The translations under genes were made by a program, and so were the position numbers. This document shows positions 1 to 64,000 of a DNA stretch of 64,000 bases, in pieces. How positions within the stretch are numbered: the stretch's first letter is position 1; each line of letters starts with the position of its first letter. The notes below the pieces were generated by a model that had not been told where the DNA came from, made no database searches, and saw nothing but the letters and a program-made list of their open reading frames with translations. The DNA comes from a virus (taxonomy: Duplodnaviria; Heunggongvirae; Uroviricota; Caudoviricetes), in IMG/VR virus record IMGVR_UViG_2925891887_000001. The stretch is one strand, 5' to 3'.

Positions 1-447
1 TTCATCAATAAACAATACCTTCCCACTGGTATTCCCTTCAGTCTTAGCATAAGTGACAATAGGTTCTTCATTGCCAACTCTGATGTTCACTTGGCAACCC
101 GTTGTAGCCATTTCATCACAATAGAGTGTACCGTCTTGAATTTCTAAAACAATTCCAGATGGCTTCATGGCCTCGTTAGAGCTTACATTAGCGTTTTCTG
201 GTACTGCGGTCCCGTTAATTTGCAACCGTAATCTTTCTGTTCCTGCATGAAGTATTGTTTCTTCTGCGTTATCTGAGAATCTATACCAGACTGGTTGAAT
301 CAGACCTCGTGATTTGTATTTTAGTACGTCTTCAGAAGTATACATGCTGTACGTTTTTTGCATGTCAGAGACGAAATCTGATAATGCGTTGGCGGAAAAC
401 GCCGGGAGGCATATACAAGCAAGGAATAACGAAAGTTTCATTTTCAT
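1..447 (-). CDS. Secreted protein, partial (C-terminus beyond window start)
   Basis: Minus-strand frame open from window edge to ATG near 445-447; N-terminus MKMKLSLFLACICLPAFSA looks like a signal peptide. Not in ORF track because no stop lies inside the window. Confidence 0.45.
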   Translation of the reverse strand, partial: MKMKLSLFLACICLPAFSANALSDFVSDMQKTYSMYTSEDVLKYKSRGLIQPVWYRFSDNAEETILHAGTERLRLQINGTAVPENANVSSNEAMKPSGIVLEIQDGTLYCDEMATTGCQVNIRVGNEEPIVTYAKTEGNTSGKVLFIDE

Positions 448-462
448 ATCATGATAATCCAA

Positions 463-951
463 TTATTTAACATCACACTTTCTAATTTTTTCTATTTGTT
501 CTAATTTTTCATGATCATCATTTAGATTTCCTTTGACTATCTCCGTTTCAAGTTTGCTGATTAGCATGTTAAGTGCGTTGTAGTTATTGCATTTTACTTT
601 GTAGGCGTAGTATGACCTTGTCCCTGGTTTTTGTACACCCATATCATTAAAGTTAGAGCTTAAAGTATAACCTTCAAGTTCAACCCCTTTTATTGTTGGA
701 AGAATTATATTTAATGGTTCTAATTTAAATGGGTAGATATAAATATGTGATATGAAGTACTCTTCTGAAGAGATTTTCTTCATGTCTTTTGTGATTGAAA
801 CTGAATATTTACGGTCCCGAGCGATATAAAATTTTGTACATTTGTACGGCTCTAAGTTGAATAGATAATATCTGTCTTTAAAAAGAACATCTTTTCCATG
901 TGATATTTTATGTCGTAAAGAGTTAATTATTTTGTTTATAGAAATACTCAT
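463..951 (-). CDS. Hypothetical protein, low-GC
   Basis: 162-aa ORF in track; visibly AT-rich, Lys/Asn/Ile/Tyr-rich; no recognisable motif. Confidence 0.45.
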   Translation of the reverse strand: MSISINKIINSLRHKISHGKDVLFKDRYYLFNLEPYKCTKFYIARDRKYSVSITKDMKKISSEEYFISHIYIYPFKLEPLNIILPTIKGVELEGYTLSSNFNDMGVQKPGTRSYYAYKVKCNNYNALNMLISKLETEIVKGNLNDDHEKLEQIEKIRKCDVK

Positions 952-1096
952 CTACAGTATCCGACCTTAGTTATCAATTGAAAAGCCTACAAATATCGTT
1001 CAGCCAATCAAGAAATTTTTTCAGCCGGAGGTATGTACTTCAAAAAATGTGATGAATGTCACATGCAGGTGCTCTCATACACCTGCATGTAGACTA

Positions 1097-1673
1097 TTAA
1101 TCATTCAATAATCTATATTTTCTTTTGATTAAATCTTCACCTTTTTTGGTGAACACAAAACCAAATTGCGATTTTTTGTTCAGCCTAAGGACTCTGTTAT
1201 CCAACGCATCGGTTGATGGAATCAATGTTTGATCATCTATCCAATTAAGTAGCGTAAGAAAGTTCAGCAGCCTCAACGTTGTTGTGCGAAGCTCTTTCGA
1301 TATATTTTCAATGCTGGCAATTCGTCTTTCTTTTTTCTCAGGTGGTACAGATAATTGTTCTTGAGGTTTCGTGGGTAGATAATCAATTTCGTTTGCTGAA
1401 TCGAATGATATGTGTGGCGTAATTTTGCTAAAAAAGCCTTTCGCTGACTCACTTGATAATAAACCAGACCTATTCATATCGTTTGTTATTCTGTACAGGA
1501 GTGGACTGTGTTTCATTTCAGGATAACGTTGATAAAAGTTAAGCAATTCAAAAGCAGCATTAGCACCAACAAGAAAATCAGAAGGATCGCTGACTTTCCA
1601 GAAAGAATGATTTTTCTTAGCGCCAGTGGTGTCAACAAATGATAATTCTTTTAACCAACTCATGATGTGCTCC
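1097..1673 (-). CDS. Hypothetical protein
   Basis: ORF track 1097-1696; start moved to ATG (MSWLKEL) preceded by AAAGGAG on minus strand; inverted repeat at about 1059-1090 lies just downstream. Confidence 0.45.
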
Positions 1674-1728
1674 TTTCTAACAAGTGAGCACATCATAGAA
1701 TTAGTAGATAGGGGGTAAATATGAAATG

Positions 1729-2007
1729 TTACGGCAACCTGCTCAGTATTTCCTCTAGATCTTTTTTTGTCATATTGGAGTTCTCATAGATGCGCATGAT
1801 TTTCTCACGCGTCTTAGCGGAAACCCCAACGGCAGATGTGACTTTGTCAAATTCAGCCATAGTCATCGTCTCCAGAATGGCATTGATAACTTCAGCCTTA
1901 GACATCTTGATTTTTTTCTCTTTGAGTTTTATTTGAAATTTTCCAAGTTTTTCATTGGCCTTATCAGACAATGCCACTTGGCAATAAGTTGTTTTCTTTT
2001 CGCTCAT
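1729..2007 (-). CDS. Hypothetical small protein
   Basis: 92-aa ORF tightly packed between neighbours; Lys/Glu-rich. Confidence 0.4.
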   Translation of the reverse strand: MSEKKTTYCQVALSDKANEKLGKFQIKLKEKKIKMSKAEVINAILETMTMAEFDKVTSAVGVSAKTREKIMRIYENSNMTKKDLEEILSRLP

Positions 2008-2009
2008 AA

Positions 2010-3569
2010 CTAATCTCGTTTCAGAACTCCAAAATCGAATGCGCCATCAACAGGCAATACACCTTCTGCAAAGCCAGGTGTGGTGTCGATGATGTGTTTT
2101 CGCTCATAAGAGTGAGACAACAGGTATTTGTTGCTAATGTCAATGAAATCAGTGATAAAACACACGTTTGCCTGATTCTTCTTGGCTCGTAAGCCACGAC
2201 CGACACGTTGTCTCATTTCAACTTCTGCTTTCCCACCACCAGCAAGAATGACCGCACCAACGCTTGGCACATCAACACCGACATCCAGAATAGTCGAGCC
2301 TATTAAAACATCTATGTCGCCAGACGCTAAACTGTTCAGCTTTGCTTGCCTTGTCGACTGGTTCGATTCCCCATAAATGAAGTCAACTCTAAGGCCGGAC
2401 TCTTTCATCATTTCCATCAGGATTTGCCCGTGGCGTTTAAGACGAACCAGAGTCATACAATTGAGAGAATGTTGCTTATAGAGCAATGCTTCGCGAACAA
2501 TGGCCTCATTACGTCCCAAATTATACACGATCCCCAACTGATAAGCCTTTTGGTAGGCAGTGCTCATACCTACTCTAAAATTGAGGTGTTTGTTGGCAAG
2601 TTCTGCCTTGATTCTGGCCTCGTCCGGCTTGTAGGCAACTTTATGATAAAGGAAGTATGGCTTTGCCAGAATGCCTCTATCAATCAGGTACTTTTCCGTG
2701 ACTTTTATTTCAATTCGCCCGGCCACTGCCATCAGACGCATGTTGGCTTCCGTAGAATCCTTCATGAACGGCGTTGCCGTAAGCGCCAGGCGATAGTCTG
2801 CGTTCGCACATAATCTGGCAATGTCATAGAAATTAGAGCCTGAAGACTCATGCGCCTCTTCCAGAATAAGAAGAGAGACACTTGAAAGGAAGCGTTTCAC
2901 CAAGTCCCGACGTTTGAGGTGGTAGCTCTTCTTATCTGGAGTTGCATCGCGTGGTGGTTCTTCAAGGAAACTTGCCAGAGTTTGAACTGTAGCGACGTTG
3001 ATATGTCGTGATACCTGGAACTCACCCGAGCCAATGACTCCAACCTTTTGGTCTTTTAACCACGGTTCGCCATTTTCGGCGCGGTAGTCGATGGATCTCT
3101 GGAAGTTTTCGGCCATCTGAAACATCAGAACAGAGCGGGTTGTTAAAAATAATGTCATTCGACCGATACGTGCAGCTGCTTTGCAGGCAACATTAGATTT
3201 CCCGCCACCAGTAGCGATCTGCGCAATCATCATTCCCTCTCGAACCAGTGTTTCCACAGTCTGATCCTGATATGCATAATCAGGATTGTATGGGAATGGG
3301 TTGACCGCCGGATTTGGCTTTCCAAGCGCCGGAGCTTTGTCTTTGCGGATATGAACACATTTGATGCCCGCCTTGTTCAAGTTCGCCGCTACAGGCTTGG
3401 CAAAGCCAGCAGGGAACGAGTTTTTACTCCAGTTGAACATCGTGCTTGTGCCCTTCCAGTCGCCAGTCTCGACTTCGTAGCTCAACATCTGTTGCACCAG
3501 TTGCTTTACCTTGTCATCTGCGCCAGAAATAAGTGCATTTACTGCGTTAGATACAATCCGAACAGTCAT
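2010..3569 (-). CDS. Superfamily 2 DNA/RNA helicase (DEAD/DEAH-like)
   Basis: Walker A TGGGKS, motif II LILEEAHE, motif III LTATP, motif VI QRVGRGLR in the 519-aa translation. Confidence 0.75.
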   Translation of the reverse strand: MTVRIVSNAVNALISGADDKVKQLVQQMLSYEVETGDWKGTSTMFNWSKNSFPAGFAKPVAANLNKAGIKCVHIRKDKAPALGKPNPAVNPFPYNPDYAYQDQTVETLVREGMMIAQIATGGGKSNVACKAAARIGRMTLFLTTRSVLMFQMAENFQRSIDYRAENGEPWLKDQKVGVIGSGEFQVSRHINVATVQTLASFLEEPPRDATPDKKSYHLKRRDLVKRFLSSVSLLILEEAHESSGSNFYDIARLCANADYRLALTATPFMKDSTEANMRLMAVAGRIEIKVTEKYLIDRGILAKPYFLYHKVAYKPDEARIKAELANKHLNFRVGMSTAYQKAYQLGIVYNLGRNEAIVREALLYKQHSLNCMTLVRLKRHGQILMEMMKESGLRVDFIYGESNQSTRQAKLNSLASGDIDVLIGSTILDVGVDVPSVGAVILAGGGKAEVEMRQRVGRGLRAKKNQANVCFITDFIDISNKYLLSHSYERKHIIDTTPGFAEGVLPVDGAFDFGVLKRD

Positions 3570-3633
3570 AAACCTCTTTCCTTAGTGCCTTTTGTATGTT
3601 ATTTGGCTATTATAATAAGTAAGTGATTACTTA

Positions 3634-4332
3634 ATGGATTGTAGCAATAAAATGGATGTAAAAATCACGATTTTGCAGGTTGATGTTGCCAACCTTCGCC
3701 CGAATACCTGGAACACCAATTCGGTTGGTGCGCAGAATTTCGAAAAACTGAAAGGTTCTATCGAAAAATTGGGCTTTTTTAAGCCAATTTTGGCTCGTGA
3801 ACTTGAAGATGGATTTTTTGAAATCCTCGGCGGCGAACATCGCTGGCGTGCCGCTATTGAGCAAGGAATTTCAACGGTTCCGGTGCTTTCTGTGGGCAAA
3901 ATTAGCGATGTCGTAGCTAAACAGATGTCACTGGTGGACAACGAGCGATACGGTGAAGACGACCAAATCGCATTGCAACGCTTCATTGAAGAAATTCAGT
4001 CAGAGCTTGACTATCAACTGTCTGAAATCGCCCCGTATGACGACGAAATCTCGATGGTTTTAGCAAAAGAGGCGGCAATCGACCTTGAAGCACTGGAGGC
4101 GTTGTCTCGTGGTAGTGATGAGCCTGTCGATACCGACAAACGAGAGAAAACCGAACGTGTGGGTGCGGAACATCAGACCATGCGCTTCAAAGTAACTTTC
4201 GATGCGTCAGATCGTGTTGCAGAAACCATAAAAAACATCATTAAAGAGCAGGCTATTAACACCGGTAATGAAATGGAGAACGCTGGTGAGGCTCTGGTGT
4301 GGCTGGTCGACTACTACAAGGAGCGTATGTAA
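3634..4332 (+). CDS. ParB-like nuclease domain protein
   Basis: N-terminal ParB/Srx-like segment (ARELEDGFFEILGGEHRWRAAIEQGISTVPV); start could instead be the ATG near 3652. Confidence 0.55.
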   Translation: MDCSNKMDVKITILQVDVANLRPNTWNTNSVGAQNFEKLKGSIEKLGFFKPILARELEDGFFEILGGEHRWRAAIEQGISTVPVLSVGKISDVVAKQMSLVDNERYGEDDQIALQRFIEEIQSELDYQLSEIAPYDDEISMVLAKEAAIDLEALEALSRGSDEPVDTDKREKTERVGAEHQTMRFKVTFDASDRVAETIKNIIKEQAINTGNEMENAGEALVWLVDYYKERM

Positions 4333-5000
4333 TGACCAAAAAGTTTGAAATCGTATATCGCGACCCGGCAGATCTTATTCCCTATGAGATGAATGCCAAA
4401 AAGCATGATGAACAGCAGATCCGAGATCTGGCCGCAGCCATTAAAAAGCGCGGATTTGACCAGCCAATTACGGTCGATAAGAACGACGTAATTATTACTG
4501 GCCACGGCCGCCGTGAGGCTGCAATTTTTGCTGGACTTGAGCGCGTACCGGTTATTGTTCGCGATGATCTCAGTGATGACGAGGTTCGTGCGAAGCGCCT
4601 TGAAGATAACCGACTTGCCAGCATTGATTACGATGCAATTAAGCTACAGAAAGAGCTTGAGTCGCTTGTTCTGGACGATATCGAGGTTTTCGGCTTTGAA
4701 GAGCGTGAGTTGAATGTTCTCGTTGGCAGTATGACAGAAGAAATGGACACCGACTCGCTAGTTATCGATCTTGGCGAAGAAACTAAACGACAGAAGGATG
4801 AACACACCGTGATCAGTCGTGAAGTTGCAGCGGAAGAAGTACGTGTTGTCGACGTATTGGGCTTTAAAACGCTCCCTGCTGGCTCTGCCATTGTTGTTGG
4901 TGATTTGCTTGCCCACATGGAAGAAATGACGGGAGAAAGCGGGGTAGACGCATTTGTGGCATATGCGGAGAAGATCTCTTCCGGGGAGATGGCTGCATGA
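4332..5000 (+). CDS. ParB-like nuclease domain protein (second copy)
   Basis: ParB N-terminal-like motif (ITGHGRREAAIFAGLERVPVIV); ATG overlaps upstream stop (TAATG) with AAGGAG upstream; track ORF begins 4299. Confidence 0.55.
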   Translation: MTKKFEIVYRDPADLIPYEMNAKKHDEQQIRDLAAAIKKRGFDQPITVDKNDVIITGHGRREAAIFAGLERVPVIVRDDLSDDEVRAKRLEDNRLASIDYDAIKLQKELESLVLDDIEVFGFEERELNVLVGSMTEEMDTDSLVIDLGEETKRQKDEHTVISREVAAEEVRVVDVLGFKTLPAGSAIVVGDLLAHMEEMTGESGVDAFVAYAEKISSGEMAA

Positions 5001-5635
5001 GCAAATACATCATCAACGTATCGTTTCAGACACGCGTAAATAAAACCACGCGCACGTTGGAAATCGCTGAGTCGTTCGGGCTTGGCCTGGACGAAAAAGA
5101 GTGGACGCTTTACGACAATCTGGAGCTGGAAGTGAAGCAGGGCGATGTGGTGTACATTACCGGCCAATCCGGTTCCGGCAAATCCGTTGTGCTGCGCGAG
5201 CTGCAACACCAGATGAAGGATGAAGGGCTATCTGTGGCCTCCATCGATGATTTTACCTTCGATAATGAGGTTAACGTCATTGACCAACTGGGCAAAACTA
5301 CCAGTGATGCGCTTGGGTTGTTATCTATGGCTGGTCTGAACGATGCATATCTGTTTGTTCGCAAGCCTTCTGAAATGTCAGACGGTCAGAAATATCGTCT
5401 CAAGATTGCCAAACTGATTGAGTCAGGCGCTAAAGTGTGGGCTGCTGACGAGTTCGGCGCTGTTCTCGACCGTGTAACCGCTCAGGTTGTGGCATCTAAC
5501 CTCCAGCGTGCCGCTCGAAAGGTTGGTGCGACGGTAATGGTGGCGACGACTCACGAAGACCTGAAGAACGCGCTGCGCCCGGATATGCAGATCACCAAGC
5601 ACTACAAAGAACGCGTGAAGGTGGAATATGCCTGA
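4997..5635 (+). CDS. ABC-type ATPase domain protein
   Basis: Walker A GQSGSGKS, ABC signature-like SDGQKYRL, Walker B VWAADEFGAVLD, H-loop TTHE; stand-alone 212 aa. Confidence 0.6.
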   Translation: MSKYIINVSFQTRVNKTTRTLEIAESFGLGLDEKEWTLYDNLELEVKQGDVVYITGQSGSGKSVVLRELQHQMKDEGLSVASIDDFTFDNEVNVIDQLGKTTSDALGLLSMAGLNDAYLFVRKPSEMSDGQKYRLKIAKLIESGAKVWAADEFGAVLDRVTAQVVASNLQRAARKVGATVMVATTHEDLKNALRPDMQITKHYKERVKVEYA

Positions 5636-5882
5636 TTTGAAGATCGTAGAGCTGAAGCCATCGAAAGAGACTGATAACAACAACGTGGAAGTCATCCGCC
5701 TGCTGGAAGAAGCACTTCAGCACGCCAGAGAAGGAAAAAGCCAGAGCCTGGCGCTGTTGATGATCAACAACGACGGCAGTGTTCTTGATTGCTGGCATAA
5801 CGGCGGGCGCCCGTATGTCATGGTAGGGGCGATGGAGTCTCTTCGCCTGGATTTCATCAATGCCAATATCGAGCGCAGGTGA
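5628..5882 (+). CDS. Hypothetical protein
   Basis: 84-aa ORF overlapping neighbours (operon-like coupling). Confidence 0.4.
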   Translation: MPDLKIVELKPSKETDNNNVEVIRLLEEALQHAREGKSQSLALLMINNDGSVLDCWHNGGRPYVMVGAMESLRLDFINANIERR

Positions 5883-6778
5883 TCGAGATGGCAGATATCA
5901 TCATCAAACGCTACCGCCCTGAAGAGTTTCCGCGTCATCTGGACTTTCTGGAGCGAATGACTGTCACAAAGGGAACTGTAGAGGACTGGCACGCTCTTAA
6001 GTCGCTTCACTACAAAACAGACGGCAAACCTTTCGCGCCAACTTACTATCGCTGCGAACTTGATGACCGTCTGGTGGGCGTCGTGGTTATGGCTTACCCG
6101 AAACTACTGCTGGCACCTCGCCACCGCATGTTTCCTAAGTTGAAACCAACCACTAATACCACCGTGGCTAACCAGTACTGGGGTCGGTACGTGAATAACA
6201 ACTTTGCGGTGATCAGTCGCTCAGTTGTGGATACTCAGTATCGTGGCGTAGGCGTCTCTTATCGAATGATTAACCTGGTTAGCAGGATGCATGACCGGCC
6301 AATCATTGAGATCCAGTCCTCGATGAGCAAATACAATCCCTTCGCCATGAAAGCAGGGTTTAAGTTCATCCGCCCTGAGCGACCGAAGAGCTATGAAAGT
6401 GCACTGCGTGTATTCCAGCGCCATTTCCGTTCCGACCCGGGTGATAACGAGGCGATCGTCAAAGAGTTGTTCGCAATGAGCGAGTCTCGTCGTCGCCGTG
6501 CACTGCGTGATCTGGTGGCGGACTACCACAAGAACAGTTCCCTGGCAAAAGCTGGGCGGAATCGTGGCACGACGATTCAGGACATTGCCGACAGTCTGGT
6601 GGACGAGGCCAGCATTGTGAAGCTGCTCAAGGACATTCACAACCTGAGCTTTACGTCTCCGTTGTATGGTGTGTACCGAAACCCTGACTTTGGCCGTCGA
6701 CTGCCTGACACGCTGCCACTGCTGGCATTCGACAAACAACCTTTGGATAAACCGTTAGAAATTGCTTTACCGGCATAA
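5879..6778 (+). CDS. GNAT-like acetyltransferase domain protein (tentative)
   Basis: R-x-x-G-x-G-like motif YRGVGVSYRMI typical of GNAT acetyl-CoA binding; 299 aa. Confidence 0.35.
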   Translation: MIEMADIIIKRYRPEEFPRHLDFLERMTVTKGTVEDWHALKSLHYKTDGKPFAPTYYRCELDDRLVGVVVMAYPKLLLAPRHRMFPKLKPTTNTTVANQYWGRYVNNNFAVISRSVVDTQYRGVGVSYRMINLVSRMHDRPIIEIQSSMSKYNPFAMKAGFKFIRPERPKSYESALRVFQRHFRSDPGDNEAIVKELFAMSESRRRRALRDLVADYHKNSSLAKAGRNRGTTIQDIADSLVDEASIVKLLKDIHNLSFTSPLYGVYRNPDFGRRLPDTLPLLAFDKQPLDKPLEIALPA

Positions 6779-6787
6779 GGATTTGCC

Positions 6788-7054
6788 ATGACGTTAACCG
6801 ATAAACAAAAGGACATCATCAAAACGCTCAATCTCGGTTATGAGCGAGGTCATCTACTTGACCTGGACGAATTGCTTGAAGTTTTGCCGTACAAGACAAC
6901 CAAGCAAAGTATCCAGTTCTCAATTCGCGCTCTGATAAAAAAGGGGCTGGTGGAGAAAGGGCATACGCGCCAACGCAGTGACAATCGCTATCACCGCCGA
7001 ACTCTTGGGTTAACTACTTTAGGTCGAGCCAAAGCGAAGTTACTGGTGATGTAA
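6788..7054 (+). CDS. Small putative DNA-binding protein
   Basis: 88 aa, basic C-terminus, winged-helix-like segment (SIQFSIRALIKKGLVEKG). Confidence 0.35.
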   Translation: MTLTDKQKDIIKTLNLGYERGHLLDLDELLEVLPYKTTKQSIQFSIRALIKKGLVEKGHTRQRSDNRYHRRTLGLTTLGRAKAKLLVM

Positions 7055-7135
7055 TCGGTCTGGGAGCTTATTTAAAGACCTGCTTCTGTATATATAAATA
7101 ATAAGTAACTTATTAAATATATACGGAAGCAGGCT
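7055..7135. repeat. Near-perfect palindrome (~58 bp core); one copy of an inverted pair with 41728-41810
   Basis: gacctgcttctgtatatataaataataagtaacttattaaatatatacggaagcaggc; reverse complement recurs at 41728-41785 with about 2 mismatches, and the tttaaaga flank is also shared. Confidence 0.8.
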
Positions 7136-7249
7136 TCGTAAGACATGCCAGACCTAATTAAACACCCCAGAAAACAAGTTGGTTAGCAGATGCAGTAAAC
7201 AAGTTGTTTTAGAGCGCATGGACGCGCTCTGTGTGTTTTAGAGGGATCT

Positions 7250-7882
7250 ATGACGGTCGAAAAAGACGAGGTAAAAACTCGCCTGACACCAGCGGAGTGG
7301 GCCGAAGCTGAAGCCAAATGGACGTCAGGCGAATATACACTCTCAAAGCTGGAGGAAGAGTACGGCATTCGTCGTGAAACACTCTCCAGACATTTCAAAA
7401 AGCGAGGATTAGAGAAAGGCGCGGACTCTGTTGGGAAGATGGTTCGTGAGTCTCTTAAATCTGACGCAGAGCTTCGCGCTAAAGCCCGTGCGGAAAAGAT
7501 AGAAGAACGTCGTACACGTTATGACGGCTGGGCGTATGCGTTGGGGCAGATGGTGATGGTCGAAGTCACTACGGCCAAACGTGAGGGTAAGCCTTTAGGG
7601 GCGATTGAGGATTCTCTCAAGAGCTTACAGAGAGCCAGTAATACCCTTGCAAAATGCTTTGAAGTTTCGTCCAAAGCATTGGGCATGGATCATGCGGAAA
7701 ATGACGAGGAAGAAATTCCGAACCTGGTATTTGGTGAGCTTACGCCTTCCCAGGTGGCGAAATTACGTCAGGAAGACGACGAGCCTGAAATCATCGATGA
7801 CGAATTGCTTGAGACGTTGGAAGAAGAAGCTCTAAGCGAATTTGATGCGACAGATGATGGAAGTGAAGGGGAGGACGAATAA
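7250..7882 (+). CDS. Terminase small subunit (putative)
   Basis: Immediately upstream of large terminase; N-terminal HTH-like segment (YGIRRETLSRHF), acidic C-terminus; GAGG RBS. Confidence 0.6.
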   Translation: MTVEKDEVKTRLTPAEWAEAEAKWTSGEYTLSKLEEEYGIRRETLSRHFKKRGLEKGADSVGKMVRESLKSDAELRAKARAEKIEERRTRYDGWAYALGQMVMVEVTTAKREGKPLGAIEDSLKSLQRASNTLAKCFEVSSKALGMDHAENDEEEIPNLVFGELTPSQVAKLRQEDDEPEIIDDELLETLEEEALSEFDATDDGSEGEDE

Positions 7883-9138
7883 TGGCAATCCCGTCCTCGC
7901 TCAGTCTTGTGCAACTGCATTCTGGACAGATGAAAGTCTTCCAGTCTCCGCATCGATTTAAAGTTGTTTGTGCTGGTCGACGCTGGGGAAAATCCCGGTT
8001 GTCGATCTCCACTATTATTCGTGCGGCGGCAAAGGAAAAAAAGCAAAGGGTCTGGTATGTCGCTCCTACTTACCAGATGGCTCGCCAGATTTTGTGGGAC
8101 GATCTACAGGAAGTTCTGCCTCGTAAGTGGGTTAGGAAAAAGAACGACACCACGATGACAATCGTGTTGAAGAACGGTTCGGAGATCGCCCTCAAAGGTG
8201 CTGATAAGCCTGACACTCTGCGCGGCGTAGCGTTGCATTTTGTAGTGCTTGATGAATTTCAGGATATGAAGGCTGACACCTGGTACAAGGTGTTACGACC
8301 TACTCTTTCATCGACACGCGGCGGTGCACTGATCATTGGTACGCCAAAAGGCTTCTCGGAATTTCACAAACTGTGGACTATAGGCCAGAACGTAGAGCTG
8401 CAAAGAAAGGGACAGTGGAAGAGCTGGCAGTTTGTAACTGCCGATTCTCCGTTTGTGCCTACGGCGGAAATTGAAGCTGCTAAGAACGATATGGACCCCA
8501 AATCGTTCGCTCAGGAGTACCTGGCCAGCTTTGAGAACATGTCCGGGCGCGTTTACTACCCGTTCGATCGTAACGTGCATGTAAAACCGCTTCAGTTCAA
8601 CCCTCGGTTGCCTATATGGGTAGGGCAGGACTTCAACATTGACCCGATGTCTTCAGTAATTTTGCAACCTCAGCCAAATGGTGAGCTATGGGCAATTGAT
8701 GAATTGGTGCTCTTTTCCTCTAACACGGCAGAAGTTTGTGATGAGCTTGAGAGACGCTTCTGGCGCTGGAAATCACAGGTAACGGTATTTCCAGATCCGG
8801 CAGGTGCTTATCGCCAACATGCTCGTGGGGAGTCTGACGTAGACATATTCAAAGAGAAGGGATTCTTACGTGTCGATTATTCGAAAAAGCACCCGCCAAT
8901 TGCGGATCGTGTTAATGCTGTTAACCGAATGCTGATGTCCGCATCTGGAGATATCCGGCTGTATATCGATCCGAAGTGCAAGCATTTGATTGATTCACTG
9001 GAAAAAGTCATCTACAAGCCTGGAACACGAGATATGGATAAGACAGGTGGCATTGAGCATAGTGCAGACGCATTGGGCTATCCAGTACATCGTAGGTATC
9101 CAGTCAAAAACCGTGTTATTCTTGGTGGTTCTCGATAG
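7882..9138 (+). CDS. Terminase large subunit
   Basis: Walker A VVCAGRRWGKS, Walker B-like VLDEFQDM, C-terminal nuclease-like region; 418 aa. Confidence 0.85.
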   Translation: MAIPSSLSLVQLHSGQMKVFQSPHRFKVVCAGRRWGKSRLSISTIIRAAAKEKKQRVWYVAPTYQMARQILWDDLQEVLPRKWVRKKNDTTMTIVLKNGSEIALKGADKPDTLRGVALHFVVLDEFQDMKADTWYKVLRPTLSSTRGGALIIGTPKGFSEFHKLWTIGQNVELQRKGQWKSWQFVTADSPFVPTAEIEAAKNDMDPKSFAQEYLASFENMSGRVYYPFDRNVHVKPLQFNPRLPIWVGQDFNIDPMSSVILQPQPNGELWAIDELVLFSSNTAEVCDELERRFWRWKSQVTVFPDPAGAYRQHARGESDVDIFKEKGFLRVDYSKKHPPIADRVNAVNRMLMSASGDIRLYIDPKCKHLIDSLEKVIYKPGTRDMDKTGGIEHSADALGYPVHRRYPVKNRVILGGSR

Positions 9139-9164
9139 GTAAGTAATTATCTAAGGTTATTCAA

Positions 9165-10739
9165 ATGGAATTGAACGACAAACAAATTAAGGATCTGGTG
9201 GCGCGACGCCACCCGGAATACGAAAAGAAAAAAGAACATTGGGACTTCCTCGCCAGCACTTACGCTGGCGGGCGTGGTTGGTTTACAGACAATATCTTTC
9301 GTTACTTTAAAGAGGGAGATCAGGAGTTTAAGGAGCGAGTTGAACGTGCTTATCGCTTCAACCACACTCGTGAGGTGGTAAACCTCATCAACAAATATCT
9401 CTTTAAAGAAGACATTCATAGAAATATCGAAGAGGCACCAGAGCAGATCCGCAATTTCTGGAAACGTGCGACTCGCCAGAATGCCTCTATTGACTCATTT
9501 ATGGCCGCTATTGATTTGCAGTCGTCTATTTACGGTCGCATATGGGTTGTTGTCGATAGCACGATGAGTGGTGATGTTGAGTCAGTAGCTGACGAGAAAA
9601 AGAAAGATGCTCGCGCCTACGCCTACTGGATTTCACCTCAGCAAATGCTGGATGTGGCATGGGACGACGACGGGAATATGTTGTGGGCGTTAATTGTGGA
9701 AGTCGCTCGTGATGACGCAGATCCTTTTACTTCTACAGGTCAGGAATACCAACGTTATCGTCTGTGGACACAAAACGAGTGGTATCTGTTCCGTGAGGAA
9801 GTGAAGAAGGGCGCTGGTGGAGCAGGTCGCCGTCAGGCAAAAGTTATTTTAGAGGATAGCGGTGAGCATAATCTCGGCGTAGTTCCTGTGTTTCCTGTTG
9901 ATTGTATTGGAGAAAGTGAATCACCGTATTTCAGCCCATCGTTGATCGATGATATCGCTTATCTTGATCGTGCGGTTGCAAACTATCTGTCAAACCTTGA
10001 TGCCATTATTCAGGATCAGACATTTAGCCAGTTGGCTATACCGGTACAGTCGCTTTTACCTGGTGATGAAAACCACACTAAAGTGCTTGAAATGGGCACA
10101 AAGCGAGTCTTCACCTACGATTCTGAAGGTGGAAACCAGCCGTTTTATCTGTCACCAGACCCGAAACAAGCTCAGATGATCATCACTACGATTAAGACGG
10201 TGATTAACGAAATCTACCATTCAGTTGGTGTAGCTGGTGAGCGAACGAAGCAGGACAACGCACAGGGAATCGATAATTCATCTGGTGCCGCAAAAATGTA
10301 TGACTTCCAGCGTGTAAATAGCTTGCTTGTCACAAAAGCAGAGCGTCTGGAAAGGGCTGAACGCCAAATCATGCTACTGGTTGCGAAATGGATGGGGGCA
10401 GATCTGGACGAAGACCACTCTTTAATTGCGTATCCAGAAAGTTTCGATATTCGTGGCCTTACTGATGAATTTTCTGTTGCCGAGAAACTGTCATTACTTC
10501 AGGCACCGGACTCTGTACGTCGTCACCAGATGGAAATGCTTATTGAGAAGATTTTCCCGAACATTACTGAGGCGATGAAAAAGGAATTTGATAAAGATCT
10601 CTTGAATTTTCCTCCAAAAAATGATCTAAATACCCTTGAAAATAAGTCAGTACTTACTTATGATCGTGGTGCAGCCCAAGAAAGCGGGCAAGATCAACCC
10701 CGAGGGAATGGGGACTCATCTACTCAAGAGAACGAGTGA
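9165..10739 (+). CDS. Portal protein
   Basis: 524-aa protein directly after terminase; size and position typical of portal. Confidence 0.7.
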   Translation: MELNDKQIKDLVARRHPEYEKKKEHWDFLASTYAGGRGWFTDNIFRYFKEGDQEFKERVERAYRFNHTREVVNLINKYLFKEDIHRNIEEAPEQIRNFWKRATRQNASIDSFMAAIDLQSSIYGRIWVVVDSTMSGDVESVADEKKKDARAYAYWISPQQMLDVAWDDDGNMLWALIVEVARDDADPFTSTGQEYQRYRLWTQNEWYLFREEVKKGAGGAGRRQAKVILEDSGEHNLGVVPVFPVDCIGESESPYFSPSLIDDIAYLDRAVANYLSNLDAIIQDQTFSQLAIPVQSLLPGDENHTKVLEMGTKRVFTYDSEGGNQPFYLSPDPKQAQMIITTIKTVINEIYHSVGVAGERTKQDNAQGIDNSSGAAKMYDFQRVNSLLVTKAERLERAERQIMLLVAKWMGADLDEDHSLIAYPESFDIRGLTDEFSVAEKLSLLQAPDSVRRHQMEMLIEKIFPNITEAMKKEFDKDLLNFPPKNDLNTLENKSVLTYDRGAAQESGQDQPRGNGDSSTQENE

Positions 10740-10760
10740 TAAGTAACAAAAGGAATTTTT

Positions 10761-11648
10761 ATGAATCTGTGGCAAATGCTTTTGGCCCGTCGTGGTCTGA
10801 TGGATGTCGCTGAAGCGCATGAGCGTGGAGGCGCTGGCGGTGTAGCTGCTGATAATGAGCAGAGCACACAAGATCCTGACAAACAGGGTGAACAAAAAGA
10901 GCAGCCGAAGGGCGATGACGAATACGCTGGCATGACTCAGGAAGAGTTACTGGCCGAACTTCGTAAAACCAAGAAAGCTGGTGCTGAACTGCTGAAGGAG
11001 AACATGAAGCGCAAAGAGAAAGAGCGCACATTGGCCGATCAGCTTGCTCAGTACGGTGATATCGACCCGGCGCGTGCTCGCCAGCTTTTAGAAGCTGAAC
11101 AGGCCGCAGAAAATGCACGTCGTGAGGCGGAGCAAGCTGAACTGGAGCGTCGTGGTGAGTTCGATGCTGTTAAAAAACAGATGATCGAAGCACACCAGGC
11201 AGAGCTGGCACAGCGTGACGAACGTTATACAGCACTGGAAAGTGAAAACGCATCACTGAAATCTCAATTAGTCGAGATGACCGTGGGCGCTTCCTTCAGT
11301 AACTCTCTCTTCCTACGTGACAAAGTTCTGATGACCCCGGCAAAAGCCCGCGTGATCTACGGTTCTCATTTTGAAGTGGGTGAAGACGGTAGCGTAGTGG
11401 GTTATGACAAACCGGCAGGTCATAAAGAACGAGCTGTTCTGGTTGACGGTGAAGGTAAGCCGTTGCCGTTTGAATCCGCGATTGAACGCATTGTGCGGGC
11501 AGATCCGGAAGCTGACGCATTGATGCGTAGCGAAGCCAAGCAGGGTGTAGGCTCACATTCCAAATCGACCTACACAATATCCCAACCGAAGAACAAGTCG
11601 ACTATGGATAAGTTGGCCTCCGGTCTGGGGAAAATTGGACTTAAGTAA
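10761..11648 (+). CDS. Scaffolding protein (putative)
   Basis: Charged, coiled-coil-like sequence (EAEQAAENARREAEQAELERRGE) between portal and capsid genes. Confidence 0.55.
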   Translation: MNLWQMLLARRGLMDVAEAHERGGAGGVAADNEQSTQDPDKQGEQKEQPKGDDEYAGMTQEELLAELRKTKKAGAELLKENMKRKEKERTLADQLAQYGDIDPARARQLLEAEQAAENARREAEQAELERRGEFDAVKKQMIEAHQAELAQRDERYTALESENASLKSQLVEMTVGASFSNSLFLRDKVLMTPAKARVIYGSHFEVGEDGSVVGYDKPAGHKERAVLVDGEGKPLPFESAIERIVRADPEADALMRSEAKQGVGSHSKSTYTISQPKNKSTMDKLASGLGKIGLK

Positions 11649-11673
11649 CATCTAAATCAAAGGGAATTGATAG

Positions 11674-12549
11674 ATGCCATTACTGCGTGAAGAAGCTGAA
11701 AAGCTGTCTAACAACGAACTTGAACAGGGTGTGATCGAAACTATCATCGATCGCGATGACCTGTTTGCCATCCTGCCTTTTATGAAAATTAATTCAAAGG
11801 CATATCTGTACAACCGTGAAAAAACGCTGAGCGAAGCTACTTTCATTGATGTGAACGACACCATCACCGAAGGTGCAGCAACCTTCGAAGAGAAAGTTGC
11901 GAAGCTGCGCATTCTGGCTGGCGACGTTGACGTCGACAAATTCCTGGCTACCACTATGGCTGATACCAACAACCAGCTGGCTATCCAGGTTCGTCAGAAA
12001 GTCAAAGGTCTGGCTCGTGCCTTCCGTCGCAATCTGATTGTTGGCGACTCCACCACTAACAACAAGGCGTTTGACGGCATTCCACGCCTGATGCACGCAG
12101 ATCAGAAGATCGATATCGCCGGTGCATCTATGACTTTCTCCATGTTCGACGAACTGGTCGATGCGGTGAAAGATCTTGGTGCTGACTGCATCATGATGCG
12201 TTCAGAGCACCTGCGTGCTTACCGTGCGCTGCTGCGTACAGTAAACGTAGGTCCGTCTGAAATCATGATGGAGAACTTCGGTCGTCCGATGCTGTGCCAT
12301 AACGACGTTCCGTTTATCGTAAACGACTTCATTCCGACCGATGCTGGCAAAGCAAGCATCTACTGCCTGCATCTGTCAGAAGAGAACGGCGTTACTGGTC
12401 TGTATGGCGGCGACAACGCAGGTATCGTTGTTGAAAACATTGGTACTGTACAGAACAAAGACGCAGTACGTACCCGTGTGAAGTGGTACTGCTCTCTGGC
12501 GAATAAGCACGATAAGGCTATCGCTGCACTGACCAATGTAAAAATTTAA
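11674..12549 (+). CDS. Major capsid protein
   Basis: 291-aa protein after scaffold, followed by a strong intrinsic terminator. Confidence 0.65.
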   Translation: MPLLREEAEKLSNNELEQGVIETIIDRDDLFAILPFMKINSKAYLYNREKTLSEATFIDVNDTITEGAATFEEKVAKLRILAGDVDVDKFLATTMADTNNQLAIQVRQKVKGLARAFRRNLIVGDSTTNNKAFDGIPRLMHADQKIDIAGASMTFSMFDELVDAVKDLGADCIMMRSEHLRAYRALLRTVNVGPSEIMMENFGRPMLCHNDVPFIVNDFIPTDAGKASIYCLHLSEENGVTGLYGGDNAGIVVENIGTVQNKDAVRTRVKWYCSLANKHDKAIAALTNVKI

Positions 12550-12583
12550 TCAGTGTTGTAGATAAGTAATTATCTATGTTTAA

Positions 12584-12609
12584 GGGTGGGCTATACGCCC
12601 ACCCTTTTT
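12584..12609 (+). terminator. Rho-independent terminator after capsid gene
   Basis: gggtgggc-tata-gcccaccc stem-loop followed by TTTTT. Confidence 0.75.
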
Positions 12610-12622
12610 GTAGGAGCAAGAA

Positions 12623-13543
12623 ATGCCAGAACAAAAGATGAAGATTACGGAAGAGGCATTTTCGGATTTTACGGGGCATATGTGCCGCGCCGGATTTACC
12701 AATTCTATCTCCGATGAACCTTTAACCGAGCGGCAACAAAGTCAGCTATCTGCTTGTTTGCAGGCGGTTCCCTTCTCCCAATCCGTAAACATAACTCCGG
12801 CTTCACCATCAGTTTTGGTTGGGAAAACTGTTCAACTTAGTGCAGGTATTAGTATGGGTAAGAGTGCCAGTTCATTTACCTGGAAGTCAGCCAATGATCA
12901 AATTGCAACCGTTAACGGCACTGGATTAGTAACTGGCGTAGCCCCAGGCAAAGTGAAAATTACCGCAACTGATCAGGAAACCCAGCTTTCCGCGTCAGTG
13001 GAAGTCACCGTAAATCCGGTAGCCGTTAAATCCGTAACGGTAACGCCAGACTCAACCTCTGTTGAGAAAGGGAAATCAGTCAGTCTGAAAGCGAATGTTC
13101 AGCCGTCAAATGCGACGAATAAGGCAGTTACCTGGTCTTCCAAAAATGAAGACAAGGCAACGGTAGACCAGAGCGGGAACGTTACTGGTGTAGAAGTTGG
13201 CACTGCGACGATTGAGATCGTTTCCCAAGATGGCAGCAAAAAGGCAACTGCAACGGTGGAAGTAACTGCGCCTGTTGTGGCTGTTACCGGCGTCGAAATC
13301 GACCCAAATAGCACAACCGTTGAGGCAAACAAAACTGTTCAGCTGACCGCAAATGTCGAGCCGGCAGGAGCCACAAATAAAACCGTTACTTGGGAATCCA
13401 AAAATACCGAGTTTGCAACGGTGGACAGCGAAACCGGTGTTGTAACTGGTGTTGCGGCTGGTACTGCCACAATCGAGGTTACTACCCAAGATGGTAGCCA
13501 CAAAGCGACAGCGACCGTAGAGGTCACTGCCGCACAGGAATAA
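12623..13543 (+). CDS. Ig-like (Big_2) repeat protein, probable head decoration protein
   Basis: Three tandem Big_2-like units (VTWSSKNEDKATVDQSGNVTGV...; VTWESKNTEFATVDSETGVVTGV...); position after capsid gene. Confidence 0.6.
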   Translation: MPEQKMKITEEAFSDFTGHMCRAGFTNSISDEPLTERQQSQLSACLQAVPFSQSVNITPASPSVLVGKTVQLSAGISMGKSASSFTWKSANDQIATVNGTGLVTGVAPGKVKITATDQETQLSASVEVTVNPVAVKSVTVTPDSTSVEKGKSVSLKANVQPSNATNKAVTWSSKNEDKATVDQSGNVTGVEVGTATIEIVSQDGSKKATATVEVTAPVVAVTGVEIDPNSTTVEANKTVQLTANVEPAGATNKTVTWESKNTEFATVDSETGVVTGVAAGTATIEVTTQDGSHKATATVEVTAAQE

Positions 13544-13587
13544 CCGATATTGGGCGGCGAAAGCCGCCCAAGAGGAGAGAAAGCGTT

Positions 13588-14022
13588 ATGAAACCAGCAA
13601 AAATTGTTTTATTAGAACCGCAATTTTCCGGTTATTCGGGAATGCTGTGTGGCGTTCAGTTCGAGAACGGGGTATCCGTAGCGGAGTTGCCTTTTATCGA
13701 TCAGCAAAGGATTTGTGCCTCAATGCGAGCATCAACAGTCGAGGGCAAAAATGTTTCTCCGTCTGCCGCATACAGTGATCGTGGCGAGTTGACCGCAGAC
13801 CTGATTACCGAGCCAGCAGCACCTGGCATTGTGCCAATGAAACGTGGGACACCAGATGAACCGGCCAAACAGATCCAGACTTTCACACGAGAAGAGTTGG
13901 AGTCAATTGCAGACAATGAAGGCATTGCCGGTCTACGTGTGATTGGTAATCAGGTTGGTGTCAAAGCGAAAGGAATTGTCGAGATGATTGAAGGCATCCT
14001 GAAAGCACAAGGCGGTGAGTAA
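13588..14022 (+). CDS. Hypothetical head/connector protein
   Basis: 144-aa ORF in head-tail joining region. Confidence 0.4.
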   Translation: MKPAKIVLLEPQFSGYSGMLCGVQFENGVSVAELPFIDQQRICASMRASTVEGKNVSPSAAYSDRGELTADLITEPAAPGIVPMKRGTPDEPAKQIQTFTREELESIADNEGIAGLRVIGNQVGVKAKGIVEMIEGILKAQGGE

Positions 14023-14855
14023 TGGCGCAGATCGACTCGTATCGTAGCGGTGAAGCTGTTTCCCTTTCATTTGCCTTCAACGTGCTGGATATCGAATCTG
14101 CTACCTACACAGTAAAGGACAGCACCGGGGCTATTCTCGTTGATGGCGAGCCGCTAGAAATTACCAGCGGTCAAATGTCGATTCCGGTTGTCGTGTCGGC
14201 TGAATATAACCAGCTCTCTGAGAAAGAGCGAGATCTGCGGTACGTCATTGTGAAGGCTGTTGCATCGGGTCTGACGCATGAAGAGCGGCAAATGTATGTT
14301 CTGCTGAATAGTTTTGAACTGTCGATACCAGAACAGTCGTTTGCAACTGTCGCTGATGCTCAAATGCAGGCGATCGATATGCTGAATGGGGACACTTTGC
14401 TGTCGGATGGTGAAGGCTTAATGCGCAAGCGTCTCATTGAGGCTACCAGACGAATTAAAACTTTACCGTTCTCAATCCGCAAAATTCTACGTATCGACTT
14501 TGACCGATACGATCGCCCTCAAAATATGCTGAATGTGTATGACATTCCGTGGGGAGCAGATGGAGCGTACCGGCATGATTTAGTCGATTGGGAAAAGATG
14601 ACGCAGGAGAAGTTTGAAGAGTTCCCTGACTACTTCAAAGAAGCGTTGATGCTTGCCGTTGTCAACGAAGCGTGTGAGATCGCAAATGGCAATGATGTAG
14701 CCGCAGCACGAGAGGATGGCATTTTGTCAGAGTCCATCGGTGAAACAACCAACATGTACCGTACCGGTAAAGCTGCAAACGTGCATGTGGCTCGTAGTAC
14801 CTGGCGCTTGCTGGTCAGTTACATCAACAACCGTATGATTGTTCGCCGTGCGTAA
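14022..14855 (+). CDS. Hypothetical head-tail connector protein
   Basis: 277-aa ORF with start overlapping upstream stop. Confidence 0.4.
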   Translation: MAQIDSYRSGEAVSLSFAFNVLDIESATYTVKDSTGAILVDGEPLEITSGQMSIPVVVSAEYNQLSEKERDLRYVIVKAVASGLTHEERQMYVLLNSFELSIPEQSFATVADAQMQAIDMLNGDTLLSDGEGLMRKRLIEATRRIKTLPFSIRKILRIDFDRYDRPQNMLNVYDIPWGADGAYRHDLVDWEKMTQEKFEEFPDYFKEALMLAVVNEACEIANGNDVAAAREDGILSESIGETTNMYRTGKAANVHVARSTWRLLVSYINNRMIVRRA

Positions 14856-14934
14856 CGCCAGTCGCATTATTTACTTTTGGTCGAAAGGGTTTTTGGCCAG
14901 TAATGAGAGCGACCGACAACAACAGGGAGAGAGC

Positions 14935-15279
14935 ATGAATATTTCATGGCAAACAGAAATTGCGATCTACCGCTTTGGCGCAAAGAACGTTTACGGTGAG
15001 GCGCAATTACAATTCGTCAGGAAGACGAATGTCGGCGTGGTTAAGTTCGAACAGAGTAATGAGAAATCGTCAGTTCGTGCTGATAGCTCTGGTAGTCGTG
15101 GTAAGGCGAGTCTGGAGCTGTTTGATGCTGTGTTAGTAGTCCCTTTAGAAGCGGCTGTACAACTTGATGATGTACTGATCCTTGAAGGTCAAAAATTAAA
15201 GGTGTCCAGTGTTCATCGCCGCTGGGGGCTACGAGGAAGACCTGGGCATCTTGAAGTAGGGGCGAATATATGGGTCTGA
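14935..15279 (+). CDS. Head-tail joining protein (putative)
   Basis: Track ORF 14839-15279; likely start at ATG (MNISWQ) preceded by GGGAGAGAG. Confidence 0.4.
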   Translation: MNISWQTEIAIYRFGAKNVYGEAQLQFVRKTNVGVVKFEQSNEKSSVRADSSGSRGKASLELFDAVLVVPLEAAVQLDDVLILEGQKLKVSSVHRRWGLRGRPGHLEVGANIWV

Positions 15280-15743
15280 AATACGATGCGCATCAGTTCA
15301 AACGTGCGGGGAATAGACTCAACAACAGCCAGAAAGCATTTAAGCGATATCTTATTCGGGACATGGAAAAGCTGGCGCGTTTGGTTGAGCGCCTCAGCCG
15401 TGCAATGGCCCCGCTGGAAACCGGATCTCTGGAGACAGCCATCTTTGCCAGGGTGATTAAAGAAGGTTATTCAGGGCTGCGCATTGAGCTTTCTGTGTCT
15501 GGAGCAAAACCACGTCAGGGGCATCCGGGCGTAGAAGTCGGTGACTATGCTAAGTACATGGAGCTGGGTAAATACCGACTCGGTTATCTTTCTCGAATGA
15601 AGAACGTGACAAACCCACCAATTGCCGGTGTTAAACCCCGTGTTGGGCCACACTTTCTGGAAAGAGCGGTGGAAATTAGCGAGAAGCAGTTCTCAGAAGC
15701 GATTCTTGAGGCTGCCAGAAAAGCCGGATTTACGAGAGGTTAA
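15270..15743 (+). CDS. Head-tail joining / tail completion protein (putative)
   Basis: 157-aa ORF; position only. Confidence 0.4.
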   Translation: MGLKYDAHQFKRAGNRLNNSQKAFKRYLIRDMEKLARLVERLSRAMAPLETGSLETAIFARVIKEGYSGLRIELSVSGAKPRQGHPGVEVGDYAKYMELGKYRLGYLSRMKNVTNPPIAGVKPRVGPHFLERAVEISEKQFSEAILEAARKAGFTRG

Positions 15744-15744
15744 T

Positions 15745-16128
15745 GTGTTTATTGAAGCGTTTGCAAGTTTGATGCAGAAGGCAAAGATTGGCACGGTCGG
15801 GACTGACATTTTCTGTCACTACTTGCCTGCCAATGTGAAATCTGGCGTCCTGCTTATTAACCCAAATACCGGTATCAGCATCGATCATGAGCTACAGGGC
15901 TTTTACCACGAATCATTCACAATAATTGTGCGTGGTTCGTCAATTACTACGACGGTTGAGAAAGCCAATAAAATCATTGAGATGTTTCCAGTAGAGGAAA
16001 CGGAATCTGGTGGTGTTTATTTTCGACTGGTACGACCGATGGCGATGCCAATCATTTATCCCAAAAATGATGGGGCATTAATAGAAGCAGGCATTCCTAT
16101 TGAATTTGCTGGCTATTTATTGAATTAA
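15745..16128 (+). CDS. Tail terminator/completion protein (putative)
   Basis: Track ORF from 15622; probable GTG start after GAGAGG RBS, coupled to upstream stop. Confidence 0.4.
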   Translation: MFIEAFASLMQKAKIGTVGTDIFCHYLPANVKSGVLLINPNTGISIDHELQGFYHESFTIIVRGSSITTTVEKANKIIEMFPVEETESGGVYFRLVRPMAMPIIYPKNDGALIEAGIPIEFAGYLLN

Positions 16129-16202
16129 CTCAATTGGTAAGTATATACTTACTATTAGCGCAATGAATGCGTAGAATTAACGGAAAAAGGAGTTTTCCAT
16201 CA

Positions 16203-16949
16203 ATGTCTAATACCCATGTAAAAAACATCAAACTTGGTGCCTGTAAGGTGTCGTTTGGTGGTGTGGATTTGGGTTACACCAAAGGTGGTGTTCAGGTTGA
16301 AATCGCAACCGAAACGCTGAAAGTGACCGTAGACCAGCTGGGCCAGACCACGATCTCCGAGCTGATCCAGGGCCGCAACATCACCATTACTGCGCCGCTG
16401 GCTGAATCCGTGTTGAAAAACATGGTCGATCTGATGCCAGGTTCCACGCTGAGTTCTGGCGAAGATACCGTAACCATCACGTCTGCGCAGGGAGTGAACC
16501 TGATCGACGTTGCGAAAGAGTTGGTGCTGACCCCGCAGGATGCGACGGATTATGTTCTGACCATCCCTAAAGCAGCAACCGCGGGTAACTTCACCATGAC
16601 CTACCAGTCTGACGACGTTCGCGTGTTCTCAGTTGAGTTTTCCGCTTACCCGGACGACGCTGGCGTGTTGGGGAAAATGAGCCTCCCAAAGCCGGTTGAG
16701 AGCGTCACGCTGACCCCGTCTTCACCGACCGTAAAAGTGGGCACTAAAGTTCAATTGAGCGCAACCTTCACCCCGGCCGATGCAACCAATAAGACTGGCG
16801 TGTGGAGCTCTGATGCGACTGATAAAGCGACCGTAGATCAGAACGGACTGGTAACTGGTAAAGCTGTCGGTTCAGCCAATATCACCTTCACAACTAATGA
16901 CGGTGCCAAGAAGGCGACCAAAGCCGTCTCTGTAACTGCCGCAAGCTAA
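16203..16949 (+). CDS. Major tail protein with C-terminal Ig-like (Big_2) domain
   Basis: ATG after AAAAAGGAG; lambda gpV-like N-terminus (KLGACKVSFGGVDLGYTKGG); C-terminal Big_2-like domain. Confidence 0.75.
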   Translation: MSNTHVKNIKLGACKVSFGGVDLGYTKGGVQVEIATETLKVTVDQLGQTTISELIQGRNITITAPLAESVLKNMVDLMPGSTLSSGEDTVTITSAQGVNLIDVAKELVLTPQDATDYVLTIPKAATAGNFTMTYQSDDVRVFSVEFSAYPDDAGVLGKMSLPKPVESVTLTPSSPTVKVGTKVQLSATFTPADATNKTGVWSSDATDKATVDQNGLVTGKAVGSANITFTTNDGAKKATKAVSVTAAS

Positions 16950-17011
16950 ATTGTGATAACCCAAGAGGCCCATGGATGGGCCTCTGTATGAGTTTAAAAG
17001 GATTTTAACCA

Positions 17012-17329
17012 ATGACCAAATTACTCGATCTCGATTCCATTCTGCCTCCGAAGAAAAGCATCAAATTTGGCGGTCAGGAATATCCCATCGTTGAAATGAC
17101 GGTAGGTCTGTTCGTTTCCATCAAGCAGATGGAAGGCAAAGATCTCATGAACATGTCTCCTGTTGAGCAAGTGACAGCTTATGCAGATCTGGTTCGTAAG
17201 GTTATCCCTTCAGTACCTGACGAAGTTCTTGAAAAACTGACTGTTCCGCAACTCCAGCAGATCTTCACCTTCGCTATGGAAGTGATTGATGAAGAAAACG
17301 AAAAAGCGGCTGGCGAAGGGGCAAAGTAA
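17012..17329 (+). CDS. Tail assembly chaperone (gpG-like)
   Basis: 105-aa acidic protein just upstream of tape measure gene. Confidence 0.6.
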   Translation: MTKLLDLDSILPPKKSIKFGGQEYPIVEMTVGLFVSIKQMEGKDLMNMSPVEQVTAYADLVRKVIPSVPDEVLEKLTVPQLQQIFTFAMEVIDEENEKAAGEGAK

Positions 17330-17679
17330 TTTCCCGCGATGAATCCGGGACAAGGACCGTCTCAATAGATCTCGGATTCTATTTCAGTCGTGTAGTTGCT
17401 CACTACGCCGTGTCGCCATTAGAGCTACTGAACGTTCCTCTCACGATGTTCTGGATGCTCAGTCGCAATATAGACCGTCTGCGTGCGGAAGAGGATGTCC
17501 GCAACTTACAAGTCGCTCGTGCGTCCCAGGCGGATGGCGAGGCTGTGAAGGCGTTCATGGAGGGTTTGCAACTCAGGATTGGAAGACCAGTCGTAACAGA
17601 TAAAGTCTACGATCCAAGCCAGGATAAGGCAGACCCTGACGCCAAAGAGCAACTGATGCAAATATTTGGCAGAGGATGA
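17293..17679 (+). CDS. Tail assembly chaperone frameshift extension (gpT-like), candidate -1 frameshift product
   Basis: The -1 frame is open from about 17293 through 17679, overlapping the end of the G-like ORF; A-rich run gaaaaag at 17300-17306 is a candidate slip site. Confidence 0.4.
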   Translation, partial: RKRKSGWRRGKVISRDESGTRTVSIDLGFYFSRVVAHYAVSPLELLNVPLTMFWMLSRNIDRLRAEEDVRNLQVARASQADGEAVKAFMEGLQLRIGRPVVTDKVYDPSQDKADPDAKEQLMQIFGRG

Positions 17680-17686
17680 CAAGGGA

Positions 17687-20600
17687 ATGTCACAAAACGT
17701 AGAGTTTATCCTGTCGCTGGAAGACAAACAGTTTACAGCGTCAATCGATCGTGCGGGGAAACTGCTTACTCGATTTGGTGAGCAGGTAACAAAGCCTGCT
17801 CAAAAAATCCAAACCTTTGAACGCTCTTTGGGTTCGGTCGCCCGTATCATTGGCGTTCTGGAAAGCAAGCTCGATTCTACGGCAGATAAACTACAGGATG
17901 TAGCTGCCGGTTTTGAGCTTGCTTCAGATGCTACGCGTAAAATGCGTGGCAACATCACCAGCCTCAATTCTGGTCTTAAAGCCCTGATTGAGCGCGTCGA
18001 TACGACAACTTCTTCAGTAGATAAACTCACCGCGTCATTACGTAAAGTGCAATCAGAGCTAAATGATTTCTCTGATTGGGCGACCTATGCAAGCAAAAGC
18101 GCAAGCCGCTTTGGTACGGAGGTCAAAGAAGCCTCTGCGTCCGTGAGTGGCATGAATACGCGCCTTAATACCACGACGAAGCGACTCAGTAATTGGGGTG
18201 TCTCAACGAGTCAGGCTGCCGAGGGACTGAAAAAGGTTCGTGAGCAGATGGACGAAGTTATCGGACGTCAGCAACTGATTAGCAAGCCGGTACGCGTTCG
18301 TACATCTGGAGGTAGCGATGGTGGCAGCGGGCGGCGTAGCGGCTCTGGCCATAGCGGTAAAAGTAACGAAGGAGGTATGTTCTCTGGCCTTCGTGGCAAC
18401 ATTTTCCTGCTTGGCGAGATCGGAGATGCAGCCAGAACGGTTACTGACATCATGTTTGGGTGGCAGAAGCCTATTGTTGAAGCTGCGGCCGAAATGGAAC
18501 GTATGCGGGTGATGCTTCGAGGGTTGAATAAGGAGAAGTCCAACCCGGGCCAGGCTGCCGCTGATGATATGAAGTACATCGTAGACATGGCTCAAAATGC
18601 GCCGTTCGCGATGCAGGCGTTAACAGACTCCTTCGTGAAGTTTCGTTCTGCTGGCTTAGATCCAACCGATGGTTCTCTGAAGGCGCTGGTGGACTCCGTT
18701 GCTCGTTTTGGTGGTGATAGTGAGCTGTTGAAACGTGCGGCTGTGGCCGTTCAGCAGATGTCCGGTAAGGGCGTTGTGTCAATGGAAGAGCTACGTCAGC
18801 AATTAGGTGAAGCCGTTCCTAACGCGATGCAGGCAATGGCAGACGCCGCAGGCATCACTATGGGGGAACTGACTAAAGCCGTTGCCAGCGGTACGGTTGA
18901 GGCAAAACAGGCGTTGTCTCTGATGTTTGTTGGTCTGCGTGCGGAGAATGAGAACGCAGCGAAAGACATGATGCAAACCTACACAGGTGCGCTGGCGCAA
19001 CTTCAGACGTCATTCACGTTATTTGCTGATCGGGTTGGTCAGGCCGGATATCTGGATTCTCTATCGAAGGGGATGAAAGAACTGGCTTCAATCATGAATA
19101 GCGCCGAAGGGATTTCGTTTGCCAATTCTTTAGGTTCGGGGTTAACAACGGCAATCGATGGGTTGCGTCAGCTTGCTCAATGGTTAGCAAAGAACCAAGA
19201 GCTGGTAATTAATCTCGGTAAGGTCGTGGCCGCGATGGTTGCGTTCAAACTGATGCGAGCAGGGATCATGGGGGTAGTTGGCGCTGGGAGCCAGATGGTT
19301 AGCACCTTTGCCACGATGGCGACCGCCATACAGACTCCATTTAACCTCGGCGCTACAGCAGTAACTCGATTCAATCGTGCGGCACGTATGGGGCTGGCTC
19401 CGATCCCCTCTCTTATTTTCGCCATCCGTGGGGCGATTACGGGGCTTAAAGGCGCTTTTGCTGGATTAACGGCGTTCATTGCAGCAAACCCTATAGGGGC
19501 AGCATTTACAGTTGCCACAGTAGCTGTTGCTGGCCTAATCACGTACATGACCATGCTCCGCAGCGAAACTTCAAAGGTCGTTGACGAGATTAGGAAAATA
19601 CCAGAGGCGATGACGGCGGCCAAACGTGCACAGATGGCGGAGTATAAAGCGCGTCTTGAGCAACAAATCACGCAAAAGGAACAAGAGTTAAAATCTGGCG
19701 AAAAGGTGGTTTATGGGCCGGGTATGGCCGGAACTACAGTAAAGATTAATCAGGATGAACGTAAGCGTATAGAAAATGAGCTAAATGACCTTCGTGAGAA
19801 ACGCGATAAAACTACTGGGGCAATTGAACGCGGAGACACTGCTGTAGCCAAACGTCTTGCAAAAGATGCGGCAGAATCACAGATAGAGAAAATACGGGAA
19901 GAGAATAGAGACTTTGCGGCAACATTCGCTAAAGCTCGTCAAGAGGCTCTGGATAAGATCCAGAAAATCAATGATGACGGTTCACTTTCAGATGACGAAA
20001 AGAACAAGCTATTGGCACCGTTACGTGAAACGGTAAACAAAAGCTATCTGGAGCCTGCGCAAAAACTGGTTGATTCACTTTCTTCTCGTAAGAATGCGAC
20101 CGAGAAGCAAATTGCGACTCTTAATGATCAGCTTGAAAAAGCCAAAAAGGATGGAAATACCGAGCAGATCCAGAAACTGCAAGGCAGTATTCGTGGTTAT
20201 CAGGAGCATTTGGAAGCCGTTGCTCAGGAGCTGACTCAGGCAGAGTTCGAGAGAGATAACGCGGCCAAAACTGGTAAGGGCGTAATGTCAAACCAGGGGA
20301 CTGTTCTTGGGTTAGGTACAACTGATAAAGCTGCTCAGAAGGCGCTGGCGCAATATATGCGAAACCAGATGGATTCTGCGACTTATCAGCGTACTTTGCC
20401 TGACGGCACTCCGATGATGGACTTCGAAGGTAAGCCGATTATTGGGCCTAAACAACTCAAGACGCAGCTTAATTTGCAGAAAGCATCCAGCGCCAGCTCT
20501 CTGGAGAAAATGAGCGATGAAGAGCGTGCCGCAGCCATTGCTGCACTGACTAAAGCTCGTGAACAGGATGCCGCAGCCGCCGAGAAAGCAGCCCAACGAT

Positions 20601-22261
20601 CAGCTAACGCCTCGCAGCGTGCGGCCAAGAAGGAACAGGCAGCGCAACAGAAACTGGCAGCCGGATACCAGAAGGCTCTGGACAAAGCCGATCAGCTTAT
20701 GGGGCAAATGGGTGAAAGCTCTAAGGCTACGGTATCGTTTGATCAGTCTCTTCGCGATACAACGAAATCGCTGACAGATTTGGCTAATGCGGTTCCTAAC
20801 GAGTTCATCACTCAAGAGATGATCGACAAGGCGAAAAAACGTCTTGAAGACCTCAAAAATGCGACACCTGAATATCGCGAGATGTTTAATCGCCGCAATG
20901 TTGAGCAGATGATCTCCACCTGGGCACCGGAGGCGGATTCCATTATTAGTGCTGGCTATACGCCGTCTCGCGAAGAGAAAGTTGCTGATTTCGAAGACAC
21001 CTACAACCGCAATCTCAAAGCGTTGATAGAACTTCGTGATAAGGCGTCTGATCCTAAAGTTGTGGCGCTTTATACAAAGAAAATCAATCAACTGATTGCT
21101 GCTGGCAATACCGCGCTTATTAAAGAGACGGGGACTGCGACGCAGAAGTTGGCACTGGAATACGAAAACCTGGCAGAGCAGATCGAAAGCACCTGGACTG
21201 ATTTGTTTAGTGGCTTAACTGATGTCCTGACTGATTTCGTTATTAACGGGAAGATGAGCTTCTCCAGCCTATCTCAGTCCATTTTGAAAGATATCACCAA
21301 TATGGTCGTGAAGTCGCAAATCACGCTGCCTCTAATGAACATGTTGGGGATGGGAACCACCGCAGCTGGTAGTTCACAGAGTGGCAATTTGCTCACTGGA
21401 GTTGCTTCTGCCGTTGCCAATCAAGGTGTACGAATGGGCAACACTGTTAATGGCGACAAGTCGGTAGGAGAAGCCACGAAGGAGACGTCCAGTTCGGTAA
21501 CTGGATTGGGGCAAACAACACAGCAGACCACCAGCGCAATTGGCACAGCAACAAATGCGATTGGTAGCTGGGTATCGGGGCTATTTGATAGCACCGAAGC
21601 CAAAGATGCTGAGACAAAAGCAGTGAAGGACTCCATCTTCTCGATGCAGAACCTCAGCTCTGTTACCGGCGCTCTGTCTGCCGCGTTTGCAATGCTTGGA
21701 GCTAATGCTTCCGGCTCTGGTAATAAGTGGTTGAATTTCGGCGCGACAGTTGCATCTGGTTTGGTTTCAGTATGGGCTGGTGGTGGATTCGATGGATTGA
21801 TGTCCGGTTCTTCTGGCTCAACTTCCGGGTTCAACAATCTGACCAGTTCTGCTGCCGATGGCACGAATGGTATTCCTGCAATTCCGAAGTTTGCAAATGG
21901 TGGCATATTCGGAAAAGACGGCGTGATCCCGCTCCGGGCATACCAGAAAGGCGGTATCGCCAACTCACCTCAATTGGCGTTGTTTGGGGAAGGCGATATG
22001 AATGAGGCGTATGTTCCATTGCCTGATGGCCGAACAATCCCTGTAACGCTCAGTACCGATGGTATGAGTGGAGGCGGAAATGTTCTTTCTCCTGTATCAA
22101 TTGAGATCAACGTCCATAGTGACGGTAGCACGACAGAATCCGGCGATACAGAAAGCATATGGAACAATGCCGCTCAACGGATGAAAGCAATCGCGCTTGA
22201 GACTATCGCTCAAGAGAAACGCCCTGGCGGATCACTCAACCCAAACACTCAACGTAACTAA
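17687..22261 (+). CDS. Tape measure protein
   Basis: About 1525 aa, coiled-coil rich, hydrophobic Gly/Ala segments; track start 17666 is TTG, ATG at 17687 has a better RBS. Confidence 0.85.
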   Translation: MSQNVEFILSLEDKQFTASIDRAGKLLTRFGEQVTKPAQKIQTFERSLGSVARIIGVLESKLDSTADKLQDVAAGFELASDATRKMRGNITSLNSGLKALIERVDTTTSSVDKLTASLRKVQSELNDFSDWATYASKSASRFGTEVKEASASVSGMNTRLNTTTKRLSNWGVSTSQAAEGLKKVREQMDEVIGRQQLISKPVRVRTSGGSDGGSGRRSGSGHSGKSNEGGMFSGLRGNIFLLGEIGDAARTVTDIMFGWQKPIVEAAAEMERMRVMLRGLNKEKSNPGQAAADDMKYIVDMAQNAPFAMQALTDSFVKFRSAGLDPTDGSLKALVDSVARFGGDSELLKRAAVAVQQMSGKGVVSMEELRQQLGEAVPNAMQAMADAAGITMGELTKAVASGTVEAKQALSLMFVGLRAENENAAKDMMQTYTGALAQLQTSFTLFADRVGQAGYLDSLSKGMKELASIMNSAEGISFANSLGSGLTTAIDGLRQLAQWLAKNQELVINLGKVVAAMVAFKLMRAGIMGVVGAGSQMVSTFATMATAIQTPFNLGATAVTRFNRAARMGLAPIPSLIFAIRGAITGLKGAFAGLTAFIAANPIGAAFTVATVAVAGLITYMTMLRSETSKVVDEIRKIPEAMTAAKRAQMAEYKARLEQQITQKEQELKSGEKVVYGPGMAGTTVKINQDERKRIENELNDLREKRDKTTGAIERGDTAVAKRLAKDAAESQIEKIREENRDFAATFAKARQEALDKIQKINDDGSLSDDEKNKLLAPLRETVNKSYLEPAQKLVDSLSSRKNATEKQIATLNDQLEKAKKDGNTEQIQKLQGSIRGYQEHLEAVAQELTQAEFERDNAAKTGKGVMSNQGTVLGLGTTDKAAQKALAQYMRNQMDSATYQRTLPDGTPMMDFEGKPIIGPKQLKTQLNLQKASSASSLEKMSDEERAAAIAALTKAREQDAAAAEKAAQRSANASQRAAKKEQAAQQKLAAGYQKALDKADQLMGQMGESSKATVSFDQSLRDTTKSLTDLANAVPNEFITQEMIDKAKKRLEDLKNATPEYREMFNRRNVEQMISTWAPEADSIISAGYTPSREEKVADFEDTYNRNLKALIELRDKASDPKVVALYTKKINQLIAAGNTALIKETGTATQKLALEYENLAEQIESTWTDLFSGLTDVLTDFVINGKMSFSSLSQSILKDITNMVVKSQITLPLMNMLGMGTTAAGSSQSGNLLTGVASAVANQGVRMGNTVNGDKSVGEATKETSSSVTGLGQTTQQTTSAIGTATNAIGSWVSGLFDSTEAKDAETKAVKDSIFSMQNLSSVTGALSAAFAMLGANASGSGNKWLNFGATVASGLVSVWAGGGFDGLMSGSSGSTSGFNNLTSSAADGTNGIPAIPKFANGGIFGKDGVIPLRAYQKGGIANSPQLALFGEGDMNEAYVPLPDGRTIPVTLSTDGMSGGGNVLSPVSIEINVHSDGSTTESGDTESIWNNAAQRMKAIALETIAQEKRPGGSLNPNTQRN

Positions 22262-22459
22262 CTATCGACTGCCCCGACCGGGGCAGTCTCACAAGGATGT
22301 GAGATGGAAAGACAAACGTTTAATTGGTATCCAGATTACGAATCTGAAAAGAGCGTAAAACCGAATGTAACGGTACTTAATTTTGGTGATGACTACGAGC
22401 AGCGACAGGCTCAAGGTCTTAATCGTATTAAAGAAGAATGGTCGGGTAATGACTCCAAC

Positions 22460-22963
22460 TTATTGATAGTGTTTTATGTTCAGATAATGCCCGATGACTT
22501 TGTCATGCAGCTCCACCGATTTTGAGAACGACAGCGACTTCCGTCCCAGCCGTGCCAGGTGCTGCCTCAGATTCAGGTTATGCCGCTCAATTCGCTGCGT
22601 ATATCGCTTGCTGATTACGTGCAGCTTTCCCTTCAGGCGGGATTCATACAGCGGCCAGCCATCCGTCATCCATATCACCACGTCAAAGGGTGACAGCAGG
22701 CTCATAAGACGCCCCAGCGTCGCCATAGTGCGTTCACCGAATACGTGCGCAACAACCGTCTTCCGGAGCCTGTCATACGCGTAAAACAGCCAGCGCTGGC
22801 GCGATTTAGCCCCGACATAGCCCCACTGTTCGTCCATTTCCGCGCAGACGATGACGTCACTGCCCGGCTGTATGCGCGAGGTTACCGACTGCGGCCTGAG
22901 TTTTTTAAGTGACGTAAAATCGTGTTGAGGCCAACGCCCATAATGCGGGCAGTTGCCCGGCAT
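22460..22963 (-). CDS. insB: IS1 InsB (transposase C-terminal ORF)
   Basis: 167-aa translation ...[36 protein letters not shown]... recognised as IS1 InsB. Confidence 0.95.
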
Positions 22964-23157
22964 CCAACGCCATTCATGGCCATATCAATGATTTTCTGGT
23001 GCGTACCGGGTTGAGAAGCGGTGTAAGTGAACTGCAGTTGCCATGTTTTACGGCAGTGAGAGCAGAGATAGCGCTGATGTCCGGCGGTGCTTTTGCCGTT
23101 ACGCACCACCCCGTCAGTAGCTGAACAGGAGGGACAGCTGATAGAAACAGAAGCCAC
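22882..23157 (-). CDS. insA: IS1 InsA
   Basis: 91-aa translation [43 protein letters not shown]... recognised as IS1 InsA. Confidence 0.95.
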
Positions 23158-23498
23158 TGGAGCACCTCAAAAACACCATCATACACTAAATCAGTAAGTT
23201 GGCAGCATCACCGAATGGTCGTTAACCTTTACCAGATCATACAACGAAATTAATGCAATCGATGACTTCCTGACTGAGCGAGCAGGCGTTGAGTCGTTCT
23301 ATTGGGTTAATCCAAGAGGAAAACGGATTGTAGTTGTATGTGACAGTCATACGGTCAAGCGATATCAGGGGTACTGTGTCTTAACTGCTACATTCAGACA
23401 AGTATTTGAGGCTTAAGTATCTGGATAAGTAAGTACTAATTTACTATCATTGTGGCGCTGACAGGATGTTAGCGCCTACTTATTTCAAGGATGAAACA

Positions 23499-24197
23499 AT
23501 GGGAATTAAAGCTGATATTCAGAGCTTATCTCCCTCTGCACTCATTGAGTTGTTCGTACTGGATATGTCGAACACAACTTCAGGGGGGAAGTTATTCTTC
23601 CACGCCGGAACAAACGAACTGATGCAACCTGTCGTCTGGCAAGGAGTGACATACGAGCCGTGGCCAATCAAAGCATCAGGCTTTGACAAAACTGGCCAGG
23701 GAACGTTGCCACGTCCAAAAATTCAGGTATCGAACTTTGCCGGAACCGTCTCTGCGGAAGTTCAGGCGAACGACGATCTTGTTGGCTGCCGCATTATTCG
23801 CAAGATGACGCTGGCTCGCTTCCTCGATGCCGTTAATTTTAAAGACGGCAACCCAACAGCAGATCCAAACCAACATTTCCCGGATGAAATGTGGTTTATC
23901 GAACAGAAAACGCTCGAAACTCATCAGGTTGTCGAGTTTGAGTTGTCCAGTGTGTTCGATTTGATGGGGGTGCAACTGCCGTATCGTCAGATCATTAAAA
24001 ACACCTGCCCGTGGAAATACCGAGGGCCAGAATGCGGCTATACCGGTCCATATTTCGACAAAAATAACCAGCAGACGTCTATGTCTGGTGCTGATTACTG
24101 CACAAAACGTTATGACGCCTGTAATGCGCGTCGGAATTATTTTGCCAACGGAGTGATCCATTTTGGCGGGTTTATTGGAGCTACGCGATATGGGTAA
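23499..24197 (+). CDS. Minor tail protein L (lambda gpL-like)
   Basis: Clear gpL-like segments (KMTLARFLDAVNF; NTCPWKYRGPECGYTGP; FGGFIG); ATG after AAGGA; track ORF begins 23466. Confidence 0.9.
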   Translation: MGIKADIQSLSPSALIELFVLDMSNTTSGGKLFFHAGTNELMQPVVWQGVTYEPWPIKASGFDKTGQGTLPRPKIQVSNFAGTVSAEVQANDDLVGCRIIRKMTLARFLDAVNFKDGNPTADPNQHFPDEMWFIEQKTLETHQVVEFELSSVFDLMGVQLPYRQIIKNTCPWKYRGPECGYTGPYFDKNNQQTSMSGADYCTKRYDACNARRNYFANGVIHFGGFIGATRYG

Positions 24198-24987
24198 TAA
24201 AGCAATCCCTGAGCTTGGCTCTGATGTTATGCAGCAAATCTATCTCTGCGCCATAAATCGCTACCCTAATGAAGCGTGTGGCTTTCTGGTGAGAACTAAT
24301 GGCGACAAATATCGCTTTATGGAAGCGCGAAATGTTTCGGAGAACCCGCAGAACACTTTTGTAATGCACGTTGACGACATTATAGCGGCAGAGGATGCAG
24401 GTGACGTAATCGCAATCTGGCATTCACATACTGATGAATCAGCAGAAGCATCTGATGCCGATCGTGCAGGCTGTGAAGCGACGGAAGTTCCGTGGATGAT
24501 TCTGGCTATTCGCAAGAATGTTGAGGGAGATGCCCCTTTCCATTTTAGCGAGATGAATGTGATCACACCTGATGGTTTCGAAATGCCATACCTGGGTAGA
24601 CCGTATGTATTTGGCGTATTCGATTGCTGGATGTTGTGTCGGGACTATTTGAAGCGTGAGTTTAACGTCGAGCTTAACCCGAACGCACACCTGCATATTC
24701 CATCGTGGTACACCGGCGATAACGACATTCTCGACCAGAACTACCGAAACGAAGGGTTGGTACGGCTTGCGCCTGGAACAGAGCCTCAACGTGGGGACGT
24801 CTTCTTTATTCAATACGGGAAAATGCCAGATCACTGCGCGGTTTATATCGGCGATGGAATGATTCTTCATCACCAGATCGACCGTCTTAGTTGTCGTGCT
24901 TATTACGGCGGAATGTATCAGAAACATACGACGCATCACTTGCGTCACAGAGACTTGCTCAAGGGAGATGAGACGTGTCTGAGTTAG
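24163..24987 (+). CDS. Tail assembly protein K (MPN/JAMM + NlpC/P60 domains)
   Basis: JAMM motif IWHSHTDESAEASD and C-terminal NlpC/P60-like Cys/His region; start may be 24190 or later. Confidence 0.85.
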   Translation: MAGLLELRDMGNKAIPELGSDVMQQIYLCAINRYPNEACGFLVRTNGDKYRFMEARNVSENPQNTFVMHVDDIIAAEDAGDVIAIWHSHTDESAEASDADRAGCEATEVPWMILAIRKNVEGDAPFHFSEMNVITPDGFEMPYLGRPYVFGVFDCWMLCRDYLKREFNVELNPNAHLHIPSWYTGDNDILDQNYRNEGLVRLAPGTEPQRGDVFFIQYGKMPDHCAVYIGDGMILHHQIDRLSCRAYYGGMYQKHTTHHLRHRDLLKGDETCLS

Positions 24988-25568
24988 TTCATGTGCAGCT
25001 TGGCGGACCTATGGCTAAACATTTTGGTCGCCACTGGCATCTAAAGGTGCGCAATACAAAACAGGCTCTGGATTTAATTGAAGCCAACAAGCCTGGGTTT
25101 AAAGCATGGATGAAGCGCAATATCAAAACCTATGACAGTTACCACATCCAGATCACCAATAAACAGGGCCACAAGTGGTCTGTTGACGAAAGTGAATATC
25201 AGATGATGGGGCAGTCTGACAACATTGCCAAAATCCGCATTACACCTGTTCCGCGAGGAAGCGGTGGATCTGCTTTTGGGTGGTTTCAGACGGTAGTAGG
25301 GGCCGCTTTGTTGGTTGTATCGGCGGTAGTGATGCCTGCTTTAGCACCTCTCGGTTTGTCACTGATGATGGGCGGCATATCACAAATCATATCGCCGCAA
25401 GCCACTAACGAAAGTGTGAGACAGGCAGATAACTCGAACTCTTATTATTTCGACGGCCCTCAAAATACAGAAAACCAGGGCAACCCAGTACAACTTATCT
25501 ATGGCGAGGAAATTCTGGTTGGCTCACAGGTTGTGAGTTCTTCAATCACGATTGACCAGCTAATGTAA
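24975..25568 (+). CDS. Tail assembly protein I (lambda gpI-like)
   Basis: Position between K and J; C-terminal hydrophobic segment (FGWFQTVVGAALLVVSAVVMPALAPLGLSLMMGG). Confidence 0.75.
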   Translation: MSELVHVQLGGPMAKHFGRHWHLKVRNTKQALDLIEANKPGFKAWMKRNIKTYDSYHIQITNKQGHKWSVDESEYQMMGQSDNIAKIRITPVPRGSGGSAFGWFQTVVGAALLVVSAVVMPALAPLGLSLMMGGISQIISPQATNESVRQADNSNSYYFDGPQNTENQGNPVQLIYGEEILVGSQVVSSSITIDQLM

Positions 25569-25585
25569 ACAAGGATTTTTTGAAC

Positions 25586-28500
25586 ATGGAACAGTTCAAG
25601 AAGAAAAAGCTACCGCTGTTTATTGCCGGTGCGGGTGGTAAAAAAAGCAGCAAAAGCTCTAGTCGTACACCGGTTGAAGCCGACGATACCGTAAATTCTC
25701 GTGCAATGGCCGCTATCCTCGATCTTCTTGGGGAAGGGGTAATTGGCGGCTTAGTAAATGGCGCAAGATCTATTTTTATCGACGATCTGCCGATTGTAAA
25801 TGAAGACGGTTCCTCCAACTTCAGCGGAATCACATGGGATTTTCGCGACGGTTCACAAGACCAGACTCCAATGTCTGGCTTTGATTTCGTTGAAACGCCT
25901 AAATCCGTCAATATCCAGTTAAAAAAAACACATTATGTAACGGTTTCAATCGATAACGATGAAGCTGATCGGGTTCGTGTCATCATGAAGTTTCCTTCTT
26001 TGCGAAGCATAGATAAAAAAACTGGTGACACGAACGGTACGACTGTTGAGTACAAGTTCCAGATAGCAAATGGCGACTCAACATTTGTAGATGTGGTCGC
26101 GGAAGGTGAAAAAAGCGTTGGCATTAAGCTAACAGCAAAGAAGACCGGCGTTTATTACCGTAGCTACGAGCTGAAGCTGCCTAAGCCTGGACGCGCATAC
26201 AAGGTTCGTGTAGTCCGTATTACCGATGATAACAGTAGCCAGTATCTCTATAACGATACATGGGTGGATTCAATCGGGGAAATTGTCGATACACCGATGA
26301 ACTATCCAAACTCTGTTTTGGTTGGATTGAAGGTAAACTCTGAGCAATTCGGCAGCACCATGCCATCTCGCTCTTATCTGGTGCGTGGCCTAAAAATTCG
26401 AGTACCTTCAAACTATAACGAGTCCAGTAACACTTACGCTGGGGTATGGGATGGCACTTTTAAGCTGTTGTCTTCTTCGAACCCCGCGTGGATTCTCTTT
26501 GATTTGCTGACCAATGCTCGATATGGCCTTGGTCAGTATGTGTCGGAATCTATGATTGACCTTGGCCAGTTGTACCAGATTGGTCGATATTGTGACGAAG
26601 AGGTCGATGATGGCTTTGGTGGCAAAGAGAAACGCTTTGCAATCAATACGCAGATCACCAGTCGACAGGACGCATACCGGCTAATTCAGGATATTGCCGG
26701 AGCATTCCGCGGCATGGTGTTTTGGGCTGGTGGGATGGTTAACATCATGCAGGATAGCCCATCAGATCCGGTAATGATGTTTACCAACTCTAACGTCAAA
26801 GATGGATTGTTTACCTATAAAGGTTCTGCGCGTAAAGATCGCCCATCCGTTGCGCTCGTAACCTACAACAACAAGGAGGACGGTTATAAGCAAAACATCG
26901 AGTACGTCGAAGATCAGGACGCAATGCGCCGTTATGGTGAGCGTAAAACAGAAGTCGTAGCATTTGGCTGTACAAGCCGAGGGCAGGCTCACCGAGTTGG
27001 TTTGTGGCTTTTATATACCGCCAGAATGGAGTCGGATGTAATTACATTTACTGCCGGCTTAGACGCGTCATTTCTGATGCCTGGTGAAACCGTTCTGATT
27101 CAGAACAAATATCGCGCAGGCAAACGTAACTCAGGTCGAATTGTGGCGTTTACCAAAAACAGCGTCACACTCGATGCGCCTGTGTCGTTAGCCAAAGGCG
27201 GCTGCTTTATTCGAATACTGAATCAGGAAGGCAAAATCGTTGAACGCGATGTTCTTGAAACTGGCGAAAATATAACAAAAGTTACGTTTTCAAAAGCCCT
27301 GTCTTCGGCTGAAACGCCTGTTTTGAACGGCGTCTGGACTATTACAGAACCAGACCTCGAACCTATGCGCGTTCGCATCGTTAACATCGCGCAGGGGGAA
27401 ACGCCGGGTAGCTTTGACATCACCGCTGTTGAGAACAATCCGTCTAAATATGAGGCAATCGACAATGGTGCAACGCTGATCCCACAGAATACGACGGTAT
27501 TGGACCCAACTTACTCCAAGCCATCTAATCTGCAAATCACTGAAGGGACTTATCTCTCAAGCCCGGGCAACCTGTCAGTAAAACTGACTGCAACATGGGA
27601 AGGGAAATCTCCAGAGTATTGGATCAGTTGGCGACGTTCTGATGAAAACAATGTATCGAACTGGCAATCGGCGCGTGTAACCGAAGAGCAATACGAAATC
27701 GTTAATGTCGCGGAGAATGGACGCTACGACTTCCAGCTGTATGCGGTTTCATTCAACGGTAAAAAAACAGAGATTATCAGTACCGTTTATCAGGTGTTGG
27801 GCACAATGACACCGCCGGATGCCCCAACGTCATTAACGGCCGTTGGAGACTATCGTAATGTGATACTGAATTGGGTTAATCCAGATTCGGTAGACCTTGA
27901 TCACATTAATGTTTACGCATCCCAGACCAACAATCTGGATACGGCGAAACTGATCGCAGAGTCTGCAAGCACCACCTTTACACATGCTGGTCTTGGGGAT
28001 AGCGAAACGTGGTATTACTGGGTTCGAGCATCGAACAAGCGAGGTATGTTAAGTCCTCCGAACTCAAACTTGGGTACAGAGGCGACAACTCGCGATGTAC
28101 TGTCGTTCCTGACTGGCAAAATTACATCTTCCGAGCTTGGTCAGGCTCTGCTTGAGGACATCAACAGCAAAGCCTCTCAAGAAGCAGTTGACGAGTTAAA
28201 TGAGCATATCAACCAGAGCGTCGAATCTTTGGAGGGGGCGGTAAACGACGTTAAGGAAGATATAGCTGAATTAGATAAGCAGTTCAGCGATAACCTCGCG
28301 GATTTTGAAATAAAATTCAACGAGCGTAGCGATGCTTTGGAGAACGCACAAACCGAGCTTAAAGGTGAGGTTTCGGCAACGATCGACAAGGTCAATGAAG
28401 CGTTTGAAAAAATTGATGCTACTGATGCTGCAATTGTTGAAATCGAAAACACCGTATCTGAACACGATAAAGCTCTCGCTAATACAGTCGAGGCAATAAA

Positions 28501-30313
28501 GGCTGCAAGAGATGAAGCGGCGGCTCTTATTGCTAAGGAAAGCGAGGCTCGTGTTGAAGGCGATGCTGCAAACGCTAAACAACTGGAAGTGTTGCAGTCA
28601 ACGGTAGAGGAAAGCTCCGCTGCCGTTGAAGAAATGAAAAAGACGGTTGCAGAGGTCGATCGTGCCAGTGCAGAACTGACTACGAACATTGAAGCGTTAG
28701 CTAAAACAAATATTGACCTGGCTCTTCGTCAAGATGAAGACCAGCACAAGCAGATGGTCAATAACGCGAAGATCGCAACAACACAGAAAACCTTTGCTGA
28801 TGATATGTCCGCAATGGCCACGAAGGTTGAGGAAATTCGCGTAGAAATTGGCGAAGACATTAAGGCCAGTATTCTGGAAGAGTCCACCGCTCGTGCCGAT
28901 GGCGATGAAGCGTTGGCAAAGCGTGTCACTCAGCTGCAATCTAAGTTTGAAGGAGATATCAGCGCGGCGATTAGTACAGAGCAGGAGGCTCGTACATCTG
29001 CCGATGAAGCTCTGACGACACAAATCACTCAGCTTGAGTCGAAAGTAAGCAACGATATCGTCGCAGCTATTAAGGAAGAGCAAGAAGCCCGAGCAACGGA
29101 AGATTCGGCTCTGGCAAGCCAGATCACCCAACTTCAGGCAAAAGTTGATGATGATATTTCTGCTGCAATACGCAGTGAGCAGGAGGCCCGAGCAAGCGGG
29201 GACTCTGCGTTAGCCAAACAAATAAACCAGCTTCAGTCAAAGGTTGACGGTGATATATCCGCTGCCATCACTCAGGAGCAGGAGGCCAGAGCAAGTGCTG
29301 ACCAGGCGCTCTCACGAGAAATTAACAGCCTGCGAGCACAAACCGGAACTGATATTGCCGCAGCGGTTGCTGTAGAGACAAAAGCAAGGACTGATGCCGA
29401 TAGTGCATTGTCTACCCAGATTACGTCTCTTACAGCAAAAGCTAATGATCTCAAGGCGTCTCTTGCCAGAGAAACAACGGCTCGTGCAGATGGTGATACC
29501 GCTTTAACAAAAGAGGTTTCAAGTTTAAAAGCACAGACAGCGAAAGATATTAGTGCGGCCGTTGCAGTTGAAACGCAGGCTCGAACTGATGCTGACTCGG
29601 CGTTGTCGTCTCAGATCACCAAGCTGACCTCTCAATACAAAGAGGATATTAAAGCGGCTGTAGCAACCGAAACGAAAACGCGTACAGAGCAAGATGCTGC
29701 ATTGGCGACTCAAATCACAAACTTAGAGTCTCAAACGGCAGCCAACATTTCCGCGGCGGTCACAACTGAAACGAAAGCGAGAACGCAGGCAGATAATGCT
29801 CTGAGTGGGCGAATCGATACTCTGAAAGCAGAGGTGAATGGAAATACCGCGACAATTCAACAGCAGGCAACAGCTATTGCTGATACCAACAAAAAAGTGT
29901 CAACCGCGTGGACGTTGAAAATGGAGACTTCAACGAGCGGAGGGCAGAAGTATGTTGCCGGTATTGCGCTTGGTATTGACACCACTGGGCTATCTCAGTT
30001 TTTGGTTCAGGCGGACAGGTTTGGTTTGGTCAACTCTGTTAACGGGAAGATCACAACGCCATTTGTTATCGAAAACAGTATCGCCTATATGAATGGAGCG
30101 TATATCAAGGATGGCACAATCACCAATGCAAAAGTAGGCGATCTGCAATCTACCAATTTTGTTAGCGGTAGATCTGGATGGCGGTTCGGCAAAAATGGAA
30201 CGCTTGAGATCAACGGTAATAGCGGCGGCAATGGGCGATTGGTTATAAATGGTCAGCGGATTGACGTTTATGACGATAACAACGTCCTACGAGTAAGAAT
30301 TGGCCGTCTGTGA
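25586..30313 (+). CDS. Tail tip / host specificity protein J (central fibre)
   Basis: gpJ-like N-terminus (GGKKSSKSSSRTPVEADDTVNSRAMAAILDLLGEGVIGG), FN3-like region, then about 9-10 tandem 33-aa repeats; track start 25580 is TTG, ATG at 25586. Confidence 0.9.
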   Translation: MEQFKKKKLPLFIAGAGGKKSSKSSSRTPVEADDTVNSRAMAAILDLLGEGVIGGLVNGARSIFIDDLPIVNEDGSSNFSGITWDFRDGSQDQTPMSGFDFVETPKSVNIQLKKTHYVTVSIDNDEADRVRVIMKFPSLRSIDKKTGDTNGTTVEYKFQIANGDSTFVDVVAEGEKSVGIKLTAKKTGVYYRSYELKLPKPGRAYKVRVVRITDDNSSQYLYNDTWVDSIGEIVDTPMNYPNSVLVGLKVNSEQFGSTMPSRSYLVRGLKIRVPSNYNESSNTYAGVWDGTFKLLSSSNPAWILFDLLTNARYGLGQYVSESMIDLGQLYQIGRYCDEEVDDGFGGKEKRFAINTQITSRQDAYRLIQDIAGAFRGMVFWAGGMVNIMQDSPSDPVMMFTNSNVKDGLFTYKGSARKDRPSVALVTYNNKEDGYKQNIEYVEDQDAMRRYGERKTEVVAFGCTSRGQAHRVGLWLLYTARMESDVITFTAGLDASFLMPGETVLIQNKYRAGKRNSGRIVAFTKNSVTLDAPVSLAKGGCFIRILNQEGKIVERDVLETGENITKVTFSKALSSAETPVLNGVWTITEPDLEPMRVRIVNIAQGETPGSFDITAVENNPSKYEAIDNGATLIPQNTTVLDPTYSKPSNLQITEGTYLSSPGNLSVKLTATWEGKSPEYWISWRRSDENNVSNWQSARVTEEQYEIVNVAENGRYDFQLYAVSFNGKKTEIISTVYQVLGTMTPPDAPTSLTAVGDYRNVILNWVNPDSVDLDHINVYASQTNNLDTAKLIAESASTTFTHAGLGDSETWYYWVRASNKRGMLSPPNSNLGTEATTRDVLSFLTGKITSSELGQALLEDINSKASQEAVDELNEHINQSVESLEGAVNDVKEDIAELDKQFSDNLADFEIKFNERSDALENAQTELKGEVSATIDKVNEAFEKIDATDAAIVEIENTVSEHDKALANTVEAIKAARDEAAALIAKESEARVEGDAANAKQLEVLQSTVEESSAAVEEMKKTVAEVDRASAELTTNIEALAKTNIDLALRQDEDQHKQMVNNAKIATTQKTFADDMSAMATKVEEIRVEIGEDIKASILEESTARADGDEALAKRVTQLQSKFEGDISAAISTEQEARTSADEALTTQITQLESKVSNDIVAAIKEEQEARATEDSALASQITQLQAKVDDDISAAIRSEQEARASGDSALAKQINQLQSKVDGDISAAITQEQEARASADQALSREINSLRAQTGTDIAAAVAVETKARTDADSALSTQITSLTAKANDLKASLARETTARADGDTALTKEVSSLKAQTAKDISAAVAVETQARTDADSALSSQITKLTSQYKEDIKAAVATETKTRTEQDAALATQITNLESQTAANISAAVTTETKARTQADNALSGRIDTLKAEVNGNTATIQQQATAIADTNKKVSTAWTLKMETSTSGGQKYVAGIALGIDTTGLSQFLVQADRFGLVNSVNGKITTPFVIENSIAYMNGAYIKDGTITNAKVGDLQSTNFVSGRSGWRFGKNGTLEINGNSGGNGRLVINGQRIDVYDDNNVLRVRIGRL
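28870..29830 (+). repeat. Tandem 99-bp (33-aa) coding repeats inside gene J
   Basis: Repeated unit DISAAIxxEQEARxxADxALxxQITQLxSKVxx, about 9-10 copies. Confidence 0.8.
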
Positions 30314-30406
30314 TGGTGGAAAAAAAATTTTATATCGGTAAAAATAGGTAGGTATATACTTAATGGCGGGCAAGGATAGCCCGCCAAATCAAGGAGCATA
30401 TTCAAC

Positions 30407-33400
30407 ATGTGGTACAGGGAAGGTACTATCACATTTACACAGGGCAGCAATACTCTGGTTGGGGCAGGGACAGCCTGGAACGTAACAGCTAATGGTGTGT
30501 TGCCGGGGATGATCGTCATTGGCCCCGACAATAAGCTGTATGAGATCAAGCGCGTAACCAGTGATACGAACATTGTTCTCTCAGAACCTTATACCGGCGA
30601 AACTCAGTCTGAAGTTCCGTGCCGAATCATTACGACCTATGAAGGCGACTTAACACAGTTTAGCGCGCGCTTTACTGCGCTAATGTCGCGTATGTCGGCT
30701 GATTCCAAGTCCATACGCAGTTGGTTGACTGCGCTGGATGAGGTGACAATCGAGCGTGAAGACGGTACAGAAGTGACCGTTAAGCCGCTAATGCAGATCG
30801 TCAACGAGCACAACGAAAACGTTGAGTGGTATAAAAATAACACTGACGCGATTGATGCTGCTGGCGACAAAGCTCGTGAGGCGGCGGCCAGTGCTGCCGC
30901 AGCAGCAAAAAGCGCCAATGCCGCTGGAGAAAAAGCCTCTCAAGCGTCTCAAAGTGCATCCGCTGCGGCATCCTCACAAAGTGCCGCAAGTGCGAGTGCA
31001 ACTGCTGCGAAAAAATCTGAAACGAATGCTGCAGCGTCACAAAAATCTGCAGCCACTTCTGCATCCACCGCGACCACGAAGGCGTCAGAAGCTGCCACCT
31101 CAGCCCGGGATGCGGCGGCCTCAAAAGAGGCAGCGAAATCATCAGAAACGAGCGCAGCCTCGAGCGCCAGTAATGCCGCTTCCTCGGCAACGGCGGCAGG
31201 AAATTCCGCGAAGGCGGCAAAAACGTCCGAGACGAACGCCAGGTCTTCTGAAACGGCAGCGGGACAGAGCGCCTCGGCTGCGGCAGGCTCAAAAACAGCG
31301 GCTGCGTCGTCTGCCAGTGCCGCGTCAACAAGTGCCGGGCAGGCCTCAGCCAGTGCCACCGCCGCCGGAAAATCGGCAGAAAGTGCCGCATCGTCTGCTT
31401 CAACTGCCACAACGAAGGCTGGCCAAGCCACTGAACAGGCCAGCGCAGCAGCGAGGTCTGCTTCCGCAGCGAAGACATCCGAAACGAACGCGAAAGCGTC
31501 GGAAACCCGTGCAGAATCCTCAAAAACGGCAGCCGCATCGTCCGCCAGTTCGGCGGCGTCATCGGCATCATCGGCGTCTGCTTCAAAAGATGAGGCGACC
31601 AGACAGGCGTCAGCAGCGAAGGGCAGCGCCACGACGGCATCCACGAAAGCAACAGAGGCGGCAGGCAGTGCGACGGCAGCATCTCAGAGCAAAACTGCTG
31701 CTGAATCCGCTGCGACCCGTGCGGAAGCTGCTGCTGATCGTGCTGAAGAGATTGCCGGTGCAGTTGCGATGGAAGACGCAAGCCTTACAACTAAAGGTGT
31801 TGTGAAACTTAGCAGTGCTGTCGACAGCACCAGTGAATCGCTGGCCGCAACGCCAAAAGCAGTTAAAGCAGCCAATGACAATGCGAATAGCAGGGTGCCA
31901 TCTAACCGAAAAGTTAACGGTAAAGCACTGACTGCGGATATCAAATTAACGCCGAAAGATATTGGTACTTTAAATTCAGTAACGATGTCTTTCTCTGGCG
32001 GGGCAGGGTGGTTCAAACTGGCTACGGTTACCATGCCACAAGCGAGTTCCATCGTTTACATCGCATTGATTGGTGGCGCTGGTTACAACGTCGGCTCCCC
32101 ACATCAGGCAGGCATTTCAGAACTGGTTCTACGAGCAGGCAATGGAAACCCCAAAGGGATTACAGGTGCTTTGTGGAAGCGTACAGCTGTCGGATTAACG
32201 AATTTCGCCTGGATCAACACATCCGGCGATACATATGATATTTACGTTGAGATTGGCAATTATGCGACTCGTGTAAATATCCATTGGGATTGTACTGCAA
32301 ATGCGACAGTTTCTATTTATACCTCGCCAACATATTCAGCGAGTAAGCCTTCCAGCGTTACCGATGGTGTTGTTTATACGATGTATAGCACACATCAGAA
32401 ACCGACGCCGTTAGATATTGGAGCACTGCCAACAACCGGAGGAACAGTTTCAGGTCCGTTGTCTGTTACAGGTGGATTAACTGGTTCATTGAATGGTAAT
32501 GCAAGTACAGCCACGAAATTGCAGACGGCAAGATCTATCGGTGGAGTTGTTTTCGACGGTTCTGCAAATATTAACCTTCCAGGTGTAAACACTACGGGTA
32601 ATCAGAACACCACTGGTAATGCTGCAACTGCTACAAAACTTCAGACTGCAAGAAAAATATCCGGTGTTCCATTTGATGGTTCTACTGATATCACTTTAAC
32701 CGCTGCGCATGTTGCCGCTTTCGCAAGAAGGGCAACAGGGTCATATGCGGATGCTGATGGTGGCGTGCCGTGGAATGCTGAATCTGGTGCTTACAATGTA
32801 ACTAGAACAGGCGACACCTATATTCTTGCCAACTTTTATACCGGTGTAGGTAGTTGCCGGACCCTGCAGATGAAGGCGCATTACAGAAATGGAGGTCTGT
32901 TCTACCGTTCCTCAAGAGATGGCTATGGTTTTGAAAGTGGTTGGGAGCAGGTTTACACGACTGGATTTATGCCTCAGCCGGCTGATATAAACGCGCCAAC
33001 CGCTGCCGCTGGATGGTTAAATAGTGGTAACGGAACGGCATTTACGACTGCTCAATTTATAACTTGGCTAAATAATCAGGGGGCATTTACAAACAAACAT
33101 TGGATCGCACGGTGCTCATGGACTTACGCCAACAATAATTATATAGACGACACTGGTTGCGGTAGGATCGATCTATCTGGTTCCGTGATTGAGGTGTTTA
33201 GTAATAAGGCAACAAGCCACTACACTATTCGTGTTACAACGACAACAACATCGGGTCATGGTGGTGTTAACAATGCGGAATTTATTTATGTGTACAATGG
33301 AAGTGATTATGCACCAGGCTGGCGTCGTTCTTATAACACTAGAAACAAACCAACAGCTTCTGATGTAGGAGCATTACCGCTTTCAGGTGGCACATTATCT

Positions 33401-34705
33401 GGAGGGTTAACATCTTCTGGTGAGATCATTTCAAAATATGCAAATGGTTTCCGCATTGCTTACGGTAAGTTTGGGTTCTTTATCCGTAATGATGGGGTGA
33501 ACACATATTTCCTGCTAACAGCATCAGGAGACACATTAGGTTCATGGAACGGTTTGCGACCTATTACAATTAATAATACCAGCGGTGCTGTATCAATTGG
33601 TAATGGACTAAATGTGACTGGTGGCGTAAATGGTAGTTTGAACGGTAATGCTTCAACAGCTACGAAGTTGCAAACAGCGAGAAACATCAATGGTGTTAAG
33701 TTTGATGGTTCAGGCGATATCAATATTAATACATTGGTATCTCGTGGCCGAGTTACGGCGTTAAGCGGCTCTACTCAAGGCACTGCTGGCATTCAAATGT
33801 ATGAGGCGTACAACAATAGCTACCCGACCACGTATGGCAACGTATTGCACATGAAAGGTGCGAGTGCTGCTGGTGAGGGCGAGTTGCTTATTGGCTGGAG
33901 TGGTACGAGCGGTGCACATGCGCCAGTTTTCATTCGCTCACGAAGAGATAACACAGGTGCAGCATGGTCAGCGTGGGCGCAGGTATATACCGCTAAGGAT
34001 TCAATCCCTGGTGTGAATACAACTGGTAATCAGAACACTACTGGTAATGCCGCAACCGCCACAAAATTGCAGACAGCAAGGAAAATTGCTGGTGTGGCGT
34101 TTGATGGCTCTGCCGATATAACTTTGACTGCGGCTAACCTTAATGCTTACACGAAAACAGAGGTAGCAAACCTTCTAAGTTCCTATGCAAGCAGATCATC
34201 ACTGACAGGCTATAGTGGCAACCTGGATATTGTTGCTGAAACACTGGTTGTCAAATCAGGCGGTAGTGGAGGGTTTGCTATATGGGATATTGGCACAACT
34301 ACTAGCGGTGCCAATATGTACATTGATCCAAACCCAGGTATCAATACAGTTTGGCGTTCAACGTCTTCAAGGCGCTATAAAAAGGATATTGAAACATTAC
34401 AAGATCGATATGCTGATGAACTTTTGTCATTAAGACCTGTTTGGTATCGTTCAATTTGTCGAGGTGACCGAAAGGATTGGGGGTATTACGGCCTTATTGC
34501 TGAAGAGGTTGGTGAGATTGCCCCGCAATATGTCCATTGGCGTGAACCAACAAATAATGATTCTCCAGAAGATATTTCCTCAAATGGTATGGTCGCTGAA
34601 GGAGTGATGTATGAGCGTTTGGTTGTACCACTCATTTATCATATTCAGCAATTGACCAAAAGGGTTGAGGAGCTTGAAACGAAGTTAAATTCACCTAAAG
34701 AATAA
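30407..34705 (+). CDS. Side tail fibre protein with C-terminal intramolecular chaperone (peptidase S74-like) domain
   Basis: Stf-like Ala/Ser/Thr low-complexity region (KTSETNAKASE...), three copies of NGNASTATKLQTAR-x-I-x-GV-x-FDGS, and C-terminal chaperone-like segment (SRRYKKDIETLQDRYADELLSLRPVWYR). Confidence 0.85.
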   Translation: MWYREGTITFTQGSNTLVGAGTAWNVTANGVLPGMIVIGPDNKLYEIKRVTSDTNIVLSEPYTGETQSEVPCRIITTYEGDLTQFSARFTALMSRMSADSKSIRSWLTALDEVTIEREDGTEVTVKPLMQIVNEHNENVEWYKNNTDAIDAAGDKAREAAASAAAAAKSANAAGEKASQASQSASAAASSQSAASASATAAKKSETNAAASQKSAATSASTATTKASEAATSARDAAASKEAAKSSETSAASSASNAASSATAAGNSAKAAKTSETNARSSETAAGQSASAAAGSKTAAASSASAASTSAGQASASATAAGKSAESAASSASTATTKAGQATEQASAAARSASAAKTSETNAKASETRAESSKTAAASSASSAASSASSASASKDEATRQASAAKGSATTASTKATEAAGSATAASQSKTAAESAATRAEAAADRAEEIAGAVAMEDASLTTKGVVKLSSAVDSTSESLAATPKAVKAANDNANSRVPSNRKVNGKALTADIKLTPKDIGTLNSVTMSFSGGAGWFKLATVTMPQASSIVYIALIGGAGYNVGSPHQAGISELVLRAGNGNPKGITGALWKRTAVGLTNFAWINTSGDTYDIYVEIGNYATRVNIHWDCTANATVSIYTSPTYSASKPSSVTDGVVYTMYSTHQKPTPLDIGALPTTGGTVSGPLSVTGGLTGSLNGNASTATKLQTARSIGGVVFDGSANINLPGVNTTGNQNTTGNAATATKLQTARKISGVPFDGSTDITLTAAHVAAFARRATGSYADADGGVPWNAESGAYNVTRTGDTYILANFYTGVGSCRTLQMKAHYRNGGLFYRSSRDGYGFESGWEQVYTTGFMPQPADINAPTAAAGWLNSGNGTAFTTAQFITWLNNQGAFTNKHWIARCSWTYANNNYIDDTGCGRIDLSGSVIEVFSNKATSHYTIRVTTTTTSGHGGVNNAEFIYVYNGSDYAPGWRRSYNTRNKPTASDVGALPLSGGTLSGGLTSSGEIISKYANGFRIAYGKFGFFIRNDGVNTYFLLTASGDTLGSWNGLRPITINNTSGAVSIGNGLNVTGGVNGSLNGNASTATKLQTARNINGVKFDGSGDININTLVSRGRVTALSGSTQGTAGIQMYEAYNNSYPTTYGNVLHMKGASAAGEGELLIGWSGTSGAHAPVFIRSRRDNTGAAWSAWAQVYTAKDSIPGVNTTGNQNTTGNAATATKLQTARKIAGVAFDGSADITLTAANLNAYTKTEVANLLSSYASRSSLTGYSGNLDIVAETLVVKSGGSGGFAIWDIGTTTSGANMYIDPNPGINTVWRSTSSRRYKKDIETLQDRYADELLSLRPVWYRSICRGDRKDWGYYGLIAEEVGEIAPQYVHWREPTNNDSPEDISSNGMVAEGVMYERLVVPLIYHIQQLTKRVEELETKLNSPKE
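32582..32708 (+). repeat. ~125-bp direct repeat within tail fibre gene (copy 1)
   Basis: ggtgtaaacactacgggtaatcagaacaccactggtaatgctgc... recurs with few mismatches at about 34010-34136. Confidence 0.8.
34010..34136 (+). repeat. ~125-bp direct repeat within tail fibre gene (copy 2)
   Basis: Near-identical to 32582-32708; encodes GVNTTGNQNTTGNAATATKLQTARKI-GV-FDGS-DITLTAA. Confidence 0.8.
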
Positions 34706-34765
34706 ACAACTTCAATCGGGGCTGGAGCTAAACCAGCCCCTGCTTAAAAGTATAAGGATATATTT

Positions 34766-35020
34766 ATGAGCTATGGTGCACAGGTTTGGTCGCCATCAAG
34801 ACAGGAGATGGTCAATGCGTTGGCCCCTGTTTATTACCTCGATTATTTTACTCCCTCTGGTTCAGGAAGTAGAACATATGAGGTTGAGGCGGGATTGGGA
34901 ATCGACTATTACATAATGGACGTAACCAATGGAAAGTACACAAGTCTTACGGTTTCTGGAAATACCATTTCGTGGTCTGGAGCTAGTGGTAATTTAAACA
35001 TATTGGTTTTTCAAAAATAA
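34766..35020 (+). CDS. Hypothetical protein (tail fibre accessory?)
   Basis: 84-aa ORF immediately downstream of tail fibre gene. Confidence 0.35.
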   Translation: MSYGAQVWSPSRQEMVNALAPVYYLDYFTPSGSGSRTYEVEAGLGIDYYIMDVTNGKYTSLTVSGNTISWSGASGNLNILVFQK

Positions 35021-35628
35021 TGTACGGAAGCAAGATATATCGATCTGACGGGAAGGTCTGGATGTCTCCTTCTTTGTCTCCTATCGTTTTTCAGAGAAAG
35101 CAGGTTGTTTCTTTGTCCGGCGGGACAGAGTTTAACACCAAAATATCTCCAGATCGTTCACCGATTATTTTTGTTGCCTATTCGAAAGCTGTTTCATTAA
35201 TAGCCAACAGAATAGTGCGTAACAACCAGGTGATTTACAGTTTCGGAGGTCAGGGTAGCGACTCTAGTGCCACGATATACGTATTTTCGAAAGGTATAGC
35301 CAAAAAAGAAACTTGGGGCATGAGTTTTTTCAATGCACAAGGGGAGGAAATCTATAATACGGCAAATATCCCACTTTCATTTACCTTTCTTAATAATACG
35401 GAGTGGAACAGCTCTGGAGGGCATGTTTTTGATTACCCTCCAGCGATAATCCCAACATATGCGAATGTGTTCGCTGTTCCAGTACCGGGCGGAGCCATGA
35501 CAATGGTTTATGGATATGCGGCATATGGAAATACTGTTAGCTCGATATTCGTAAACCAACTTAATGGCGGCCATAGTTTTAGCGTAAATGGCAGAGTACC
35601 GGTAATAAATAGAAATCTGTATAACTGA
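35020..35628 (+). CDS. Hypothetical protein (tail fibre accessory?)
   Basis: 202-aa ORF coupled to upstream ORF (ATG overlaps stop). Confidence 0.35.
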   Translation: MYGSKIYRSDGKVWMSPSLSPIVFQRKQVVSLSGGTEFNTKISPDRSPIIFVAYSKAVSLIANRIVRNNQVIYSFGGQGSDSSATIYVFSKGIAKKETWGMSFFNAQGEEIYNTANIPLSFTFLNNTEWNSSGGHVFDYPPAIIPTYANVFAVPVPGGAMTMVYGYAAYGNTVSSIFVNQLNGGHSFSVNGRVPVINRNLYN

Positions 35629-35635
35629 TGAGTAG

Positions 35636-35869
35636 ATGATGAAAAGATTATTTCTAACAATAGCTGTTGTTCTCTCTCTTACTGGCTGCCAGAAATTGCC
35701 GACACCTATATGTTACGGTGAGGCTATCATTGGTGGACAGGAGACAGTCATACCCATATATGCTGTTAAAAAAGTGAACGACTATACCTTATACAAAGCG
35801 GGTAGCATCTATAACTGGCGATGGGTAGGAGTAGGTGCTTTCTCATCAGTCCGTTGCAATGCTGAATGA
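35636..35869 (+). CDS. Small lipoprotein, Cor/Llp-like superinfection-exclusion candidate
   Basis: 77 aa; signal peptide plus lipobox (MMKRLFLTIAVVLSLTGC); sits just downstream of receptor-binding genes. Confidence 0.5.
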   Translation: MMKRLFLTIAVVLSLTGCQKLPTPICYGEAIIGGQETVIPIYAVKKVNDYTLYKAGSIYNWRWVGVGAFSSVRCNAE

Positions 35870-35950
35870 TAGGTAAGTACACACCTACAACAAAAGGGTG
35901 AAATGTGATATAAATCCGCCATCCCGATTTGACTTTTCATGGAGGAAAAC

Positions 35951-36274
35951 ATGTCGAACGAGATGGCGGGCGTTACAACAGAGCAAGTTGAGCGTATTGC
36001 CGCGATCGTTGCTCGGGAGGTTGTTGGCAAATTAGGTAAAGAGCTACGTGAAGAAATTGGCCAGGAGGTCAACGATCAGCTGAAAACCTACTTTGGTGAT
36101 ATGACCCCGGCGCAACATAGTATTCAACACTCCAACCTGGACAAACTCCTTAACCGGTTAGATTCCATCTCAAGTGGGTTCTTTGGCGGCATTGTTTCTA
36201 AAATAACGTCGTTCATTATTACCGCACTGCTTTTGGGGTTAGCCGCGTATGGCGTAAAAAATGGACTGCAATAA
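35951..36274 (+). CDS. Holin-like small membrane protein (putative)
   Basis: ATG after GGAGG; one C-terminal transmembrane segment (ITSFIITALLLGLAAYGV); directly upstream of lysis genes. Confidence 0.35.
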   Translation: MSNEMAGVTTEQVERIAAIVAREVVGKLGKELREEIGQEVNDQLKTYFGDMTPAQHSIQHSNLDKLLNRLDSISSGFFGGIVSKITSFIITALLLGLAAYGVKNGLQ

Positions 36275-36287
36275 CAGGAGATCAAGG

Positions 36288-36980
36288 ATGAAGACTCCGA
36301 GAGGTATTCGTAATAATAACCCCGGTAATCTTGATAAAGGATCACCGTGGCAAGGTCTGGTTGCGAATCCAGACGAACCGCGCTTTTGCACGTTTAAAGA
36401 CCCTGTTTGGGGGATTCGTGCACTGGCGGTGACTCTAATTACCTACCACGACAAGCGTCGCGCAAAAGACGGCTCAAGTATCGATACCATTCGTGAAGTT
36501 ATTGAACGTTGGGCACCGCCGAATGAAAACAACACTGACGCCTACATTAATGAGGTGTCTAAAGCCGTTGGTGTAACCGCAGACATGATTATCGATCTGC
36601 ATGATTACGACATTCTTCGACCTTTGGTTGAGGCAATCATTCGCCATGAGAATGGGCGAGGTCCGCTAAAAACGCTGAACACCTGGTATGCGGCAGAAGT
36701 TATTGAGGAAGGTCTGCGTCGAGCTGGCGTCGTTAAGCCGGTGAAAACCGTGAAGGCTGTTCCTGTAACTAAAGAAACAGCAGGCGCAACTGTTACAGCA
36801 GGTATTGGTCTGGCGCAGCTGGCCGATGTTATGCCGCAGGTTTCCGCTGCTATGGATAAAGCACAAGGTCATATCTCTAGCGGGGATACAGTACGCATCA
36901 TCTTCGGTATTGCCACTATTGTTGTGGCTGGATTTATCGCCTGGTCGCAGGTAAGAAGACACCAGAAAGGGATGGTCTAA
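36288..36980 (+). CDS. Lysis cassette protein, endolysin candidate with C-terminal membrane anchor
   Basis: Sits between holin-like gene and Rz/Rz1; conserved-looking N-terminal motif RNNNPGNLDKGSPWQG; C-terminal TM (IIFGIATIVVAGFIAW). Enzymatic class not resolved. Confidence 0.4.
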   Translation: MKTPRGIRNNNPGNLDKGSPWQGLVANPDEPRFCTFKDPVWGIRALAVTLITYHDKRRAKDGSSIDTIREVIERWAPPNENNTDAYINEVSKAVGVTADMIIDLHDYDILRPLVEAIIRHENGRGPLKTLNTWYAAEVIEEGLRRAGVVKPVKTVKAVPVTKETAGATVTAGIGLAQLADVMPQVSAAMDKAQGHISSGDTVRIIFGIATIVVAGFIAWSQVRRHQKGMV

Positions 36981-36981
36981 T

Positions 36982-37233
36982 ATGCTAGGCAGCCTGATGA
37001 CAAAGCTAAAAGTTGCTTTGATTACGCTGGCTGCCGTTCTTTTCGTTCTGGTCGGCGCTTACACGATGGGCGGAAATGCGGCGCGACGAGCAATGGAAGA
37101 GAAGGCAAAACAGGAAGACAGAAAACGACTTCAAAGCACAGTGGATGTCAAAAATGAAACGGTTAATGAAGTGCGGCAAAAAGATGCCTCTGGTGTTCAT
37201 CGCGAGCTGTTTGATAAATGGGTGCGTGATTAA
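36982..37233 (+). CDS. Rz-like inner-membrane spanin (i-spanin)
   Basis: N-terminal TM (LKVALITLAAVLFVLVGAY) then charged coiled-coil region; 83 aa. Confidence 0.6.
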   Translation: MLGSLMTKLKVALITLAAVLFVLVGAYTMGGNAARRAMEEKAKQEDRKRLQSTVDVKNETVNEVRQKDASGVHRELFDKWVRD

Positions 37234-37381
37234 GACGCAGGCTCCAGGCGTGCTATTCTGCGATGCTGCAAATCCTATCTATGTGAGTAGAGAGGATTTT
37301 ATGACTGAGGAAACGGAGCGACAGTTGCTTATCCACAATACGATAGGTGAAAGGCTGTGTGAGTGGGGGCACCTGAACTGA
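37145..37381 (+). CDS. Rz1-like outer-membrane lipoprotein spanin (o-spanin), overlapping Rz in +1 frame
   Basis: Alternate-frame ORF begins inside Rz and extends past its stop; signal peptide with lipobox (MKRLMKCGKKMPLVFIASC); exact start among several in-frame ATGs unresolved. Confidence 0.55.
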   Translation: MSKMKRLMKCGKKMPLVFIASCLINGCVIKTQAPGVLFCDAANPIYVSREDFMTEETERQLLIHNTIGERLCEWGHLN

Positions 37382-37605
37382 GTCGATGATTGATGAGTGG
37401 TCTCAGTTTACCTTTTATCCTAAAGATGGCATCTTCACTCATATACACGCCTGTTCACTCAAGCTCATGTTGAATCATTTAGTAATTTGATGTAGATTTA
37501 TTAGGCATCCACGTAAGTGGGCACATACAGGCTACGCATCCTCGTAGCCTTCAACCCCGAGAGGGGTGCCGCAATGACACTTGTGTTAACGGCTAAGGTG
37601 GATAT

Positions 37606-38025
37606 ATGCTAAATTATCATGACAATACGCGTTCTATGCAGACGATCCGCACCAATACTGCGGTCATCGACAGCTTTCCTATGCGTATTCACAACAGTGA
37701 AGACGCAGTAGAAGTGCGACGTATGTTGTGCCGTGAATCAGCTAACCGCCAGCACTTCATCGTCACTTTTAAGAGCGATGTGGCGCGTGCCGAAAAGATC
37801 TCTAATTCTACGTCACTGGTTAAACCGTTGGCCGAGGTTGTCGCTAACGGTAAACGAACCTCTTTTGTTTTAGATGTTGCTGAACAATATCCTGACTTGA
37901 AGTGTTTAGATCGTGATATTTCTTCACGAATCAAACAAGTTGTAGAGTCTTTTATGAAGAAATTCTGTAAAATCGATGATATGGAACCATCAACGGCACA
38001 GAATACTTCATGGCACCATCTCTAA
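37606..38025 (+). CDS. Hypothetical protein
   Basis: 139-aa ORF from track. Confidence 0.35.
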   Translation: MLNYHDNTRSMQTIRTNTAVIDSFPMRIHNSEDAVEVRRMLCRESANRQHFIVTFKSDVARAEKISNSTSLVKPLAEVVANGKRTSFVLDVAEQYPDLKCLDRDISSRIKQVVESFMKKFCKIDDMEPSTAQNTSWHHL

Positions 38026-38783
38026 TTGGTCAGGCGAACAGATTAATCCCTGAAATAGAAGACTACAGCAAGGTCTTGTCTGAAATGCCGAGAGCGACGA
38101 GAATTATCGCTCTCGGTGAGTTCTATTTTATCTCCCGAGGTTTCGATCTAATTCGATTTACCGAATACGAGCTTGTTGATTCGGCCTATGAACGCTGTAT
38201 TGTTGGCGAGTGTCTTGAGTCATGTGATCCTGATTACCAAGAGCAGGAAGTTAAGCGACTCAAACGTGCTGGTTACACACCTCTTGAGATAGGAGCAGAA
38301 ATTGAATCCTACAAGTTGCATGTGGGGCAGCCAGTCCAAACAGTCTTCCGCGTGGCCTACTGCGAGTTTCCAATCAAGGATAAATCTGGAGTAAAAGTCA
38401 GCGCCAAGCAGATTAGAGGGGTTTTTACTCATGCTGATTATATGGGATTAGGCATCGCAAGTTTTGCTTACCTTTATCTCGTAGATAAGTATCAGTACTT
38501 GGTTTGCGATACGTTACAGACGGTAAAAGGCGCAACTCTTTGGGCTGTGAGTATGCGCAAACATGGACTGGTCGAAATTTACGATACGAAGAACGAAAAT
38601 TTTATAGAGGAATTGGGTGAGGATGCCTGTGGCGTAAGTGGTTTTATTCCGTGGGATATCGGTAAGTCTGACGGAGGCCAGATGCGAAGACGTGAAGAGT
38701 GGGGGACTAATAAAATCAATCTCACCCCAGGTGCTTGTACTCATATAGTGAACATTCTGACTAAACGATCTATGAATCAATAA
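38010..38783 (+). CDS. Hypothetical protein
   Basis: 257-aa ORF from track; followed by intrinsic terminator. Confidence 0.35.
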   Translation: MAPSLIGQANRLIPEIEDYSKVLSEMPRATRIIALGEFYFISRGFDLIRFTEYELVDSAYERCIVGECLESCDPDYQEQEVKRLKRAGYTPLEIGAEIESYKLHVGQPVQTVFRVAYCEFPIKDKSGVKVSAKQIRGVFTHADYMGLGIASFAYLYLVDKYQYLVCDTLQTVKGATLWAVSMRKHGLVEIYDTKNENFIEELGEDACGVSGFIPWDIGKSDGGQMRRREEWGTNKINLTPGACTHIVNILTKRSMNQ

Positions 38784-38805
38784 ACCCGCTACGGCGGGTT
38801 TTTTG
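38784..38805 (+). terminator. Rho-independent terminator
   Basis: acccgc-tacg-gcgggt stem followed by TTTTT. Confidence 0.7.
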
Positions 38806-38932
38806 TTATTAAGCCCCCCCTATGTACCTATCATTAAACCTTTACACCGCAGCCGTAGGCATTTAGGCTATATCACATATAAGAAAACAAGTTGTTTCAG
38901 ACGATAATTATATACGCAAAGGGAACTCTCCA

Positions 38933-39601
38933 ATGACCAAGATCTTTGTGGTTGGCGGCACAAAGGGCGGGCCTGGCAAATCCACCGTTGCCCAGCAAAT
39001 TGCCGTTTGCCTGAAAGTCAAAAAGAAGAAGAAGGTTTATATTACCGATATAGATATTCAGCGCACGACAACGAGCTGGTGTGAAGACCGTCGACAGAAC
39101 GAAGACCTTGAGCTGATTCCTTTCGCATACGTTCAGGATGACATCATTAAGCACCTAAAATCGCTTCAGGGTAGAGCTGAGTTTGTAGTGGTAGATGCTG
39201 GTGGCTTCGACTCCGAAATTCAGCGACAAGCGATGCTGATGGCTGACGTTATCATTATCCCGCTGCGTCCTAAGCGTCGTGATTTGAAATCTTTACGTGA
39301 CATCGATCCTATTATCGACAATGTTCGCAATGTAAACGATAAAGTGAAGGTCCGCGCGGTCATGAACCAGTGCCCGGCTTTGCCATCACAAGTGTCTCGC
39401 ATTCTGGCGGCTAAAGAGATTGTTGAGACGTTTGGCATCGAGTCTGCGCCAGTCAATCTATATAACCGCAACGTCTATGATGATGCGGAAGAGTCTGGTC
39501 GTTCTATCTTTGAAATGACCGGTAGCGAGCGCGACAAAAAGGCGGAAGCCGAGTTTGAAGAATTTGTAGATTATCTGTTGAGTCTGGAGGAAGAAGAATA
39601 A
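38933..39601 (+). CDS. ParA/ParF-like partition ATPase (type Ib)
   Basis: Deviant Walker A GGTKGGPGKST, small size (222 aa), acidic C-terminus. Confidence 0.8.
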   Translation: MTKIFVVGGTKGGPGKSTVAQQIAVCLKVKKKKKVYITDIDIQRTTTSWCEDRRQNEDLELIPFAYVQDDIIKHLKSLQGRAEFVVVDAGGFDSEIQRQAMLMADVIIIPLRPKRRDLKSLRDIDPIIDNVRNVNDKVKVRAVMNQCPALPSQVSRILAAKEIVETFGIESAPVNLYNRNVYDDAEESGRSIFEMTGSERDKKAEAEFEEFVDYLLSLEEEE

Positions 39602-39960
39602 TGTCCATGAAAATGGGTGACCTAGCAAAGCGCAAAGAGCCTGATGCACCGGCTAAGAACACAACTCCTTTGCGCCAACCAGTCAGACCACAGGGACGCC
39701 CGACTCGTGGCAAAGAGAAAATTAAAAGCCGCACAATGTCACTGGAGGACGAATACTTCGAACTGCTGGAGATGATGAAGTTCATCCCTCGCTTCGAGAA
39801 GTTCACTCGTTCTGACGTGATTCGTGCTGCTATTTTCCATCTTGCGGAGAAGACACCGCAGGAAATCGAGGACATCGTGAAACTTAACGAGGCGATCACA
39901 GCTGCCGATGTCACGATGCGTACCGATGAAATTAAACGCGAGTTGATGAAGAAAGGGTGA
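39601..39960 (+). CDS. Partition centromere-binding protein (ParG/RHH-like), putative
   Basis: Small basic protein coupled to ParA (start overlaps stop); unstructured basic N-terminus, C-terminal helix-rich region. Confidence 0.5.
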   Translation: MSMKMGDLAKRKEPDAPAKNTTPLRQPVRPQGRPTRGKEKIKSRTMSLEDEYFELLEMMKFIPRFEKFTRSDVIRAAIFHLAEKTPQEIEDIVKLNEAITAADVTMRTDEIKRELMKKG

Positions 39961-40011
39961 TTATATTGGGCGTTTGTTACGCCCAATATATGAGTTGAAG
40001 GATAGACACCA

Positions 40012-41718
40012 ATGGAATCGATAGAAGTATTTTTAAAAAATTTTTTGGACTCAGATCATCGGGTTGCTGTCATAAAAGGAAATTGGGGAGTAGGTAAAAC
40101 GCATTATTGGAATAGCTTTTATACTAAACATTCTAAAAAATTAGATTTTAATGCATATTCATATGTTTCTTTGTTTGGAATAAATTCTATTGGAGACATT
40201 AAAAAAGCTCTTTATCATTGTGCCACACCAATTAATGAAAAGAAATATAAAGAACTGATTTTATCTGAAACGGATCGAACTATGATTCGTTATAGAAATG
40301 GGTTTTGGGGATGGTTGAAATACAACTCCTTGTCAAAATTTATAATACATTTTGGAAAGAACGATTTTTTTGGGTTCAAAACTGATAATCTGCTGTCATC
40401 TCTTGAGTATAAATTTGTTAATAATTATTTGGTTTGCATTGATGATATTGAACGAAAAGGTAGTGCGCTAGAAATTAAAGAGATTATGGGGGTAATTGAT
40501 GAGTTGGCAAGAAGAAAAAATTGCAAGGTTGTTCTAATATTAAATGAAGATAACTTACATGAAGAAACTGCACAACAACAGTTTTTAGAGTATAGAGAAA
40601 AAATAATTGATGTGGAAATAAAATACGATCCCACGCCTGAGAAAAACTTAAGAAAAGTTTTTTATGAGACTGACCCTGATTTTCTTTTGTTAAAAAACCT
40701 AGCAAATGATTTAAACATCAAAAACATTAGAATATTAAATAAAATAAAATCATCTCTAGTTATATTTAGAGATGTGCTAAAGTTAGCAGAGGATAAGGTT
40801 AGAGAAAGTTTTATTAATAGATTGGTCTTATTTTCAGTGGTTTACTATTTTGGTGTTCCTAGCGTTGATTATGCTTCATTTAAGGAGTCAATCAAAAATA
40901 TACATGCATTCGACTATATGTTAGATGATAAAGATGAAAAGGAAGAAGTTAACTCTGTATATTCATTTGTTAATAGCCTTGATGTTATTTATGAACGAGC
41001 AGAAAGTGCTTTCGATGATGATATAGATTTTTACCTTAAGAACGGTTATGTTTCTTCTGAAAGCAATATTCTAAATATAATAAAAGAAAAAAATGAACAA
41101 TATAGAGATAATAGGGTTTTATGTGAGGTTTATAAAATTTGGGATGTTTTTAGAAACTCTTTTAAAGATAATGAATCAGAGTTTATTTTTCAAATTGAGC
41201 GCGTAATTAACGATAGTCTGTTGCGTATACCAATTGGACAGTTCGTAGGTTTAATAAATGTCCTAATTAAATTGGATAGAGATTGTAATAATATTATAGA
41301 GGCATATGCAGATGCTTTTGTTAATAAAGACAATGCGTATGCTACATTTAATTCTTTGCGAGTAGAGATCTTCGGAAATGAAGAATTAGGTTTCAGAATT
41401 GAAAAAAAATTGAAAGATAGAAATCCAGATGACTATAACTTAGATAAAATTATAAAAAAAATAGCTGGTGGAAGATTTAACCATAGTGATGTGAATATTC
41501 TTAACAGTTTTTCTAAAGATGATTACGTAAACTGGATATTATCCTGTGATCAGGATGCTTTGAATTTAGTAGAAGAGACTATGCTCAAGTTCAAGGGTAT
41601 GCAACACCCGACAGACGAACAGAAGAGCATCACTGATAAAGCAATAGAAGCTTTGGAGGAAGTTGCTTCAAAATCAACACTTAATAAGCTGCGTGTTAAT
41701 AAAATACTCAATCATTAA
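40012..41718 (+). CDS. KAP-family P-loop NTPase-like protein, low-GC cargo gene
   Basis: Walker A GNWGVGKT and Walker B LVCIDDIER about 120 aa later (KAP-like spacing); strongly AT-rich versus flanks; bracketed by hairpin 39962-39990 and palindrome 41728-41785. Confidence 0.55.
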   Translation: MESIEVFLKNFLDSDHRVAVIKGNWGVGKTHYWNSFYTKHSKKLDFNAYSYVSLFGINSIGDIKKALYHCATPINEKKYKELILSETDRTMIRYRNGFWGWLKYNSLSKFIIHFGKNDFFGFKTDNLLSSLEYKFVNNYLVCIDDIERKGSALEIKEIMGVIDELARRKNCKVVLILNEDNLHEETAQQQFLEYREKIIDVEIKYDPTPEKNLRKVFYETDPDFLLLKNLANDLNIKNIRILNKIKSSLVIFRDVLKLAEDKVRESFINRLVLFSVVYYFGVPSVDYASFKESIKNIHAFDYMLDDKDEKEEVNSVYSFVNSLDVIYERAESAFDDDIDFYLKNGYVSSESNILNIIKEKNEQYRDNRVLCEVYKIWDVFRNSFKDNESEFIFQIERVINDSLLRIPIGQFVGLINVLIKLDRDCNNIIEAYADAFVNKDNAYATFNSLRVEIFGNEELGFRIEKKLKDRNPDDYNLDKIIKKIAGGRFNHSDVNILNSFSKDDYVNWILSCDQDALNLVEETMLKFKGMQHPTDEQKSITDKAIEALEEVASKSTLNKLRVNKILNH

Positions 41719-41727
41719 TAGATTATG

Positions 41728-41810
41728 ACCTGCTTCCGTATGTATTTAATAAGTTACTTATTATTTGTATATACAGAAGCAGGTCTTTTAAAGACGCCCA
41801 CCAGAACAAG
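41728..41810. repeat. Near-perfect palindrome; inverted copy of element at 7055-7135
   Basis: gacctgcttccgtatgtatttaataagttacttattatttgtatatacagaagcaggtc; reverse complement matches 7078-7135 with about 2 mismatches. Confidence 0.8.
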
Positions 41811-41890
41811 TCCCTTCCGTTTCCACTTCCAAAAACTGCCACCAGTCGCTATCATCCGCTCATTGTGATAAGTAAGTAACTACCTACCAG

Positions 41891-42640
41891 GTGAGCCACA
41901 TGAGCCAAATCTTTTTCGATACCATCGACAACGACCAGTACGACTTCATGACAGAGTGGAATACCGCTGTTATGGACAAGTGGGTTGCTGAAAACATTGG
42001 TTTGTCGCGCTGCAAAGACGAGGCTGAACTGTTTGAGACGAAGTGGTTTGATTACCGCGATATGCATCCTCTCATGGCCACCTGTCTGTTTACGGAGGCA
42101 TACAAACGTCAGTACTCAAATATCATGCTGACGCACGGTCGTGAACACTTTGAAACAGCTCCGTTCACCACCGGGTTAAAACGCTTGCCTTATCAGGAGT
42201 TGTCGACTGCTAATAAAACGTCGCTATGGAAAGCACGCCAGTTTGCGGATCGCTATTGCTGCTCATACGACTACTTTATCTCCACTGTTCTTTCCGCAGC
42301 TGCACGACGTCTGTGGGACAAGCTGCCTCGCCCACAGCATTTGTGGCAGCCAGAACTGATTGAGATATTTGAAGAGAAATTAGCCAGACGCGCAACAACC
42401 CGTCTGGATGACTCTCTGGTTAGCTTTAAGCATATGGGAGACATGCAGTTCAACCCGATTCAGGAAAGCTATTTTGAGTGGATTCTGGAGCGTTTGCGCA
42501 CCATCCCTCGCAGTAAGCGCATACGCGCAATTTTCTCCGCTATCTGGCTAATGGAAATCGTTCCAGAGCGCCTTATTTCCGCCCACTTTCCAGAAGAACT
42601 GGAAGAAGCACGGCGGTTTATTGATCCCCTATCTAATTAA
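41891..42640 (+). CDS. Hypothetical protein (replication module)
   Basis: 249-aa ORF immediately upstream of DnaB-like helicase. Confidence 0.35.
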   Translation: MSHMSQIFFDTIDNDQYDFMTEWNTAVMDKWVAENIGLSRCKDEAELFETKWFDYRDMHPLMATCLFTEAYKRQYSNIMLTHGREHFETAPFTTGLKRLPYQELSTANKTSLWKARQFADRYCCSYDYFISTVLSAAARRLWDKLPRPQHLWQPELIEIFEEKLARRATTRLDDSLVSFKHMGDMQFNPIQESYFEWILERLRTIPRSKRIRAIFSAIWLMEIVPERLISAHFPEELEEARRFIDPLSN

Positions 42641-42683
42641 CTAATACTAGAAAACAATTTGTTTAAAAAACAAAGGAAAGCAC

Positions 42684-44024
42684 ATGACCGAACTTTGCCA
42701 TACAGGACGCGGGCTGTCCGAAGAGTTTGATGAAGATTTCCAGAACAGACTGACGGCATATTTTTGTCGTGATCACGAGTTTCTTACTCGTGCGGGAGAT
42801 CTGGTTGTGCCTAGCCAATTTGCCAATGCGGCCAATGCCATATTGGTTAATATGGTTTCGGGCTATTACCGTATGTACAAGAGCGCGCCCTCTTCATCTG
42901 CAATTCTGGATATGCTTAAGCGTGCGAAACGCGATAAGACTATCCGTGAGGAACTATTCGCCGATGTTGTTGTTGCGTTTAAGCGCATCCTTGCAGAAAA
43001 ATTGTCCGATACCTCGTACATGGTTGACCAGGTATCAACCTTCGCAAAAAGCGTAGCGTTTGATGATGCTCTGATTAAGGCTGCTGAACTGAAAGAGAAG
43101 GGCGACTTTCAGGGGGCGATGGCAATCATGGCCAAGGTTCAGCAGATTGGATCGAACGAAGCGACCGGAATCTATGACTACTACACCTCCGCAAGTGAGC
43201 GATTGAAAGCGCGTGAATATGAGGCTTCAGAGGAGTATGTACCAAACAGTATTACAACTGGACTCCCTCTTCTCGATAGGTTGCTGTACCAAAAAGGCTG
43301 GGCAAAGCGCGAAATGGTGCTCTTCATGGGGTTCGCTAAATCCGGTAAATCGACCGCAATGGGTGAGTTTTCCATAAACGCAACGCTTGCTGGCTACAAT
43401 GTTCTGTATCTCTCGCTGGAGGTTCACACCAACATTTTGTCCGACCGTTTTGATGCAAGATTGTCGGAGACGGAAATGTCCAAGTTGGTGGAACGGCGCG
43501 ATGAAGTTCATCGTAAGTTGGCAGAGTTGGGAGCCTCTAAGGGGATTGGTAGTTTGTGGGTTGTTGAGCGTCCGTCAGGAAGTATGTCACCGGCAGATCT
43601 GGACCGTATGCTTAACAGCATGAAAGCCAACGGCATGGTGCCTGACATGGTTGTTGTCGACTACGCAGATTTGATGCGTGCCAGTTATGACCTTCGTGAT
43701 GATCGCGCCAACATTCGTAGTATCTACACCGATTTACGTGCTCTTTATGACAAGCATAACGTTGCTGGGATCACGGCATCGCAGACAAACCGTGAAGGTG
43801 GCGCGTCAGAAGTTGCCACAATGATGCACGCTGCCGACAACATCGAAAAAGTACGTATTGCTGACCTGGTAATAACGATCAACAAAACCGAAGAAGAAGA
43901 AGCGAAAGGAGAGGCTCGTCTCTACTTTGCCGGTTCACGTAACCAGCAGGGAGGGATCAGCATTCGCGTTAAACAAAACCTCGAACAAATGCGCTTCATT
44001 GAGCGAATCTTAGACGTTACCTAA
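42684..44024 (+). CDS. DnaB-like replicative DNA helicase
   Basis: Walker A GFAKSGKST, RecA-like C-terminal domain with DYADLM and arginine finger region; 446 aa. Confidence 0.8.
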   Translation: MTELCHTGRGLSEEFDEDFQNRLTAYFCRDHEFLTRAGDLVVPSQFANAANAILVNMVSGYYRMYKSAPSSSAILDMLKRAKRDKTIREELFADVVVAFKRILAEKLSDTSYMVDQVSTFAKSVAFDDALIKAAELKEKGDFQGAMAIMAKVQQIGSNEATGIYDYYTSASERLKAREYEASEEYVPNSITTGLPLLDRLLYQKGWAKREMVLFMGFAKSGKSTAMGEFSINATLAGYNVLYLSLEVHTNILSDRFDARLSETEMSKLVERRDEVHRKLAELGASKGIGSLWVVERPSGSMSPADLDRMLNSMKANGMVPDMVVVDYADLMRASYDLRDDRANIRSIYTDLRALYDKHNVAGITASQTNREGGASEVATMMHAADNIEKVRIADLVITINKTEEEEAKGEARLYFAGSRNQQGGISIRVKQNLEQMRFIERILDVT

Positions 44025-44105
44025 AAAATAAGCGTGGAGAACACCTCCACGCTTGATTCATTGGTGAAACAACTTTTCTTTTGCCAAACCACAAAAGAAA
44101 AACAC

Positions 44106-45287
44106 ATGAGCCTTTATGTTATATCAACATTTAGGTTGGTCACAATATTGCCTGTTAAAAGTGGAATTATCGTGAGCGAGCTGAAAGAGCTAATTGCCGA
44201 ATTAGATTTTGAACAATGGTTGGATACTGAAGGTATCGTTTATCGACGTGGAGGCGTGAGTGCTCGCGGTCGTGAAGTGAATATCAAAGAGTGTCCGGTA
44301 TGCGGCAGCTCCAACTGGAAGGTATATTTCAATCTGACCAGTGGCGTCGGCAAATGCTTCGCTGGTGATCATCCCGAAGAGATTCAGTTCAATAAGCTGG
44401 TCTTCCTCAAGCACTACAGCGGTAAATCACGACGACAGTTCGAGGAATATGTGCAGAACGCTCTTCTTTCCCAGGGGTGGACACCAAAGAAAGAAGAGCT
44501 AGTGCTTGCAAGCACAGTCGAGTTAGAGGGGCCAGTTGCACTCCCTCGTCATTACGAGCTTCCTATAGATGGCCGTCTTCCAGACTATCTGGTTGAACGA
44601 AACATATCACCTGAAATGGCAAAGTATTTTGACCTACGATACTGCGTCGAAGGCAAGCACGCTTATGTAGATCCGTATACAGATCAGGTAAAAGGGCAGA
44701 TATTCGATATGCGAATACTGATACCGGTTTACGATCTGGATGGGGTAATGAAGACATTTCAGGGACGAGACATTACCGGTACAGCAGAACGCCGCTACCT
44801 CTTTCCTATGCAGCTTCCAGCTTCAGGTAAATTTCTCTACAACGGCCATAATGCAGTCGGCAAACAGACTGTAGTTGTCTGTGAGGGTTCGTTCGATGTT
44901 ATGGGGGTCAAACGAGCTATTTTCGACGAAGAAACATTACGTGATTACGTGGAGCCAATAGGAACGTTCGGGATGCATCTATCTGGCAACACCACTCAGG
45001 ATGCAGAAGATCAGTTGGGCGCGTTCCTGACGCTCAAGGCGCGTGGATTACGTAATGTGATCATGATGTGGGATAGTGAAAAGCAAGCTATACGAAACAC
45101 GATGGCCGCAGCCAGGCGACTGACCAGTATTGGTCTTAATGTCAAAGTTGCGTGTTTGGGCGAGGAAGGACTCGACCCCGGCGATGCGACACCGGGGCAG
45201 ATTATCAAAGCCTACTATTGCGCAAAACCTTATTCACGACAGCTTGAACTTTTAAGCAAGGTAAAAGGTATAGCAGCATTAGTTTGA
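44106..45287 (+). CDS. DNA primase (zinc finger + TOPRIM)
   Basis: Zn-binding-like CPVCGSS...KCFAGDH; TOPRIM motifs VVVCEGSFDVMGV and MWDSE; track ORF starts 44034 but includes a hairpin, so start is probably 44106 or 44173. Confidence 0.7.
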   Translation: MSLYVISTFRLVTILPVKSGIIVSELKELIAELDFEQWLDTEGIVYRRGGVSARGREVNIKECPVCGSSNWKVYFNLTSGVGKCFAGDHPEEIQFNKLVFLKHYSGKSRRQFEEYVQNALLSQGWTPKKEELVLASTVELEGPVALPRHYELPIDGRLPDYLVERNISPEMAKYFDLRYCVEGKHAYVDPYTDQVKGQIFDMRILIPVYDLDGVMKTFQGRDITGTAERRYLFPMQLPASGKFLYNGHNAVGKQTVVVCEGSFDVMGVKRAIFDEETLRDYVEPIGTFGMHLSGNTTQDAEDQLGAFLTLKARGLRNVIMMWDSEKQAIRNTMAAARRLTSIGLNVKVACLGEEGLDPGDATPGQIIKAYYCAKPYSRQLELLSKVKGIAALV

Positions 45288-46532
45288 ACCAGTATTAGTC
45301 ACGTAAACATTGACCGAAAATGATTTAACTTCTGTGTTGAAGTTGTCAGTCATTACCGCGAGGTAGGCATTCTTGGTATCTCTGAATTGCTTCAGGATGA
45401 TTTGAACGTTATCGGTGCAAACAAACGAGGTAGCCAGATTGCCTCCTTTCTCTGAAAAATCCTTCAAGAAGGTGCAGTCAACTTTGCCATCATTAGCGGT
45501 GAAGACGGCATCATCACCCTGCCAGGTAAATGTTGCGTTAACGCCTTTATCAATGGATTTAGCAATAAGTCGCTGAGTGTCAGATTTGGCATTTTGCTGT
45601 TTTGAAGGCGAACGGAACGTACCTTTTGCTTTCATTGCAGCAACGTTTTCGCAGCCCGTTTCGTCATCTTTATCGCAAGCAGCTTGGTAAAGCTCTGATG
45701 CTTTCCGATAATCCTGTTTGACGCCCAATCCCTTAAGATACATGTAACCAAGGTGGTTCATGGCATAATCATTTCCTAAGCTGATTGCTTGTTCTAAAAG
45801 ACTTCTGGCCTTCGAATAGTCTTTTTTTATACCTTCTCCATGCATCAACTTGTATCCAAGCGCGCTCATGGCGTTATTATTTCCTAATTCAGCTGCTTTC
45901 AAGTACCACTTAATTGCCTCTTTATTGTTGCGCTTAACAGCAACACCATCGTCGTACATAGAGCCTAGCCCATACATTCCTGCGGCATTTCCACTATCCG
46001 CAGCCTTTTTATAAGATTTAAATGCTTTCTTGTAATCTTTCGGAACTCCCTTACCGTATTGATATAAATATCCCATATAGGCAAGCGAAGGTATATCACC
46101 AGCTTCTACTGCTAGTTTGTGATATTTTAAAGCAGCTTCTGGGTCCTCCTTTCCAGTCCAACCTCGTTCGTATATAACGGCAAGATTATGGTAAGCACTG
46201 CCGTTGCGAGCATTTCCTGCTAGTTTGTAGTACTCAACGGCCTTATTTAGATCTTTATCTACTCCCTTCCCAATTGTGTACATAACCCCAAGCGCATAAT
46301 ATGCTACTTTATCTCCCTTTTCTGCGGCGAGATCGATCCACTTCTTGGCCTCTACTAAATCCTCATCAAAGCCATTAGCCCCATCCAAATAATTTGTCCC
46401 TAACGCACTTTGTGCTGTGGTATCTCCTGCGGTGGCGGCGTCGATCAGCGTTTGTTTATTATCTGCGTTAACGTATCCAGGGCCGAAAAGCAAAGCTAAT
46501 GCCAGCAACGATGAAGGTTTTATGAGTTTCAT
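45279..46532 (-). CDS. Sel1-repeat (TPR-like) secreted protein
   Basis: Signal peptide (MKLIKPSSLLALALLFGPGYVNA), then at least 8 Sel1-like repeats (A..YxLGxMYxxGxGVxxDxxxAxxWYxKAA); only minus-strand gene in this block. Confidence 0.7.
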   Translation of the reverse strand: MKLIKPSSLLALALLFGPGYVNADNKQTLIDAATAGDTTAQSALGTNYLDGANGFDEDLVEAKKWIDLAAEKGDKVAYYALGVMYTIGKGVDKDLNKAVEYYKLAGNARNGSAYHNLAVIYERGWTGKEDPEAALKYHKLAVEAGDIPSLAYMGYLYQYGKGVPKDYKKAFKSYKKAADSGNAAGMYGLGSMYDDGVAVKRNNKEAIKWYLKAAELGNNNAMSALGYKLMHGEGIKKDYSKARSLLEQAISLGNDYAMNHLGYMYLKGLGVKQDYRKASELYQAACDKDDETGCENVAAMKAKGTFRSPSKQQNAKSDTQRLIAKSIDKGVNATFTWQGDDAVFTANDGKVDCTFLKDFSEKGGNLATSFVCTDNVQIILKQFRDTKNAYLAVMTDNFNTEVKSFSVNVYVTNTGSN

Positions 46533-46759
46533 ATTTTATGTTCTGTTGATATAGGATGAACAGTTTAGACGCGGCAAGCGTCAAGTGTGCGAAAAGGGTA
46601 CTTAAATTTAGTTAATCTGTCAGCTTTGATAATTTATGAACTGTAAAGTTGATGTGATATTAATCACTGATGGAAATAATGAGCTATGGAATTATTGTGA
46701 CACGGCTCGTGTTTTGGTTAACTAATACCTACGATAAATATAAATAAAGGGAAGTCAAA

Positions 46760-47173
46760 ATGAGCAAAAAGAAGTTGATTTTAACAGGTGCTTTATTGTC
46801 GTTGTTTGCATTAGTTGGGTGTAAGCCTACAGACGAGAAGGCTATTACTCTGGGCCAACAGGCAATTGCGGATGATATGAAAGATCCCACGTCGGTGATG
46901 TTTAGGAAAGATAAGTTTGTCAGGACTGATCATGATGATGGGAGTGTGACAGGCTTTGTGTGTGGTGAATTAAACGCCAAAAATGGCTTTGGTGCATACG
47001 TGGGCTATCACTCATATGTTGTTGAACTCGAAATGAAGCCAAAGGGCATGTTTTCAAAAGGGGTGGTATACAAAATCCTATCGAAGTCGTTGGCACCTAA
47101 TGATCCTCATGATTTACAGCGTTATAAGCAGGTCTACAGAAAGATGTGCAACAGTGAGGCTGTAGCTCATTAA
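46760..47173 (+). CDS. Lipoprotein, hypothetical
   Basis: Signal peptide plus lipobox (LSLFALVGC); 137 aa. Confidence 0.5.
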   Translation: MSKKKLILTGALLSLFALVGCKPTDEKAITLGQQAIADDMKDPTSVMFRKDKFVRTDHDDGSVTGFVCGELNAKNGFGAYVGYHSYVVELEMKPKGMFSKGVVYKILSKSLAPNDPHDLQRYKQVYRKMCNSEAVAH

Positions 47174-47298
47174 AGGTGAATGCTGGGCTGAGGATATGCC
47201 CGGCATCTTAGTATAAAGAACTATTGCACCTAAAATGATAAGTAGATACATACTTAAGTTTTTGTAAGAATACTTTCATCCGTTAGCTAGGAGTTGGT

Positions 47299-48081
47299 AT
47301 GAAAGAAGAAATTAAGAGATTAGCCTGCAACATCATTGATAAAACTGGTTTAGAAATCAGCGAGAGCAATCGGCTAGACATCATTGAAAAAGCCGTCAAT
47401 ACGGCAATGGATCATATCGCCACTCGTTTGGTCGAGATCCCTCTACCGGGGCTACCTTATCTGAAGGTTAAGTTGTGCGTATGGGACGAACCTGCACATG
47501 CACGACGTTCTGCATTAGTTGTTTTTGTACGCAAAGAAAACTTACGAACTCTAAAAGTGCAGGTTGGGGCGTGGTTTGATGGCAGAGTCATCTATACAGA
47601 TACCATTATCTGTCCTCCAGGTGACGAACATATTGAAGCCGTTATTCGAGAATCAATTCGAGCTATGCGTAGTTTAGCTTTGCTGGAAGACAAGCAAAAC
47701 TTTGAAGATTACTTGCTGTCGGTAAAAGCTGAACCAACATTGTCTCTGAAAGCCGATTTCGTCACCCCGACAAATCTGTTGGAGGTTTTGATTAATAAAG
47801 GGGCTAATGATGCTGTAAACCTAATCAGGGAGAGCGAATATTCGACTCTTTGGGACATGTGCAAAAGCCAGTTGGATCTTGTGCATATCATTGTTGATGC
47901 GGGTAAGGCGTGTGATGGCGTAATGGCGGAATTTGCTGGGAAGATGGTCAGGATTGCTAACGAATTACCGATGATAGAGCAAGAGGCCAAATCATACGCC
48001 ACCAATCATGTCACAGAGCTTCTTGCCCCCTATCGCTTAGAAAGCGATCAGCGCAAGATGATTAGCTGGGGAAGTTGGTAA
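47299..48081 (+). CDS. Hypothetical protein
   Basis: 260-aa ORF from track; preceded by GATAAGTA motif. Confidence 0.35.
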   Translation: MKEEIKRLACNIIDKTGLEISESNRLDIIEKAVNTAMDHIATRLVEIPLPGLPYLKVKLCVWDEPAHARRSALVVFVRKENLRTLKVQVGAWFDGRVIYTDTIICPPGDEHIEAVIRESIRAMRSLALLEDKQNFEDYLLSVKAEPTLSLKADFVTPTNLLEVLINKGANDAVNLIRESEYSTLWDMCKSQLDLVHIIVDAGKACDGVMAEFAGKMVRIANELPMIEQEAKSYATNHVTELLAPYRLESDQRKMISWGSW

Positions 48082-48148
48082 GCTCTCTGTGTGTCGTTTT
48101 TTACGCAAATAATGATAAGTAAGCACAAGATTATTTCTGGCGGTAATT

Positions 48149-48619
48149 GTGAAAGCTGATTTGTCAAAAGTCCCTTCTATTTCAGGAAATAACGGTTATT
48201 CACTTCGTTGTGAGGAAGTAAAGATAAACGGTGAGTCGGCATATTGCAGCTACTCCGTTTGCCAGCACACCATTCTTGCCTTCAAAGAAAACCGTCTTCC
48301 TCGAACGTCTTTCCAGTCGTGCGCAACCGCTATTAAAGCAGGCAAATGCAAGGCGTTAAAAATGATGGTTGAAGAGATTCGTAAAGGAGAATCTCTGTAT
48401 TTCGAAGATATGACCGCACTCATTAAGGAGGTTGAAGAACGGAATAAACAAGCCAGAACTATAAAACGAAAACGTGACAGTGTAACGATTAATAGCATGG
48501 TTAAGAAGAGCGCCACATCACAAACAGCGATCACTGACGTGTATGCGGCGTTGATTGAAGAAACAACAAAAGAAACACATGAGCAAATCGATCAACATAT
48601 GGAGGCAAAACAACAATGA
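48149..48619 (+). CDS. Hypothetical Cys-rich protein
   Basis: 156 aa with N-terminal Cys cluster; coupled to ligase gene. Confidence 0.35.
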   Translation: MKADLSKVPSISGNNGYSLRCEEVKINGESAYCSYSVCQHTILAFKENRLPRTSFQSCATAIKAGKCKALKMMVEEIRKGESLYFEDMTALIKEVEERNKQARTIKRKRDSVTINSMVKKSATSQTAITDVYAALIEETTKETHEQIDQHMEAKQQ

Positions 48620-49938
48620 AAAAGTTGATCGCACTTAAGCATAAGCTGGACGAAATGAAAGCTATAGGAACCAATGCAAAAAAAGAGGCATTGGCCAACA
48701 TGGATGACTTTGAACAAAGCATGGTTTCATTGATGCTCAACCCTTTCATCCGTTTTGGGGTAAAGAAATACAAAGTGGCAGAGCCGCTTAGTGAGTCCAT
48801 CCCAAGTGACGTAAAAGCCATTGATGTACTGAATAAGCTGGCCTCTCGCGAGCTAACGGGGAACGCAGCAATAGCAGCTGTTGAGTCTATCGTGGCGTCA
48901 ATGTGCGCCGATGGGCAGGACGTGTTCCGTCGTTTCCTCTTAAAAGACCCGAAAGCAGGTGTTGGGATTAGCCTATGCAACAAGGTTTTTGAAAATCCCA
49001 TTCCGAAATTCGAGGTGCAGCTGGCGTCACCGTATAAAGAAAAAGGCGACAAATACCCCTTCAAGCCAAATCCTAAAGCAAAATGGCCGATGATTGGCAG
49101 TCTTAAGCTCGATGGTTTGCGAGTAATTTGCGAGGTTATTGTTGACGAGGAAGAGGTTAACTTCCTTTCTCGTACTGGTAATCCAATCACGTCTCTCGAT
49201 CACCTAAAGCCAGCAATGCTCGAATTAGGCAAACTTTCAGGCCACAAACACATCTTCTTCGATGGTGAAGGAACAGCCGGTTCATTTAACCAGTCCGTAT
49301 CTGCATTGCGCAAAAAGAACGTGCAGGCAATTGGCGCTATTTATCATGTTTTCGACTTCTTCCTACCGGAATGGCGAGCACAGGCTAAATCCAAAGAGTA
49401 TGCAAAGACAGGTATGAAGCTGAAAGAGCGCCTGGCTATTCTCGTGGCGTTGTTCAAAAACGATCGCAGTGAAGGCTACACACAAGACATTCACCTGCAT
49501 CCGTTCTATATCATCCATAGCCACGAAGACTTCATCGAACGCTTCATGAAACGCCTGGACGATAATGAAGAAGGGGAGATGGGCAAAGATCCGAACTCTG
49601 TTTACGAGTTTAAACGTACCCGCAGCTGGTGGAAGTTAAAAGACGAAGATTCAGAAGATGGTGAAATTATCGATTTTGAGCCGGGCGATCCGGACTCTGG
49701 TTTTGCCAACACGCTTGGAAAAATTGTTATTCGTCTTGAAAACGGCGTCATCGTTCGTGCGAGCGGTATTAAGCATAAATATCTGGACGAGATCTGGAAC
49801 AACAAAGAGAAGTACCGTGGTCGTATTGTTGAGGTTCATTGTCACGAGAAAACACCGGATGGCAGCTTACGCCACCCCCGACTGAAATGGCCGCGTTGCT
49901 TACGCGATACAGAAGATCGAATCGGAGATAAAGAATGA
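48616..49938 (+). CDS. ATP-dependent DNA ligase
   Basis: Motif I KLDGLR (adenylation lysine), motif III-like FFDGEG, motif V-like WWKLK; 440 aa. Confidence 0.75.
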   Translation: MKKLIALKHKLDEMKAIGTNAKKEALANMDDFEQSMVSLMLNPFIRFGVKKYKVAEPLSESIPSDVKAIDVLNKLASRELTGNAAIAAVESIVASMCADGQDVFRRFLLKDPKAGVGISLCNKVFENPIPKFEVQLASPYKEKGDKYPFKPNPKAKWPMIGSLKLDGLRVICEVIVDEEEVNFLSRTGNPITSLDHLKPAMLELGKLSGHKHIFFDGEGTAGSFNQSVSALRKKNVQAIGAIYHVFDFFLPEWRAQAKSKEYAKTGMKLKERLAILVALFKNDRSEGYTQDIHLHPFYIIHSHEDFIERFMKRLDDNEEGEMGKDPNSVYEFKRTRSWWKLKDEDSEDGEIIDFEPGDPDSGFANTLGKIVIRLENGVIVRASGIKHKYLDEIWNNKEKYRGRIVEVHCHEKTPDGSLRHPRLKWPRCLRDTEDRIGDKE

Positions 49939-50114
49939 TGCTCGGCTGGATGATTGCATTTTTAGCAGTTGGTTTTTTCATAGGTATTGTGGTGATGTCC
50001 AGTTGCATCAATGACTACATTAAAAGCGGTGTTATAGAAAGACGCGGTCGTATTTATCGCATTGTAGAAATAACCAACACCCTGAAGGAGATTAAGGATG
50101 ATCGTATTAAGTAA
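49935..50114 (+). CDS. Small membrane protein (59 aa), not in ORF track
   Basis: ATG overlaps ligase stop; one TM helix (LGWMIAFLAVGFFIGIVVM) then basic tail RRGRIYRIVEIT; paralogous to 50310-50462. Confidence 0.4.
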   Translation: MMLGWMIAFLAVGFFIGIVVMSSCINDYIKSGVIERRGRIYRIVEITNTLKEIKDDRIK

Positions 50115-50313
50115 ACGGGAGAAGGAAACGCTTCATGAAATCAGTAAGTGGCCGGAGTTCCCTGAGTACTGGAAGCCTAAAACGCGAGCTAAGTTAGAGC
50201 GTTTAGGGTTGGTTGCAAACGTTTCTGAAACGTGGTGTTCGGCCAACTACCAGTTAACTGATAAAGGGAAAGTATTGCTACAGCAATTAGTAGAATCAGG
50301 AGTGTTAAAATGA
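50098..50313 (+). CDS. Hypothetical small protein
   Basis: 71-aa ORF from track. Confidence 0.35.
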   Translation: MIVLSKREKETLHEISKWPEFPEYWKPKTRAKLERLGLVANVSETWCSANYQLTDKGKVLLQQLVESGVLK

Positions 50314-50462
50314 TTCCATACATCTCATTAGCTTTTATGGGTGGCTTCCTTATCGGCTTCGGCATCTGTCGTGATTTAGTTAAGCAGGAACTTAAAACCA
50401 AAACACTGTGCATCGGAAAGCGTGTGTATCGGGTAGTTCATGAAACAAAGGTGAAAAAATGA
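50310..50462 (+). CDS. Small membrane protein (50 aa), not in ORF track
   Basis: One TM helix (ISLAFMGGFLIGFGIC) then basic tail GKRVYRVVHET; same architecture as 49935-50114. Confidence 0.4.
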   Translation: MIPYISLAFMGGFLIGFGICRDLVKQELKTKTLCIGKRVYRVVHETKVKK

Positions 50463-50749
50463 GCAATTTAACTTCTTGGGAATGGTGGTTGGCCACCTAT
50501 TTCTTAGCGGCCGGAGTCGCATTCGCCTTTTACGTAGGTCAGTTAGTCGTAAAACTGTTGCTGATTAAATTTGCTAGTCATAAACGTATCGATGATGGTC
50601 TGTGGCGTCTTGGCGCCCTGGTGGAAACTCGCTACGGGCAACTTAAGGAGAACGAAACCATTACTATCCAAGCGAAACGATTCACTGCCACCATTACAAG
50701 AACACCTAGTCGTAGAGTGGCCTTGATCAAAAAAGTCACAACCGAATAA
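50459..50749 (+). CDS. Small membrane protein
   Basis: 96 aa with N-terminal TM (WWLATYFLAAGVAFAFYVGQLVV). Confidence 0.4.
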   Translation: MSNLTSWEWWLATYFLAAGVAFAFYVGQLVVKLLLIKFASHKRIDDGLWRLGALVETRYGQLKENETITIQAKRFTATITRTPSRRVALIKKVTTE

Positions 50750-51527
50750 AAACATATTGATAAGTATTTACTTACTTATCTTTTGTGTATAAGATGACTT
50801 TGTTTTCGTTGAGACGCGACTGTTTGAACTTAAATACAAGTGCAAACGAAGAAGTCTATCTGGCAGTAGCCTAATAAGCCAAACACCAGCGAGGTCAGTT
50901 TCCAGCCTCGTTACCGAAATGGGACACACTGAGCGAGTGTGATTGCAGAACGCAGGAGGGAACATTCATGTTCCCTCCGATGAAGTAACAGAATGGGCGG
51001 TTGGTATATTTTCAACTCCATATGACTCCCGGATTCTTAGCCACTGACCGCCCATCCTGTTACGTCATTTTGTTCAATTATGTCGTTTATACTGGGTTAA
51101 AAAGCGGCGACGTAGCCCGGCTGGTATGGTTAGCCAGCACACAACGTTGAGGCCATTACATTTTTATCAATTCTAAGGTTCTATTCACAGAGATACCGGC
51201 GAGCGTTGATATGTAACATGTTGGGCAAACATTCAATCGGAGTAGTGGCCTCAACGTTGTGAAGACGGGATTGTTGTGTAGGTTTAACCACTGTTGCCAT
51301 TGGTGCCTGTTTTCACAACAAATGATTCCATACATCACATTGTATAAATTACAAAGTAGGTGCTGTCCTCAGAAACATCATCTACTTAAAGATTTTGCCT
51401 TCTACTATTGAGCGAAGTCGAAAGCGTCTGGCACTAACGAAAAGTGCAAGTAGCGGTGCGTTTCCTGGCAGAAACTAAACCGTCGCGATTGGCACTGTTG
51501 AGTAATAAATACTGGCAGTGCTGAATT

Positions 51528-51602
51528 GATGGTGTAGCTCAGCGGTAGAGCAGTTGGCTGTTAACCAACTGGTCGGTGGTTCGAATCCACCCACCATCGC
51601 CA
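51528..51602 (+). tRNA. tRNA-Asn (anticodon GTT)
   Basis: Manual fold: acceptor gatggtg/caccatc, D-arm tagctcagcggtagagca, anticodon loop ctGTTaa, T-loop ggttcgaatcc, encoded CCA. Confidence 0.8.
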
Positions 51603-51607
51603 ATTTA

Positions 51608-51694
51608 GGGGAGTTAGTCCGTAGAGGTAGCGGTGTAGACTGTAAATCTACTGTCATGGCGACTCGGGTGGTTCGACTCCATCACTCCCCACCA
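51608..51694 (+). tRNA. tRNA-Tyr (anticodon GTA), long variable arm
   Basis: Acceptor ggggagt/actcccc, anticodon loop ctGTAaa, long variable arm, T-loop ttcgact, encoded CCA; D-arm pairing weak. Confidence 0.7.
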
Positions 51695-51698
51695 AATT

Positions 51699-51774
51699 GC
51701 CGGTTTAGCTCAGTTGGTAGAGCAGTCGCTTTGTAAGCGAATGGCCAGCGGTTCAAGTCCGTTAACCGGCACCA
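51699..51774 (+). tRNA. tRNA-Thr (anticodon TGT), tentative isotype
   Basis: Acceptor gccggtt/aaccggc, D-arm tagctcagttggtagagca, anticodon loop ttTGTaa, T-loop ttcaagt, encoded CCA. Confidence 0.7.
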
Positions 51775-52094
51775 ACACAACAGGTAAGAGCATTGGGCGA
51801 ATCGGCGATACTGACCCACAAGGCCGTAAATCGATAGAGTCAGACCAGTGCTCTTACCGTTGTGAGGAAGTGCAGCTCTTTGAAGCAACCAGAAGATAAG
51901 CATCTGGCTTCACAACACAACGATAATATCATTACGGTTAATCGTCGTTCATGTGCACAATGACTGGTCGAAAGGTAGTGATCTTACCGTTGTGATGAAT
52001 GCACAGGCTGATGTGCCGCAACTACAGTAGTGCGCGCTTTGCGGGGCTTGCTACAACCCTGTGTCGGAGTTCAGCACCGACCATCACAATAGCT

Positions 52095-52181
52095 GGAGAG
52101 TAGGGAGCATGGTGCTCAAGCGGTCTTGAAAACCGTCCCATTGTGCAAACGATGATGGTTCGATTCCATTACTCTCCGCCA
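52095..52181 (+). tRNA. tRNA-Ser (anticodon TGA), atypical D-arm
   Basis: Acceptor ggagagt/actctcc, anticodon loop ctTGAaa, long variable arm, T-loop ttcgatt, CCA; D-arm lacks canonical GG. Confidence 0.55.
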
Positions 52182-52335
52182 GACACAGCGTTGAGCGGTT
52201 TGGCCTTTTAATCAACTCGATTAAGACTCCGCTAACATAAACCAGACCGCTCAACGCTGTGATAGATAATTACGGCAGACGTTCTTAACCATAGCTTGCT
52301 AACATCCTAGCAACACTTTTTTCAGCGCAAAATTC

Positions 52336-52358
52336 AAAGGGGCTTCGGCCCCTTTTTT
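52336..52358. terminator. Bidirectional rho-independent terminator
   Basis: aaaggggc-ttcg-gcccctttttt; serves plus-strand tRNA cluster and minus-strand gene ending at 52374. Confidence 0.8.
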
Positions 52359-52373
52359 GTTGAACAGTGCAAT

Positions 52374-53636
52374 TTACTTTGCATAGTCGCCCAATTTTAA
52401 TATTTCGCGCTTATATTCATTAACCATGCTACTGGATTCAGTATAAATTCGATTTAAAAGATTATCGTTATCTTTATTTTCATTTATCTTAATTAGTGCT
52501 AATTTATATTCATAGTCATCAAATGCCACAATTAAATGGTGGCCTGGGATTATATCTTCGTCACTCTTAAAGTATATATCTTCAAGTATGTAATCTAGTT
52601 GATTAGATTTTCTTTTCTCGATGTAATCTTCAGCCATAGCTATTACATCATTCCTGTCATTTAACCTGTTTTTTTCGGAAGGCACATCTTCGTAATGTTG
52701 CACGATTGAACAACCAATAAGGCGTGGGATGTAAACGTCAAAATGAGTAACTCTATCATTCGCGGTTTTAAGTAGTTCCTCAAAGTAGTTTCTTACATGT
52801 AAAGGCAACTTCTCAAAGTAATCATTAATTATAGGAGAACAAGGAGTTTTATAATTCATAAGAACCGACGGTACGAGCTTTGGGTGTCGAAACATCCAGT
52901 CCCTTTTAACGTCCGATGGAACATAATAACTTTTAATGATATTATCAAAATAATTTATCATTCGAGATTTGAATATTTTGTTGAATCTAAGGTTTATGAA
53001 TGTATCCAGATAAGGCATATTTGAATAAGCATCATCAAAAAATATTTCATCATTGAAAAAATCATATTTATTCAATAAACAACACAGTTTTTCCGAATTA
53101 ATATGTTCACAATAATCGATTTTTAATCCAAAGATAGCAATGATCAACTTCATCTGAGGTGGGATTTTAAAAATTAATTGTGACACATACGCTCTTTTTT
53201 CCTTGAGACATTCCCCATCAATATAAAATGAACCATCCACATACTCAAATATATTAATAATATGCTTCACATACTGTATTACCTCATGCTGTCTTACCAA
53301 TGGATAATATAGTCTATGTAACTCATCGCTGTTTAAATTAATTTTGTGTTTATCGATAATTTGTTTTGCAAGAAGACATAACTCATCATGTTGATTTAAT
53401 AAGGAATCAAACCATTGTTTAAATGCACTCTTTCGCATTTCGAACAATGATTCAGTTGTTAATTGAAGGGCTGAAAAAGCTGCTTTTGCACTTTTTCTCG
53501 CTTCGTAGGCATTCCATGCTGTTGCTATAAAAGCAAATGCTGTAGCCAATGTTCCAACAGTTTGACCATTTAAAACAACCCAATCCCAAAAAATGACGGT
53601 GAGCAGTAGTATAATAATGAAAATTAAAAAAGGCAT
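52374..53636 (-). CDS. Hypothetical membrane protein, low-GC cargo gene
   Basis: 420 aa; N-terminal hydrophobic segments (FLIFIIILLLTVIFWDWVV; LATAFAFIATAW); strongly AT-rich; only minus-strand gene here. Confidence 0.5.
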   Translation of the reverse strand: MPFLIFIIILLLTVIFWDWVVLNGQTVGTLATAFAFIATAWNAYEARKSAKAAFSALQLTTESLFEMRKSAFKQWFDSLLNQHDELCLLAKQIIDKHKINLNSDELHRLYYPLVRQHEVIQYVKHIINIFEYVDGSFYIDGECLKEKRAYVSQLIFKIPPQMKLIIAIFGLKIDYCEHINSEKLCCLLNKYDFFNDEIFFDDAYSNMPYLDTFINLRFNKIFKSRMINYFDNIIKSYYVPSDVKRDWMFRHPKLVPSVLMNYKTPCSPIINDYFEKLPLHVRNYFEELLKTANDRVTHFDVYIPRLIGCSIVQHYEDVPSEKNRLNDRNDVIAMAEDYIEKRKSNQLDYILEDIYFKSDEDIIPGHHLIVAFDDYEYKLALIKINENKDNDNLLNRIYTESSSMVNEYKREILKLGDYAK

Positions 53637-53810
53637 GTATGTATTTCACTCTACTAACTATAAAATATTAGGCTAATGTTAACCAAACAATGCCTTAATT
53701 AATAGATTGATCGAGGCTTTAATAGCTTTATAATGCAGACTTTAAAGATAAGTATGCACATACCTATCTTCTTTGTAAGTAAAGTTGCATATCAATTCTA
53801 TGAGGTAACA

Positions 53811-54056
53811 ATGACGATCACTATCTACGGACGAGATAACTGCTCATACTGCAAACGTGCGGTCGAGCTGGCGAAGCAACTAAAGGGACATGGCTACGGT
53901 GATTATGAGTACATCGACATCACCACTGCCGGTATCGACAAGGAAAAACTAAGTGAAATTGTTGGTAAACCGGTAGAGACTATCCCCCAAGTGCTGATCG
54001 ATGGCCAACCGATTGGCGGATACACAGAACTGGCTGCATACGTCAGCACCCTCTGA
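53811..54056 (+). CDS. Glutaredoxin (GrxA-like)
   Basis: CxxC active site (NCSYC) and strong resemblance to E. coli glutaredoxin 1 layout (KPVETIPQVLIDGQPIGGYTELAAYV); ATG after GAGGT; terminator at 54061-54083. Confidence 0.85.
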   Translation: MTITIYGRDNCSYCKRAVELAKQLKGHGYGDYEYIDITTAGIDKEKLSEIVGKPVETIPQVLIDGQPIGGYTELAAYVSTL

Positions 54057-54060
54057 TTTT

Positions 54061-54083
54061 AACGGCTCACAGGAGCCGTTTTT
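54061..54083 (+). terminator. Rho-independent terminator
   Basis: aacggctc-acag-gagccgtt followed by TTT. Confidence 0.7.
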
Positions 54084-54266
54084 ATTCCCACCAAACTCAC
54101 TCCCGTTTCCCTTAAAATTCAAAAAACAACGTCAAAATGATTCCATACCTACTATGTATGGAATCATTACTGAAAATGAGTTACTTTTACTCTTGATCCT
54201 ATAAGAATCTATGCCTAATATACTGTTTACTTATACAGTAAATCGGCGTAACTCGGTGATTGTCAT

Positions 54267-55370
54267 ATGAAAAATAGCTTTGACAGAGCACGCGCTGCGG
54301 AGAACACCTCAAAAGAGGCGATTGAGTATCTCGAAAGAGCATCTCAAATGCAGGCCGTTATGATCTCGCAGGTCAGCAATGACATGAGATTCTCGGACGC
54401 ATTCATGTTATTCACTCGCTTATCTCTGCTGATAACAAGACGTCGGCCAGAGATCGCTGTTCATTGTATTTTGATACATGTTTTGCCGCACATTGCCGAT
54501 GTAAAAGTAAGTGACATTAATAGGTTCATGGTGAACCAACTGGTCAACCCACTAATACTGGATGGCAAAATTGTTATGGGCCGCCGCGTTTTCTCTCTGA
54601 TGAAGCAGTTCCTTAGCTGGTGCGCCTTCCAGGGGATGATAGACGTGTCACCGTTAAACGATATGTCACTAAACAAAGTTGCCGGTGGCGCAAAGCCCAC
54701 ACCTCGCGAGCGGAAGCTGACCGACGCAGAGGTATGGGTGTTCTGGAATATATGGGACTACTTCAATGTGTGCGCTGGTACAAAATGGGCGGCCAGGCTG
54801 TGTCTTGTATCCGCAAGACGACCTGACGAAGTACTGCGGGCTAAAAAAAGTGAGTTCAATCTTAAGCGTGGGGTTTGGAATCAAGGCAAGAGGAACAAAT
54901 CTGCCCGTGAGCATTCGCTGCCTTTAAGCACATTAATGCGCACATGTATTGAAGAGTTGTTCGAATACGGTAAAGGCAGCCAGTGGCTCGTGCCTTCGAA
55001 TAAAAAAATCGGGAAAGACCTTCCTATGTCTAAAGTGGCAATAGCCCAGGCATTACGTCGTATCCTGGAACGACCAGAACTGATGGAGCTTGAGCCATTT
55101 ACACCCCGAGACTTGCGCCGTACTGCGCGTAGTTACTTCCCAGCATTAGGCATAAGCCAGGAGGTCTCACGCAAAATCATGAACCACAGTCTTGAGGGGA
55201 TAGATCGAGTCTACGACCGGCACGATTATATGGACGAGATGCGAGACGCCTTAGAAAGTTTCTCGACGTACATCGCATCAATCGTAGAGCAACCGGATTT
55301 AGACGAAATTGACCACAAATTCAAGGGAGATCGTCTATCAACAGAGCTTATTCGTGTAAATTTTTCATAG
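54267..55370 (+). CDS. Tyrosine recombinase / integrase family protein
   Basis: C-terminal catalytic region with conserved Arg (LVSARRPDEV), box II-like PRDLRRTARSY, then NHSLEGIDRVYDRHDY with candidate catalytic Tyr; 367 aa. Confidence 0.65.
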   Translation: MKNSFDRARAAENTSKEAIEYLERASQMQAVMISQVSNDMRFSDAFMLFTRLSLLITRRRPEIAVHCILIHVLPHIADVKVSDINRFMVNQLVNPLILDGKIVMGRRVFSLMKQFLSWCAFQGMIDVSPLNDMSLNKVAGGAKPTPRERKLTDAEVWVFWNIWDYFNVCAGTKWAARLCLVSARRPDEVLRAKKSEFNLKRGVWNQGKRNKSAREHSLPLSTLMRTCIEELFEYGKGSQWLVPSNKKIGKDLPMSKVAIAQALRRILERPELMELEPFTPRDLRRTARSYFPALGISQEVSRKIMNHSLEGIDRVYDRHDYMDEMRDALESFSTYIASIVEQPDLDEIDHKFKGDRLSTELIRVNFS

Positions 55371-55751
55371 AGACTTTATGGCCTCAACAACCTTTTGTGA
55401 TGCGCCTTTCTCTTTACCGAATCGCTCGTTATATGCAGCAAGAACCTGTTTTTCGTCCTCGTTAAGAGGAGCGGTGCCTTCTTTGTATAAAAATGCTGCG
55501 AGTTCAGGTTGGCGTTCTTCCAGCACCATCATCATAAGACGACTTGGCTCAATACCCAGCGCCAGCGCCAACGGACGAACCTTATCGATAGGCAAAGGAA
55601 TTTTGCCACTTTTAATTAAAGAAAGGTTGTTGGCATTTTTATAACCAATAAGTCTGGCTATTTGGGCCTGACTCATAGGTGAGGATTCAATCAGCCCTGC
55701 GATAAAAGCGGCATAGCGACTTTCTATAAATTCAATCTTGTTGTCAGACAT
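55365..55751 (-). CDS. XRE-family HTH transcriptional regulator (repressor-like)
   Basis: HTH segment SQAQIARLIGYKNANNLSLIKSG; 128 aa; divergent from 56002 ORF, with palindrome GGTAAGTGCTTACC about 32 bp upstream of its start. Confidence 0.65.
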   Translation of the reverse strand: MSDNKIEFIESRYAAFIAGLIESSPMSQAQIARLIGYKNANNLSLIKSGKIPLPIDKVRPLALALGIEPSRLMMMVLEERQPELAAFLYKEGTAPLNEDEKQVLAAYNERFGKEKGASQKVVEAIKSL

Positions 55752-56001
55752 TGTTACAACCTTTGCGCGTTCAATTCTCTCTGGTAAGTGCTTACCGATA
55801 TTACATCAAAGGTTAGGGTTGTAAAGCTATTATCATTTTTTCGATAGGCACTTAAAAGACCGGTTAAAGGCCATTGCACGGAGAAAAATTAGCCCAAAAC
55901 AGGTAAGAAAATTAACTTGCATATGATATGAATGTATTCAGTATTGATATAAATTTTAGTAGTATTCCTTACCATAGTATAAGTTAGAATGGATTGATTG
56001 A

Positions 56002-56214
56002 ATGAACACCACTATTTCCAGCCTAATCGCTCTTGAGATCGGACACGTACAGAAATTAGCTGATGAGTGTGTAGCTGACATCCTCACCGATCTACCGAAT
56101 GAGCAGATTCAGGTTGGTGTGAATGACACAACTGGCTTTATATTCGAACTTAACAACAAACGCTTCACGCTTCTCAATATCGGCTCCGGGTCTTTAGCCG
56201 TCAGAATCTGTTAA
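56002..56214 (+). CDS. Hypothetical small protein
   Basis: 70-aa ORF divergent from XRE regulator; followed by hairpin at about 56229-56263. Confidence 0.3.
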   Translation: MNTTISSLIALEIGHVQKLADECVADILTDLPNEQIQVGVNDTTGFIFELNNKRFTLLNIGSGSLAVRIC

Positions 56215-56312
56215 CCCCTCTTCTCCCTGCGCGAATGGCTTAGTTCCCTGTTCGCGCAGTGCTACATTAAACACACTAGTAAATAATTTGTTTTCATAAC
56301 AAAGGATTAGCC

Positions 56313-58421
56313 ATGTCTAAAAAACGTTCCATCAAAGAGGTTCAGGACTTCCGTGACAGTGTAAAACGAGTAGTCGCTCTCCTTTCAGGTAAAAACATCC
56401 CTGTTGCAGAACGAGGGGACGACGCTTATGTACGCTATAACGATGATGGAGAGCCAATTCTCGTAAACATCCCATCAATCCCGGATAACGCAACACCGGC
56501 ATTGATGAATGCTGTGCGCGGATTTCTCGATCATGAGGTTGCTCACATTTTGTTTACCGATATTCGTGTGTCCAACAAAATGAGAGAAAAAGGACGCGTT
56601 CCTTCCTGGTCGCTATGGAATGCCTTAGAAGACGTGTTCATCGAGCGAAAAATGGGTCAGGTCTTTAACGGAACAAGACGTAATCTGATGGCAACTCAGC
56701 GCCTTATAATCGAAAAAGTCTTTAAACCAAAGGCTTCAGAGGCTATTGCTTATTGTGGCAAAGATCAGCGCGCGCTTTTTCTAAACTTCTTTCTCTGTCC
56801 GGTTGTAAGAGCCTGGGATGGCCAAGCACCGTTCGTAGATTTCATGGATGAACATTGGCCTGTCATTGAGAAACCAATTTCATTATTAAAAGAACATGGT
56901 ATCGATGTGGCCGTGCGTAACATGTCTTGCACCGAGGATTGTGTAAAGGTGGCTGCGACCATAGCTAAGATCCTCAAAGACACTGAAAGTGAAAGCAAAG
57001 GTAAGGAGTCAGCTCCGGGAAAAACTTCCGATCCTTCAGACGCTGACCAGACGGATGCCTCTGGAGAAAACAATGAAGACAACGAAGATCATGAGACTCC
57101 CTCAGTGTTAGATAATCACAAATCTATCAAATCAGAATCACATAGTAAGTACAAACATGATAATAACAACAGTGATGATTCAGATAATTCTGAATCATCA
57201 GAAACAATATTCGATGATACAGAAAATGATAAAGAGGTATCAGATTCTGATGCTTCTGATAACGCGGCGTCAGAATCATTAACCGCTGACCACGAAAAAA
57301 GAAAAACGACAGAAGACGGCTCTTCAGATATCCCAACTCCGTCAAAAATGAGTCTGGAAGAGGCTTTAGAGGAGCTGGATAGCATAGAAGATGAAGTCGG
57401 AGGCATGACAGAAGATGCTCTATCCGAAACGATTAAAAGCGAGTTAACAGAAAGCTCGAAAAGCGAATACAGGCCATACAATCGCTCATACGACTTCATC
57501 GGCTCGATTGATCAGGCAGAAGCCCATATCAAACGGCTTATTAAAACATTCTCCGATATTGATTTGGGAGGATATCCAATCAGCCGCTATCGCATCGTTC
57601 CTGAAGGCAACCAGCTCTTCGACAAATATATTGAAAAGCATCTTTCGTCAGGTGTTTCGTCGACGCTGGCAAAAGACCTGGAGCGAGCAATAGCAAGCAG
57701 AAACAGAGTTCAGTTTATACCGGGCCAGCGTCGGGGGCGCATTCATGGTTCTAGTATCTACAGATTAGCAATGAATGATGCTCGCGTGTTTCGTAAAAAA
57801 GAAGAATCTAAAGCCGTTAACGCCTGTGTTCAACAAGTGATTGATTTATCAGGTTCAATGAGTGGTATAACGATTAAACTGGCTCTTGCAAGTGCATATA
57901 CCATCGCCGATGCCCTTGATCGAATAAATGTTCCCAACATTATCACTGGCTTCACTACATTTGGTAGTCATATGGCGGCAGGAGAACTTAAGGCTGTCAA
58001 GTATGAGTTCTCTCGCTTTGAATCTTTAATGCTACCTATCATCAAAAATTGGAATGAAAAGGTAAATTCTCGCGAAGTTCGCTCACGTATGGGGTGCGTA
58101 GGCTACACATTCCCACTTCTTAATAACGTGGATGGTGAAAGCATAGCCAGCCTTGCATCGTTATTTTCCGGTCGCATGGAGGACAGGAAGATCATGCTTG
58201 TTCTGAGTGATGGCGCGCCGTGGGCTGTTGGGAGAGGTTTTGACGCTCATTTGCGTTCAGTTGCGAAGCAAATTGAAACGCAGACTGATATTGATTTGAT
58301 GGCAATTGGCATCATGACTGACGCACCGGAGAGATTTTACTCAAATCATGCCCTGGTAACGAGCGTTGATAGTCTTGGTTCATCTGTAGTTACTGAACTA
58401 TCTCGTATCATTTTAAAGTGA
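56313..58421 (+). CDS. von Willebrand factor A domain protein (CobT-like) with long acidic linker
   Basis: MIDAS-type motif DLSGSMSG in C-terminal VWA region; central acidic, Ser/Asp/Glu-rich low-complexity stretch; 702 aa. Confidence 0.65.
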   Translation: MSKKRSIKEVQDFRDSVKRVVALLSGKNIPVAERGDDAYVRYNDDGEPILVNIPSIPDNATPALMNAVRGFLDHEVAHILFTDIRVSNKMREKGRVPSWSLWNALEDVFIERKMGQVFNGTRRNLMATQRLIIEKVFKPKASEAIAYCGKDQRALFLNFFLCPVVRAWDGQAPFVDFMDEHWPVIEKPISLLKEHGIDVAVRNMSCTEDCVKVAATIAKILKDTESESKGKESAPGKTSDPSDADQTDASGENNEDNEDHETPSVLDNHKSIKSESHSKYKHDNNNSDDSDNSESSETIFDDTENDKEVSDSDASDNAASESLTADHEKRKTTEDGSSDIPTPSKMSLEEALEELDSIEDEVGGMTEDALSETIKSELTESSKSEYRPYNRSYDFIGSIDQAEAHIKRLIKTFSDIDLGGYPISRYRIVPEGNQLFDKYIEKHLSSGVSSTLAKDLERAIASRNRVQFIPGQRRGRIHGSSIYRLAMNDARVFRKKEESKAVNACVQQVIDLSGSMSGITIKLALASAYTIADALDRINVPNIITGFTTFGSHMAAGELKAVKYEFSRFESLMLPIIKNWNEKVNSREVRSRMGCVGYTFPLLNNVDGESIASLASLFSGRMEDRKIMLVLSDGAPWAVGRGFDAHLRSVAKQIETQTDIDLMAIGIMTDAPERFYSNHALVTSVDSLGSSVVTELSRIILK

Positions 58422-58516
58422 ACAAAACAGCCTTAACGATAAGTAACCACTTACGATATATAATGATATATTTATATAAGAAGTTGAACGCTCATTAGAG
58501 AACAAAGGAAAAACGC

Positions 58517-59752
58517 ATGACGACTACTGCACTGCAAAATGAAAAAAATCCTTCTGATTACCTTGTTTGCAAGTGGTGCGGCAAATCATTTCACTATTTT
58601 AAGTCCCATGTAGCCAATGGTAATTGCGAGGGCATTCCTGAGTCAGTAAAAGATGCCGATCCTGACACCGTACTGAAAATGTACACAACGCAGTTTCCAG
58701 ATGAACCAACGCTATCGAAAAAGGCACTTGATGCAATTCAAGCTAAACGTGCCGAGCAAAAAAGCGAAATGGCCAAATCTTCTGGCTTGACCAGTAGCCC
58801 TGGCTACACAGGCACAGTTGAGTACAAGACAGATCTGGTCGCAGCTCACGAACTGCTAAACGTAACAGTGGAAGAACTCGGAACAAAACGTGGGACGCCG
58901 CTCATGGTTAGCGTCAACGTCAATACGCCGTATCCAGAGTTCGTTCCCGAAGTGAAGAAAGGCTACGTATATGGCGACTTCGAACTGATCAAAGATATTT
59001 TCATGATGCTTGAACTTGGCATACCTGGCTATTTGTGGGGTCATGCAGGAACAGGCAAATCGTCATTGCCTACACAGCTATGTGCTTTGCTCAATCGTCC
59101 GTTGATCCGTGCCCAACATACAGCATCAATGGAAGAGGCACATGTTACGGGGCAAATTCTGGCGCGTGATGGCTCTACGTATTTCGAACCTGGCTTGCTT
59201 GCGCTCGCAATGAAGCATGGCTGGGTTTACCTCGCGGATGAATACGACTTTGCGTTTCCACAAATTCTTGGCGTGTATCAGCCAGTGCTGGAAGGTGAAG
59301 CGTTGGTCATCAAAGAGGCAACTCCAGAATGGCGTCGCATTACTCCGCATGAACGGTTTGCTTTCATTGGCACTGGCAACACGAACGGATCTGGTGATGA
59401 AACCGGCTTGTACCAGGGTACAAACATCCAGAACGCCGCGAACTTTTCGCGTTTTGGCATCGTTTCGAATGTGAAATACATGAGCAAAGACGCAGAGATC
59501 AACATGTTGACAAATGCAGGCATCGTGGATGAATACGCTGAAAAGATGGTTAAGTTTGCCGGTATCGTTCGCGATGGATACGAAGAACACCTCATTAGTC
59601 AGCCAATTGGCCCTCGTGAACTTTTGTTGTCGGCCAAGATTGGAATGATGCGAGGCGACTTTGTGACAGGTATTGAGCGTTCTTTCATTAACAAACTCCC
59701 TTCAGCTTCTGCACAAGCGGCTCGTGAAGTTGTTCAAAAAATATTTGGTTAA
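58517..59752 (+). CDS. AAA+ ATPase (CobS/MoxR-like)
   Basis: Walker A GHAGTGKSS, Walker B VYLADEYDF; 411 aa; paired with downstream-facing VWA protein. Confidence 0.7.
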   Translation: MTTTALQNEKNPSDYLVCKWCGKSFHYFKSHVANGNCEGIPESVKDADPDTVLKMYTTQFPDEPTLSKKALDAIQAKRAEQKSEMAKSSGLTSSPGYTGTVEYKTDLVAAHELLNVTVEELGTKRGTPLMVSVNVNTPYPEFVPEVKKGYVYGDFELIKDIFMMLELGIPGYLWGHAGTGKSSLPTQLCALLNRPLIRAQHTASMEEAHVTGQILARDGSTYFEPGLLALAMKHGWVYLADEYDFAFPQILGVYQPVLEGEALVIKEATPEWRRITPHERFAFIGTGNTNGSGDETGLYQGTNIQNAANFSRFGIVSNVKYMSKDAEINMLTNAGIVDEYAEKMVKFAGIVRDGYEEHLISQPIGPRELLLSAKIGMMRGDFVTGIERSFINKLPSASAQAAREVVQKIFG

Positions 59753-59754
59753 TC

Positions 59755-59958
59755 GTGCGTAAAGGATGTTTCGGCTCTCTTATCGCTGCTTCTGAAACTG
59801 GTAAGGCTTGTCTGGTGTGTCCAGACAAGCCCGATTGTCACCAATCAGCAAAAGAAGTTGCGATTTCGATGCATGGGAAGTTCGTAGGCTTCCCCAATGA
59901 CAAAATCAAAAAAACCAGAAAGGTAAAAACACATGAAGGCACTGATGGTTCGAACTGA
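59755..59958 (+). CDS. Hypothetical small Cys-rich protein
   Basis: 67-aa ORF (GTG start) between CobS-like and polymerase genes; weak support. Confidence 0.25.
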   Translation: MRKGCFGSLIAASETGKACLVCPDKPDCHQSAKEVAISMHGKFVGFPNDKIKKTRKVKTHEGTDGSN

Positions 59959-62296
59959 CTTCTCACTTGGGGAGTCGGCTCTAAAAGCAGAAAACGCGGT
60001 GAAGATTGCCAGAGAAGCTGGCTACACCGCTGTAATTTCAGCAGATAGCATGAATATTGCGAGCGTTATTCCACTACAACGTGCCGCTGGTGACGACATG
60101 GCGGTTATTTGTGGTGTGAAACTAAACATTGTTGATGATCCCACATACGAGCACCGGGCTAAACTTGCTAAAGAATCTATGAGATGTATGGAATCATTAG
60201 AGCGAGGACGTAACTACTCGTTTACCGCTCTAATTAAAAATGAGAAAGGATATCGCGACATCTGCGAACTAATGACGGCGGCCAACACACGAGAACAGTT
60301 CTACTTTGTACCGCGTCTCTCGCTCGAACAGTTGGTTTCTACATATGCCAAAGGCAACATCATCCTGCTTACTTCCGACATCGGTAGCGTGTTCCAACGC
60401 AACGATTTTGCAAAAATCATAAGCACACTGATTACAGCGGGTGGAAAAGACAACTTCTATAGTGTGGTTTATCCGCACCCTACCCCATTCTACGACCAGA
60501 TTAACGTCCGGGCGATGAAAGTCGCCAGCGCATTGAAAATAGAGCCAGTGGCGTTCTATCCCGCTTATTACGAATCGATCGACGATGCAGACATTAAAGA
60601 CATTGCGCACATGGTTACGAACAACATCAAAATCGACCAGCCGCATCGTCTGCGTATCCCCCACCAGCGAGATAACGCCGTCAATGGTCGCCGCCATCTC
60701 CTTGAGGCGCTTAAAGCCTTCTCCGTTCGCATGGATGTGCCGGTAACAGCTGCAATGGCCTCAACAACGCAGGATACCATTATCGATGCCTGCACATGGC
60801 GCTGGCATGAATTGCCGCCAGCACTGCCAAAGATGGCAGACGACGAGCCTGCAACGCTGATGAAACTGGCTGTTGCAGGGCTGCGTAAACGTCTTACCAC
60901 AAAAGAGTTTGGCTACACACCACCTGCTTCTGAGAACAGGGTTTATGTTGAGCGGCTAAAGTACGAAATGGACACGCTGACTCGCCTGGGATTCTGTGGT
61001 TACTTCCTGATGGTGCGCGATCTGATGAATCATAGTCGTGAAACTGGCATTCCCGTTGGGCCTGGTCGTGGTTCCTCTGCCGGTTCTCTGGTGGCGTGGT
61101 GCATAGGCATAACCAACGTCGACCCAATCCGTCACGGTCTTCTGTTTGAGCGTTTCATCAACCCTGAGCGTCTCGACTTGCCGGATGCGGACTTGGACTT
61201 CAGCCAGGCACGTCGCCATGAGGTGATCGAGTATCTGAATGAACGCTACGGCGAAGATTACGTTGCAGGCATTCCGAACTTCACCTACCTGGGCGCAGCC
61301 TCTGCACTACGTGATACCGCTCGTATTTATGGTGTGGAGTCCGCAGATATGGCGGTATCAAAAGAGCTGAAGAACGTCGAGGATGATAGCCTTCCATTGG
61401 AGGAGCTGCGCGAACAACTGGCAAGTCTCGACAAATACGCAACAAAATATCCTGATGCATTCAATGCAGCCTGCAAGTTACAAAGCCTTATGCGTGGCTT
61501 TGGTAGACATGCGGCAGGGATGATCGTAGCAGGTGTTCCTCTGACAGAACGTACACCGGTTGAACGCCGTGGTGACGCGCGTTGTATCGCATTTGACAAG
61601 CGTTACTGCGAGGCTATGGGCCTAATTAAGCTGGACGTGCTTGGCCTGGCAACTCTCGATTTGCTCGATAGTGCAAAACGCTACATAAAAGAGAACACAG
61701 GTGAAGATATCAATCTTGATGCCATTTCTCTTGAAGATCGCAAGGTGCTGGATGGTTTTGCTGCAGGGTATACACAGGGCGTATTCCAGCTTGAATCAGG
61801 CCCAATGCGCAAGCTGCTTAAAGATTTAGGTGGTGGAATTGAGCCAATGAGCTTTAAAACGGTCGTCGCTACAACTGCGCTCTTCCGACCTGGCCCGATT
61901 CAATCCGGCATGTTGGACGATTATGTGTCCGTGGCCAAAGGCTTCATGGCCCCACATTCCTTACACCCAATGCTGGACGACATCTCTCGCGACACAAACG
62001 GAGTTCTGATTTATCAGGAACAGATCATGGCTGCTACGCGAATCTTGGCGGGGTTCTCAATGGCGGAAGCAGACTCGGTCAGGAAAGCGATCGGGAAAAA
62101 AGATATGGAGAAAATGAAATCCATTGGCGGCGACTTCATTAAGCGAGCGGAGGAAGGCTGGGTGACAGTGTCACTGGATGATGGTTCTACGAGAAAAATC
62201 CATAAAGCAGCACGCCTACTTTGTGCTGATGGTGAGCGTCGCACTTATGCCGAAGCAATGGCAATAAATGCCGACATAACGAGCTTCGATATTTGA
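59933..62296 (+). CDS. dnaE: DNA polymerase III alpha (DnaE-type), N-terminal segment ending at interruption
   Basis: Degenerate PHP-like N-terminus, palm motifs GPGRGSSAGSLVAWCIGIT and PDADLDF, FRPGP fingers motif; about 43 codons before the stop stop resembling DnaE. Confidence 0.85.
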   Translation: MKALMVRTDFSLGESALKAENAVKIAREAGYTAVISADSMNIASVIPLQRAAGDDMAVICGVKLNIVDDPTYEHRAKLAKESMRCMESLERGRNYSFTALIKNEKGYRDICELMTAANTREQFYFVPRLSLEQLVSTYAKGNIILLTSDIGSVFQRNDFAKIISTLITAGGKDNFYSVVYPHPTPFYDQINVRAMKVASALKIEPVAFYPAYYESIDDADIKDIAHMVTNNIKIDQPHRLRIPHQRDNAVNGRRHLLEALKAFSVRMDVPVTAAMASTTQDTIIDACTWRWHELPPALPKMADDEPATLMKLAVAGLRKRLTTKEFGYTPPASENRVYVERLKYEMDTLTRLGFCGYFLMVRDLMNHSRETGIPVGPGRGSSAGSLVAWCIGITNVDPIRHGLLFERFINPERLDLPDADLDFSQARRHEVIEYLNERYGEDYVAGIPNFTYLGAASALRDTARIYGVESADMAVSKELKNVEDDSLPLEELREQLASLDKYATKYPDAFNAACKLQSLMRGFGRHAAGMIVAGVPLTERTPVERRGDARCIAFDKRYCEAMGLIKLDVLGLATLDLLDSAKRYIKENTGEDINLDAISLEDRKVLDGFAAGYTQGVFQLESGPMRKLLKDLGGGIEPMSFKTVVATTALFRPGPIQSGMLDDYVSVAKGFMAPHSLHPMLDDISRDTNGVLIYQEQIMAATRILAGFSMAEADSVRKAIGKKDMEKMKSIGGDFIKRAEEGWVTVSLDDGSTRKIHKAARLLCADGERRTYAEAMAINADITSFDI

Positions 62297-62344
62297 GAAT
62301 TAATTTATAAGATAAGAAAACAATTTGTTTAGTGAGTCTTAGAA

Positions 62345-63079
62345 ATGCCGAGTACGAAGTACAAAATCACAGAAGAATGGTTACGTCAGCGTTACATGGT
62401 TGACCTGATGAGAAAAGAAGACATTGCCGCCGAAGCTGGTTGCAGCAAGGCAAATATTGACCGCTTATTAGCCAAATGGGGGATCAGGCGCGGAAGCGCG
62501 CGGATCTCCGCTACCCCAGCCTGGAATCGTGGCAAAAACAAAAATAATGACGAACGTATGAAGCGTCTCTCCGAAGCCCGGACTGGCACTGGCAACCCTA
62601 TGTATGGGAAAACCTCGTGGAATGCCGGTCTGCGTGCTGATATCGATGAGCGAGTGGCCACCGTTTCGAAAAAGCTAACCGGCAGAACAATCCGCGCGGA
62701 GACGAAGGAAAAGCTGGCGGCTGCCAAACGCGGAAAGATCGGAGAAGAAGCGAACAACTACAAAGGTGGCATCATCGTAAAAACCAACGGCTACATGATG
62801 CAGCTGGTTGGTAACAATGGCGTTTCGCAATACGAATACGTTCATCGATTGATAGCGAAAGAACGTCTCGGTCGGGAGCTACGTGACGATGAACATGTCC
62901 ACCATATTAACCGCGATACGATAGATAACGCCCCTGGGAATCTTGTAGCACTTCCAGAAGACGCCCACATTCGCCTGCATAGTGAAATGCGTGAAGAGAT
63001 ATGGAGCTGGGAGCGCCAACGGAACTGGCTGGCCTCCAATGGGTATGAGTTCGTGAAGATTGATGAGGTGACTGCATGA
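62345..63079 (+). CDS. HNH homing endonuclease with NUMOD-like motifs
   Basis: HNH motif EHVHHINRDTIDNAPGNLVALPEDAHIRLH; NUMOD3-like repeats (GKTSWNAGL; TIRAETKEKLAAAKRG); sits inside the polymerase gene. Confidence 0.8.
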   Translation: MPSTKYKITEEWLRQRYMVDLMRKEDIAAEAGCSKANIDRLLAKWGIRRGSARISATPAWNRGKNKNNDERMKRLSEARTGTGNPMYGKTSWNAGLRADIDERVATVSKKLTGRTIRAETKEKLAAAKRGKIGEEANNYKGGIIVKTNGYMMQLVGNNGVSQYEYVHRLIAKERLGRELRDDEHVHHINRDTIDNAPGNLVALPEDAHIRLHSEMREEIWSWERQRNWLASNGYEFVKIDEVTA

Positions 63080-64000
63080 AAATTACCGGTGTTGTCGAAG
63101 AGAGCAATGGCCTGACGCACGAACGAGCCGAAGAAATCTGGAATATGTTTGAGAAATCCGGCGCGTATGCCTTCAACAAATCACACTCTGTTGCTTACTC
63201 CTTAATCAGTTATCAATCTATGTGGTTGAAAACTCATTATCCCGCAGAGTTTTTCGCTGCTGCTCTCACTATTCTTGGCGAAGATAAACACCAGGGGCTG
63301 GTTAAAGATGCGCTGACCTATGGCATTCGCGTATTGCCACCAGACGTTAACGTGTCATCTAACCGAATCGAGATCCGCACGCTTGAAGATGGCAGCCAGG
63401 TGCTGTATGCGCCCTTCTCTGCTGTGAAGGGGTGTTCTGAGAATGGCTGCCAAGCCATCATGAGAGCGCGAGAAAAAGTTGGCGGCAAATTCGAGTCACT
63501 GGCGCAATTCGAAGAAGCTGTCGAGAAACGTGCCTGTAATAGTCGAGTGCGCGAATCGCTGCAAAAAGTAGGGGCGTTTGCATCCATCGAGCCAGGCAGT
63601 CTGCCAGCAACTGATCCAGAGCGCCTACGCGACCAGGCTGAATTGATGGGAAACCTTGTCATAGACGCAGTTAAAGCCTCACGTCCGTTTGAGATGAACC
63701 CCAAACGTTCGGCTGAAATTAACGTACTCATGACGCGGATGGCGGCTGAAATGGGCTTAGGTGATGAACTAATCCGCCCCAGCATTGGTATTAAGCCGAA
63801 AATCATGATCATTCTGGACAATGCGAACGGCAATGATGCTCGAACCGGTTACTTTATGGAGAACGGATACGACGACTTTAAGGCCAAGCTATTGACGGCT
63901 GGAGATTTACGCATGGGCGATCTCTATGTCACAGGTGTTTGCAAGAAGGTTAAAGACAAAGAAAAAGACTACACCAAAGACGAGATCGGCCAGTTCACCG
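63076..64000 (+). CDS. dnaE: DNA polymerase III alpha (DnaE-type), C-terminal segment, partial (runs off window)
   Basis: ATG overlaps HNH stop (ATGA) with GAGGTG 6 nt upstream; frame open to window end; carries the conserved AYAFNKSHSVAYSLISYQSMWLKTHYPAEF block. Confidence 0.8.
   Translation, partial: MKITGVVEESNGLTHERAEEIWNMFEKSGAYAFNKSHSVAYSLISYQSMWLKTHYPAEFFAAALTILGEDKHQGLVKDALTYGIRVLPPDVNVSSNRIEIRTLEDGSQVLYAPFSAVKGCSENGCQAIMRAREKVGGKFESLAQFEEAVEKRACNSRVRESLQKVGAFASIEPGSLPATDPERLRDQAELMGNLVIDAVKASRPFEMNPKRSAEINVLMTRMAAEMGLGDELIRPSIGIKPKIMIILDNANGNDARTGYFMENGYDDFKAKLLTAGDLRMGDLYVTGVCKKVKDKEKDYTKDEIGQFT

Follow-up and report, generated by a model that had tools for sequence, protein, structure and literature searches.

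Four small genes downstream of the ligase gene in an SSU5-like phage-plasmid: a conserved pair of predicted membrane proteins and an expendable paralogue

Behind the DNA ligase gene of a 64,000-nucleotide stretch of tailed-phage DNA (IMG/VR record IMGVR_UViG_2925891887_000001; this whole stretch is called the window here) lie four very small open reading frames. This raises the question of whether they are real genes and, if so, which kind of proteins they encode and what these would do for the element. The window represents an SSU5-like phage-plasmid, and across the small-ORF region it is 99% identical to Escherichia phage Cyrano/pLF82. A sequence-only reading had described the locus as a cluster of small membrane proteins with a single TM pass, among them two unlisted paralogues, and had pointed to a host-takeover or toxin-like role.

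The ligase gene (48616–49938, plus strand) is part of the ORF list and encodes an ATP-dependent DNA ligase of 440 amino acids; the annotations of Cyrano, SSU5, pMT1 and others likewise name it DNA ligase, and for homologues PF01068 is on record. On the same strand follow ORF1 (49935–50114, 59 aa), ORF2 (50098–50313, 71 aa), ORF3 (50310–50462, 50 aa) and ORF4 (50459–50749, 96 aa), and the coordinates and lengths first given for all four are confirmed. The ligase stop overlaps the start of ORF1 in an ATGA, ORF1 and ORF2 have 17 nt in common where they meet, and ATGA overlaps are present again at ORF2/ORF3 and at ORF3/ORF4. A Shine-Dalgarno match (GGAG for ORF1, AGGAG for ORF3) is located 4–9 nt 5' of each of the four starts, with duplex energies of −6.6 to −8.8 kcal/mol. 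The suggested translational coupling after the ligase gene is thus borne out by the overlaps and by the Shine-Dalgarno sites at all four starts. For ORF1, the second ATG (49938) is probably the conserved start.

Each of the four proteins matches a PHROG profile along the full length of both protein and profile, namely ORF1 phrog_4381 (E 1.1e-39), ORF2 phrog_4054 (E 1.7e-45), ORF3 phrog_6302 (E 1.4e-36) and ORF4 phrog_4507 (E 3.2e-58), all of which are families of unknown function. The ORFs are kept in related genomes, that is in SSU5, pMT1, Salmonella and Klebsiella. Comparison with these orthologues revealed strong purifying selection on all four ORFs (dN/dS of about 0.05–0.2, at pS of 0.5–0.9), with dN/dS of 0.05–0.16 for ORF1, 0.17–0.22 for ORF3 and 0.06–0.10 for ORF4, and with pN of 0.19–0.32 vs pS of 0.74–0.92 for ORF2. 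Frames, lengths and Shine-Dalgarno sites are kept across genera.

The small genes have also been annotated before. In SSU5 all four are included (SSU5_045-048, ORF3 being SSU5_047), the Cyrano annotation omits ORF1 only (ORF2-4 are CYRAN_37-39, ORF3 being CYRAN_38), and RefSeq lists all four in pMT1 and Klebsiella. The counterparts on Yersinia pestis pMT1 (WP_002224360, WP_002224361, WP_002225462 and WP_002224363) have the same order and lengths as in the window. That ORF1 and ORF3 were missing from the ORF list is probably due to their 59 and 50 aa falling under the usual 60-aa minimum; SSU5 and RefSeq annotate both. Some records name ORF4 homologues 'C-type natriuretic protein', a name that no library supports. 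The four genes are therefore real, conserved and already catalogued as hypothetical, and mostly encode membrane proteins. In the literature searched, no study treating these small proteins was found.

The membrane character applies to three of the four proteins. In ORF1, ORF3 and ORF4 a single hydrophobic segment lies near the N-terminus (Kyte-Doolittle means over 19 residues of 2.55, 1.84 and 2.00, respectively), and these proteins are predicted to be bitopic, while no transmembrane (TM) segment was found in ORF2 by the hydropathy scan; ORF2 is a soluble, basic protein, so that the description as a single-pass membrane protein does not extend to it. In ORF1 the TM segment comprises approximately residues 7–25 with G13xxxG17 and is followed by the tail RGRIYRIVEIT. 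ORF3 starts with MIPYI, contains G12xxxG16 in its TM segment and carries the tail motif GKRVYRVVHET. In ORF4 the TM segment (approximately residues 18–36) contains G19xxxA23xxxG27, which is invariant in the ORF4 alignment, and a predicted long cytoplasmic helix and beta-hairpin (TITIQ/TATIT) follow. The tails have net charges of +3 (ORF1), +7 (ORF3) and +7 (ORF4). No K/R precedes the hydrophobic segment in any of the three proteins, and four are present in the following 15 residues of each. By the positive-inside rule alone, this suggests an N-out/C-in topology with a predicted periplasmic exposure of 0–17 uncharged residues.

AF2 monomer models are confident in the TM helices only, with pLDDT of about 60 in the tails. 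The ORF4 model displays a helix (residues 6–61) and a hairpin (67–71/76–80) at pLDDT 75–88 in the TM segment and below 65 beyond it. At this low tail confidence, the conserved tail motif is modelled as a helix in ORF1 and as a hairpin in ORF4.

Judged by sequence and profile comparison, ORF1 and ORF3 are true paralogues, as had been proposed. BLASTP aligns the two with an E-value of 5e-5 and profile-profile comparison (hhalign) with a probability of 94% and an E-value of 1.3e-7 over 47 columns, and intermediates such as P0075 (MMIPYI...RRRVYRVVEIT) bridge them. PHROGs hold them as two separate families despite their paralogy. As written, the basic motif that had been put forward for both is shifted by one residue relative to ORF1, whose sequence here is R-G-R-I-Y-R-I-V-E-I-T; the core that the two really share is [GK]-R-[IV]-Y-R-[IV]-V-[EH]-x-T. 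As family signature, an N-terminal TM segment with GxxxG, a linker of about 12–15 residues and R-[VIL]-Y-[RK]-[VIL]-[VIL] are defined here, with the gene located right after the ligase or ORF2. ORF1, ORF3 and all 17 intact relatives carry these features. The GxxxG is present in 17/17 intact family members and is missing solely in a degenerate copy (L006), for which dN/dS is 0.56. An exhaustive HMM search of 1.8 billion proteins yielded 22 representative family clusters at E<=1e-3; those with readable genomic context are SSU5-like elements or short metagenomic contigs. A similar K-R-aromatic hairpin gave the idea of ORF4 as a third, elongated paralogue, which was rejected, as hhalign returned probabilities of 0.2% for A1 vs A3 and 1.6% for A2 vs A3 with TM residues alone aligned.

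ORF2 is probably a small winged-helix protein, to judge from sub-threshold matches that all fall on residues ~33–66, including Y-x-LT-x-KG: HTH_45 (E 0.18), the Csa3 C-terminus (E 0.0015), SSO5209 (E 0.013) and PA1607 (E 1.5).

Which members of the cluster belong together became apparent from their distribution. The cluster region occurs in 790 records of PLSDB, among which are Y. pestis pMT1 and plasmids of Salmonella, and counted by tblastn ORF1 is found in 531, ORF3 in 681 and ORF4 in 652 records. The ORF1 homologue of the Salmonella plasmids also occurs in S. Typhi. Per genus, the ORF3 and ORF4 counts track each other (217/217 in Escherichia and 43/43 in Yersinia), whereas just 138 Escherichia records contain ORF1. 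Divergent elements of 104–110 kb (L014, L017 and L018) contain the ligase gene, a single ORF3-family gene and, immediately behind the latter, an ORF4 homologue, in this order and all coupled, and are devoid of ORF2. A further lineage, L011, retains ORF3 and ORF4 despite the loss of everything from the ligase through ORF2, and in L009 and L010 the ORF3 tail and ORF4 are lost jointly. ORF1 is cleanly deleted in L003, at an ATGAT microhomology, and its TM segment is deleted in L010; other natural variants of the cluster include a replacement and a transposon truncation. The conserved core, described here for the first time, is therefore one ORF3-type protein plus ORF4, right behind the ligase. 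ORF3 is the stable member of the paralogous pair and always precedes ORF4, while ORF1 is an expendable extra copy, which arose by duplication of an ORF3-type gene in the SSU5/pMT1/Klebsiella/E. coli clade and has since been lost repeatedly. The natural deletions and replacements argue for dispensability to the phage, but only weakly, since many of the PLSDB 'plasmids' may be defective prophages.

For the expression of these genes, the transcriptome of LF82 lysogens is informative (PMC9928086). Here, ORF2-4 are at or near zero, like the ligase gene (PMC9928086 Table S1): CYRAN_36-39 show log2(FPKM+5) values of 2.3–3.0, where 2.32 corresponds to zero, and are not among the LF82 genes expressed above the prophage background. 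In some LF82 conditions ORF2-4 read slightly above the ligase (PMC9928086), which makes a weak internal promoter possible. A consensus scan, which is weak evidence, revealed no sigma-70-like site from 48500 to 52500 on the plus or the minus strand and no promoter-like site separating the ORFs from the ligase and replication genes. The first strong terminator after the ligase is located at 52336, beyond the tRNAs. The small ORFs form an accessory gene cluster at the distal end of the operon for lytic replication in SSU5-like phage-plasmids, with the lytic timing inferred from the silence in lysogens. Adjoining the cluster is a variable cargo region, in which the window has an extra tRNA-Tyr and a 420-aa ORF in comparison to Cyrano.

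Taken as a whole, the explanation that fits best is an accessory, lytic-phase hetero-oligomer in the inner membrane, built around the ORF3-ORF4 core, and it is put forward tentatively. Its identity part, an accessory cluster with a core bitopic pair and ORF1 as a duplicate, is highly probable. Its mechanistic part, an N-out/C-in lytic hetero-oligomer with partner-binding tails, is possible and clearly more doubtful. Here, the small ORFs would be made solely when lytic growth switches on the replication operon, and the membrane proteins would insert N-out/C-in. The TM helices with their glycine motifs would assemble an ORF3-ORF4 hetero-oligomer, to which ORF1 could be added as an optional subunit, and the conserved basic tails would point into the cytoplasm, where they would engage a specific partner. 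The result would be a non-essential modulation of a process in the host envelope or close to the membrane, which would improve the phage yield. Since the strongest conservation is found in the GxxxG and the cytoplasmic tail motif, specific protein contacts are suggested rather than generic membrane damage. One database protein, P0074, reads as an in-frame ORF3-ORF4 fusion, with which an N-out orientation of both partners would not fit.

Among the alternatives, a membrane tether survives best, although it is rather unlikely. The proteins p16.7 and p1 of phage phi29 are small, early, replication-organising membrane proteins with an N-terminal TM segment and a cytoplasmic tail, which are encoded with the replication genes, and p16.7-like organisers combine a dimeric coiled coil with a C-terminal DNA-binding domain. 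In the same manner, TM-anchored basic tails, possibly together with ORF2, would hold the replicating DNA or the replisome at the membrane. The small ORFs share the N-terminal TM segment and the location in a replication operon, being the last cistrons of a helicase-primase-ligase operon and coupled to the ligase. Furthermore, the ORF3 and ORF4 tails are strongly basic, the predicted DNA-binding winged-helix protein ORF2 sits inside the cluster, and the layout of ORF4 (TM segment, long helix, small C-terminal element) resembles that of p16.7. However, no sequence or profile similarity to the phi29 proteins was detected, searches of Pfam and PDB matched neither a DNA-binding domain nor a solved structure, the tails comprise just 25–60 residues, several lineages keep the core pair without ORF2, and many elements have lost the cluster or carry a replacement. 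Host and phage type differ as well.

Superinfection exclusion or a block of DNA injection, directed against secondary phages while the element replicates, is a still less probable role. T4 Imm and Sp, HK97 gp15 and P22 SieA are membrane proteins of this kind, the T4 pair being early products of lytic infection. Like these, the ORFs encode small phage proteins predicted for the inner membrane and made early, their turnover by duplication, loss and replacement would be typical of an arms race, and the variable cargo region lies next to them. On the contrary, nearly nothing of the proteins would be periplasmic, with a predicted cytoplasmic location of the conserved motif, selection is strongly purifying and not diversifying, and the silence in lysogens would leave the carrier state unprotected. 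PADLOC defence models gave no match at E<=1 for ORF1, ORF3 and ORF4, no PHROG exclusion family was matched, and no similarity to the known exclusion proteins was found in PHROGs, Pfam or PADLOC.

Self-contained small membrane toxins, which would depolarise or permeabilise the membrane like type I toxins (Hok, TisB, Ldr, Ibs) or holins and antiholins, are very improbable. Length and a single hydrophobic N-terminal helix are compatible with such proteins, a toxic product would suit the silence in lysogens, and residues 8–34 of ORF4, that is its TM region, match the holin family phrog_2359 (E 0.063). This match is, however, insignificant and limited to the TM segment. In contrast to the known toxins, the ORFs have no promoter of their own and no antisense promoter in the consensus scan, and they are co-translated with an essential-type enzyme gene. 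They also lie outside the lysis cassette, since holin, endolysin and spanins of Cyrano are encoded by CYRAN_22-25, about 10 kb upstream of CYRAN_37-39. Selection is concentrated on the soluble tail motif and not on hydrophobicity, and this motif together with the GxxxG suggests a specific assembly. Sequence searches of Pfam, NCBIfam, PADLOC and PDB returned nothing significant for ORF1, ORF3 and ORF4, and profile and sequence libraries revealed no homology of the small ORFs to known toxin, holin, exclusion or defence families. The host-takeover or toxin-like role initially envisaged is therefore not established.

That the ORFs, ORF3 above all, do not encode functional proteins and owe their conservation to overlapping DNA or RNA signals has next to no probability: a nucleotide-level 15-mer indeed covers codons 1–5 of ORF3, but it accounts for just 15/153 nt, the remaining ORF3 has a dN/dS of 0.17–0.22 at pS of about 0.5, one lineage (L012) preserves the protein via synonymous changes where the motif is absent, and frames, lengths and Shine-Dalgarno sites are preserved across genera.

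This 15-mer, ATGATTCCATACATC (50310–50324, plus strand), coincides exactly with codons 1–5 of ORF3, the start codon included. It is identical to one arm of a palindrome that adjoins a recombinase gene (54267–55370). An HTH protein is encoded at 55365–55751 on the minus strand. The window contains five copies vs 0.12 expected, and the whole 108-kb Cyrano genome likewise has only five. At the ORF3 start, 10 of 11 lineages have the same letters at all four synonymous positions; in L012, I-P-Y is kept through synonymous changes and the motif is absent there. Several roles were considered for the 15-mer and rejected. A shufflon- or Rci-like recombination at isolated 15-mers would generate an inversion junction between the ORF3 and dnaE copies, and a 15-mer-mediated deletion a junction between the ORF3 copy and the copy upstream of the tRNAs; both junctions are absent from about 190 close relatives. 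A dependence of the isolated 15-mers on the adjacent recombinase does not agree with SSU5, which lacks recombinase and palindrome yet retains copies. ORF2 is unlikely to be the 15-mer binder, as the 15-mer is present and ORF2 absent in L014 and L017.

Downstream of ORF4 (50800–51160), covariation supports an RNA of about 350 nt that lacks an annotation and contains a tmRNA-type tag frame, ANEEVYLAVA*. This frame has no start codon and ends in a hydrophobic, Ala-rich C-terminus, and it is conserved as a peptide in seven variants across lineages; due to upstream indels, no start codon is shared. In the six variants that end in YLAVA, the last five codons differ by synonymous changes only. A canonical tmRNA was rejected as identity for this RNA. 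ARAGORN called no tmRNA in the window and gave incoherent calls at relaxed settings, the Rfam scores of the window RNA (beta_tmRNA 14–17 bits, tmRNA_permuted 14 bits) are below the gathering thresholds of 84 and 47 bits, respectively, and no match to chromosomal ssrA was found. Its terminal helix contains a 2-nt bulge and U:G instead of G:U, and the hairpin at the T position has the loop AUGGUUA. A 3' CCA is present in 5/8 lineages. The relative in L012 reaches 39 bits with RF04321 (E 2.4e-6) and has a canonical T-arm (E 7.6e-5), and the relative in L024 has a canonical T-loop. In the literature searched, no study linking tmRNA with SSU5, pHCM2 or pMT1 was found.

In the phage-plasmid lineages where they can be placed, ORF3, ORF4 and the tmRNA-like RNA lie between two direct copies of the 15-mer, one at the ORF3 start and one before the tRNAs. 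The three might form one cassette that redirects ribosome rescue or protein tagging in lytic growth, with the 15-mer as a regulator or recombinase site controlling or mobilising it, which is considered extremely improbable.

SSU5-like phage-plasmids are common in clinical Enterobacterales, and their biology is poorly known. For these elements, the four genes are established as real, and the annotation further gains a paralogue family defined by its signature, a constant ORF3-ORF4 pair and a lytic-type expression. Furthermore, a misleading product name, 'C-type natriuretic protein', is removed, and a target for functional work on small proteins is offered. On its own the cluster is nothing unusual, as early operons of phages often encode small membrane proteins that are conserved and hypothetical. 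The larger value lies in its surroundings, where a dispersed, recombinase-site-like 15-mer constrains the start codon of ORF3 and a structured, tmRNA-like RNA follows. If this RNA is functional, a widespread group of phage-plasmids in enterobacteria, together with one or more lambdoid prophages, would carry their own trans-translation-like RNA.

The window is an SSU5-like phage-plasmid. Over 48600-51000, identity is 99% to Escherichia phage Cyrano (pLF82), the phage-plasmid of strain LF82, 79% to Salmonella phage SSU5 and ~73% to Klebsiella relatives. When the 1-kb region was searched in distant mode, 790 PLSDB plasmids proved to contain it, their hosts being Klebsiella, Escherichia, Enterobacter, Salmonella, Yersinia pestis (pMT1) and others. 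Helicase, primase, two hypothetical genes and an ATP-dependent DNA ligase gene (48616..49938, +) precede the cluster of four small ORFs, which is followed by ~780 nt without annotated genes and then by tRNA-Asn, -Tyr, -Thr and -Ser.

The four ORFs are real genes. They are ORF1 at 49935-50114 (59 aa), ORF2 at 50098-50313 (71 aa), ORF3 at 50310-50462 (50 aa) and ORF4 at 50459-50749 (96 aa), all on the plus strand, and the sequence-only reading of them was reproduced exactly. The same holds for the translational coupling, which runs via ATGA overlaps, with the exception of the ORF1/ORF2 junction, where the overlap is 17 nt; a Shine-Dalgarno match is present at all four starts. ORF1 and ORF3 had been called unlisted, probably owing to a length cut-off, as 59 and 50 aa lie just below the usual 60-aa listing threshold; both are annotated elsewhere. 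The SSU5 annotation covers all four ORFs (SSU5_045-048), as does RefSeq in pMT1 and Klebsiella, and the Cyrano annotation omits ORF1 alone. Furthermore, PHROG families of unknown function match all four (E 1e-36 to 3e-58).

The conservation expected in related genomes was found, since ORF lengths, frames, overlaps and Shine-Dalgarno sites are kept across genera. In pairwise comparisons with seven orthologous loci, the Nei-Gojobori method gave dN/dS values of 0.05-0.16 for ORF1, 0.17-0.22 for ORF3 and 0.06-0.10 for ORF4, and for ORF2 a pN of 0.19-0.32 versus a pS of 0.74-0.92, synonymous sites being close to saturation in these comparisons. The exception is ORF3 of the Salmonella plasmid locus L006, where the TM segment is broken by RRD, GxxxG is missing and dN/dS reaches 0.56. 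This plasmid is also frameshifted in the tag frame of the neighboring RNA described below and appears to be decaying.

ORF1, ORF3 and ORF4 were each confirmed to have one hydrophobic segment, located at the N-terminus. Positive charges are missing ahead of this segment and number four immediately behind it, which together with the positive-inside rule predicts an N-out/C-in topology; ORF2 is soluble and basic. ORF1 and ORF3 are indeed paralogues, as revealed by BLASTP (E 5e-5) and by the end-to-end alignment of profiles built from eight orthologues each (probability 94%, E 1.3e-7). Invariant in their joint alignment are both TM GxxxG glycines and, within the tail motif, R, Y, R and T. The shared tail motif is present, although its original wording is shifted by one residue relative to ORF1. 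For the paralogue family, 1.8 billion representative proteins were searched exhaustively by HMM, with a yield of only 22 clusters (E<=1e-3), including the database proteins P0075 (MMIPYI...RRRVYRVVEIT) and P0085, which bridge ORF1 and ORF3. ORF4 has no detectable relationship to the family and was rejected as a member. The ORF1 homologue P0030 from Salmonella enterica serovar Typhi carries an in-frame R-I-Y duplication within the conserved tail motif (RGRIYRIYRIVDIT), a natural variant usable for probing this motif.

More divergent elements of 104-110 kb encode, after the ligase, one 55-aa member of the ORF1/ORF3 family and then a clear ORF4 homologue (84 or 96 aa) in overlapping genes, and lack ORF2 and the second paralogue. 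By tblastn in PLSDB, ORF3 was found in 681 and ORF4 in 652 records with matching per-genus counts, but ORF1 in only 531, being missing from ~79 E. coli records. Among natural variants, ORF1 has been cleanly deleted via recombination at an ATGAT microhomology, coupling the ligase to ORF2 (L003), has lost its TM segment by a 57-nt repeat-mediated deletion (L010), or is gone together with everything from ligase through ORF2 while ORF3 and ORF4 are kept (L011). In L009 and L010 one 138-aa gene substitutes jointly for the ORF3 tail and ORF4, and in L013 ORF3 is truncated by a transposon. By this layout, the counts and the variants, an ORF3-type protein plus ORF4 is the constant unit and ORF1 an expendable duplicate.

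No promoter-like sites were detected on either strand between ligase and ORFs, and the first strong terminator lies 3' of the tRNAs (52336-52355). In the LF82 transcriptomes, given as log2(FPKM+5) with 2.32 equal to zero, two overnight LB replicates gave 2.45/2.66 for the ligase (CYRAN_36), 2.97/2.32 for ORF2 (CYRAN_37), 2.32/2.32 for ORF3 (CYRAN_38) and 2.83/3.0 for ORF4 (CYRAN_39), compared to 7.15/7.32 for CYRAN_40, an opposite-strand gene that overlaps those of the tRNAs (PMC9928086, Table S1). In other conditions ORF2-4 reached up to ~4-6, slightly higher than the ligase (PMC9928086, Table S1). Since the overnight values are at or near zero and CYRAN_37-39 are missing from the authors' list of genes expressed above prophage background (PMC9928086), the cluster resembles lytic replication genes and not a lysogeny-expressed moron.

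ORF1, ORF3 and ORF4 have no significant match in Pfam, NCBIfam, PADLOC or PDB sequences. ORF2 gave sub-threshold matches only, yet every one of them covers a common wing-like segment of winged-helix proteins, so that ORF2 may be winged-helix-like. For ORF1, the AF2 monomer model consists of a single long helix (pLDDT 80-89 in the TM segment, ~60 in the tail), and that of ORF4 displays a helix (6-61) and a hairpin (67-71/76-80), confident in the TM segment only. GxxxG is present in all intact ORF1/ORF3 family members and G19xxxA23xxxG27 is invariant within the main ORF4 clade; such GxxxG and GxxxAxxxG-type motifs are classical helix-packing motifs. The tails of ORF1, ORF3 and ORF4 are basic (net charge +3, +7 and +7) with conserved motifs. 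As the best reading we infer a small, non-essential hetero-oligomer in the inner membrane during the lytic phase, whose cytoplasmic tails would bind a specific partner. Alternatively, the proteins might tether replication to the membrane like p16.7 of phi29, or confer lytic superinfection exclusion like Imm/Sp of T4. A toxin-like role, as proposed initially, or a holin-like one is least likely, because promoter and antisense signals are absent and the cluster lies far from the lysis cassette.

Directly 3' of ORF4, an unannotated structured RNA of ~350 nt (50800-51160, +) is better conserved than the flanking genes (mean column identity 84% over nine lineages) and is kept where neighboring genes are substituted. 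Of the 92 pairs in its consensus fold, 15 show compensatory changes; 97.8% of the cells are paired versus 36-46% in slid controls, and none of 500 shuffles attained the observed values. At 50843-50875 a start-codon-less frame (GCA AAC GAA GAA GTC TAT CTG GCA GTA GCC TAA) encodes ANEEVYLAVA*, which resembles the E. coli SsrA tag ANDENYALAA. Other lineages carry ANEDTYLAVA, ANEDAYLAVA, ANDNQYLAVA, ANDTQYLAVA and ANDDVVLMAA, and a lambdoid prophage copy between the Q gene and holin carries ANEEMYLAVA. The variants share no common start codon, the last five codons of the six ending in YLAVA differ only synonymously, and across lineages the frame is conserved at the peptide level. In the window copy, Rfam tmRNA models aligned nothing beyond the tag region and stayed below threshold, and the relative L012 scored 39 bits (E 2.4e-6) on tmRNA_permuted, whose gathering score is 47, with a canonical T-arm. 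ARAGORN made no call on the RNA, RefSeq has no annotation at the site in ~250 E. coli plasmids, and the paper on the tmRNA database, which lists 79 tmRNAs of phages, does not contain the word 'plasmid'. The tRNA-like domain of the window copy is non-canonical (bulged terminal helix, no G3:U70, odd loop at the T position), and CCA is present in only five of eight lineages. The RNA may be either a divergent tmRNA of phage type or a mimic of tmRNA.

A 20-bp inverted repeat (51140-51159, CACAACGTTGAGGCCATTAC; 51243-51262, GTAGTGGCCTCAACGTTGTG) would allow the 3' strand of the terminal helix to pair with a downstream segment instead and may serve as a structure for processing or switching; in the lambdoid copy, a comparable alternative stem encloses a T-arm. 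The 33 nt at the 3' end (51128-51160) match a CRISPR-annotated sequence of the E. coli chromosome NZ_LR778147.1 by 100%, which looks like a spacer acquired against SSU5-like elements.

The tRNA-adjacent site is a variable cargo spot. Compared to Cyrano, which has CYRAN_41 and CYRAN_43 there, the window contains an extra tRNA-Tyr (51608-51694) and an AT-rich 420-aa ORF (52374-53636, -) without Pfam match, whose product is hydrophobic in an N-terminal segment. The matching position in Y. pestis pMT1 is where the caf1 (F1 capsule) locus starts. In L014, a divergent phage-plasmid of ~110 kb, the stretch corresponding to RNA and tRNA block contains a tRNA with anticodon CUA (9810-9885), labeled tRNA-Pyl by ARAGORN, which may be of the amber-suppressor type.

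The start codon and codons 2-5 of ORF3 form a 15-mer, ATGATTCCATACATC, with five copies in the window versus 0.12 expected; the whole 108-kb Cyrano genome likewise has only five, all inside 9.2 kb. The window copies lie on the ORF3 start (50310-50324, +), 5' of the tRNAs (51322-51336, +), within the DNA polymerase III alpha gene dnaE (60183-60197, -) and as an inverted pair with 12-bp arms and a 7-bp spacer (54137-54167; ATGATTCCATAC-CTACTAT-GTATGGAATCAT), which is followed after ~100 nt by a tyrosine recombinase gene (54267-55370; PF00589, E 7e-10). A near-perfect LexA box, TACTGTTTACTTATACAGTA (~54222-54241, +), is located ~25 nt upstream of this gene, consistent with the reported induction of Cyrano by ciprofloxacin (PMC9928086). 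In ORF3 codons 2-5, the four synonymous positions are invariant in 10 of 11 lineages, so that the conservation of 'MIPYI' is partly at the DNA or RNA level; L012 retains I-P-Y despite synonymous changes and lacks the motif at this site. Recombination between isolated copies was rejected, as ~190 close relatives contain neither the inversion junction nor the deletion junction predicted for it, which makes a regulatory binding site likelier than one of active recombination. Distant relatives conserve the copies as well, among them SSU5, which keeps isolated ones without recombinase and palindrome. The most economical idea would be a dispersed candidate protein-binding site, comparable to the mono- and bivalent C1 operators of P1.

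The initial observation is correct and ordinary in kind: these small membrane proteins of an early operon of a phage are conserved, already catalogued and uncharacterized. It is refined here by the signature shared by the paralogues, by ORF3 and ORF4 as the core pair and ORF1 as an expendable member, by the winged-helix-like ORF2 and by expression of the lytic type, and the 15-mer and the tmRNA-like RNA beside the cluster merit separate study.

Follow-up and report, generated by a model that had tools for sequence, protein, structure and literature searches.

Introduction

tmRNA (SsrA; Rfam RF00023 and the permuted forms RF04321/RF01850) has always been described as a tRNA-like domain joined to a messenger domain, in one or two pieces. 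The tRNA-like domain has a 7-bp acceptor stem with a G3:U70 pair, a T-arm and a 3′ (N)CCA, and is joined by helix 2 to a messenger domain in which pseudoknots and a hairpin flank a short ORF. This ORF has neither a start codon nor a Shine-Dalgarno sequence and encodes a degradation-type tag ending in hydrophobic residues and Ala (ANDENYALAA in E. coli), which is added to stalled proteins with the help of SmpB. There are also tag-less tmRNAs with only the tRNA domain, such as that of mycobacteriophage DS6A (PMC11915505). Other RNAs are encoded beside phage tRNAs: the T4 species 1 and 2 RNAs (rnaC, rnaD) are structured, stable small RNAs with no known function that directly follow the last tRNA of the T4 cluster, tRNA-Arg. 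RNase P also cuts substrates other than tRNA 5′ leaders, including the 4.5S RNA precursor, the P1 and P7 c4 RNA precursor and some tRNA 3′ trailers. In lambdoid prophages, the anti-sRNA AgvB, encoded downstream of PR′, carries the CACAACA consensus target of the GcvB R1 seed (PMC4104026). At the DNA level, integron attC sites are imperfect palindromes with RYYYAAC/GTTRRRY cores that bound gene cassettes.

Here we analyzed a 64,000-nt stretch of an SSU5-like phage-plasmid of the Caudoviricetes (IMG/VR record IMGVR_UViG_2925891887_000001; hereafter the window). An earlier note, made from the sequence alone, had pointed to about 1.4 kb of ORF-free structured DNA around a tRNA cluster, with a repeated family of hairpin arms, and had proposed structured non-coding RNAs, degenerate tRNA-like elements, a replication origin or small MITE-like repeats as candidate explanations.

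Organization of the tRNA region

The region proved to be as the earlier note had observed it, although its coordinates required small corrections and some elements had been overlooked. No ORF longer than 73 aa was found between 50750 and 52373, none of them credible, and a Pfam search of the two flanking ORFs returned no hit. Four tRNAs were confirmed. The inverted repeats were longer than noted: the first is a perfect 11-bp rather than a 9-bp stem, and two repeats with nearly the same arm sequence, hairpins A and D, have 20-nt rather than 16- and 15-nt arms (Table 1). Two further members of the family, hairpins B and C, had been missed, as had the tag-like mini-ORF at the 5′ end. The direct repeat CTTACCGTTGTGA, at 51853-65 and 51983-95, is the 3′ arm of hairpins B and C. 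Within the window the family is confined to 51140-52261.

The structure exceeds chance. Folding z-scores were −6.7, −5.9, −2.8 and −9.9 for the four hairpins, and −4.9, −5.6 and −6.2 for the three sub-regions. Conservation among ten SSU5-like relatives begins near 50799, and a strong intrinsic terminator closes the unit. A strict scan for σ70 promoters found no consensus site, but a possible weak promoter could be read from the sequence, and the T1-like relative Sf11 has a clear TTGACA-17-TAGATT at the equivalent place. Rfam searches reached threshold for no non-tRNA part of the region.

Table 1. Elements of the tRNA region and the observations on which they rest (positions in the window).
Position	Strand	Element	Observation
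50767-50795	+	Possible weak promoter (TTTACT-17-TAAGAT), inferred	Just upstream of where conservation begins
50802-50809	+	Near-invariant 5′ motif GUUUUCGU of the tag RNA	Reverse complement of host ssrA nt 97-104 (ACGAAAAC, tag codons 3-5)
50807-50829	+	5′ stem-loop of the tag RNA	RNAalifold consensus, pairs conserved; a shorter UCGU/GCGA stem is common to all phage groups
50842-50877	+	Start-less 10-codon tag ORF, GCA AAC GAA GAA GUC UAU CUG GCA GUA GCC UAA UAA (ANEEVYLAVA, two stops)	38 variants with synonymous changes; weak tmRNA covariance-model hits
50889-50911	+	Post-tag hairpin (GCGAGG/CCUCGU), at the position of tmRNA helix 5/PK2	Arms covary across phage groups
50925-50946	+	Small pseudoknot-like element (S1 CACAC/GUGUG, S2 GCGA/UUGC)	Counterpart of the H-type pseudoknot in other phage groups; S1 and S2 covary in the family
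50955-50978	+	11-bp hairpin	Five of 11 pairs show changes on both sides in relatives
50980-51068	+	Long hairpin, 22-nt arms (50980-51001/51047-51068), variable 45-nt interior	Pairs kept, G-C/G-U changes only; interior not conserved
51106-51139	+	Conserved segment GGCGACGUAGCCCG plus hairpin GCUGG/CCAGC (51120-51138), directly before hairpin A	One compensatory G-C to A-U change
51140-51261	+	Family hairpin A, 20-bp stem (51140-51159/51242-51261), 82-nt interior	Three pairs show changes on both sides
51256-51319	+	Alternative helix A′, GUUGUGAAGACGGG pairing with CCUGUUUUCACAAC; shares GUUGUG with hairpin A and leaves or exposes a CACAACA site	Compensatory in Klebsiella relatives (GUGGUCACGG/CCGUGGCCAC), as read from the alignment; MAFFT misaligns this region
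51528-51602	+	tRNA-Asn (GUU)	tRNA prediction and Rfam
51608-51694	+	tRNA-Tyr (GUA)	tRNA prediction and Rfam
51699-51774	+	tRNA-Thr (UGU)	tRNA prediction and Rfam
51776-51864	+	Family hairpin B, bulged A at position 7	Starts 1 nt after the tRNA-Thr CCA
51916-51994	+	Family hairpin C	3′ arm plus flank, CUUACCGUUGUGAUG (51983-51997), matches GcvB nt 58-72 at 14 of 15 positions
52095-52181	+	tRNA-Ser (UGA), type II	tRNA prediction; scored by Rfam only as tRNA-Sec-like, just below threshold
52184-52261	+	Family hairpin D (arms 52184-52203/52242-52261), conserved loop motif AAGACUCCGC	Starts 2 nt after the tRNA-Ser CCA
52336-52363	+	Intrinsic terminator closing the unit	Terminator prediction

A family of long hairpins folds on the tRNA strand

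The four hairpins are paralogous, with stems of about 20 bp, 5′ CACA(A/G)C and 3′ G(U/C)UGUG ends and variable interiors. Related copies were found in SSU5-like, P1-like and lambdoid phages, and N4-like phages carry similar hairpins after their tRNAs. When 61 unique copies were oriented with the tRNAs, they contained 1105 Watson-Crick pairs, 74 G·U pairs and only 10 A·C mismatches, and stems were 19-21 bp on the + strand against 12-15 bp on the − strand, indicating that they fold as RNA on the tRNA strand. Compensatory changes were observed among relatives. Arms are conserved while interiors are freely exchanged among positional orthologues, as in P1, Ro157c2, CMS-2020a and the window copy after tRNA-Thr, which argues that the arms are the selected part. 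Copies that follow tRNAs begin 0-2 nt after the CCA of tRNA-Thr, tRNA-Ser or tRNA-Asn, always the last tRNA of a run, and this placement holds in more than 60 loci. In the window, however, hairpins A and C follow non-tRNA segments.

The interpretations offered in the earlier note were partly supported. Structured non-coding RNAs are supported by the compensatory changes, the G·U bias and the terminator. Degenerate tRNA-like elements are partly supported, because some copies in P1, in a CMS-2020a relative and in the N4-like phage vB_EcoP_3HA13 hold canonical T-arms, but the four copies in the window do not. A replication origin is not supported: 12 near-matches to the DnaA box were found in 64 kb against about 16 expected, only one of them near the region; GC content is 43-46%; no origin-type skew was seen, the local skew change coinciding with a switch in gene orientation; and the repeats are inverted and RNA-strand-specific rather than iterons. 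MITE-like repeats are not supported either, because the family occupies a single locus in the window, the region occurs at a median of one place per genome (range 1-3), 809 of 824 places are on plasmids, and no target-site duplications were seen in the flanking sequence.

A conserved RNA with a tmRNA-like tag ORF

An unexpected element lies at 50802-50950, upstream of the hairpins. It is a conserved RNA with a start-less ORF of exactly 10 codons, followed by a hairpin and a pseudoknot, for which no tRNA-like domain was detected. Across T1-like, Vi1-like, N4-like, lambdoid, P1-like and SSU5-like phages we found 38 unique ORF variants, all of 10 codons plus stop, conforming to A-N-[DE]-x-x-x-[LMK]-[AMVI]-[AV]-A; the predicted tag is ANEEVYLAVA in SSU5-type elements and ANDDLMMVAA in P1. 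All ten third codon positions vary, against 6 first and 5 second positions; codon 10 uses four Ala codons, codon 1 is GCA or GCT and codon 2 is AAC or AAT. The distance from the leader to the tag falls in all three phases, and most copies have an in-frame stop upstream and no start codon, so that the tag has no frame link to the leader. The post-tag hairpin and one H-type pseudoknot show many compensatory changes, although the SSU5-type copy in the window has only a minimal version. The 5′ motif GUUUUCGU was invariant in one of our alignments, was present in 127 of 132 modules found without requiring it, and was the longest complement to E. coli ssrA in nearly all of 151 unique modules. Homologous modules lie in the C1-controlled ban operon of P1 and between Q and the holin gene in lambdoid prophages.

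To determine whether this RNA was a complete tmRNA, we searched for the tRNA-like half. ARAGORN found none in the window or in 189 related phage loci (1.58 Mb), whereas it did find the E. coli ssrA control. Rfam tmRNA covariance models aligned only the tag region, weakly and far below the gathering scores, and simple nucleotide alignment to E. coli ssrA was not significant; an RNAduplex comparison of the full-length RNAs was uninformative. The interior of the 50980-51068 hairpin could be read as a T-loop plus D-loop (UUCAACUCC, GGAUUC), but it is not conserved in relatives. A giant tRNA-like fold, with an acceptor stem GGCGACG/UGUUGCC and hairpin A as the anticodon arm, is not supported: all pairs hold, but there is no covariation, no T-arm and a variable discriminator base. 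A helix 2-like closing helix is not supported, since the leader and pre-pseudoknot segments show only 3-6 bp of inconsistent pairing. A permuted tmRNA, with hairpin A or the 50980-51068 hairpin as helix 2 enclosing the tRNA-like domain, was rejected because neither a T-arm nor an acceptor stem lies inside.

We also considered that the tag might belong to a conventional small ORF. In the window an in-frame ATG at 50794 would give 26 aa, but indels shift the frame in relatives and most have upstream stops. The alternative +2 frame (AUG CAA ACG...) is not conserved in start or length. A match between the tRNA-Ser variable arm and the tag start (GUGCAAACGAUGA) is of a length expected by chance. 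Literature searches found no mention of a tmRNA-like element in P1 or SSU5-type elements and none of six tag peptides, and neither an Rfam family nor any paper searched describes the RNA. The idea that the PARIS system cuts tRNA-Asn and tRNA-Thr was not confirmed, the paper on it reporting tRNA-Lys.

A model for the region, and alternatives

Taken together, we interpret positions of about 50.80-52.36 kb as a single non-coding transcription unit, read on the + strand, with three kinds of product, a reading to which we give a probability of about 0.55. The first is a tag RNA of roughly 150-340 nt, with the layout of the messenger half of tmRNA. The encoded peptide is under purifying selection, so it is very probably decoded, most plausibly through the host trans-translation machinery, although without a detectable tRNA-like domain no known route exists for decoding a start-less ORF. 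The second comprises the four tRNAs, and the third the four hairpin RNAs. We propose that the hairpins act as surrogate tRNAs, or as processing and stability punctuation: each would fold on its own as it is transcribed and would offer RNase P a long coaxial helix, and perhaps RNase III a 20-bp duplex, so that cleavage would free the 3′ end of the upstream tRNA or tag RNA and leave stable hairpin RNAs, as with the T4 species 1 and 2 RNAs. Because the hairpins of the window lack T-arms and an encoded CCA, recognition by RNase P is only an analogy, and the conserved stem ends and the conserved loop of hairpin D suggest functions beyond punctuation. The anatomy, the RNA-level folding, the conservation, the peptide-level selection and the distribution are established by the analysis; the promoter, transcription as one unit, the processing enzymes and the accumulation of stable products, the function of the hairpins, and the way in which the tag is decoded, including any alanylation, SmpB binding or tagging of stalled proteins, are inferred from sequence alone.

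A less likely alternative is that the hairpins are stand-alone stable small RNAs derived from tRNAs, with functions carried by their loops or ends, such as an anti-Shine-Dalgarno seed AAGACUCCGC in hairpin D or decoys for tRNA-binding or tRNA-cleaving proteins; their placement after tRNAs would then only reflect co-processing. Consistent with this view, the hairpin D motif is kept in E. coli, Klebsiella and Enterobacter versions although the adjoining loop sequence differs and the stems carry compensated substitutions, the interior of hairpin B is conserved in a Klebsiella element that has different outer arms, and the T4 species 1 and 2 RNAs occupy the same position. By contrast, the exchange of interiors between conserved arms speaks against it.

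Two further readings appear improbable. In one, the region would sponge or imitate GcvB, as AgvB does, because GUUGUGAUG resembles the R1 seed itself, the 3′ arm of hairpin C matches GcvB, and potentially unpaired CACAACA sites lie at 51314-20 and 51911-21. However, most motifs are locked in 20-bp intramolecular stems, 2% of shuffles reach a 15-nt match, and only a subset of arms has the CUUACCG extension. In the other, the tag-like ORF is a decaying fragment of a former phage tmRNA, or a chance look-alike, that is no longer decoded. The missing tRNA-like domain, the weak covariance-model hits and the non-significant ssrA alignment would fit, but a relic would not keep length, frame, stop and residue classes through synonymous changes in 38 variants across six groups of phages. 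It is more doubtful still that the hairpins act as DNA recombination sites shuffling tRNA and hairpin cassettes. The content of tRNAs and hairpins is combinatorial among close relatives, indels are bounded by CACAAC motifs or tRNA ends, and the hairpin ends contain AAC...GTT, but ordinary recombination between repeats explains the indels, and the G·U against A·C asymmetry points to RNA folding of one strand. A replication origin or a cluster of MITEs, for which only the ORF-free, inverted-repeat-rich character of the region speaks, is very unlikely given the results above.

A more speculative possibility, doubtful on present evidence, is that the tag RNA is a viral counterpart of the messenger half of tmRNA that works through the host's own tmRNA. 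In this view, its 5′-terminal GUUUUCGU (up to UAGUUUUCGUC) would pair with codons 3-6 of the host ssrA tag frame and block or displace the host template, so that ribosome rescue would either be shut off or add a phage-specified tag (…LAVA, …MVAA, …LMAA) in place of …ALAA, changing the fate of rescued proteins during phage growth. That would be a new class of RNA, present in P1, SSU5-like, lambdoid, T1-like, Vi1-like and N4-like phages. In any case, a messenger-only relative of tmRNA under clear peptide-level selection, spread across at least six groups of enterobacterial phages including the model phage P1, would need either a new way of decoding a start-less ORF or a viral takeover of host ribosome rescue. 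The hairpin family also changes how these genomes should be read, since ORFs such as P1 plp and upl overlap the hairpins on the opposite strand. SSU5-type plasmids carrying the region occur in about 14% of complete E. coli genomes, and in Yersinia pestis pMT1 the caf1 capsule operon sits immediately after the first hairpin, so the locus is also a hotspot for cargo insertion.

Comparison with known systems

Like integron attC sites, which are imperfect palindromes of 60-140 nt, the hairpins have conserved ends and variable centres and bound cassettes of variable content. Their ends, (A)CACAAC/GTTGTG(A), do not fit the attC cores, the strand bias indicates RNA folding, and no integrase-sized ORF is adjacent to the region in the window or in annotated relatives. 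The non-tRNA substrates of RNase P are likewise long hairpin helices cut at their 5′ end, and c4 comes from P1, which also carries this hairpin family, but no RCCA follows the stem here and cleavage is inferred by analogy. With AgvB the region shares the CACAACA motif on a phage-borne RNA, and related hairpins lie downstream of PR′ in lambdoid prophages; AgvB, however, is 51-60 nt long with an exposed 5′ seed and its own terminator, whereas here the motif is mostly base-paired inside long hairpins and no terminator follows each hairpin. Like the hairpins, the T4 species 1 and 2 RNAs are encoded on the same strand as the tRNAs, and both are presumably cut from the same precursor. T4 rnaC has a canonical T-arm and a multi-branched fold, while the hairpins of the window are simple 20-bp stems, and there is no sequence similarity.

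The tag RNA resembles tmRNA in its start-less ORF beginning GCA AAC GA, of exactly 10 codons as in E. coli, in the A-N-D/E-...-A peptide with double stops in the window copy and several relatives, in the U-A at positions −5/−4 in the SSU5 and P1 copies, in the hairpin and then pseudoknot that follow the ORF, and in its location next to tRNA genes. It differs in that no acceptor stem, G3:U70 pair, T-arm, CCA or helix 2 was found, in being much shorter with one pseudoknot, and in carrying a 5′ motif antisense to the host tag. It is the mirror image of the tag-less tmRNAs such as that of DS6A.

Four tRNA genes and a family of long hairpins in an ORF-free region

The window belongs to an SSU5-like phage-plasmid, and the best matches were Escherichia phages CMS-2020a and Cyrano and identical E. 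coli plasmids. No ORF of more than 73 aa was found between the stop codon of a 96-aa ORF on the + strand and a 420-aa ORF on the - strand. ARAGORN and Rfam both detected tRNA-Asn, tRNA-Tyr, tRNA-Thr and tRNA-Ser in this interval, all on the + strand. The tRNA-Ser(UGA) called by ARAGORN was scored by Rfam only as tRNA-Sec-like (44.8 bits, threshold 47), and the D6 record notes that tRNAscan-SE could not assign it, suggesting that it may be an atypical type II tRNA. Some E. coli plasmid relatives of the window (hits H79, H82, H87 and H88) carry tRNA-Arg or an unassigned tRNA in place of Thr or Asn, indicating that the tRNA set of this operon is exchanged frequently.

The inverted repeats listed in the earlier note were all present, with arms slightly longer than it had stated, whereas two further members of the hairpin family had been missed. 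The observation of an ORF-free, structured region around the tRNA cluster is thus confirmed. The region folded far better than shuffled sequence, with z-scores of -4.9, -5.6 and -6.2 for three sub-regions and of -6.7, -5.9, -2.8 and -9.9 for the four family hairpins, and it ends in a strong intrinsic terminator. The 420-aa ORF has 31–38% GC and no Pfam match, and it sits in the variable slot that follows the RNA operon. Relatives carry other cargo there, such as an AbiGi-family protein in a Klebsiella plasmid. The ORF is a possible defence or accessory gene. Elsewhere in the window, two adjacent weak matches to the isrG Hfq-binding RNA model (18–21 bits, far below threshold) were probably due to chance.

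Coordinates of the features described in the text (window positions unless a locus is named)
Feature	Position	Strand
Two adjacent weak isrG matches	30973-31346	-
Stop of the 96-aa ORF	50749	+
Weak hits of permuted and beta-type tmRNA models	50750-50925	
Tag RNA	50802 to about 50950, perhaps to 51139	
Stretch matching a CRISPR annotation	51128-51160	
Hairpin A	51140-51261	
Blocks AAUGAUUCCAUACAUC and CGUCUGGCACUAACGNAAAGUGCAAGU	51321-51345 and 51421-51455	
Hairpin B	51776-51864	
Hairpin C	51916-51994	
tRNA-Ser(UGA)	52095-52181	+
Hairpin D	52184-52261	
Loop of hairpin D	52210-52232	
Intrinsic terminator	52336-52363	
420-aa ORF	52374-53636	-
plp/upl region, locus L002 (phage P1)	1575-2144	
Sub-threshold STnc100 match, locus L002 (phage P1)	2183-2302	
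Homology to the window and caf1R-caf1M, locus L014 (Yersinia pestis pMT1)	2305-4107, equivalent to window about 51262	
abiF RNA motif, locus L135 (Rosenbergiella nectarea prophage)	3688-3724	-

The hairpins are conserved as RNA of the tRNA strand

Each of the four copies has a stem of about 20 bp that begins CACA(A/G)C and ends G(U/C)UGUG, with either a G-C pair or a bulged A at position 7, and an interior of 38–82 nt that is unrelated between copies. Within the window the family occurs only in this region. To examine the family more widely, we collected 61 distinct copies from SSU5-like plasmids and phages (E. coli, Salmonella, Klebsiella, Enterobacter, Citrobacter, Cronobacter and Yersinia pMT1) and from P1-like phages (P1, D6 and SJ46). 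Further copies lie in lambdoid prophages, and N4-like phages carry similar long hairpins after their tRNAs, with related ACA...UGU ends. When oriented with the tRNAs, the stems held 1105 Watson-Crick pairs, 74 G.U pairs and only 10 A.C mismatches. Because a structure selected in double-stranded DNA would show G.T and A.C equally, the selected fold is RNA of the tRNA strand. Orthologues of hairpin A showed changes on both sides at three pairs, and across the family the arms differed by compensated substitutions (GUUGAGGCC/GGCCUCAAC, GUUGAGACC/GGUCUCAAC, GCGCUGAACGG/CCGUUCAGCGC and others). The 3′ arm of hairpin A can also pair with a downstream CCUGUUUUCACAAC, and this helix showed compensatory changes in Klebsiella relatives, indicating that neighbouring helices compete for the GUUGUG strand.

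By contrast, the interiors are replaced wholesale while positional orthologues keep their arms, as in the copies after tRNA-Thr in the window, P1, Ro157c2 and CMS-2020a. Some interiors contain perfect T-arms, such as AGGGUUCGAAUCCCU in P1 and CAGAGUUCGACUCUCUG in a CMS-2020a relative, and the N4-like phage hairpins also hold one. Copies begin 0–2 nt after the CCA of the last tRNA of each run (Thr, Ser, or Asn when it stands alone), and the order tag - hairpin - Asn - (Tyr) - (Thr) - (hairpins) - (Ser) - hairpin recurs with combinatorial presence and absence. Two blocks between hairpin A and tRNA-Asn, AAUGAUUCCAUACAUC and CGUCUGGCACUAACGNAAAGUGCAAGU, were also nearly invariant across most SSU5-like relatives.

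In Yersinia pestis pMT1 the homology stops right after hairpin A, the tRNA part is missing and caf1R-caf1M of the F1 capsule operon follows, showing that the locus is an insertion hotspot for cargo. In phage P1, the annotated genes plp and upl lie on the strand opposite to three hairpin-family RNAs, in sequence that is 85% identical to the ORF-free window region, and may be mis-annotations of non-coding RNA. Sub-threshold STnc100 (RF02076) matches (33–42 bits, threshold 47) were found just upstream of tciA in P1-like phages (P1 and loci L007, L008 and L009), directly after the last hairpin. A 33-nt stretch spanning the start of hairpin A is 100% identical to a sequence annotated 'CRISPR' in an E. 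coli chromosome (LR778147.1 1705873-1705905), which looks like a host spacer acquired from this phage-plasmid family.

A start-less ten-codon ORF is under purifying selection at the peptide level

Upstream of the hairpins, Rfam gave only weak hits of permuted and beta-type tmRNA models. The sequence there reads GCA AAC GAA GAA GUC UAU CUG GCA GUA GCC UAA UAA, which translates to ANEEVYLAVA followed by two stops and has the same length and start as the E. coli tag ANDENYALAA. The element was conserved in all SSU5-like and P1-like loci, and it also occurred well beyond them, in a Rosenbergiella prophage (ANDDYKLAAA), in E. coli lambdoid prophages between Q and the holin gene (ANDDLMLMAA and ANDDVVLMAA), in T1-like phages, where Sf11 gives it its own promoter, in Vi1-like phages (Cba120: GCU AAU GAU AAC ACG UUC CUG GCA GUA GCU, ANDNTFLAVA), and in N4-like (Gamaleyavirus) and Aeromonas phages. 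In all, 489 phage records matched. In the Rosenbergiella nectarea prophage, an abiF RNA motif (RF03085, 59 bits, above threshold) lies between the tag RNA/hairpin module and tRNA-Arg, so that another curated phage RNA motif shares this module.

Among 182 modules we found 38 distinct ORF sequences, all of 10 codons plus a stop (two other copies were truncated). All ten third codon positions varied, compared with 6 first and 5 second positions. Codon 10 was GCC, GCG, GCU or GCA, codon 1 was GCA or GCU and codon 2 was AAC or AAU, whereas the peptide stayed A-N-[DE]-x-x-x-[LMK]-[AMVI]-[AV]-A. The distance from the conserved leader to the ORF took all three phases, and most copies had an in-frame stop 5–7 codons upstream and no in-frame start codon. 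These results indicate that a start-less ORF is under purifying selection at the peptide level, which is the hallmark of a tmRNA message. The ORF is followed by a hairpin and an H-type pseudoknot, and both stems of the pseudoknot covary extensively.

By contrast, nothing resembling a tRNA-like domain was detected. ARAGORN found none in 189 phage loci (1.58 Mb) while it recovered the E. coli ssrA control, and Rfam found none in the whole window. Candidate acceptor, T-loop, D-loop and helix-2 readings were also considered, but all failed in comparisons with relatives.

The conserved RNA starts at (GAUA)GUUUUCGU. This 8-mer was present in 127 of 132 modules found without requiring it, and it is the exact reverse complement of ssrA nt 97-104, which are codons 3-5 of the host tag. 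The match extended to 9–11 nt in about half of 151 unique modules, and the phage tags themselves avoid that sequence. An 8-nt complement somewhere is expected by chance, and 2% of shuffles reached 11 nt; the weight of this point rests on the motif being the near-invariant 5′ core and on its hitting the tag frame.

Inferred functions of the RNA operon

Combining these results, we conclude that the region is an RNA operon. The folding, conservation and distribution of its elements and the selection on the tag peptide were established by sequence comparison, whereas what the hairpins do, which enzymes would process them and how the tag RNA would act are inferred. The features of the hairpins that are selected are the long helix and its position directly after a tRNA. 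We propose that the hairpins are tRNA-derived surrogates that punctuate the precursor, in which case RNase P cutting at the base of the helix would free the 3′ end of the preceding tRNA or tag RNA. RNase P cuts the 4.5S RNA and P1 c4 precursors in this way, and RNase III is a second candidate for a 20-bp duplex. For the tag RNA, action on or through host trans-translation ranks as the leading hypothesis, although it is still unproven.

Some features point to extra roles for the hairpins. Hairpin D has a conserved loop motif, AAGACUCCGC, which is retained in its relatives in loci L006, L010 and L015 although the adjoining loop sequence differs. This motif is complementary to the Shine-Dalgarno-like GCGGAGUCUU and resembles the DicF core ACUCCG, and it could be an sRNA seed. 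In addition, CACAACA is the GcvB R1 target consensus used by the prophage anti-sRNA AgvB, and CUUACCGUUGUGAUG matches GcvB nt 58-72 at 14 of 15 positions, but 2% of shuffles do as well.

Of the candidates put forward in the earlier note, structured non-coding RNA was supported but a replication origin and MITE-like repeats were not, so that its interpretation held only in part. A relation to integron attC sites was also considered, but the ends do not fit attC cores and no integrase gene is adjacent. Neither a DnaA-box cluster nor origin-type skew was found, the local skew change matching the switch to a low-GC gene on the - strand. A MITE is excluded by the single locus in the window, by the absence of target duplications and by the occurrence of the region once per genome in 777 of 5426 complete E. 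coli genomes, with 809 of 824 places on plasmids.

Relation to known phage RNAs and tmRNA

No Rfam family covers the tag RNA or the hairpins. Full-text searches found no paper that links tmRNA-like elements to P1, SSU5, pMT1 or pHCM2, and none that contains any of six tag peptides, although prior mention in the P1 genome paper cannot be excluded. The P1 record annotates only a 'dicF-like region' just upstream. The 2025 tmRNA database paper lists 79 phage tmRNAs found with tools that need the tRNA-like domain, and it mentions tag-less forms but no domain-less ones.

The closest classical case for the hairpins is T4, where rnaD starts 1 nt after tRNA-Arg, rnaC follows it, and rnaC has a T-arm next to its 3′ end. 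We place the hairpins, as a new form, among the stable RNAs found in phage tRNA clusters. The tag RNA is likewise a new and widespread form of tmRNA, from which it differs in lacking the tRNA-like half.

Follow-up and report, generated by a model that had tools for sequence, protein, structure and literature searches.

Cre/loxP of phage P1 and ResD/rfsF of F are both built on a tyrosine recombinase without an arm-binding domain. In P1, the recombinase gene stands beside a single site with two 13-bp inverted arms and a short asymmetric spacer; the phage-plasmid is extrachromosomal and has one site per genome, beside the immunity region. The same arrangement was found in the DNA analysed here. 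A second comparison concerns lactococcal AbiC and AbiP, which have two or one transmembrane helices and no structural prediction (PMC13064643). Like these, a 420-aa protein of the locus has transmembrane helices at its N-terminus and, behind them, an all-helical domain without structural homologue, is encoded by a single plasmid-borne gene, and is linked to them by profile-level homology via family members.

The window, a stretch of 64,000 nucleotides, is an SSU5-like phage-plasmid of E. coli, which bears out an earlier note on this DNA that had presumed a phage-plasmid. That note had read four genes between 52374 and 56214 (membrane protein, glutaredoxin, tyrosine recombinase and XRE regulator) as one tRNA-adjacent island. 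All the genes and features that it listed are present (Table 1), but they do not share one distribution. The order of the recombinase gene, the XRE-like regulator, a 70-aa ORF and CobT/CobS/DnaE is kept in E. coli, Klebsiella, Yersinia and Kluyvera relatives; the 70-aa ORF is divergent from the regulator and heads the transcription unit towards CobT/CobS/DnaE. Of 5426 complete E. coli genomes, 251 carry the recombinase gene, at 254 places that all lie on plasmids, none on a chromosome. A 56-bp query of its site picked out these 251 genomes again and matched no chromosome up to E ≤ 10. The recombinase gene was also found in 932 plasmid records, as a single copy in each; 899 of these are non-mobilizable. 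The glutaredoxin gene was present in 210 of the 251 carrier genomes, always on a plasmid, and the 420-aa gene in 39. The four are therefore no single island: the recombinase and XRE genes belong to the syntenic core of the whole SSU5-like group, the glutaredoxin gene is near-core, and the 420-aa gene alone is rare. Taking the explanation as a whole, sequence comparison makes it reasonably probable that 52374-56214 is no integrated island and is instead the junction of a swappable cargo slot, here with an AbiC-like gene and a glutaredoxin gene, and a core recombinase/lysogeny module with Cre/loxP-like multimer resolution, on an extrachromosomal element.

Table 1. Coordinates of the features in and around the locus (positions in the window)
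Feature	Position	Strand	Evidence
Isolated half-site AATGATTCCATAC(ATC), overlaps start codon of a 50-aa ORF	50309..50321	+	identical to palindrome arm
Isolated half-site AATGATTCCATAC(ATC), upstream of tRNA cluster	51321..51333	+	identical to palindrome arm
tRNA cluster Asn-GTT, Tyr-GTA, Thr-TGT, Ser-TGA	51528..52181	+	ARAGORN, Rfam
Hairpin, 20-bp stem, directly 3' of tRNA-Ser	52184..52261	+	inverted repeat I2; RNA fold -41.2 kcal/mol, z -10.4
Bidirectional intrinsic terminator	52336..52355	.	terminator scan and sequence
420-aa AbiC/AbiP-like two-helix membrane protein	52374..53636	-	homologue profiles, composition
Sigma-70-like promoter for grx, TTGATC-16-TATAAT	53707..53734	+	promoter scan, 10/12 matches
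GrxA-family glutaredoxin, 81 aa, CSYC	53811..54056	+	NF008401, PF00462, phrog_22 (nucleotide metabolism)
Intrinsic terminator after grx	54061..54080	+	terminator scan
Lox-like 33-bp site, 13-7-13, perfect arms AATGATTCCATAC, asymmetric spacer CTACTAT	54136..54168	.	inverted repeat I10
LexA (SOS) box TACTGTTTACTTATACAGTA	54221..54240	.	26 bp upstream of recombinase ATG; 17/20 consensus matches
Tyrosine recombinase, 367 aa	54267..55370	+	PF00589, PF22022
Degenerate half-site CTTGATTCCAAAC inside recombinase gene (int +606)	54873..54885	-	half-site comparison
128-aa XRE-like HTH regulator	55365..55751	-	phrog_8 6.6e-12; Pfam HTH matches below curated cutoffs
14-bp perfect palindrome GGTAAGTGCTTACC, candidate XRE operator	55783..55796	.	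overlaps regulator's own promoter
Conserved 70-aa ORF, function unassigned	56002..56214	+	phrog_2627 4.9e-40; syntenic in relatives
Isolated half-site AATGATTCCATAC(ATC), inside dnaE, pointing to palindrome	60186..60198	-	identical to palindrome arm

The cargo slot and its genes

The sole variable segment lies at 52360-54135, and its cargo differs in every relative examined. Its left edge is the bidirectional terminator (52336-52355), a G+C-rich hairpin flanked by A and T runs, and homology to Cyrano stops at 52359; its right edge is the palindrome at 54136-54168, with homology breakpoints at 54118-54136. Between the tRNA terminator and the palindrome, the cargo would be carried as self-contained transcription units. 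Other relatives hold fimbrial usher genes, a YafO toxin or a colicin-immunity-like protein in the same slot, and in Cyrano a cargo gene there is expressed in the lysogen 723-fold over background (PMC9928086). The four tRNAs and the bidirectional terminator that the earlier note had placed before the block were both recovered. The tRNA cluster is the phage's own and is context only, not an att site or integration target; comparable clusters occur in P1, P7, D6 and N4-like phages, and the number of tRNAs differs among relatives.

The 420-aa gene has a GC content of 0.314 and a GC3 of 0.28 (0.46 for the window), so that together with its rarity among carriers its description as accessory and foreign in composition holds. 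The protein, which had been left as a membrane protein of unknown function, has a strong hydrophobic helix at the N-terminus and a second, weaker one, and matched phrog_18168, a function-unknown family. Seven homologue clusters were found among 5.8 billion proteins, and profile search extended the family to 66 representatives. Among 46 family members, 32 matched PF16872 (putAbiC), and the PADLOC models for AbiC and AbiP matched 6 and 3, respectively. The protein itself gave no direct match to PF16872, PADLOC AbiC or any other defence model; by hhalign, its clade matched the putAbiC-positive one at 99.9% (E 4.5e-36). Its AF2 model (pLDDT 85) is all-alpha and had no fold match in the PDB. Profile comparison assigns the protein to the AbiC/putAbiC superfamily as a divergent AbiC/AbiP-type protein, the membership being transitive via homologues.

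The gene is probably a recently acquired abortive-infection or phage-exclusion cargo. Its product, anchored by the two N-terminal helices and expressed from the resident plasmid, would abort or exclude infection by other phages. It is possible, though doubtful, that it has no defence role and serves superinfection exclusion at DNA entry, as a toxin/holin-like effector or as a host-interaction factor. The lack of a direct defence-model or fold match is compatible with such a role, as is the non-defence nature of the other slot cargo listed above; the strong profile-level homology to putAbiC/AbiC/AbiP-positive proteins and the architecture of two transmembrane helices plus a helical domain, as described for AbiC (PMC13064643), argue for defence.

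With 107.8 bits, the glutaredoxin passes the equivalog cutoff of 84 for GrxA (NF008401), in agreement with its earlier description as GrxA-like. Its true start is at 53811, behind a GAGG ribosome-binding site; the longest ORF opens at 53733. No near-identical chromosomal copy was found in the complete E. coli genomes. By its distribution, it is a near-core phage gene. The relative PhiR41_1 encodes NrdAB, and the glutaredoxin is probably the reductant of the element's class Ia ribonucleotide reductase, to which it would pass electrons. E. coli GrxA and the NrdC-type glutaredoxin of phage T4 likewise belong to this family of small thioredoxin-fold proteins, and NrdAB is encoded by the element itself.

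The recombinase, its candidate site and the regulator

The recombinase scored 39.4 bits on PF00589 (cutoff 27.1) and contains a core-binding and a catalytic domain. Alignment placed the active site at R185, K211, R281 (His-II position), R284, H307 and Y316. Box II reads RDLRRT, with R281 where P4-type relatives have H (HDLRRT); the replacement, previously read by eye, was upheld by alignment and is family-wide, with R281 unchanged among 19 family members (42-87% identity). Also conserved over this range are the Tyr nucleophile, both Arg, the Lys and the second His. No PF13356 arm-binding domain was found in the family; outgroup homologues carry it. The R-to-H/W-to-Y spacing (23 and 32 residues) equals that of Cre.

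A 13-7-13 site lies upstream of the recombinase gene in all 66 loci compared, at a distance of 77-285 bp. The spacer is constantly 7 bp long; at least 16 versions of it occur, some of them reverse complements of one another when read relative to the gene. Both arms change jointly to TGTGACTCCAGAC in the clade of 45-52% identity: the clades differ by paired switches at positions 6/28 and 11/23, and repeated changes are seen in the outer pairs 1/33 and 2/32. Paired cells made up 95.8% of the arms and none of 500 shuffles reached the observed covariation, which reflects mainly one deep two-clade split and few independent events. A reverse search of IMG/VR with the site only found Int adjoining in 105 of 109 loci, and three of the four exceptions were truncated; one site-bearing viral contig (L183) lacked Int up to 5 kb away (E 1e-10). 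The complete sequence of PhiR41_1 contains a single full palindrome, and neither it nor the window contains a cer/dif-like Xer site. Other neighbour genes were common to at most 21 of 62 Int loci. Since the XRE gene is present in only 7 of these 62, which lie outside the close relatives, and the site precedes Int in every locus, the site tracks the recombinase and not the XRE gene. In Pantoea and Rahnella megaplasmids, the recombinase gene stands alone amid metabolic genes. We propose, from these comparisons, that the 33-bp palindrome is the target of the recombinase.

Isolated half-sites are conserved at three places outside the palindrome (50309, 51321 and 60186), the first of them in Klebsiella and E. 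coli relatives. The position of the degenerate half-site within the recombinase gene holds an intact one in Yersinia and Kluyvera relatives. Neither the 33-bp palindrome nor the LexA box (54221-54240) had appeared in the earlier note.

The LexA box is the sole CTGT-N8-ACAG in the window. Relatives from E. coli, Klebsiella, Yersinia and Kluyvera keep it at about -46; Buttiauxella has a weaker form, and the distant megaplasmid clade lacks it. The XRE-like gene is convergent with the recombinase gene, and its product is probably a lysogeny repressor; the homologue CYRAN_45 is a putative master repressor expressed in the lysogen (PMC9928086). Operator-like palindromes had been ascribed to the regulator, and the 14-bp GGTAAGTGCTTACC was found just downstream of the predicted -10 (predicted -35/-10 at 55825-55798). 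It is unique in the window at 0 mismatches, and its core has two variable positions (G/A centre, final C/T) in seven relatives from five genera.

Proposed role of the recombinase and alternatives

The best reading of the recombinase and its site, as judged by homology and site geometry, is a Cre/loxP-like plasmid multimer-resolution module; most likely, the enzyme would keep the plasmid monomeric and not insert it into the chromosome. It would derive from P4/SXT-type integrases with loss of the arm-binding domain, and the lox-like site about 100 bp upstream would be its own. Two monomers would bind the 13-bp arms, the sites of a plasmid dimer would synapse, Tyr316 would cut at the edges of the 7-bp spacer, and strand exchange would resolve dimers to monomers, like the Cre reaction at loxP of P1. 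Circularisation of infecting DNA may be a further role of the enzyme. The LexA box would put the recombinase gene under SOS control in SSU5-like elements, and the convergent XRE-like repressor would use the separate 14-bp operator. The earlier note had allowed for either a dimer-resolution enzyme or an integrase. An integrative island beside the tRNAs, with an integrase placing either the block or the entire element in a tRNA gene, is highly improbable: neither gene nor site is on any of the 5426 complete E. coli chromosomes, which the note had proposed to check for an integrated copy, and the att-like direct repeats sought around the block were not found. The nearest outgroup relatives are indeed tRNA-targeting P4/SXT-type integrases (PMC8138268, which gives the classification context), a tRNA cluster lies 2 kb upstream, and the 420-aa gene is foreign in composition. 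However, the enzyme lacks an arm-binding domain, its gene and the XRE gene belong to the core, the tRNAs are the phage's own and their variation is independent, and no tRNA was found within 10 kb of the homologues outside the SSU5-like group.

The palindrome could also be only a transcriptional operator, for autoregulation of the recombinase or for another protein, with the recombinase acting elsewhere or being a domesticated regulator. The half-sites would then be further operators, like the dispersed asymmetric C1 operators of P1. We regard this as improbable. The palindrome does lie between a terminator and the recombinase promoter, identical half-sites occur three times elsewhere, in one case over a start codon, and a freely varying spacer also fits a dimeric binding site; yet 13-bp arms with a 7-bp spacer are the core-site geometry of tyrosine recombinases and long for a dimer of a 128-aa HTH protein. 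Of 62 loci that retain the palindrome, 55 lack the XRE protein, which has a different candidate operator of its own; on megaplasmids the palindrome occurs without half-sites, and the invariance of the catalytic residues save His-II is unexpected of a pure regulator. Autoregulation and recombination at one site are not mutually exclusive. It is likewise unlikely that the pair serves mainly the lytic or infection cycle, by circularising terminally redundant virion DNA on entry or in an SOS-triggered event at induction, where LexA-released transcription could run antisense into the convergent repressor gene. Only in SSU5-like phage-plasmids does a LexA box overlap the recombinase promoter, the recombinase and repressor genes overlap by 6 bp, the repressor has no peptidase domain (Pfam) for RecA to act on, yet Cyrano is induced by ciprofloxacin (PMC9928086), and Cre is known to have a comparable dual role in P1 (PMC7969092). 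However, non-phage megaplasmids of 326-613 kb carry the same recombinase-site pair without a LexA box, and thus its ancestral role would be plasmid-related.

Comparison with known systems

The glutaredoxin differs from E. coli GrxA in its active site, CSYC, and in being plasmid- or phage-borne only; the host GrxA motif is CPYC. Unlike lactococcal AbiC and AbiP, the 420-aa protein is from Enterobacterales, is carried by a phage-plasmid and falls below detection on the PF16872 and PADLOC models. The closest sequence relatives of the recombinase outside its family are P4/SXT-type integrases (IntSXT subgroup; PRK09692/DUF4102-containing), at 24-34% identity, with which it shares 'DLRRT', 'H-x-LP' and 'VYDRHDY'-type motifs. 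In contrast to these, its family has no DUF4102/PF13356 domain and has R for H in HDLRRT, is never chromosomal, adjoins no integration-target tRNA, and would use a symmetric core site, no arm-type sites being detected.

No sequence relationship to Cre was detectable: the single sequence matched no PDB chain at E ≤ 0.01, and the recombinase profile gave marginal partial PDB matches only. The spacer is 7 bp here and 8 bp in loxP, Arg replaces His-II in a catalytic domain of apparent P4/SXT-type integrase descent, and the recombinase gene is preceded by a LexA box. Neither Cre/lox nor Xer systems have a counterpart of the isolated half-sites (50309, 51321 and 60186). Where Cre acts at loxP, the corresponding recombinase activity here is predicted from sequence comparison.

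Core genes and the variable cargo slot

A plasmid search with region 51400-56400 returned more than 1200 matching records, the best being an E. coli plasmid with 99.3% identity over the full length. The region also matched the SSU5-like phage-plasmids Cyrano, CMS-2020a and PhiR41_1 (Escherichia phages), and Klebsiella pJN2-26 at about 74% identity. Neighbouring genes in the window encode an ATP-dependent DNA ligase, CobT/CobS-like proteins and DnaE. The SSU5-like matches and these neighbours therefore indicated that the element is an extrachromosomal SSU5-type phage-plasmid. Such phage-plasmids are frequent in clinical Enterobacterales; here, 251 of the 5426 complete E. coli genomes (about 5%) carried the recombinase gene, never on a chromosome.

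An earlier note had proposed a single tRNA-adjacent accessory island at 52374-56214. Every listed feature was found (tRNAs, terminator, 420-aa ORF, glutaredoxin, recombinase and HTH protein), but the single island was not. The window was compared with Cyrano, PhiR41_1, pJN2-26 and four further E. coli plasmids. The recombinase, XRE-like gene, 70-aa ORF, CobT, CobS and DnaE kept the same order in all relatives compared, so the recombinase and XRE-like gene belong to a collinear core. Only the slot varied: all DNA from the tRNA terminator (about 52359) to 54118-54136 was unlike between the elements. An inverted repeat (CTGCGCGAA...TTCGCGCAG) lies at 56228-56260, between the 70-aa ORF and cobT.

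Features of the region and their positions in the window
Feature	Position	Strand	Remarks
Half-site	50309-50321	+	exact 13-bp arm, then ATC
Half-site	51321-51333	+	exact 13-bp arm, then ATC
Four tRNAs	51528-52181		
tRNA terminator	52336-52355		symmetric
420-aa ORF	52374-53636	-	GC 0.314; GC3 0.28 vs 0.46 for the window
GrxA-type glutaredoxin	53811-54056	+	true start at 53811
Lox-like site	54136-54168		AATGATTCCATAC-CTACTAT-GTATGGAATCATT; about 100 bp upstream of the recombinase gene
Predicted LexA box	54221-54240		TACTGTTTACTTATACAGTA; 26 bp upstream of the recombinase ATG, adjoining a TAATAT hexamer
Tyrosine recombinase	54267-55370	+	
Decayed half-site	54873-54885	-	inside the recombinase gene; intact in Yersinia and Kluyvera relatives
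128-aa HTH protein	55365-55751		convergent with the recombinase gene
14-bp perfect palindrome	55783-55796		GGTAAGTGCTTACC; just downstream of the predicted -10 of the regulator promoter
Half-site	60186-60198	-	exact 13-bp arm, then ATC

The slot held gp49, a glutaredoxin gene and a 184-aa gene in Cyrano; chaperone-usher fimbrial genes and an AraC regulator in PhiR41_1; PhoH, gp49, glutaredoxin, YafO toxin and colicin-immunity-like genes in pJN2-26; and, in other E. coli plasmids, genes for a DUF6645 protein, a 164-aa product and a 431-aa homologue of the 420-aa protein. A promoter and terminator scan indicated that each cargo unit has its own promoters and terminators, and in Cyrano lysogens the expression of a gene from the same slot is 723 times background (PMC9928086). 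These two results indicated that independently expressed accessory genes build up in the slot, the entry point where SSU5-like phage-plasmids acquire cargo (defence, toxin and fimbrial genes). Knowing it matters for tracking how phage-plasmids carry traits between strains.

The right edge of the slot was fixed at the lox-like site. Homology to PhiR41_1 started exactly at 54136, window positions 48645-54135 being exchanged for 6.4 kb of other DNA, and in about one-third of the sampled E. coli plasmids homology started at the same edge (query positions 35-37). Such a breakpoint is expected if co-resident elements exchange their left flanks by crossing over within the spacer; selection merely preserving the site would produce an identical picture. 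In PhiR41_1, an infectious relative (L002/L005, record 80095-86508), the fimbrial operon and its regulator replaced the whole ligase-tRNA-cargo-glutaredoxin segment; the junction falls exactly at the palindrome, whose 7-bp spacer reads as the reverse complement of that in the window.

The 420-aa gene was found in 39 of the 5426 complete E. coli genomes and on none of their chromosomes. The earlier note called its product a membrane protein without assigned role and suggested HMM and structure searches. Direct searches of Pfam (E ≤ 10), NCBIfam and PADLOC (E ≤ 1) gave no match, PF16872/AbiC included, and the protein belongs to phrog_18168, a PHROG family without assigned function. Just seven homologue clusters were found among 5.8 billion proteins, and a profile search over 1.84 billion representatives gave 66 relatives. 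The link came through these homologues: 32 of 46 aligned family members matched PF16872 (putAbiC; best 1.4e-11), PADLOC matched six of the 46 to AbiC and three to AbiP, and hhalign aligned the query clade with the putAbiC-positive clade at 99.9% (E 4.5e-36) over 302 columns including the domain. Hydropathy indicated two helices, the N-terminal one strongly hydrophobic and the second weaker, and the AF2 model was all-alpha (pLDDT 85). Lactococcal AbiC and AbiP have one or two TM helices and an extramembrane helical domain, with no structural prediction (PMC13064643, a 2026 review); AbiC reduces capsid-protein production by an unknown mechanism (PMC13064643). N-terminal TM helices and a helical extramembrane domain are thus common to both. 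We infer that the 420-aa protein is a divergent AbiC/P-type abortive-infection or exclusion protein, so that this cargo gene would join the AbiC/P family as a new, distant member.

The glutaredoxin scored 107.8 bits against the GrxA equivalog NF008401 (cutoff 84), its translation carries CSYC (a CxxC motif), and its composition is like the rest of the phage. Of the 5426 complete E. coli genomes, 210 had it, which is 84% of the E. coli carriers, and none had it on the chromosome. Its description as host-like is apt for the family and not for a near-identical chromosomal copy, of which the complete E. coli genomes held none. Relatives of the element encode a class Ia ribonucleotide reductase, which the glutaredoxin likely reduces. 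The glutaredoxin, tRNAs and regulator are ordinary.

An Rfam search across 50000-57000 matched the tRNAs alone. Directly after tRNA-Ser and upstream of the terminator lies an exceptionally stable hairpin (52184-52261; 20-bp stem, -41.2 kcal/mol, z -10.4), which may be a processing or terminator element. The tRNA-Thr/tRNA-Ser spacer (51776-52094) is also structured: a hairpin spans 51783-51858 (z -4.75), and a 23-nt sequence is directly repeated at 51847 and 51977. Within it, 51849-51916 has 92.6% identity to Klebsiella pJN2-26, versus about 72% in neighbouring DNA, and is absent from Cyrano. The spacer had no Rfam match; possible readings are a small RNA and the remnant of a tRNA. The stretch of about 780 bp upstream of the tRNA cluster (50750-51527) contains no convincing ORF and is bounded by two half-sites about 1 kb apart, a spacing kept in Kluyvera and Klebsiella relatives.

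A lox-like site linked to the recombinase gene

A site that the earlier note had not recorded lies in front of the recombinase gene. It consists of 13-bp perfect inverted arms and an asymmetric 7-bp spacer. We examined 66 loci, comprising 62 from a species-wide homologue scan, the window and three phages, and found a 13-7-13 site 77-285 bp upstream of the recombinase gene in 66/66. The arms were ATGATTCCATAC in the SSU5-like clade, and both were GTGACTCCAGAC in the clade with 45-52% recombinase identity (Pantoea, Rahnella, Erwinia, Xenorhabdus, Photorhabdus and Ewingella). Despite this change, 95.8% of arm positions were paired, slid registers fell to 20-37%, and the covariation was matched by none of 500 shuffles. 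Independent covariation events are few, because both central double changes trace back to a single deep split; the outer arm pairs change repeatedly.

A site-pattern search of IMG/VR gave 109 loci, with the recombinase adjoining in 105; three of the four exceptions were truncated. The sole untruncated site locus without a detectable recombinase, L183 (IMG/VR contig 2791355157_000004, 5271-5299), has a TGACTCCAGAC-type 13-7-13 and no recombinase homologue within 5 kb. Other neighbours came and went: the XRE gene was present in 7/62 recombinase loci, no other family occurred in more than 21/62, and on Rahnella and Pantoea megaplasmids the gene and site stand alone among chemotaxis and metabolic genes. 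Because the site stays with the recombinase and no other neighbour is constant, the palindrome is assigned to the recombinase rather than the regulator. Around the lone recombinase and palindrome of the Rahnella sikkimica 549-kb plasmid (L069) and the Pantoea stewartii 326-kb plasmid (L070) there is no phage or ICE context, and the surroundings include chemotaxis, T6SS and metabolic genes.

The spacer was 7 bp in every locus, in at least 16 sequence versions, some of which are reverse complements relative to the gene (CTACTAT/ATAGTAG and TTAATAG/CTATTAA). Such variation is expected where only arm binding and the spacer identity of partners matter. The complete PhiR41_1 genome contains one full site.

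Exact copies of the 13-mer, for which chance expectation in a window of this size is about 0.002, also occur as isolated half-sites, and every one points towards the palindrome. Their positions are kept in Klebsiella, where the flanks are about 70% identical, and in other E. coli elements; one remains within the non-homologous replacement segment of PhiR41_1, and the megaplasmid clade has none. The half-sites may be accessory recombinase-binding or regulatory sites. An antisense-RNA target motif was set aside as an explanation of the 13-mers, since the complement would sit in a perfect hairpin.

Recombinase family, promoter region and alternative readings

Residues 172-320 of the recombinase matched PF00589 (39.4 bits, cutoff 27.1), and the protein matched phrog_1 at 1.1e-46. 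R185, K211, R284, H307 and Y316 were invariant or nearly so in 19-26 aligned homologues, and Arg-I aligned with that of XerH. The first His of the catalytic pentad was missing: R281 occupied the His-II position (box II HxxR) in 19/19 family members, and His was found there in 6/7 P4-type outgroup proteins. Alignment with homologues confirmed the RDLRRT reading of box II, previously made by eye. This position is less conserved in some tyrosine recombinase subgroups (PMC8138268). The recombinase had no PF13356 match, and the DUF4102/PF13356 columns were empty in the alignment; outgroup proteins P0121-P0127 do carry this arm-binding domain, which defines the IntSXT/P4 subgroup (PMC8138268). Because the outgroup's arm-binding domain is absent, the recombinase is secondarily 'simple', with core-binding and catalytic domains only. 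As a single sequence it matched no PDB chain, Cre included, at E ≤ 0.01, and its profile gave just marginal partial matches to XerH and the CB domain of a phage integrase; the assignment of the His-II position is therefore based on the P4-type homologues in the alignment. In this family, nature provides a case of a complex integrase reverting to a simpler, Cre-like enzyme, with Arg accepted at His-II.

Homologues with 42-99% identity were numerous, on contigs of about 100-115 kb or on megaplasmids. PLSDB held 932 plasmid records with the recombinase, one copy each, of which 899 are non-mobilizable; carriers include Klebsiella, Escherichia, Enterobacter, Yersinia pestis and Salmonella, as well as Pantoea and Rahnella plasmids of 326-613 kb. 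Tyrosine recombinases have been listed among the persistent SSU5 genes and given no role (PMC7969092, PMC12977533), and the phage-plasmid literature treats SSU5-like elements as non-integrating (PMC7969092, PMC12977533). On SSU5, pHCM2 and phage-plasmids, published papers go no further than naming an 'integrase' or 'tyrosine recombinases', with no site assigned; in this searchable literature we found no description of a function for the recombinase or its site, and a literature search for the arm sequences returned unrelated primers only.

The predicted LexA box was the window's sole CTGT-N8-ACAG. A lone match is expected by chance in 64 kb (mean 0.88), so the argument for the box rests on position and conservation. 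Relatives from E. coli, Klebsiella, Yersinia and Kluyvera have a box at the corresponding position, Buttiauxella has a weaker one, and none occurs in the megaplasmid clade. The only other strong LexA box in PhiR41_1 precedes a umuD-like gene, and ciprofloxacin induces Cyrano (PMC9928086). A domain search found no cleavable domain in the 128-aa regulator. SOS may simply raise resolvase supply when RecA-driven multimerisation increases, or transcription of the recombinase gene into the convergent repressor gene may contribute to induction. These two genes overlap by 6 bp, and transcriptional interference at SOS induction is conceivable.

The regulator scored 18.9 bits against Pfam HTH_19 (cutoff 30.2) and matched phrog_8 'transcriptional regulator' at 6.6e-12; its Cyrano homologue is listed as a putative master repressor (PMC9928086). 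The 14-bp palindrome occurs once in the window, and in seven relatives only two positions of its core vary, against a diverged intergenic background. The operator-like palindrome of the earlier note was thus recovered as a conserved element at the regulator promoter, distinct from the recombinase site. Reading the 33-bp palindrome as the XRE operator was ruled out by this separate palindrome and by the presence of an XRE gene in so few recombinase loci.

The earlier note had offered integration as one role for the recombinase and suggested looking for a chromosomal copy. The gene was found at 254 places in complete E. coli genomes, all on plasmids (0/254 chromosomal), and a sensitive search with the 56-bp site region returned the same 251 genomes and no chromosome. 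No att-like direct repeats beyond chance-level short matches flank 52374-56214, and no tRNA lies within 10 kb of recombinase homologues outside the SSU5-like group. P4/SXT-type (IntSXT) integrases carry an N-terminal DUF4102/PF13356 domain and insert at a tRNA or conserved chromosomal gene, whereas neither was found for the recombinase. Within the reach of these data, integration is excluded. As an alternative resolution system, a credible cer/dif-type site for host Xer proteins was sought and not found in the window or PhiR41_1. A protelomerase with a telomere site was ruled out by the circular records and the odd-length, asymmetric spacer. Integron-like cassette capture was ruled out, as a repeat search found no attC-like repeated elements there and the cargo has its own promoters and terminators. 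Nor is the recombinase an IntI, since it groups with P4-type integrases.

Proposed action and comparison with Cre/lox

In the mechanism that we propose, the recombinase would bind both arms of the site, and directly repeated sites in a plasmid dimer would form a synapse. Tyr316 would cleave at the spacer edges, and strand exchange would return monomers, like Cre/loxP in P1. The reaction could also serve to close terminally redundant DNA into a circle after infection.

At somewhat less than even chances, the recombinase and its site form a self-contained Cre/lox-like system that has not been described, with SOS wiring, a place at the edge of a cargo-swap hotspot and accessory half-sites. It may derive from a P4/SXT-type integrase that lost the arm-binding domain and has Arg for the first catalytic His, and may be spread on more than 900 Enterobacterales plasmids and phage-plasmids, including ones of Yersinia pestis pMT1 size and Pantoea and Rahnella megaplasmids. 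Compatibility classes would be set by the natural variants of the spacer. In SSU5-like phages the module would additionally be wired to SOS, and the site would at the same time be the fixed boundary of a hotspot for gene exchange, where crossovers between co-resident elements would swap the adjoining cargo. The half-sites would be accessory recombinase-binding sites.

The 'integrase' of SSU5-like elements is annotated without function although these elements do not integrate, and the 33-bp candidate site makes its role testable, be it in dimer resolution, circularisation or the SOS response. The moderate interest of the region lies in turning an 'integrase' so far unexplained, from a plasmid-phage family that is very common, into a testable Cre-like system. 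The recombinase and site, with their natural spacer variants, could also be an orthogonal pair for the Cre/Dre/Vika toolbox.

Cre/lox-type modules have a lone linked site with inverted 11-14 bp arms and an asymmetric 6-8 bp spacer, and the recombinase module has this same arrangement. No sequence homology to Cre was detected (PDB search, E ≤ 0.01). The module thus resembles Cre/loxP in anatomy and probable function and differs from it in descent, coming from a P4/SXT-type integrase without the arm-binding domain.
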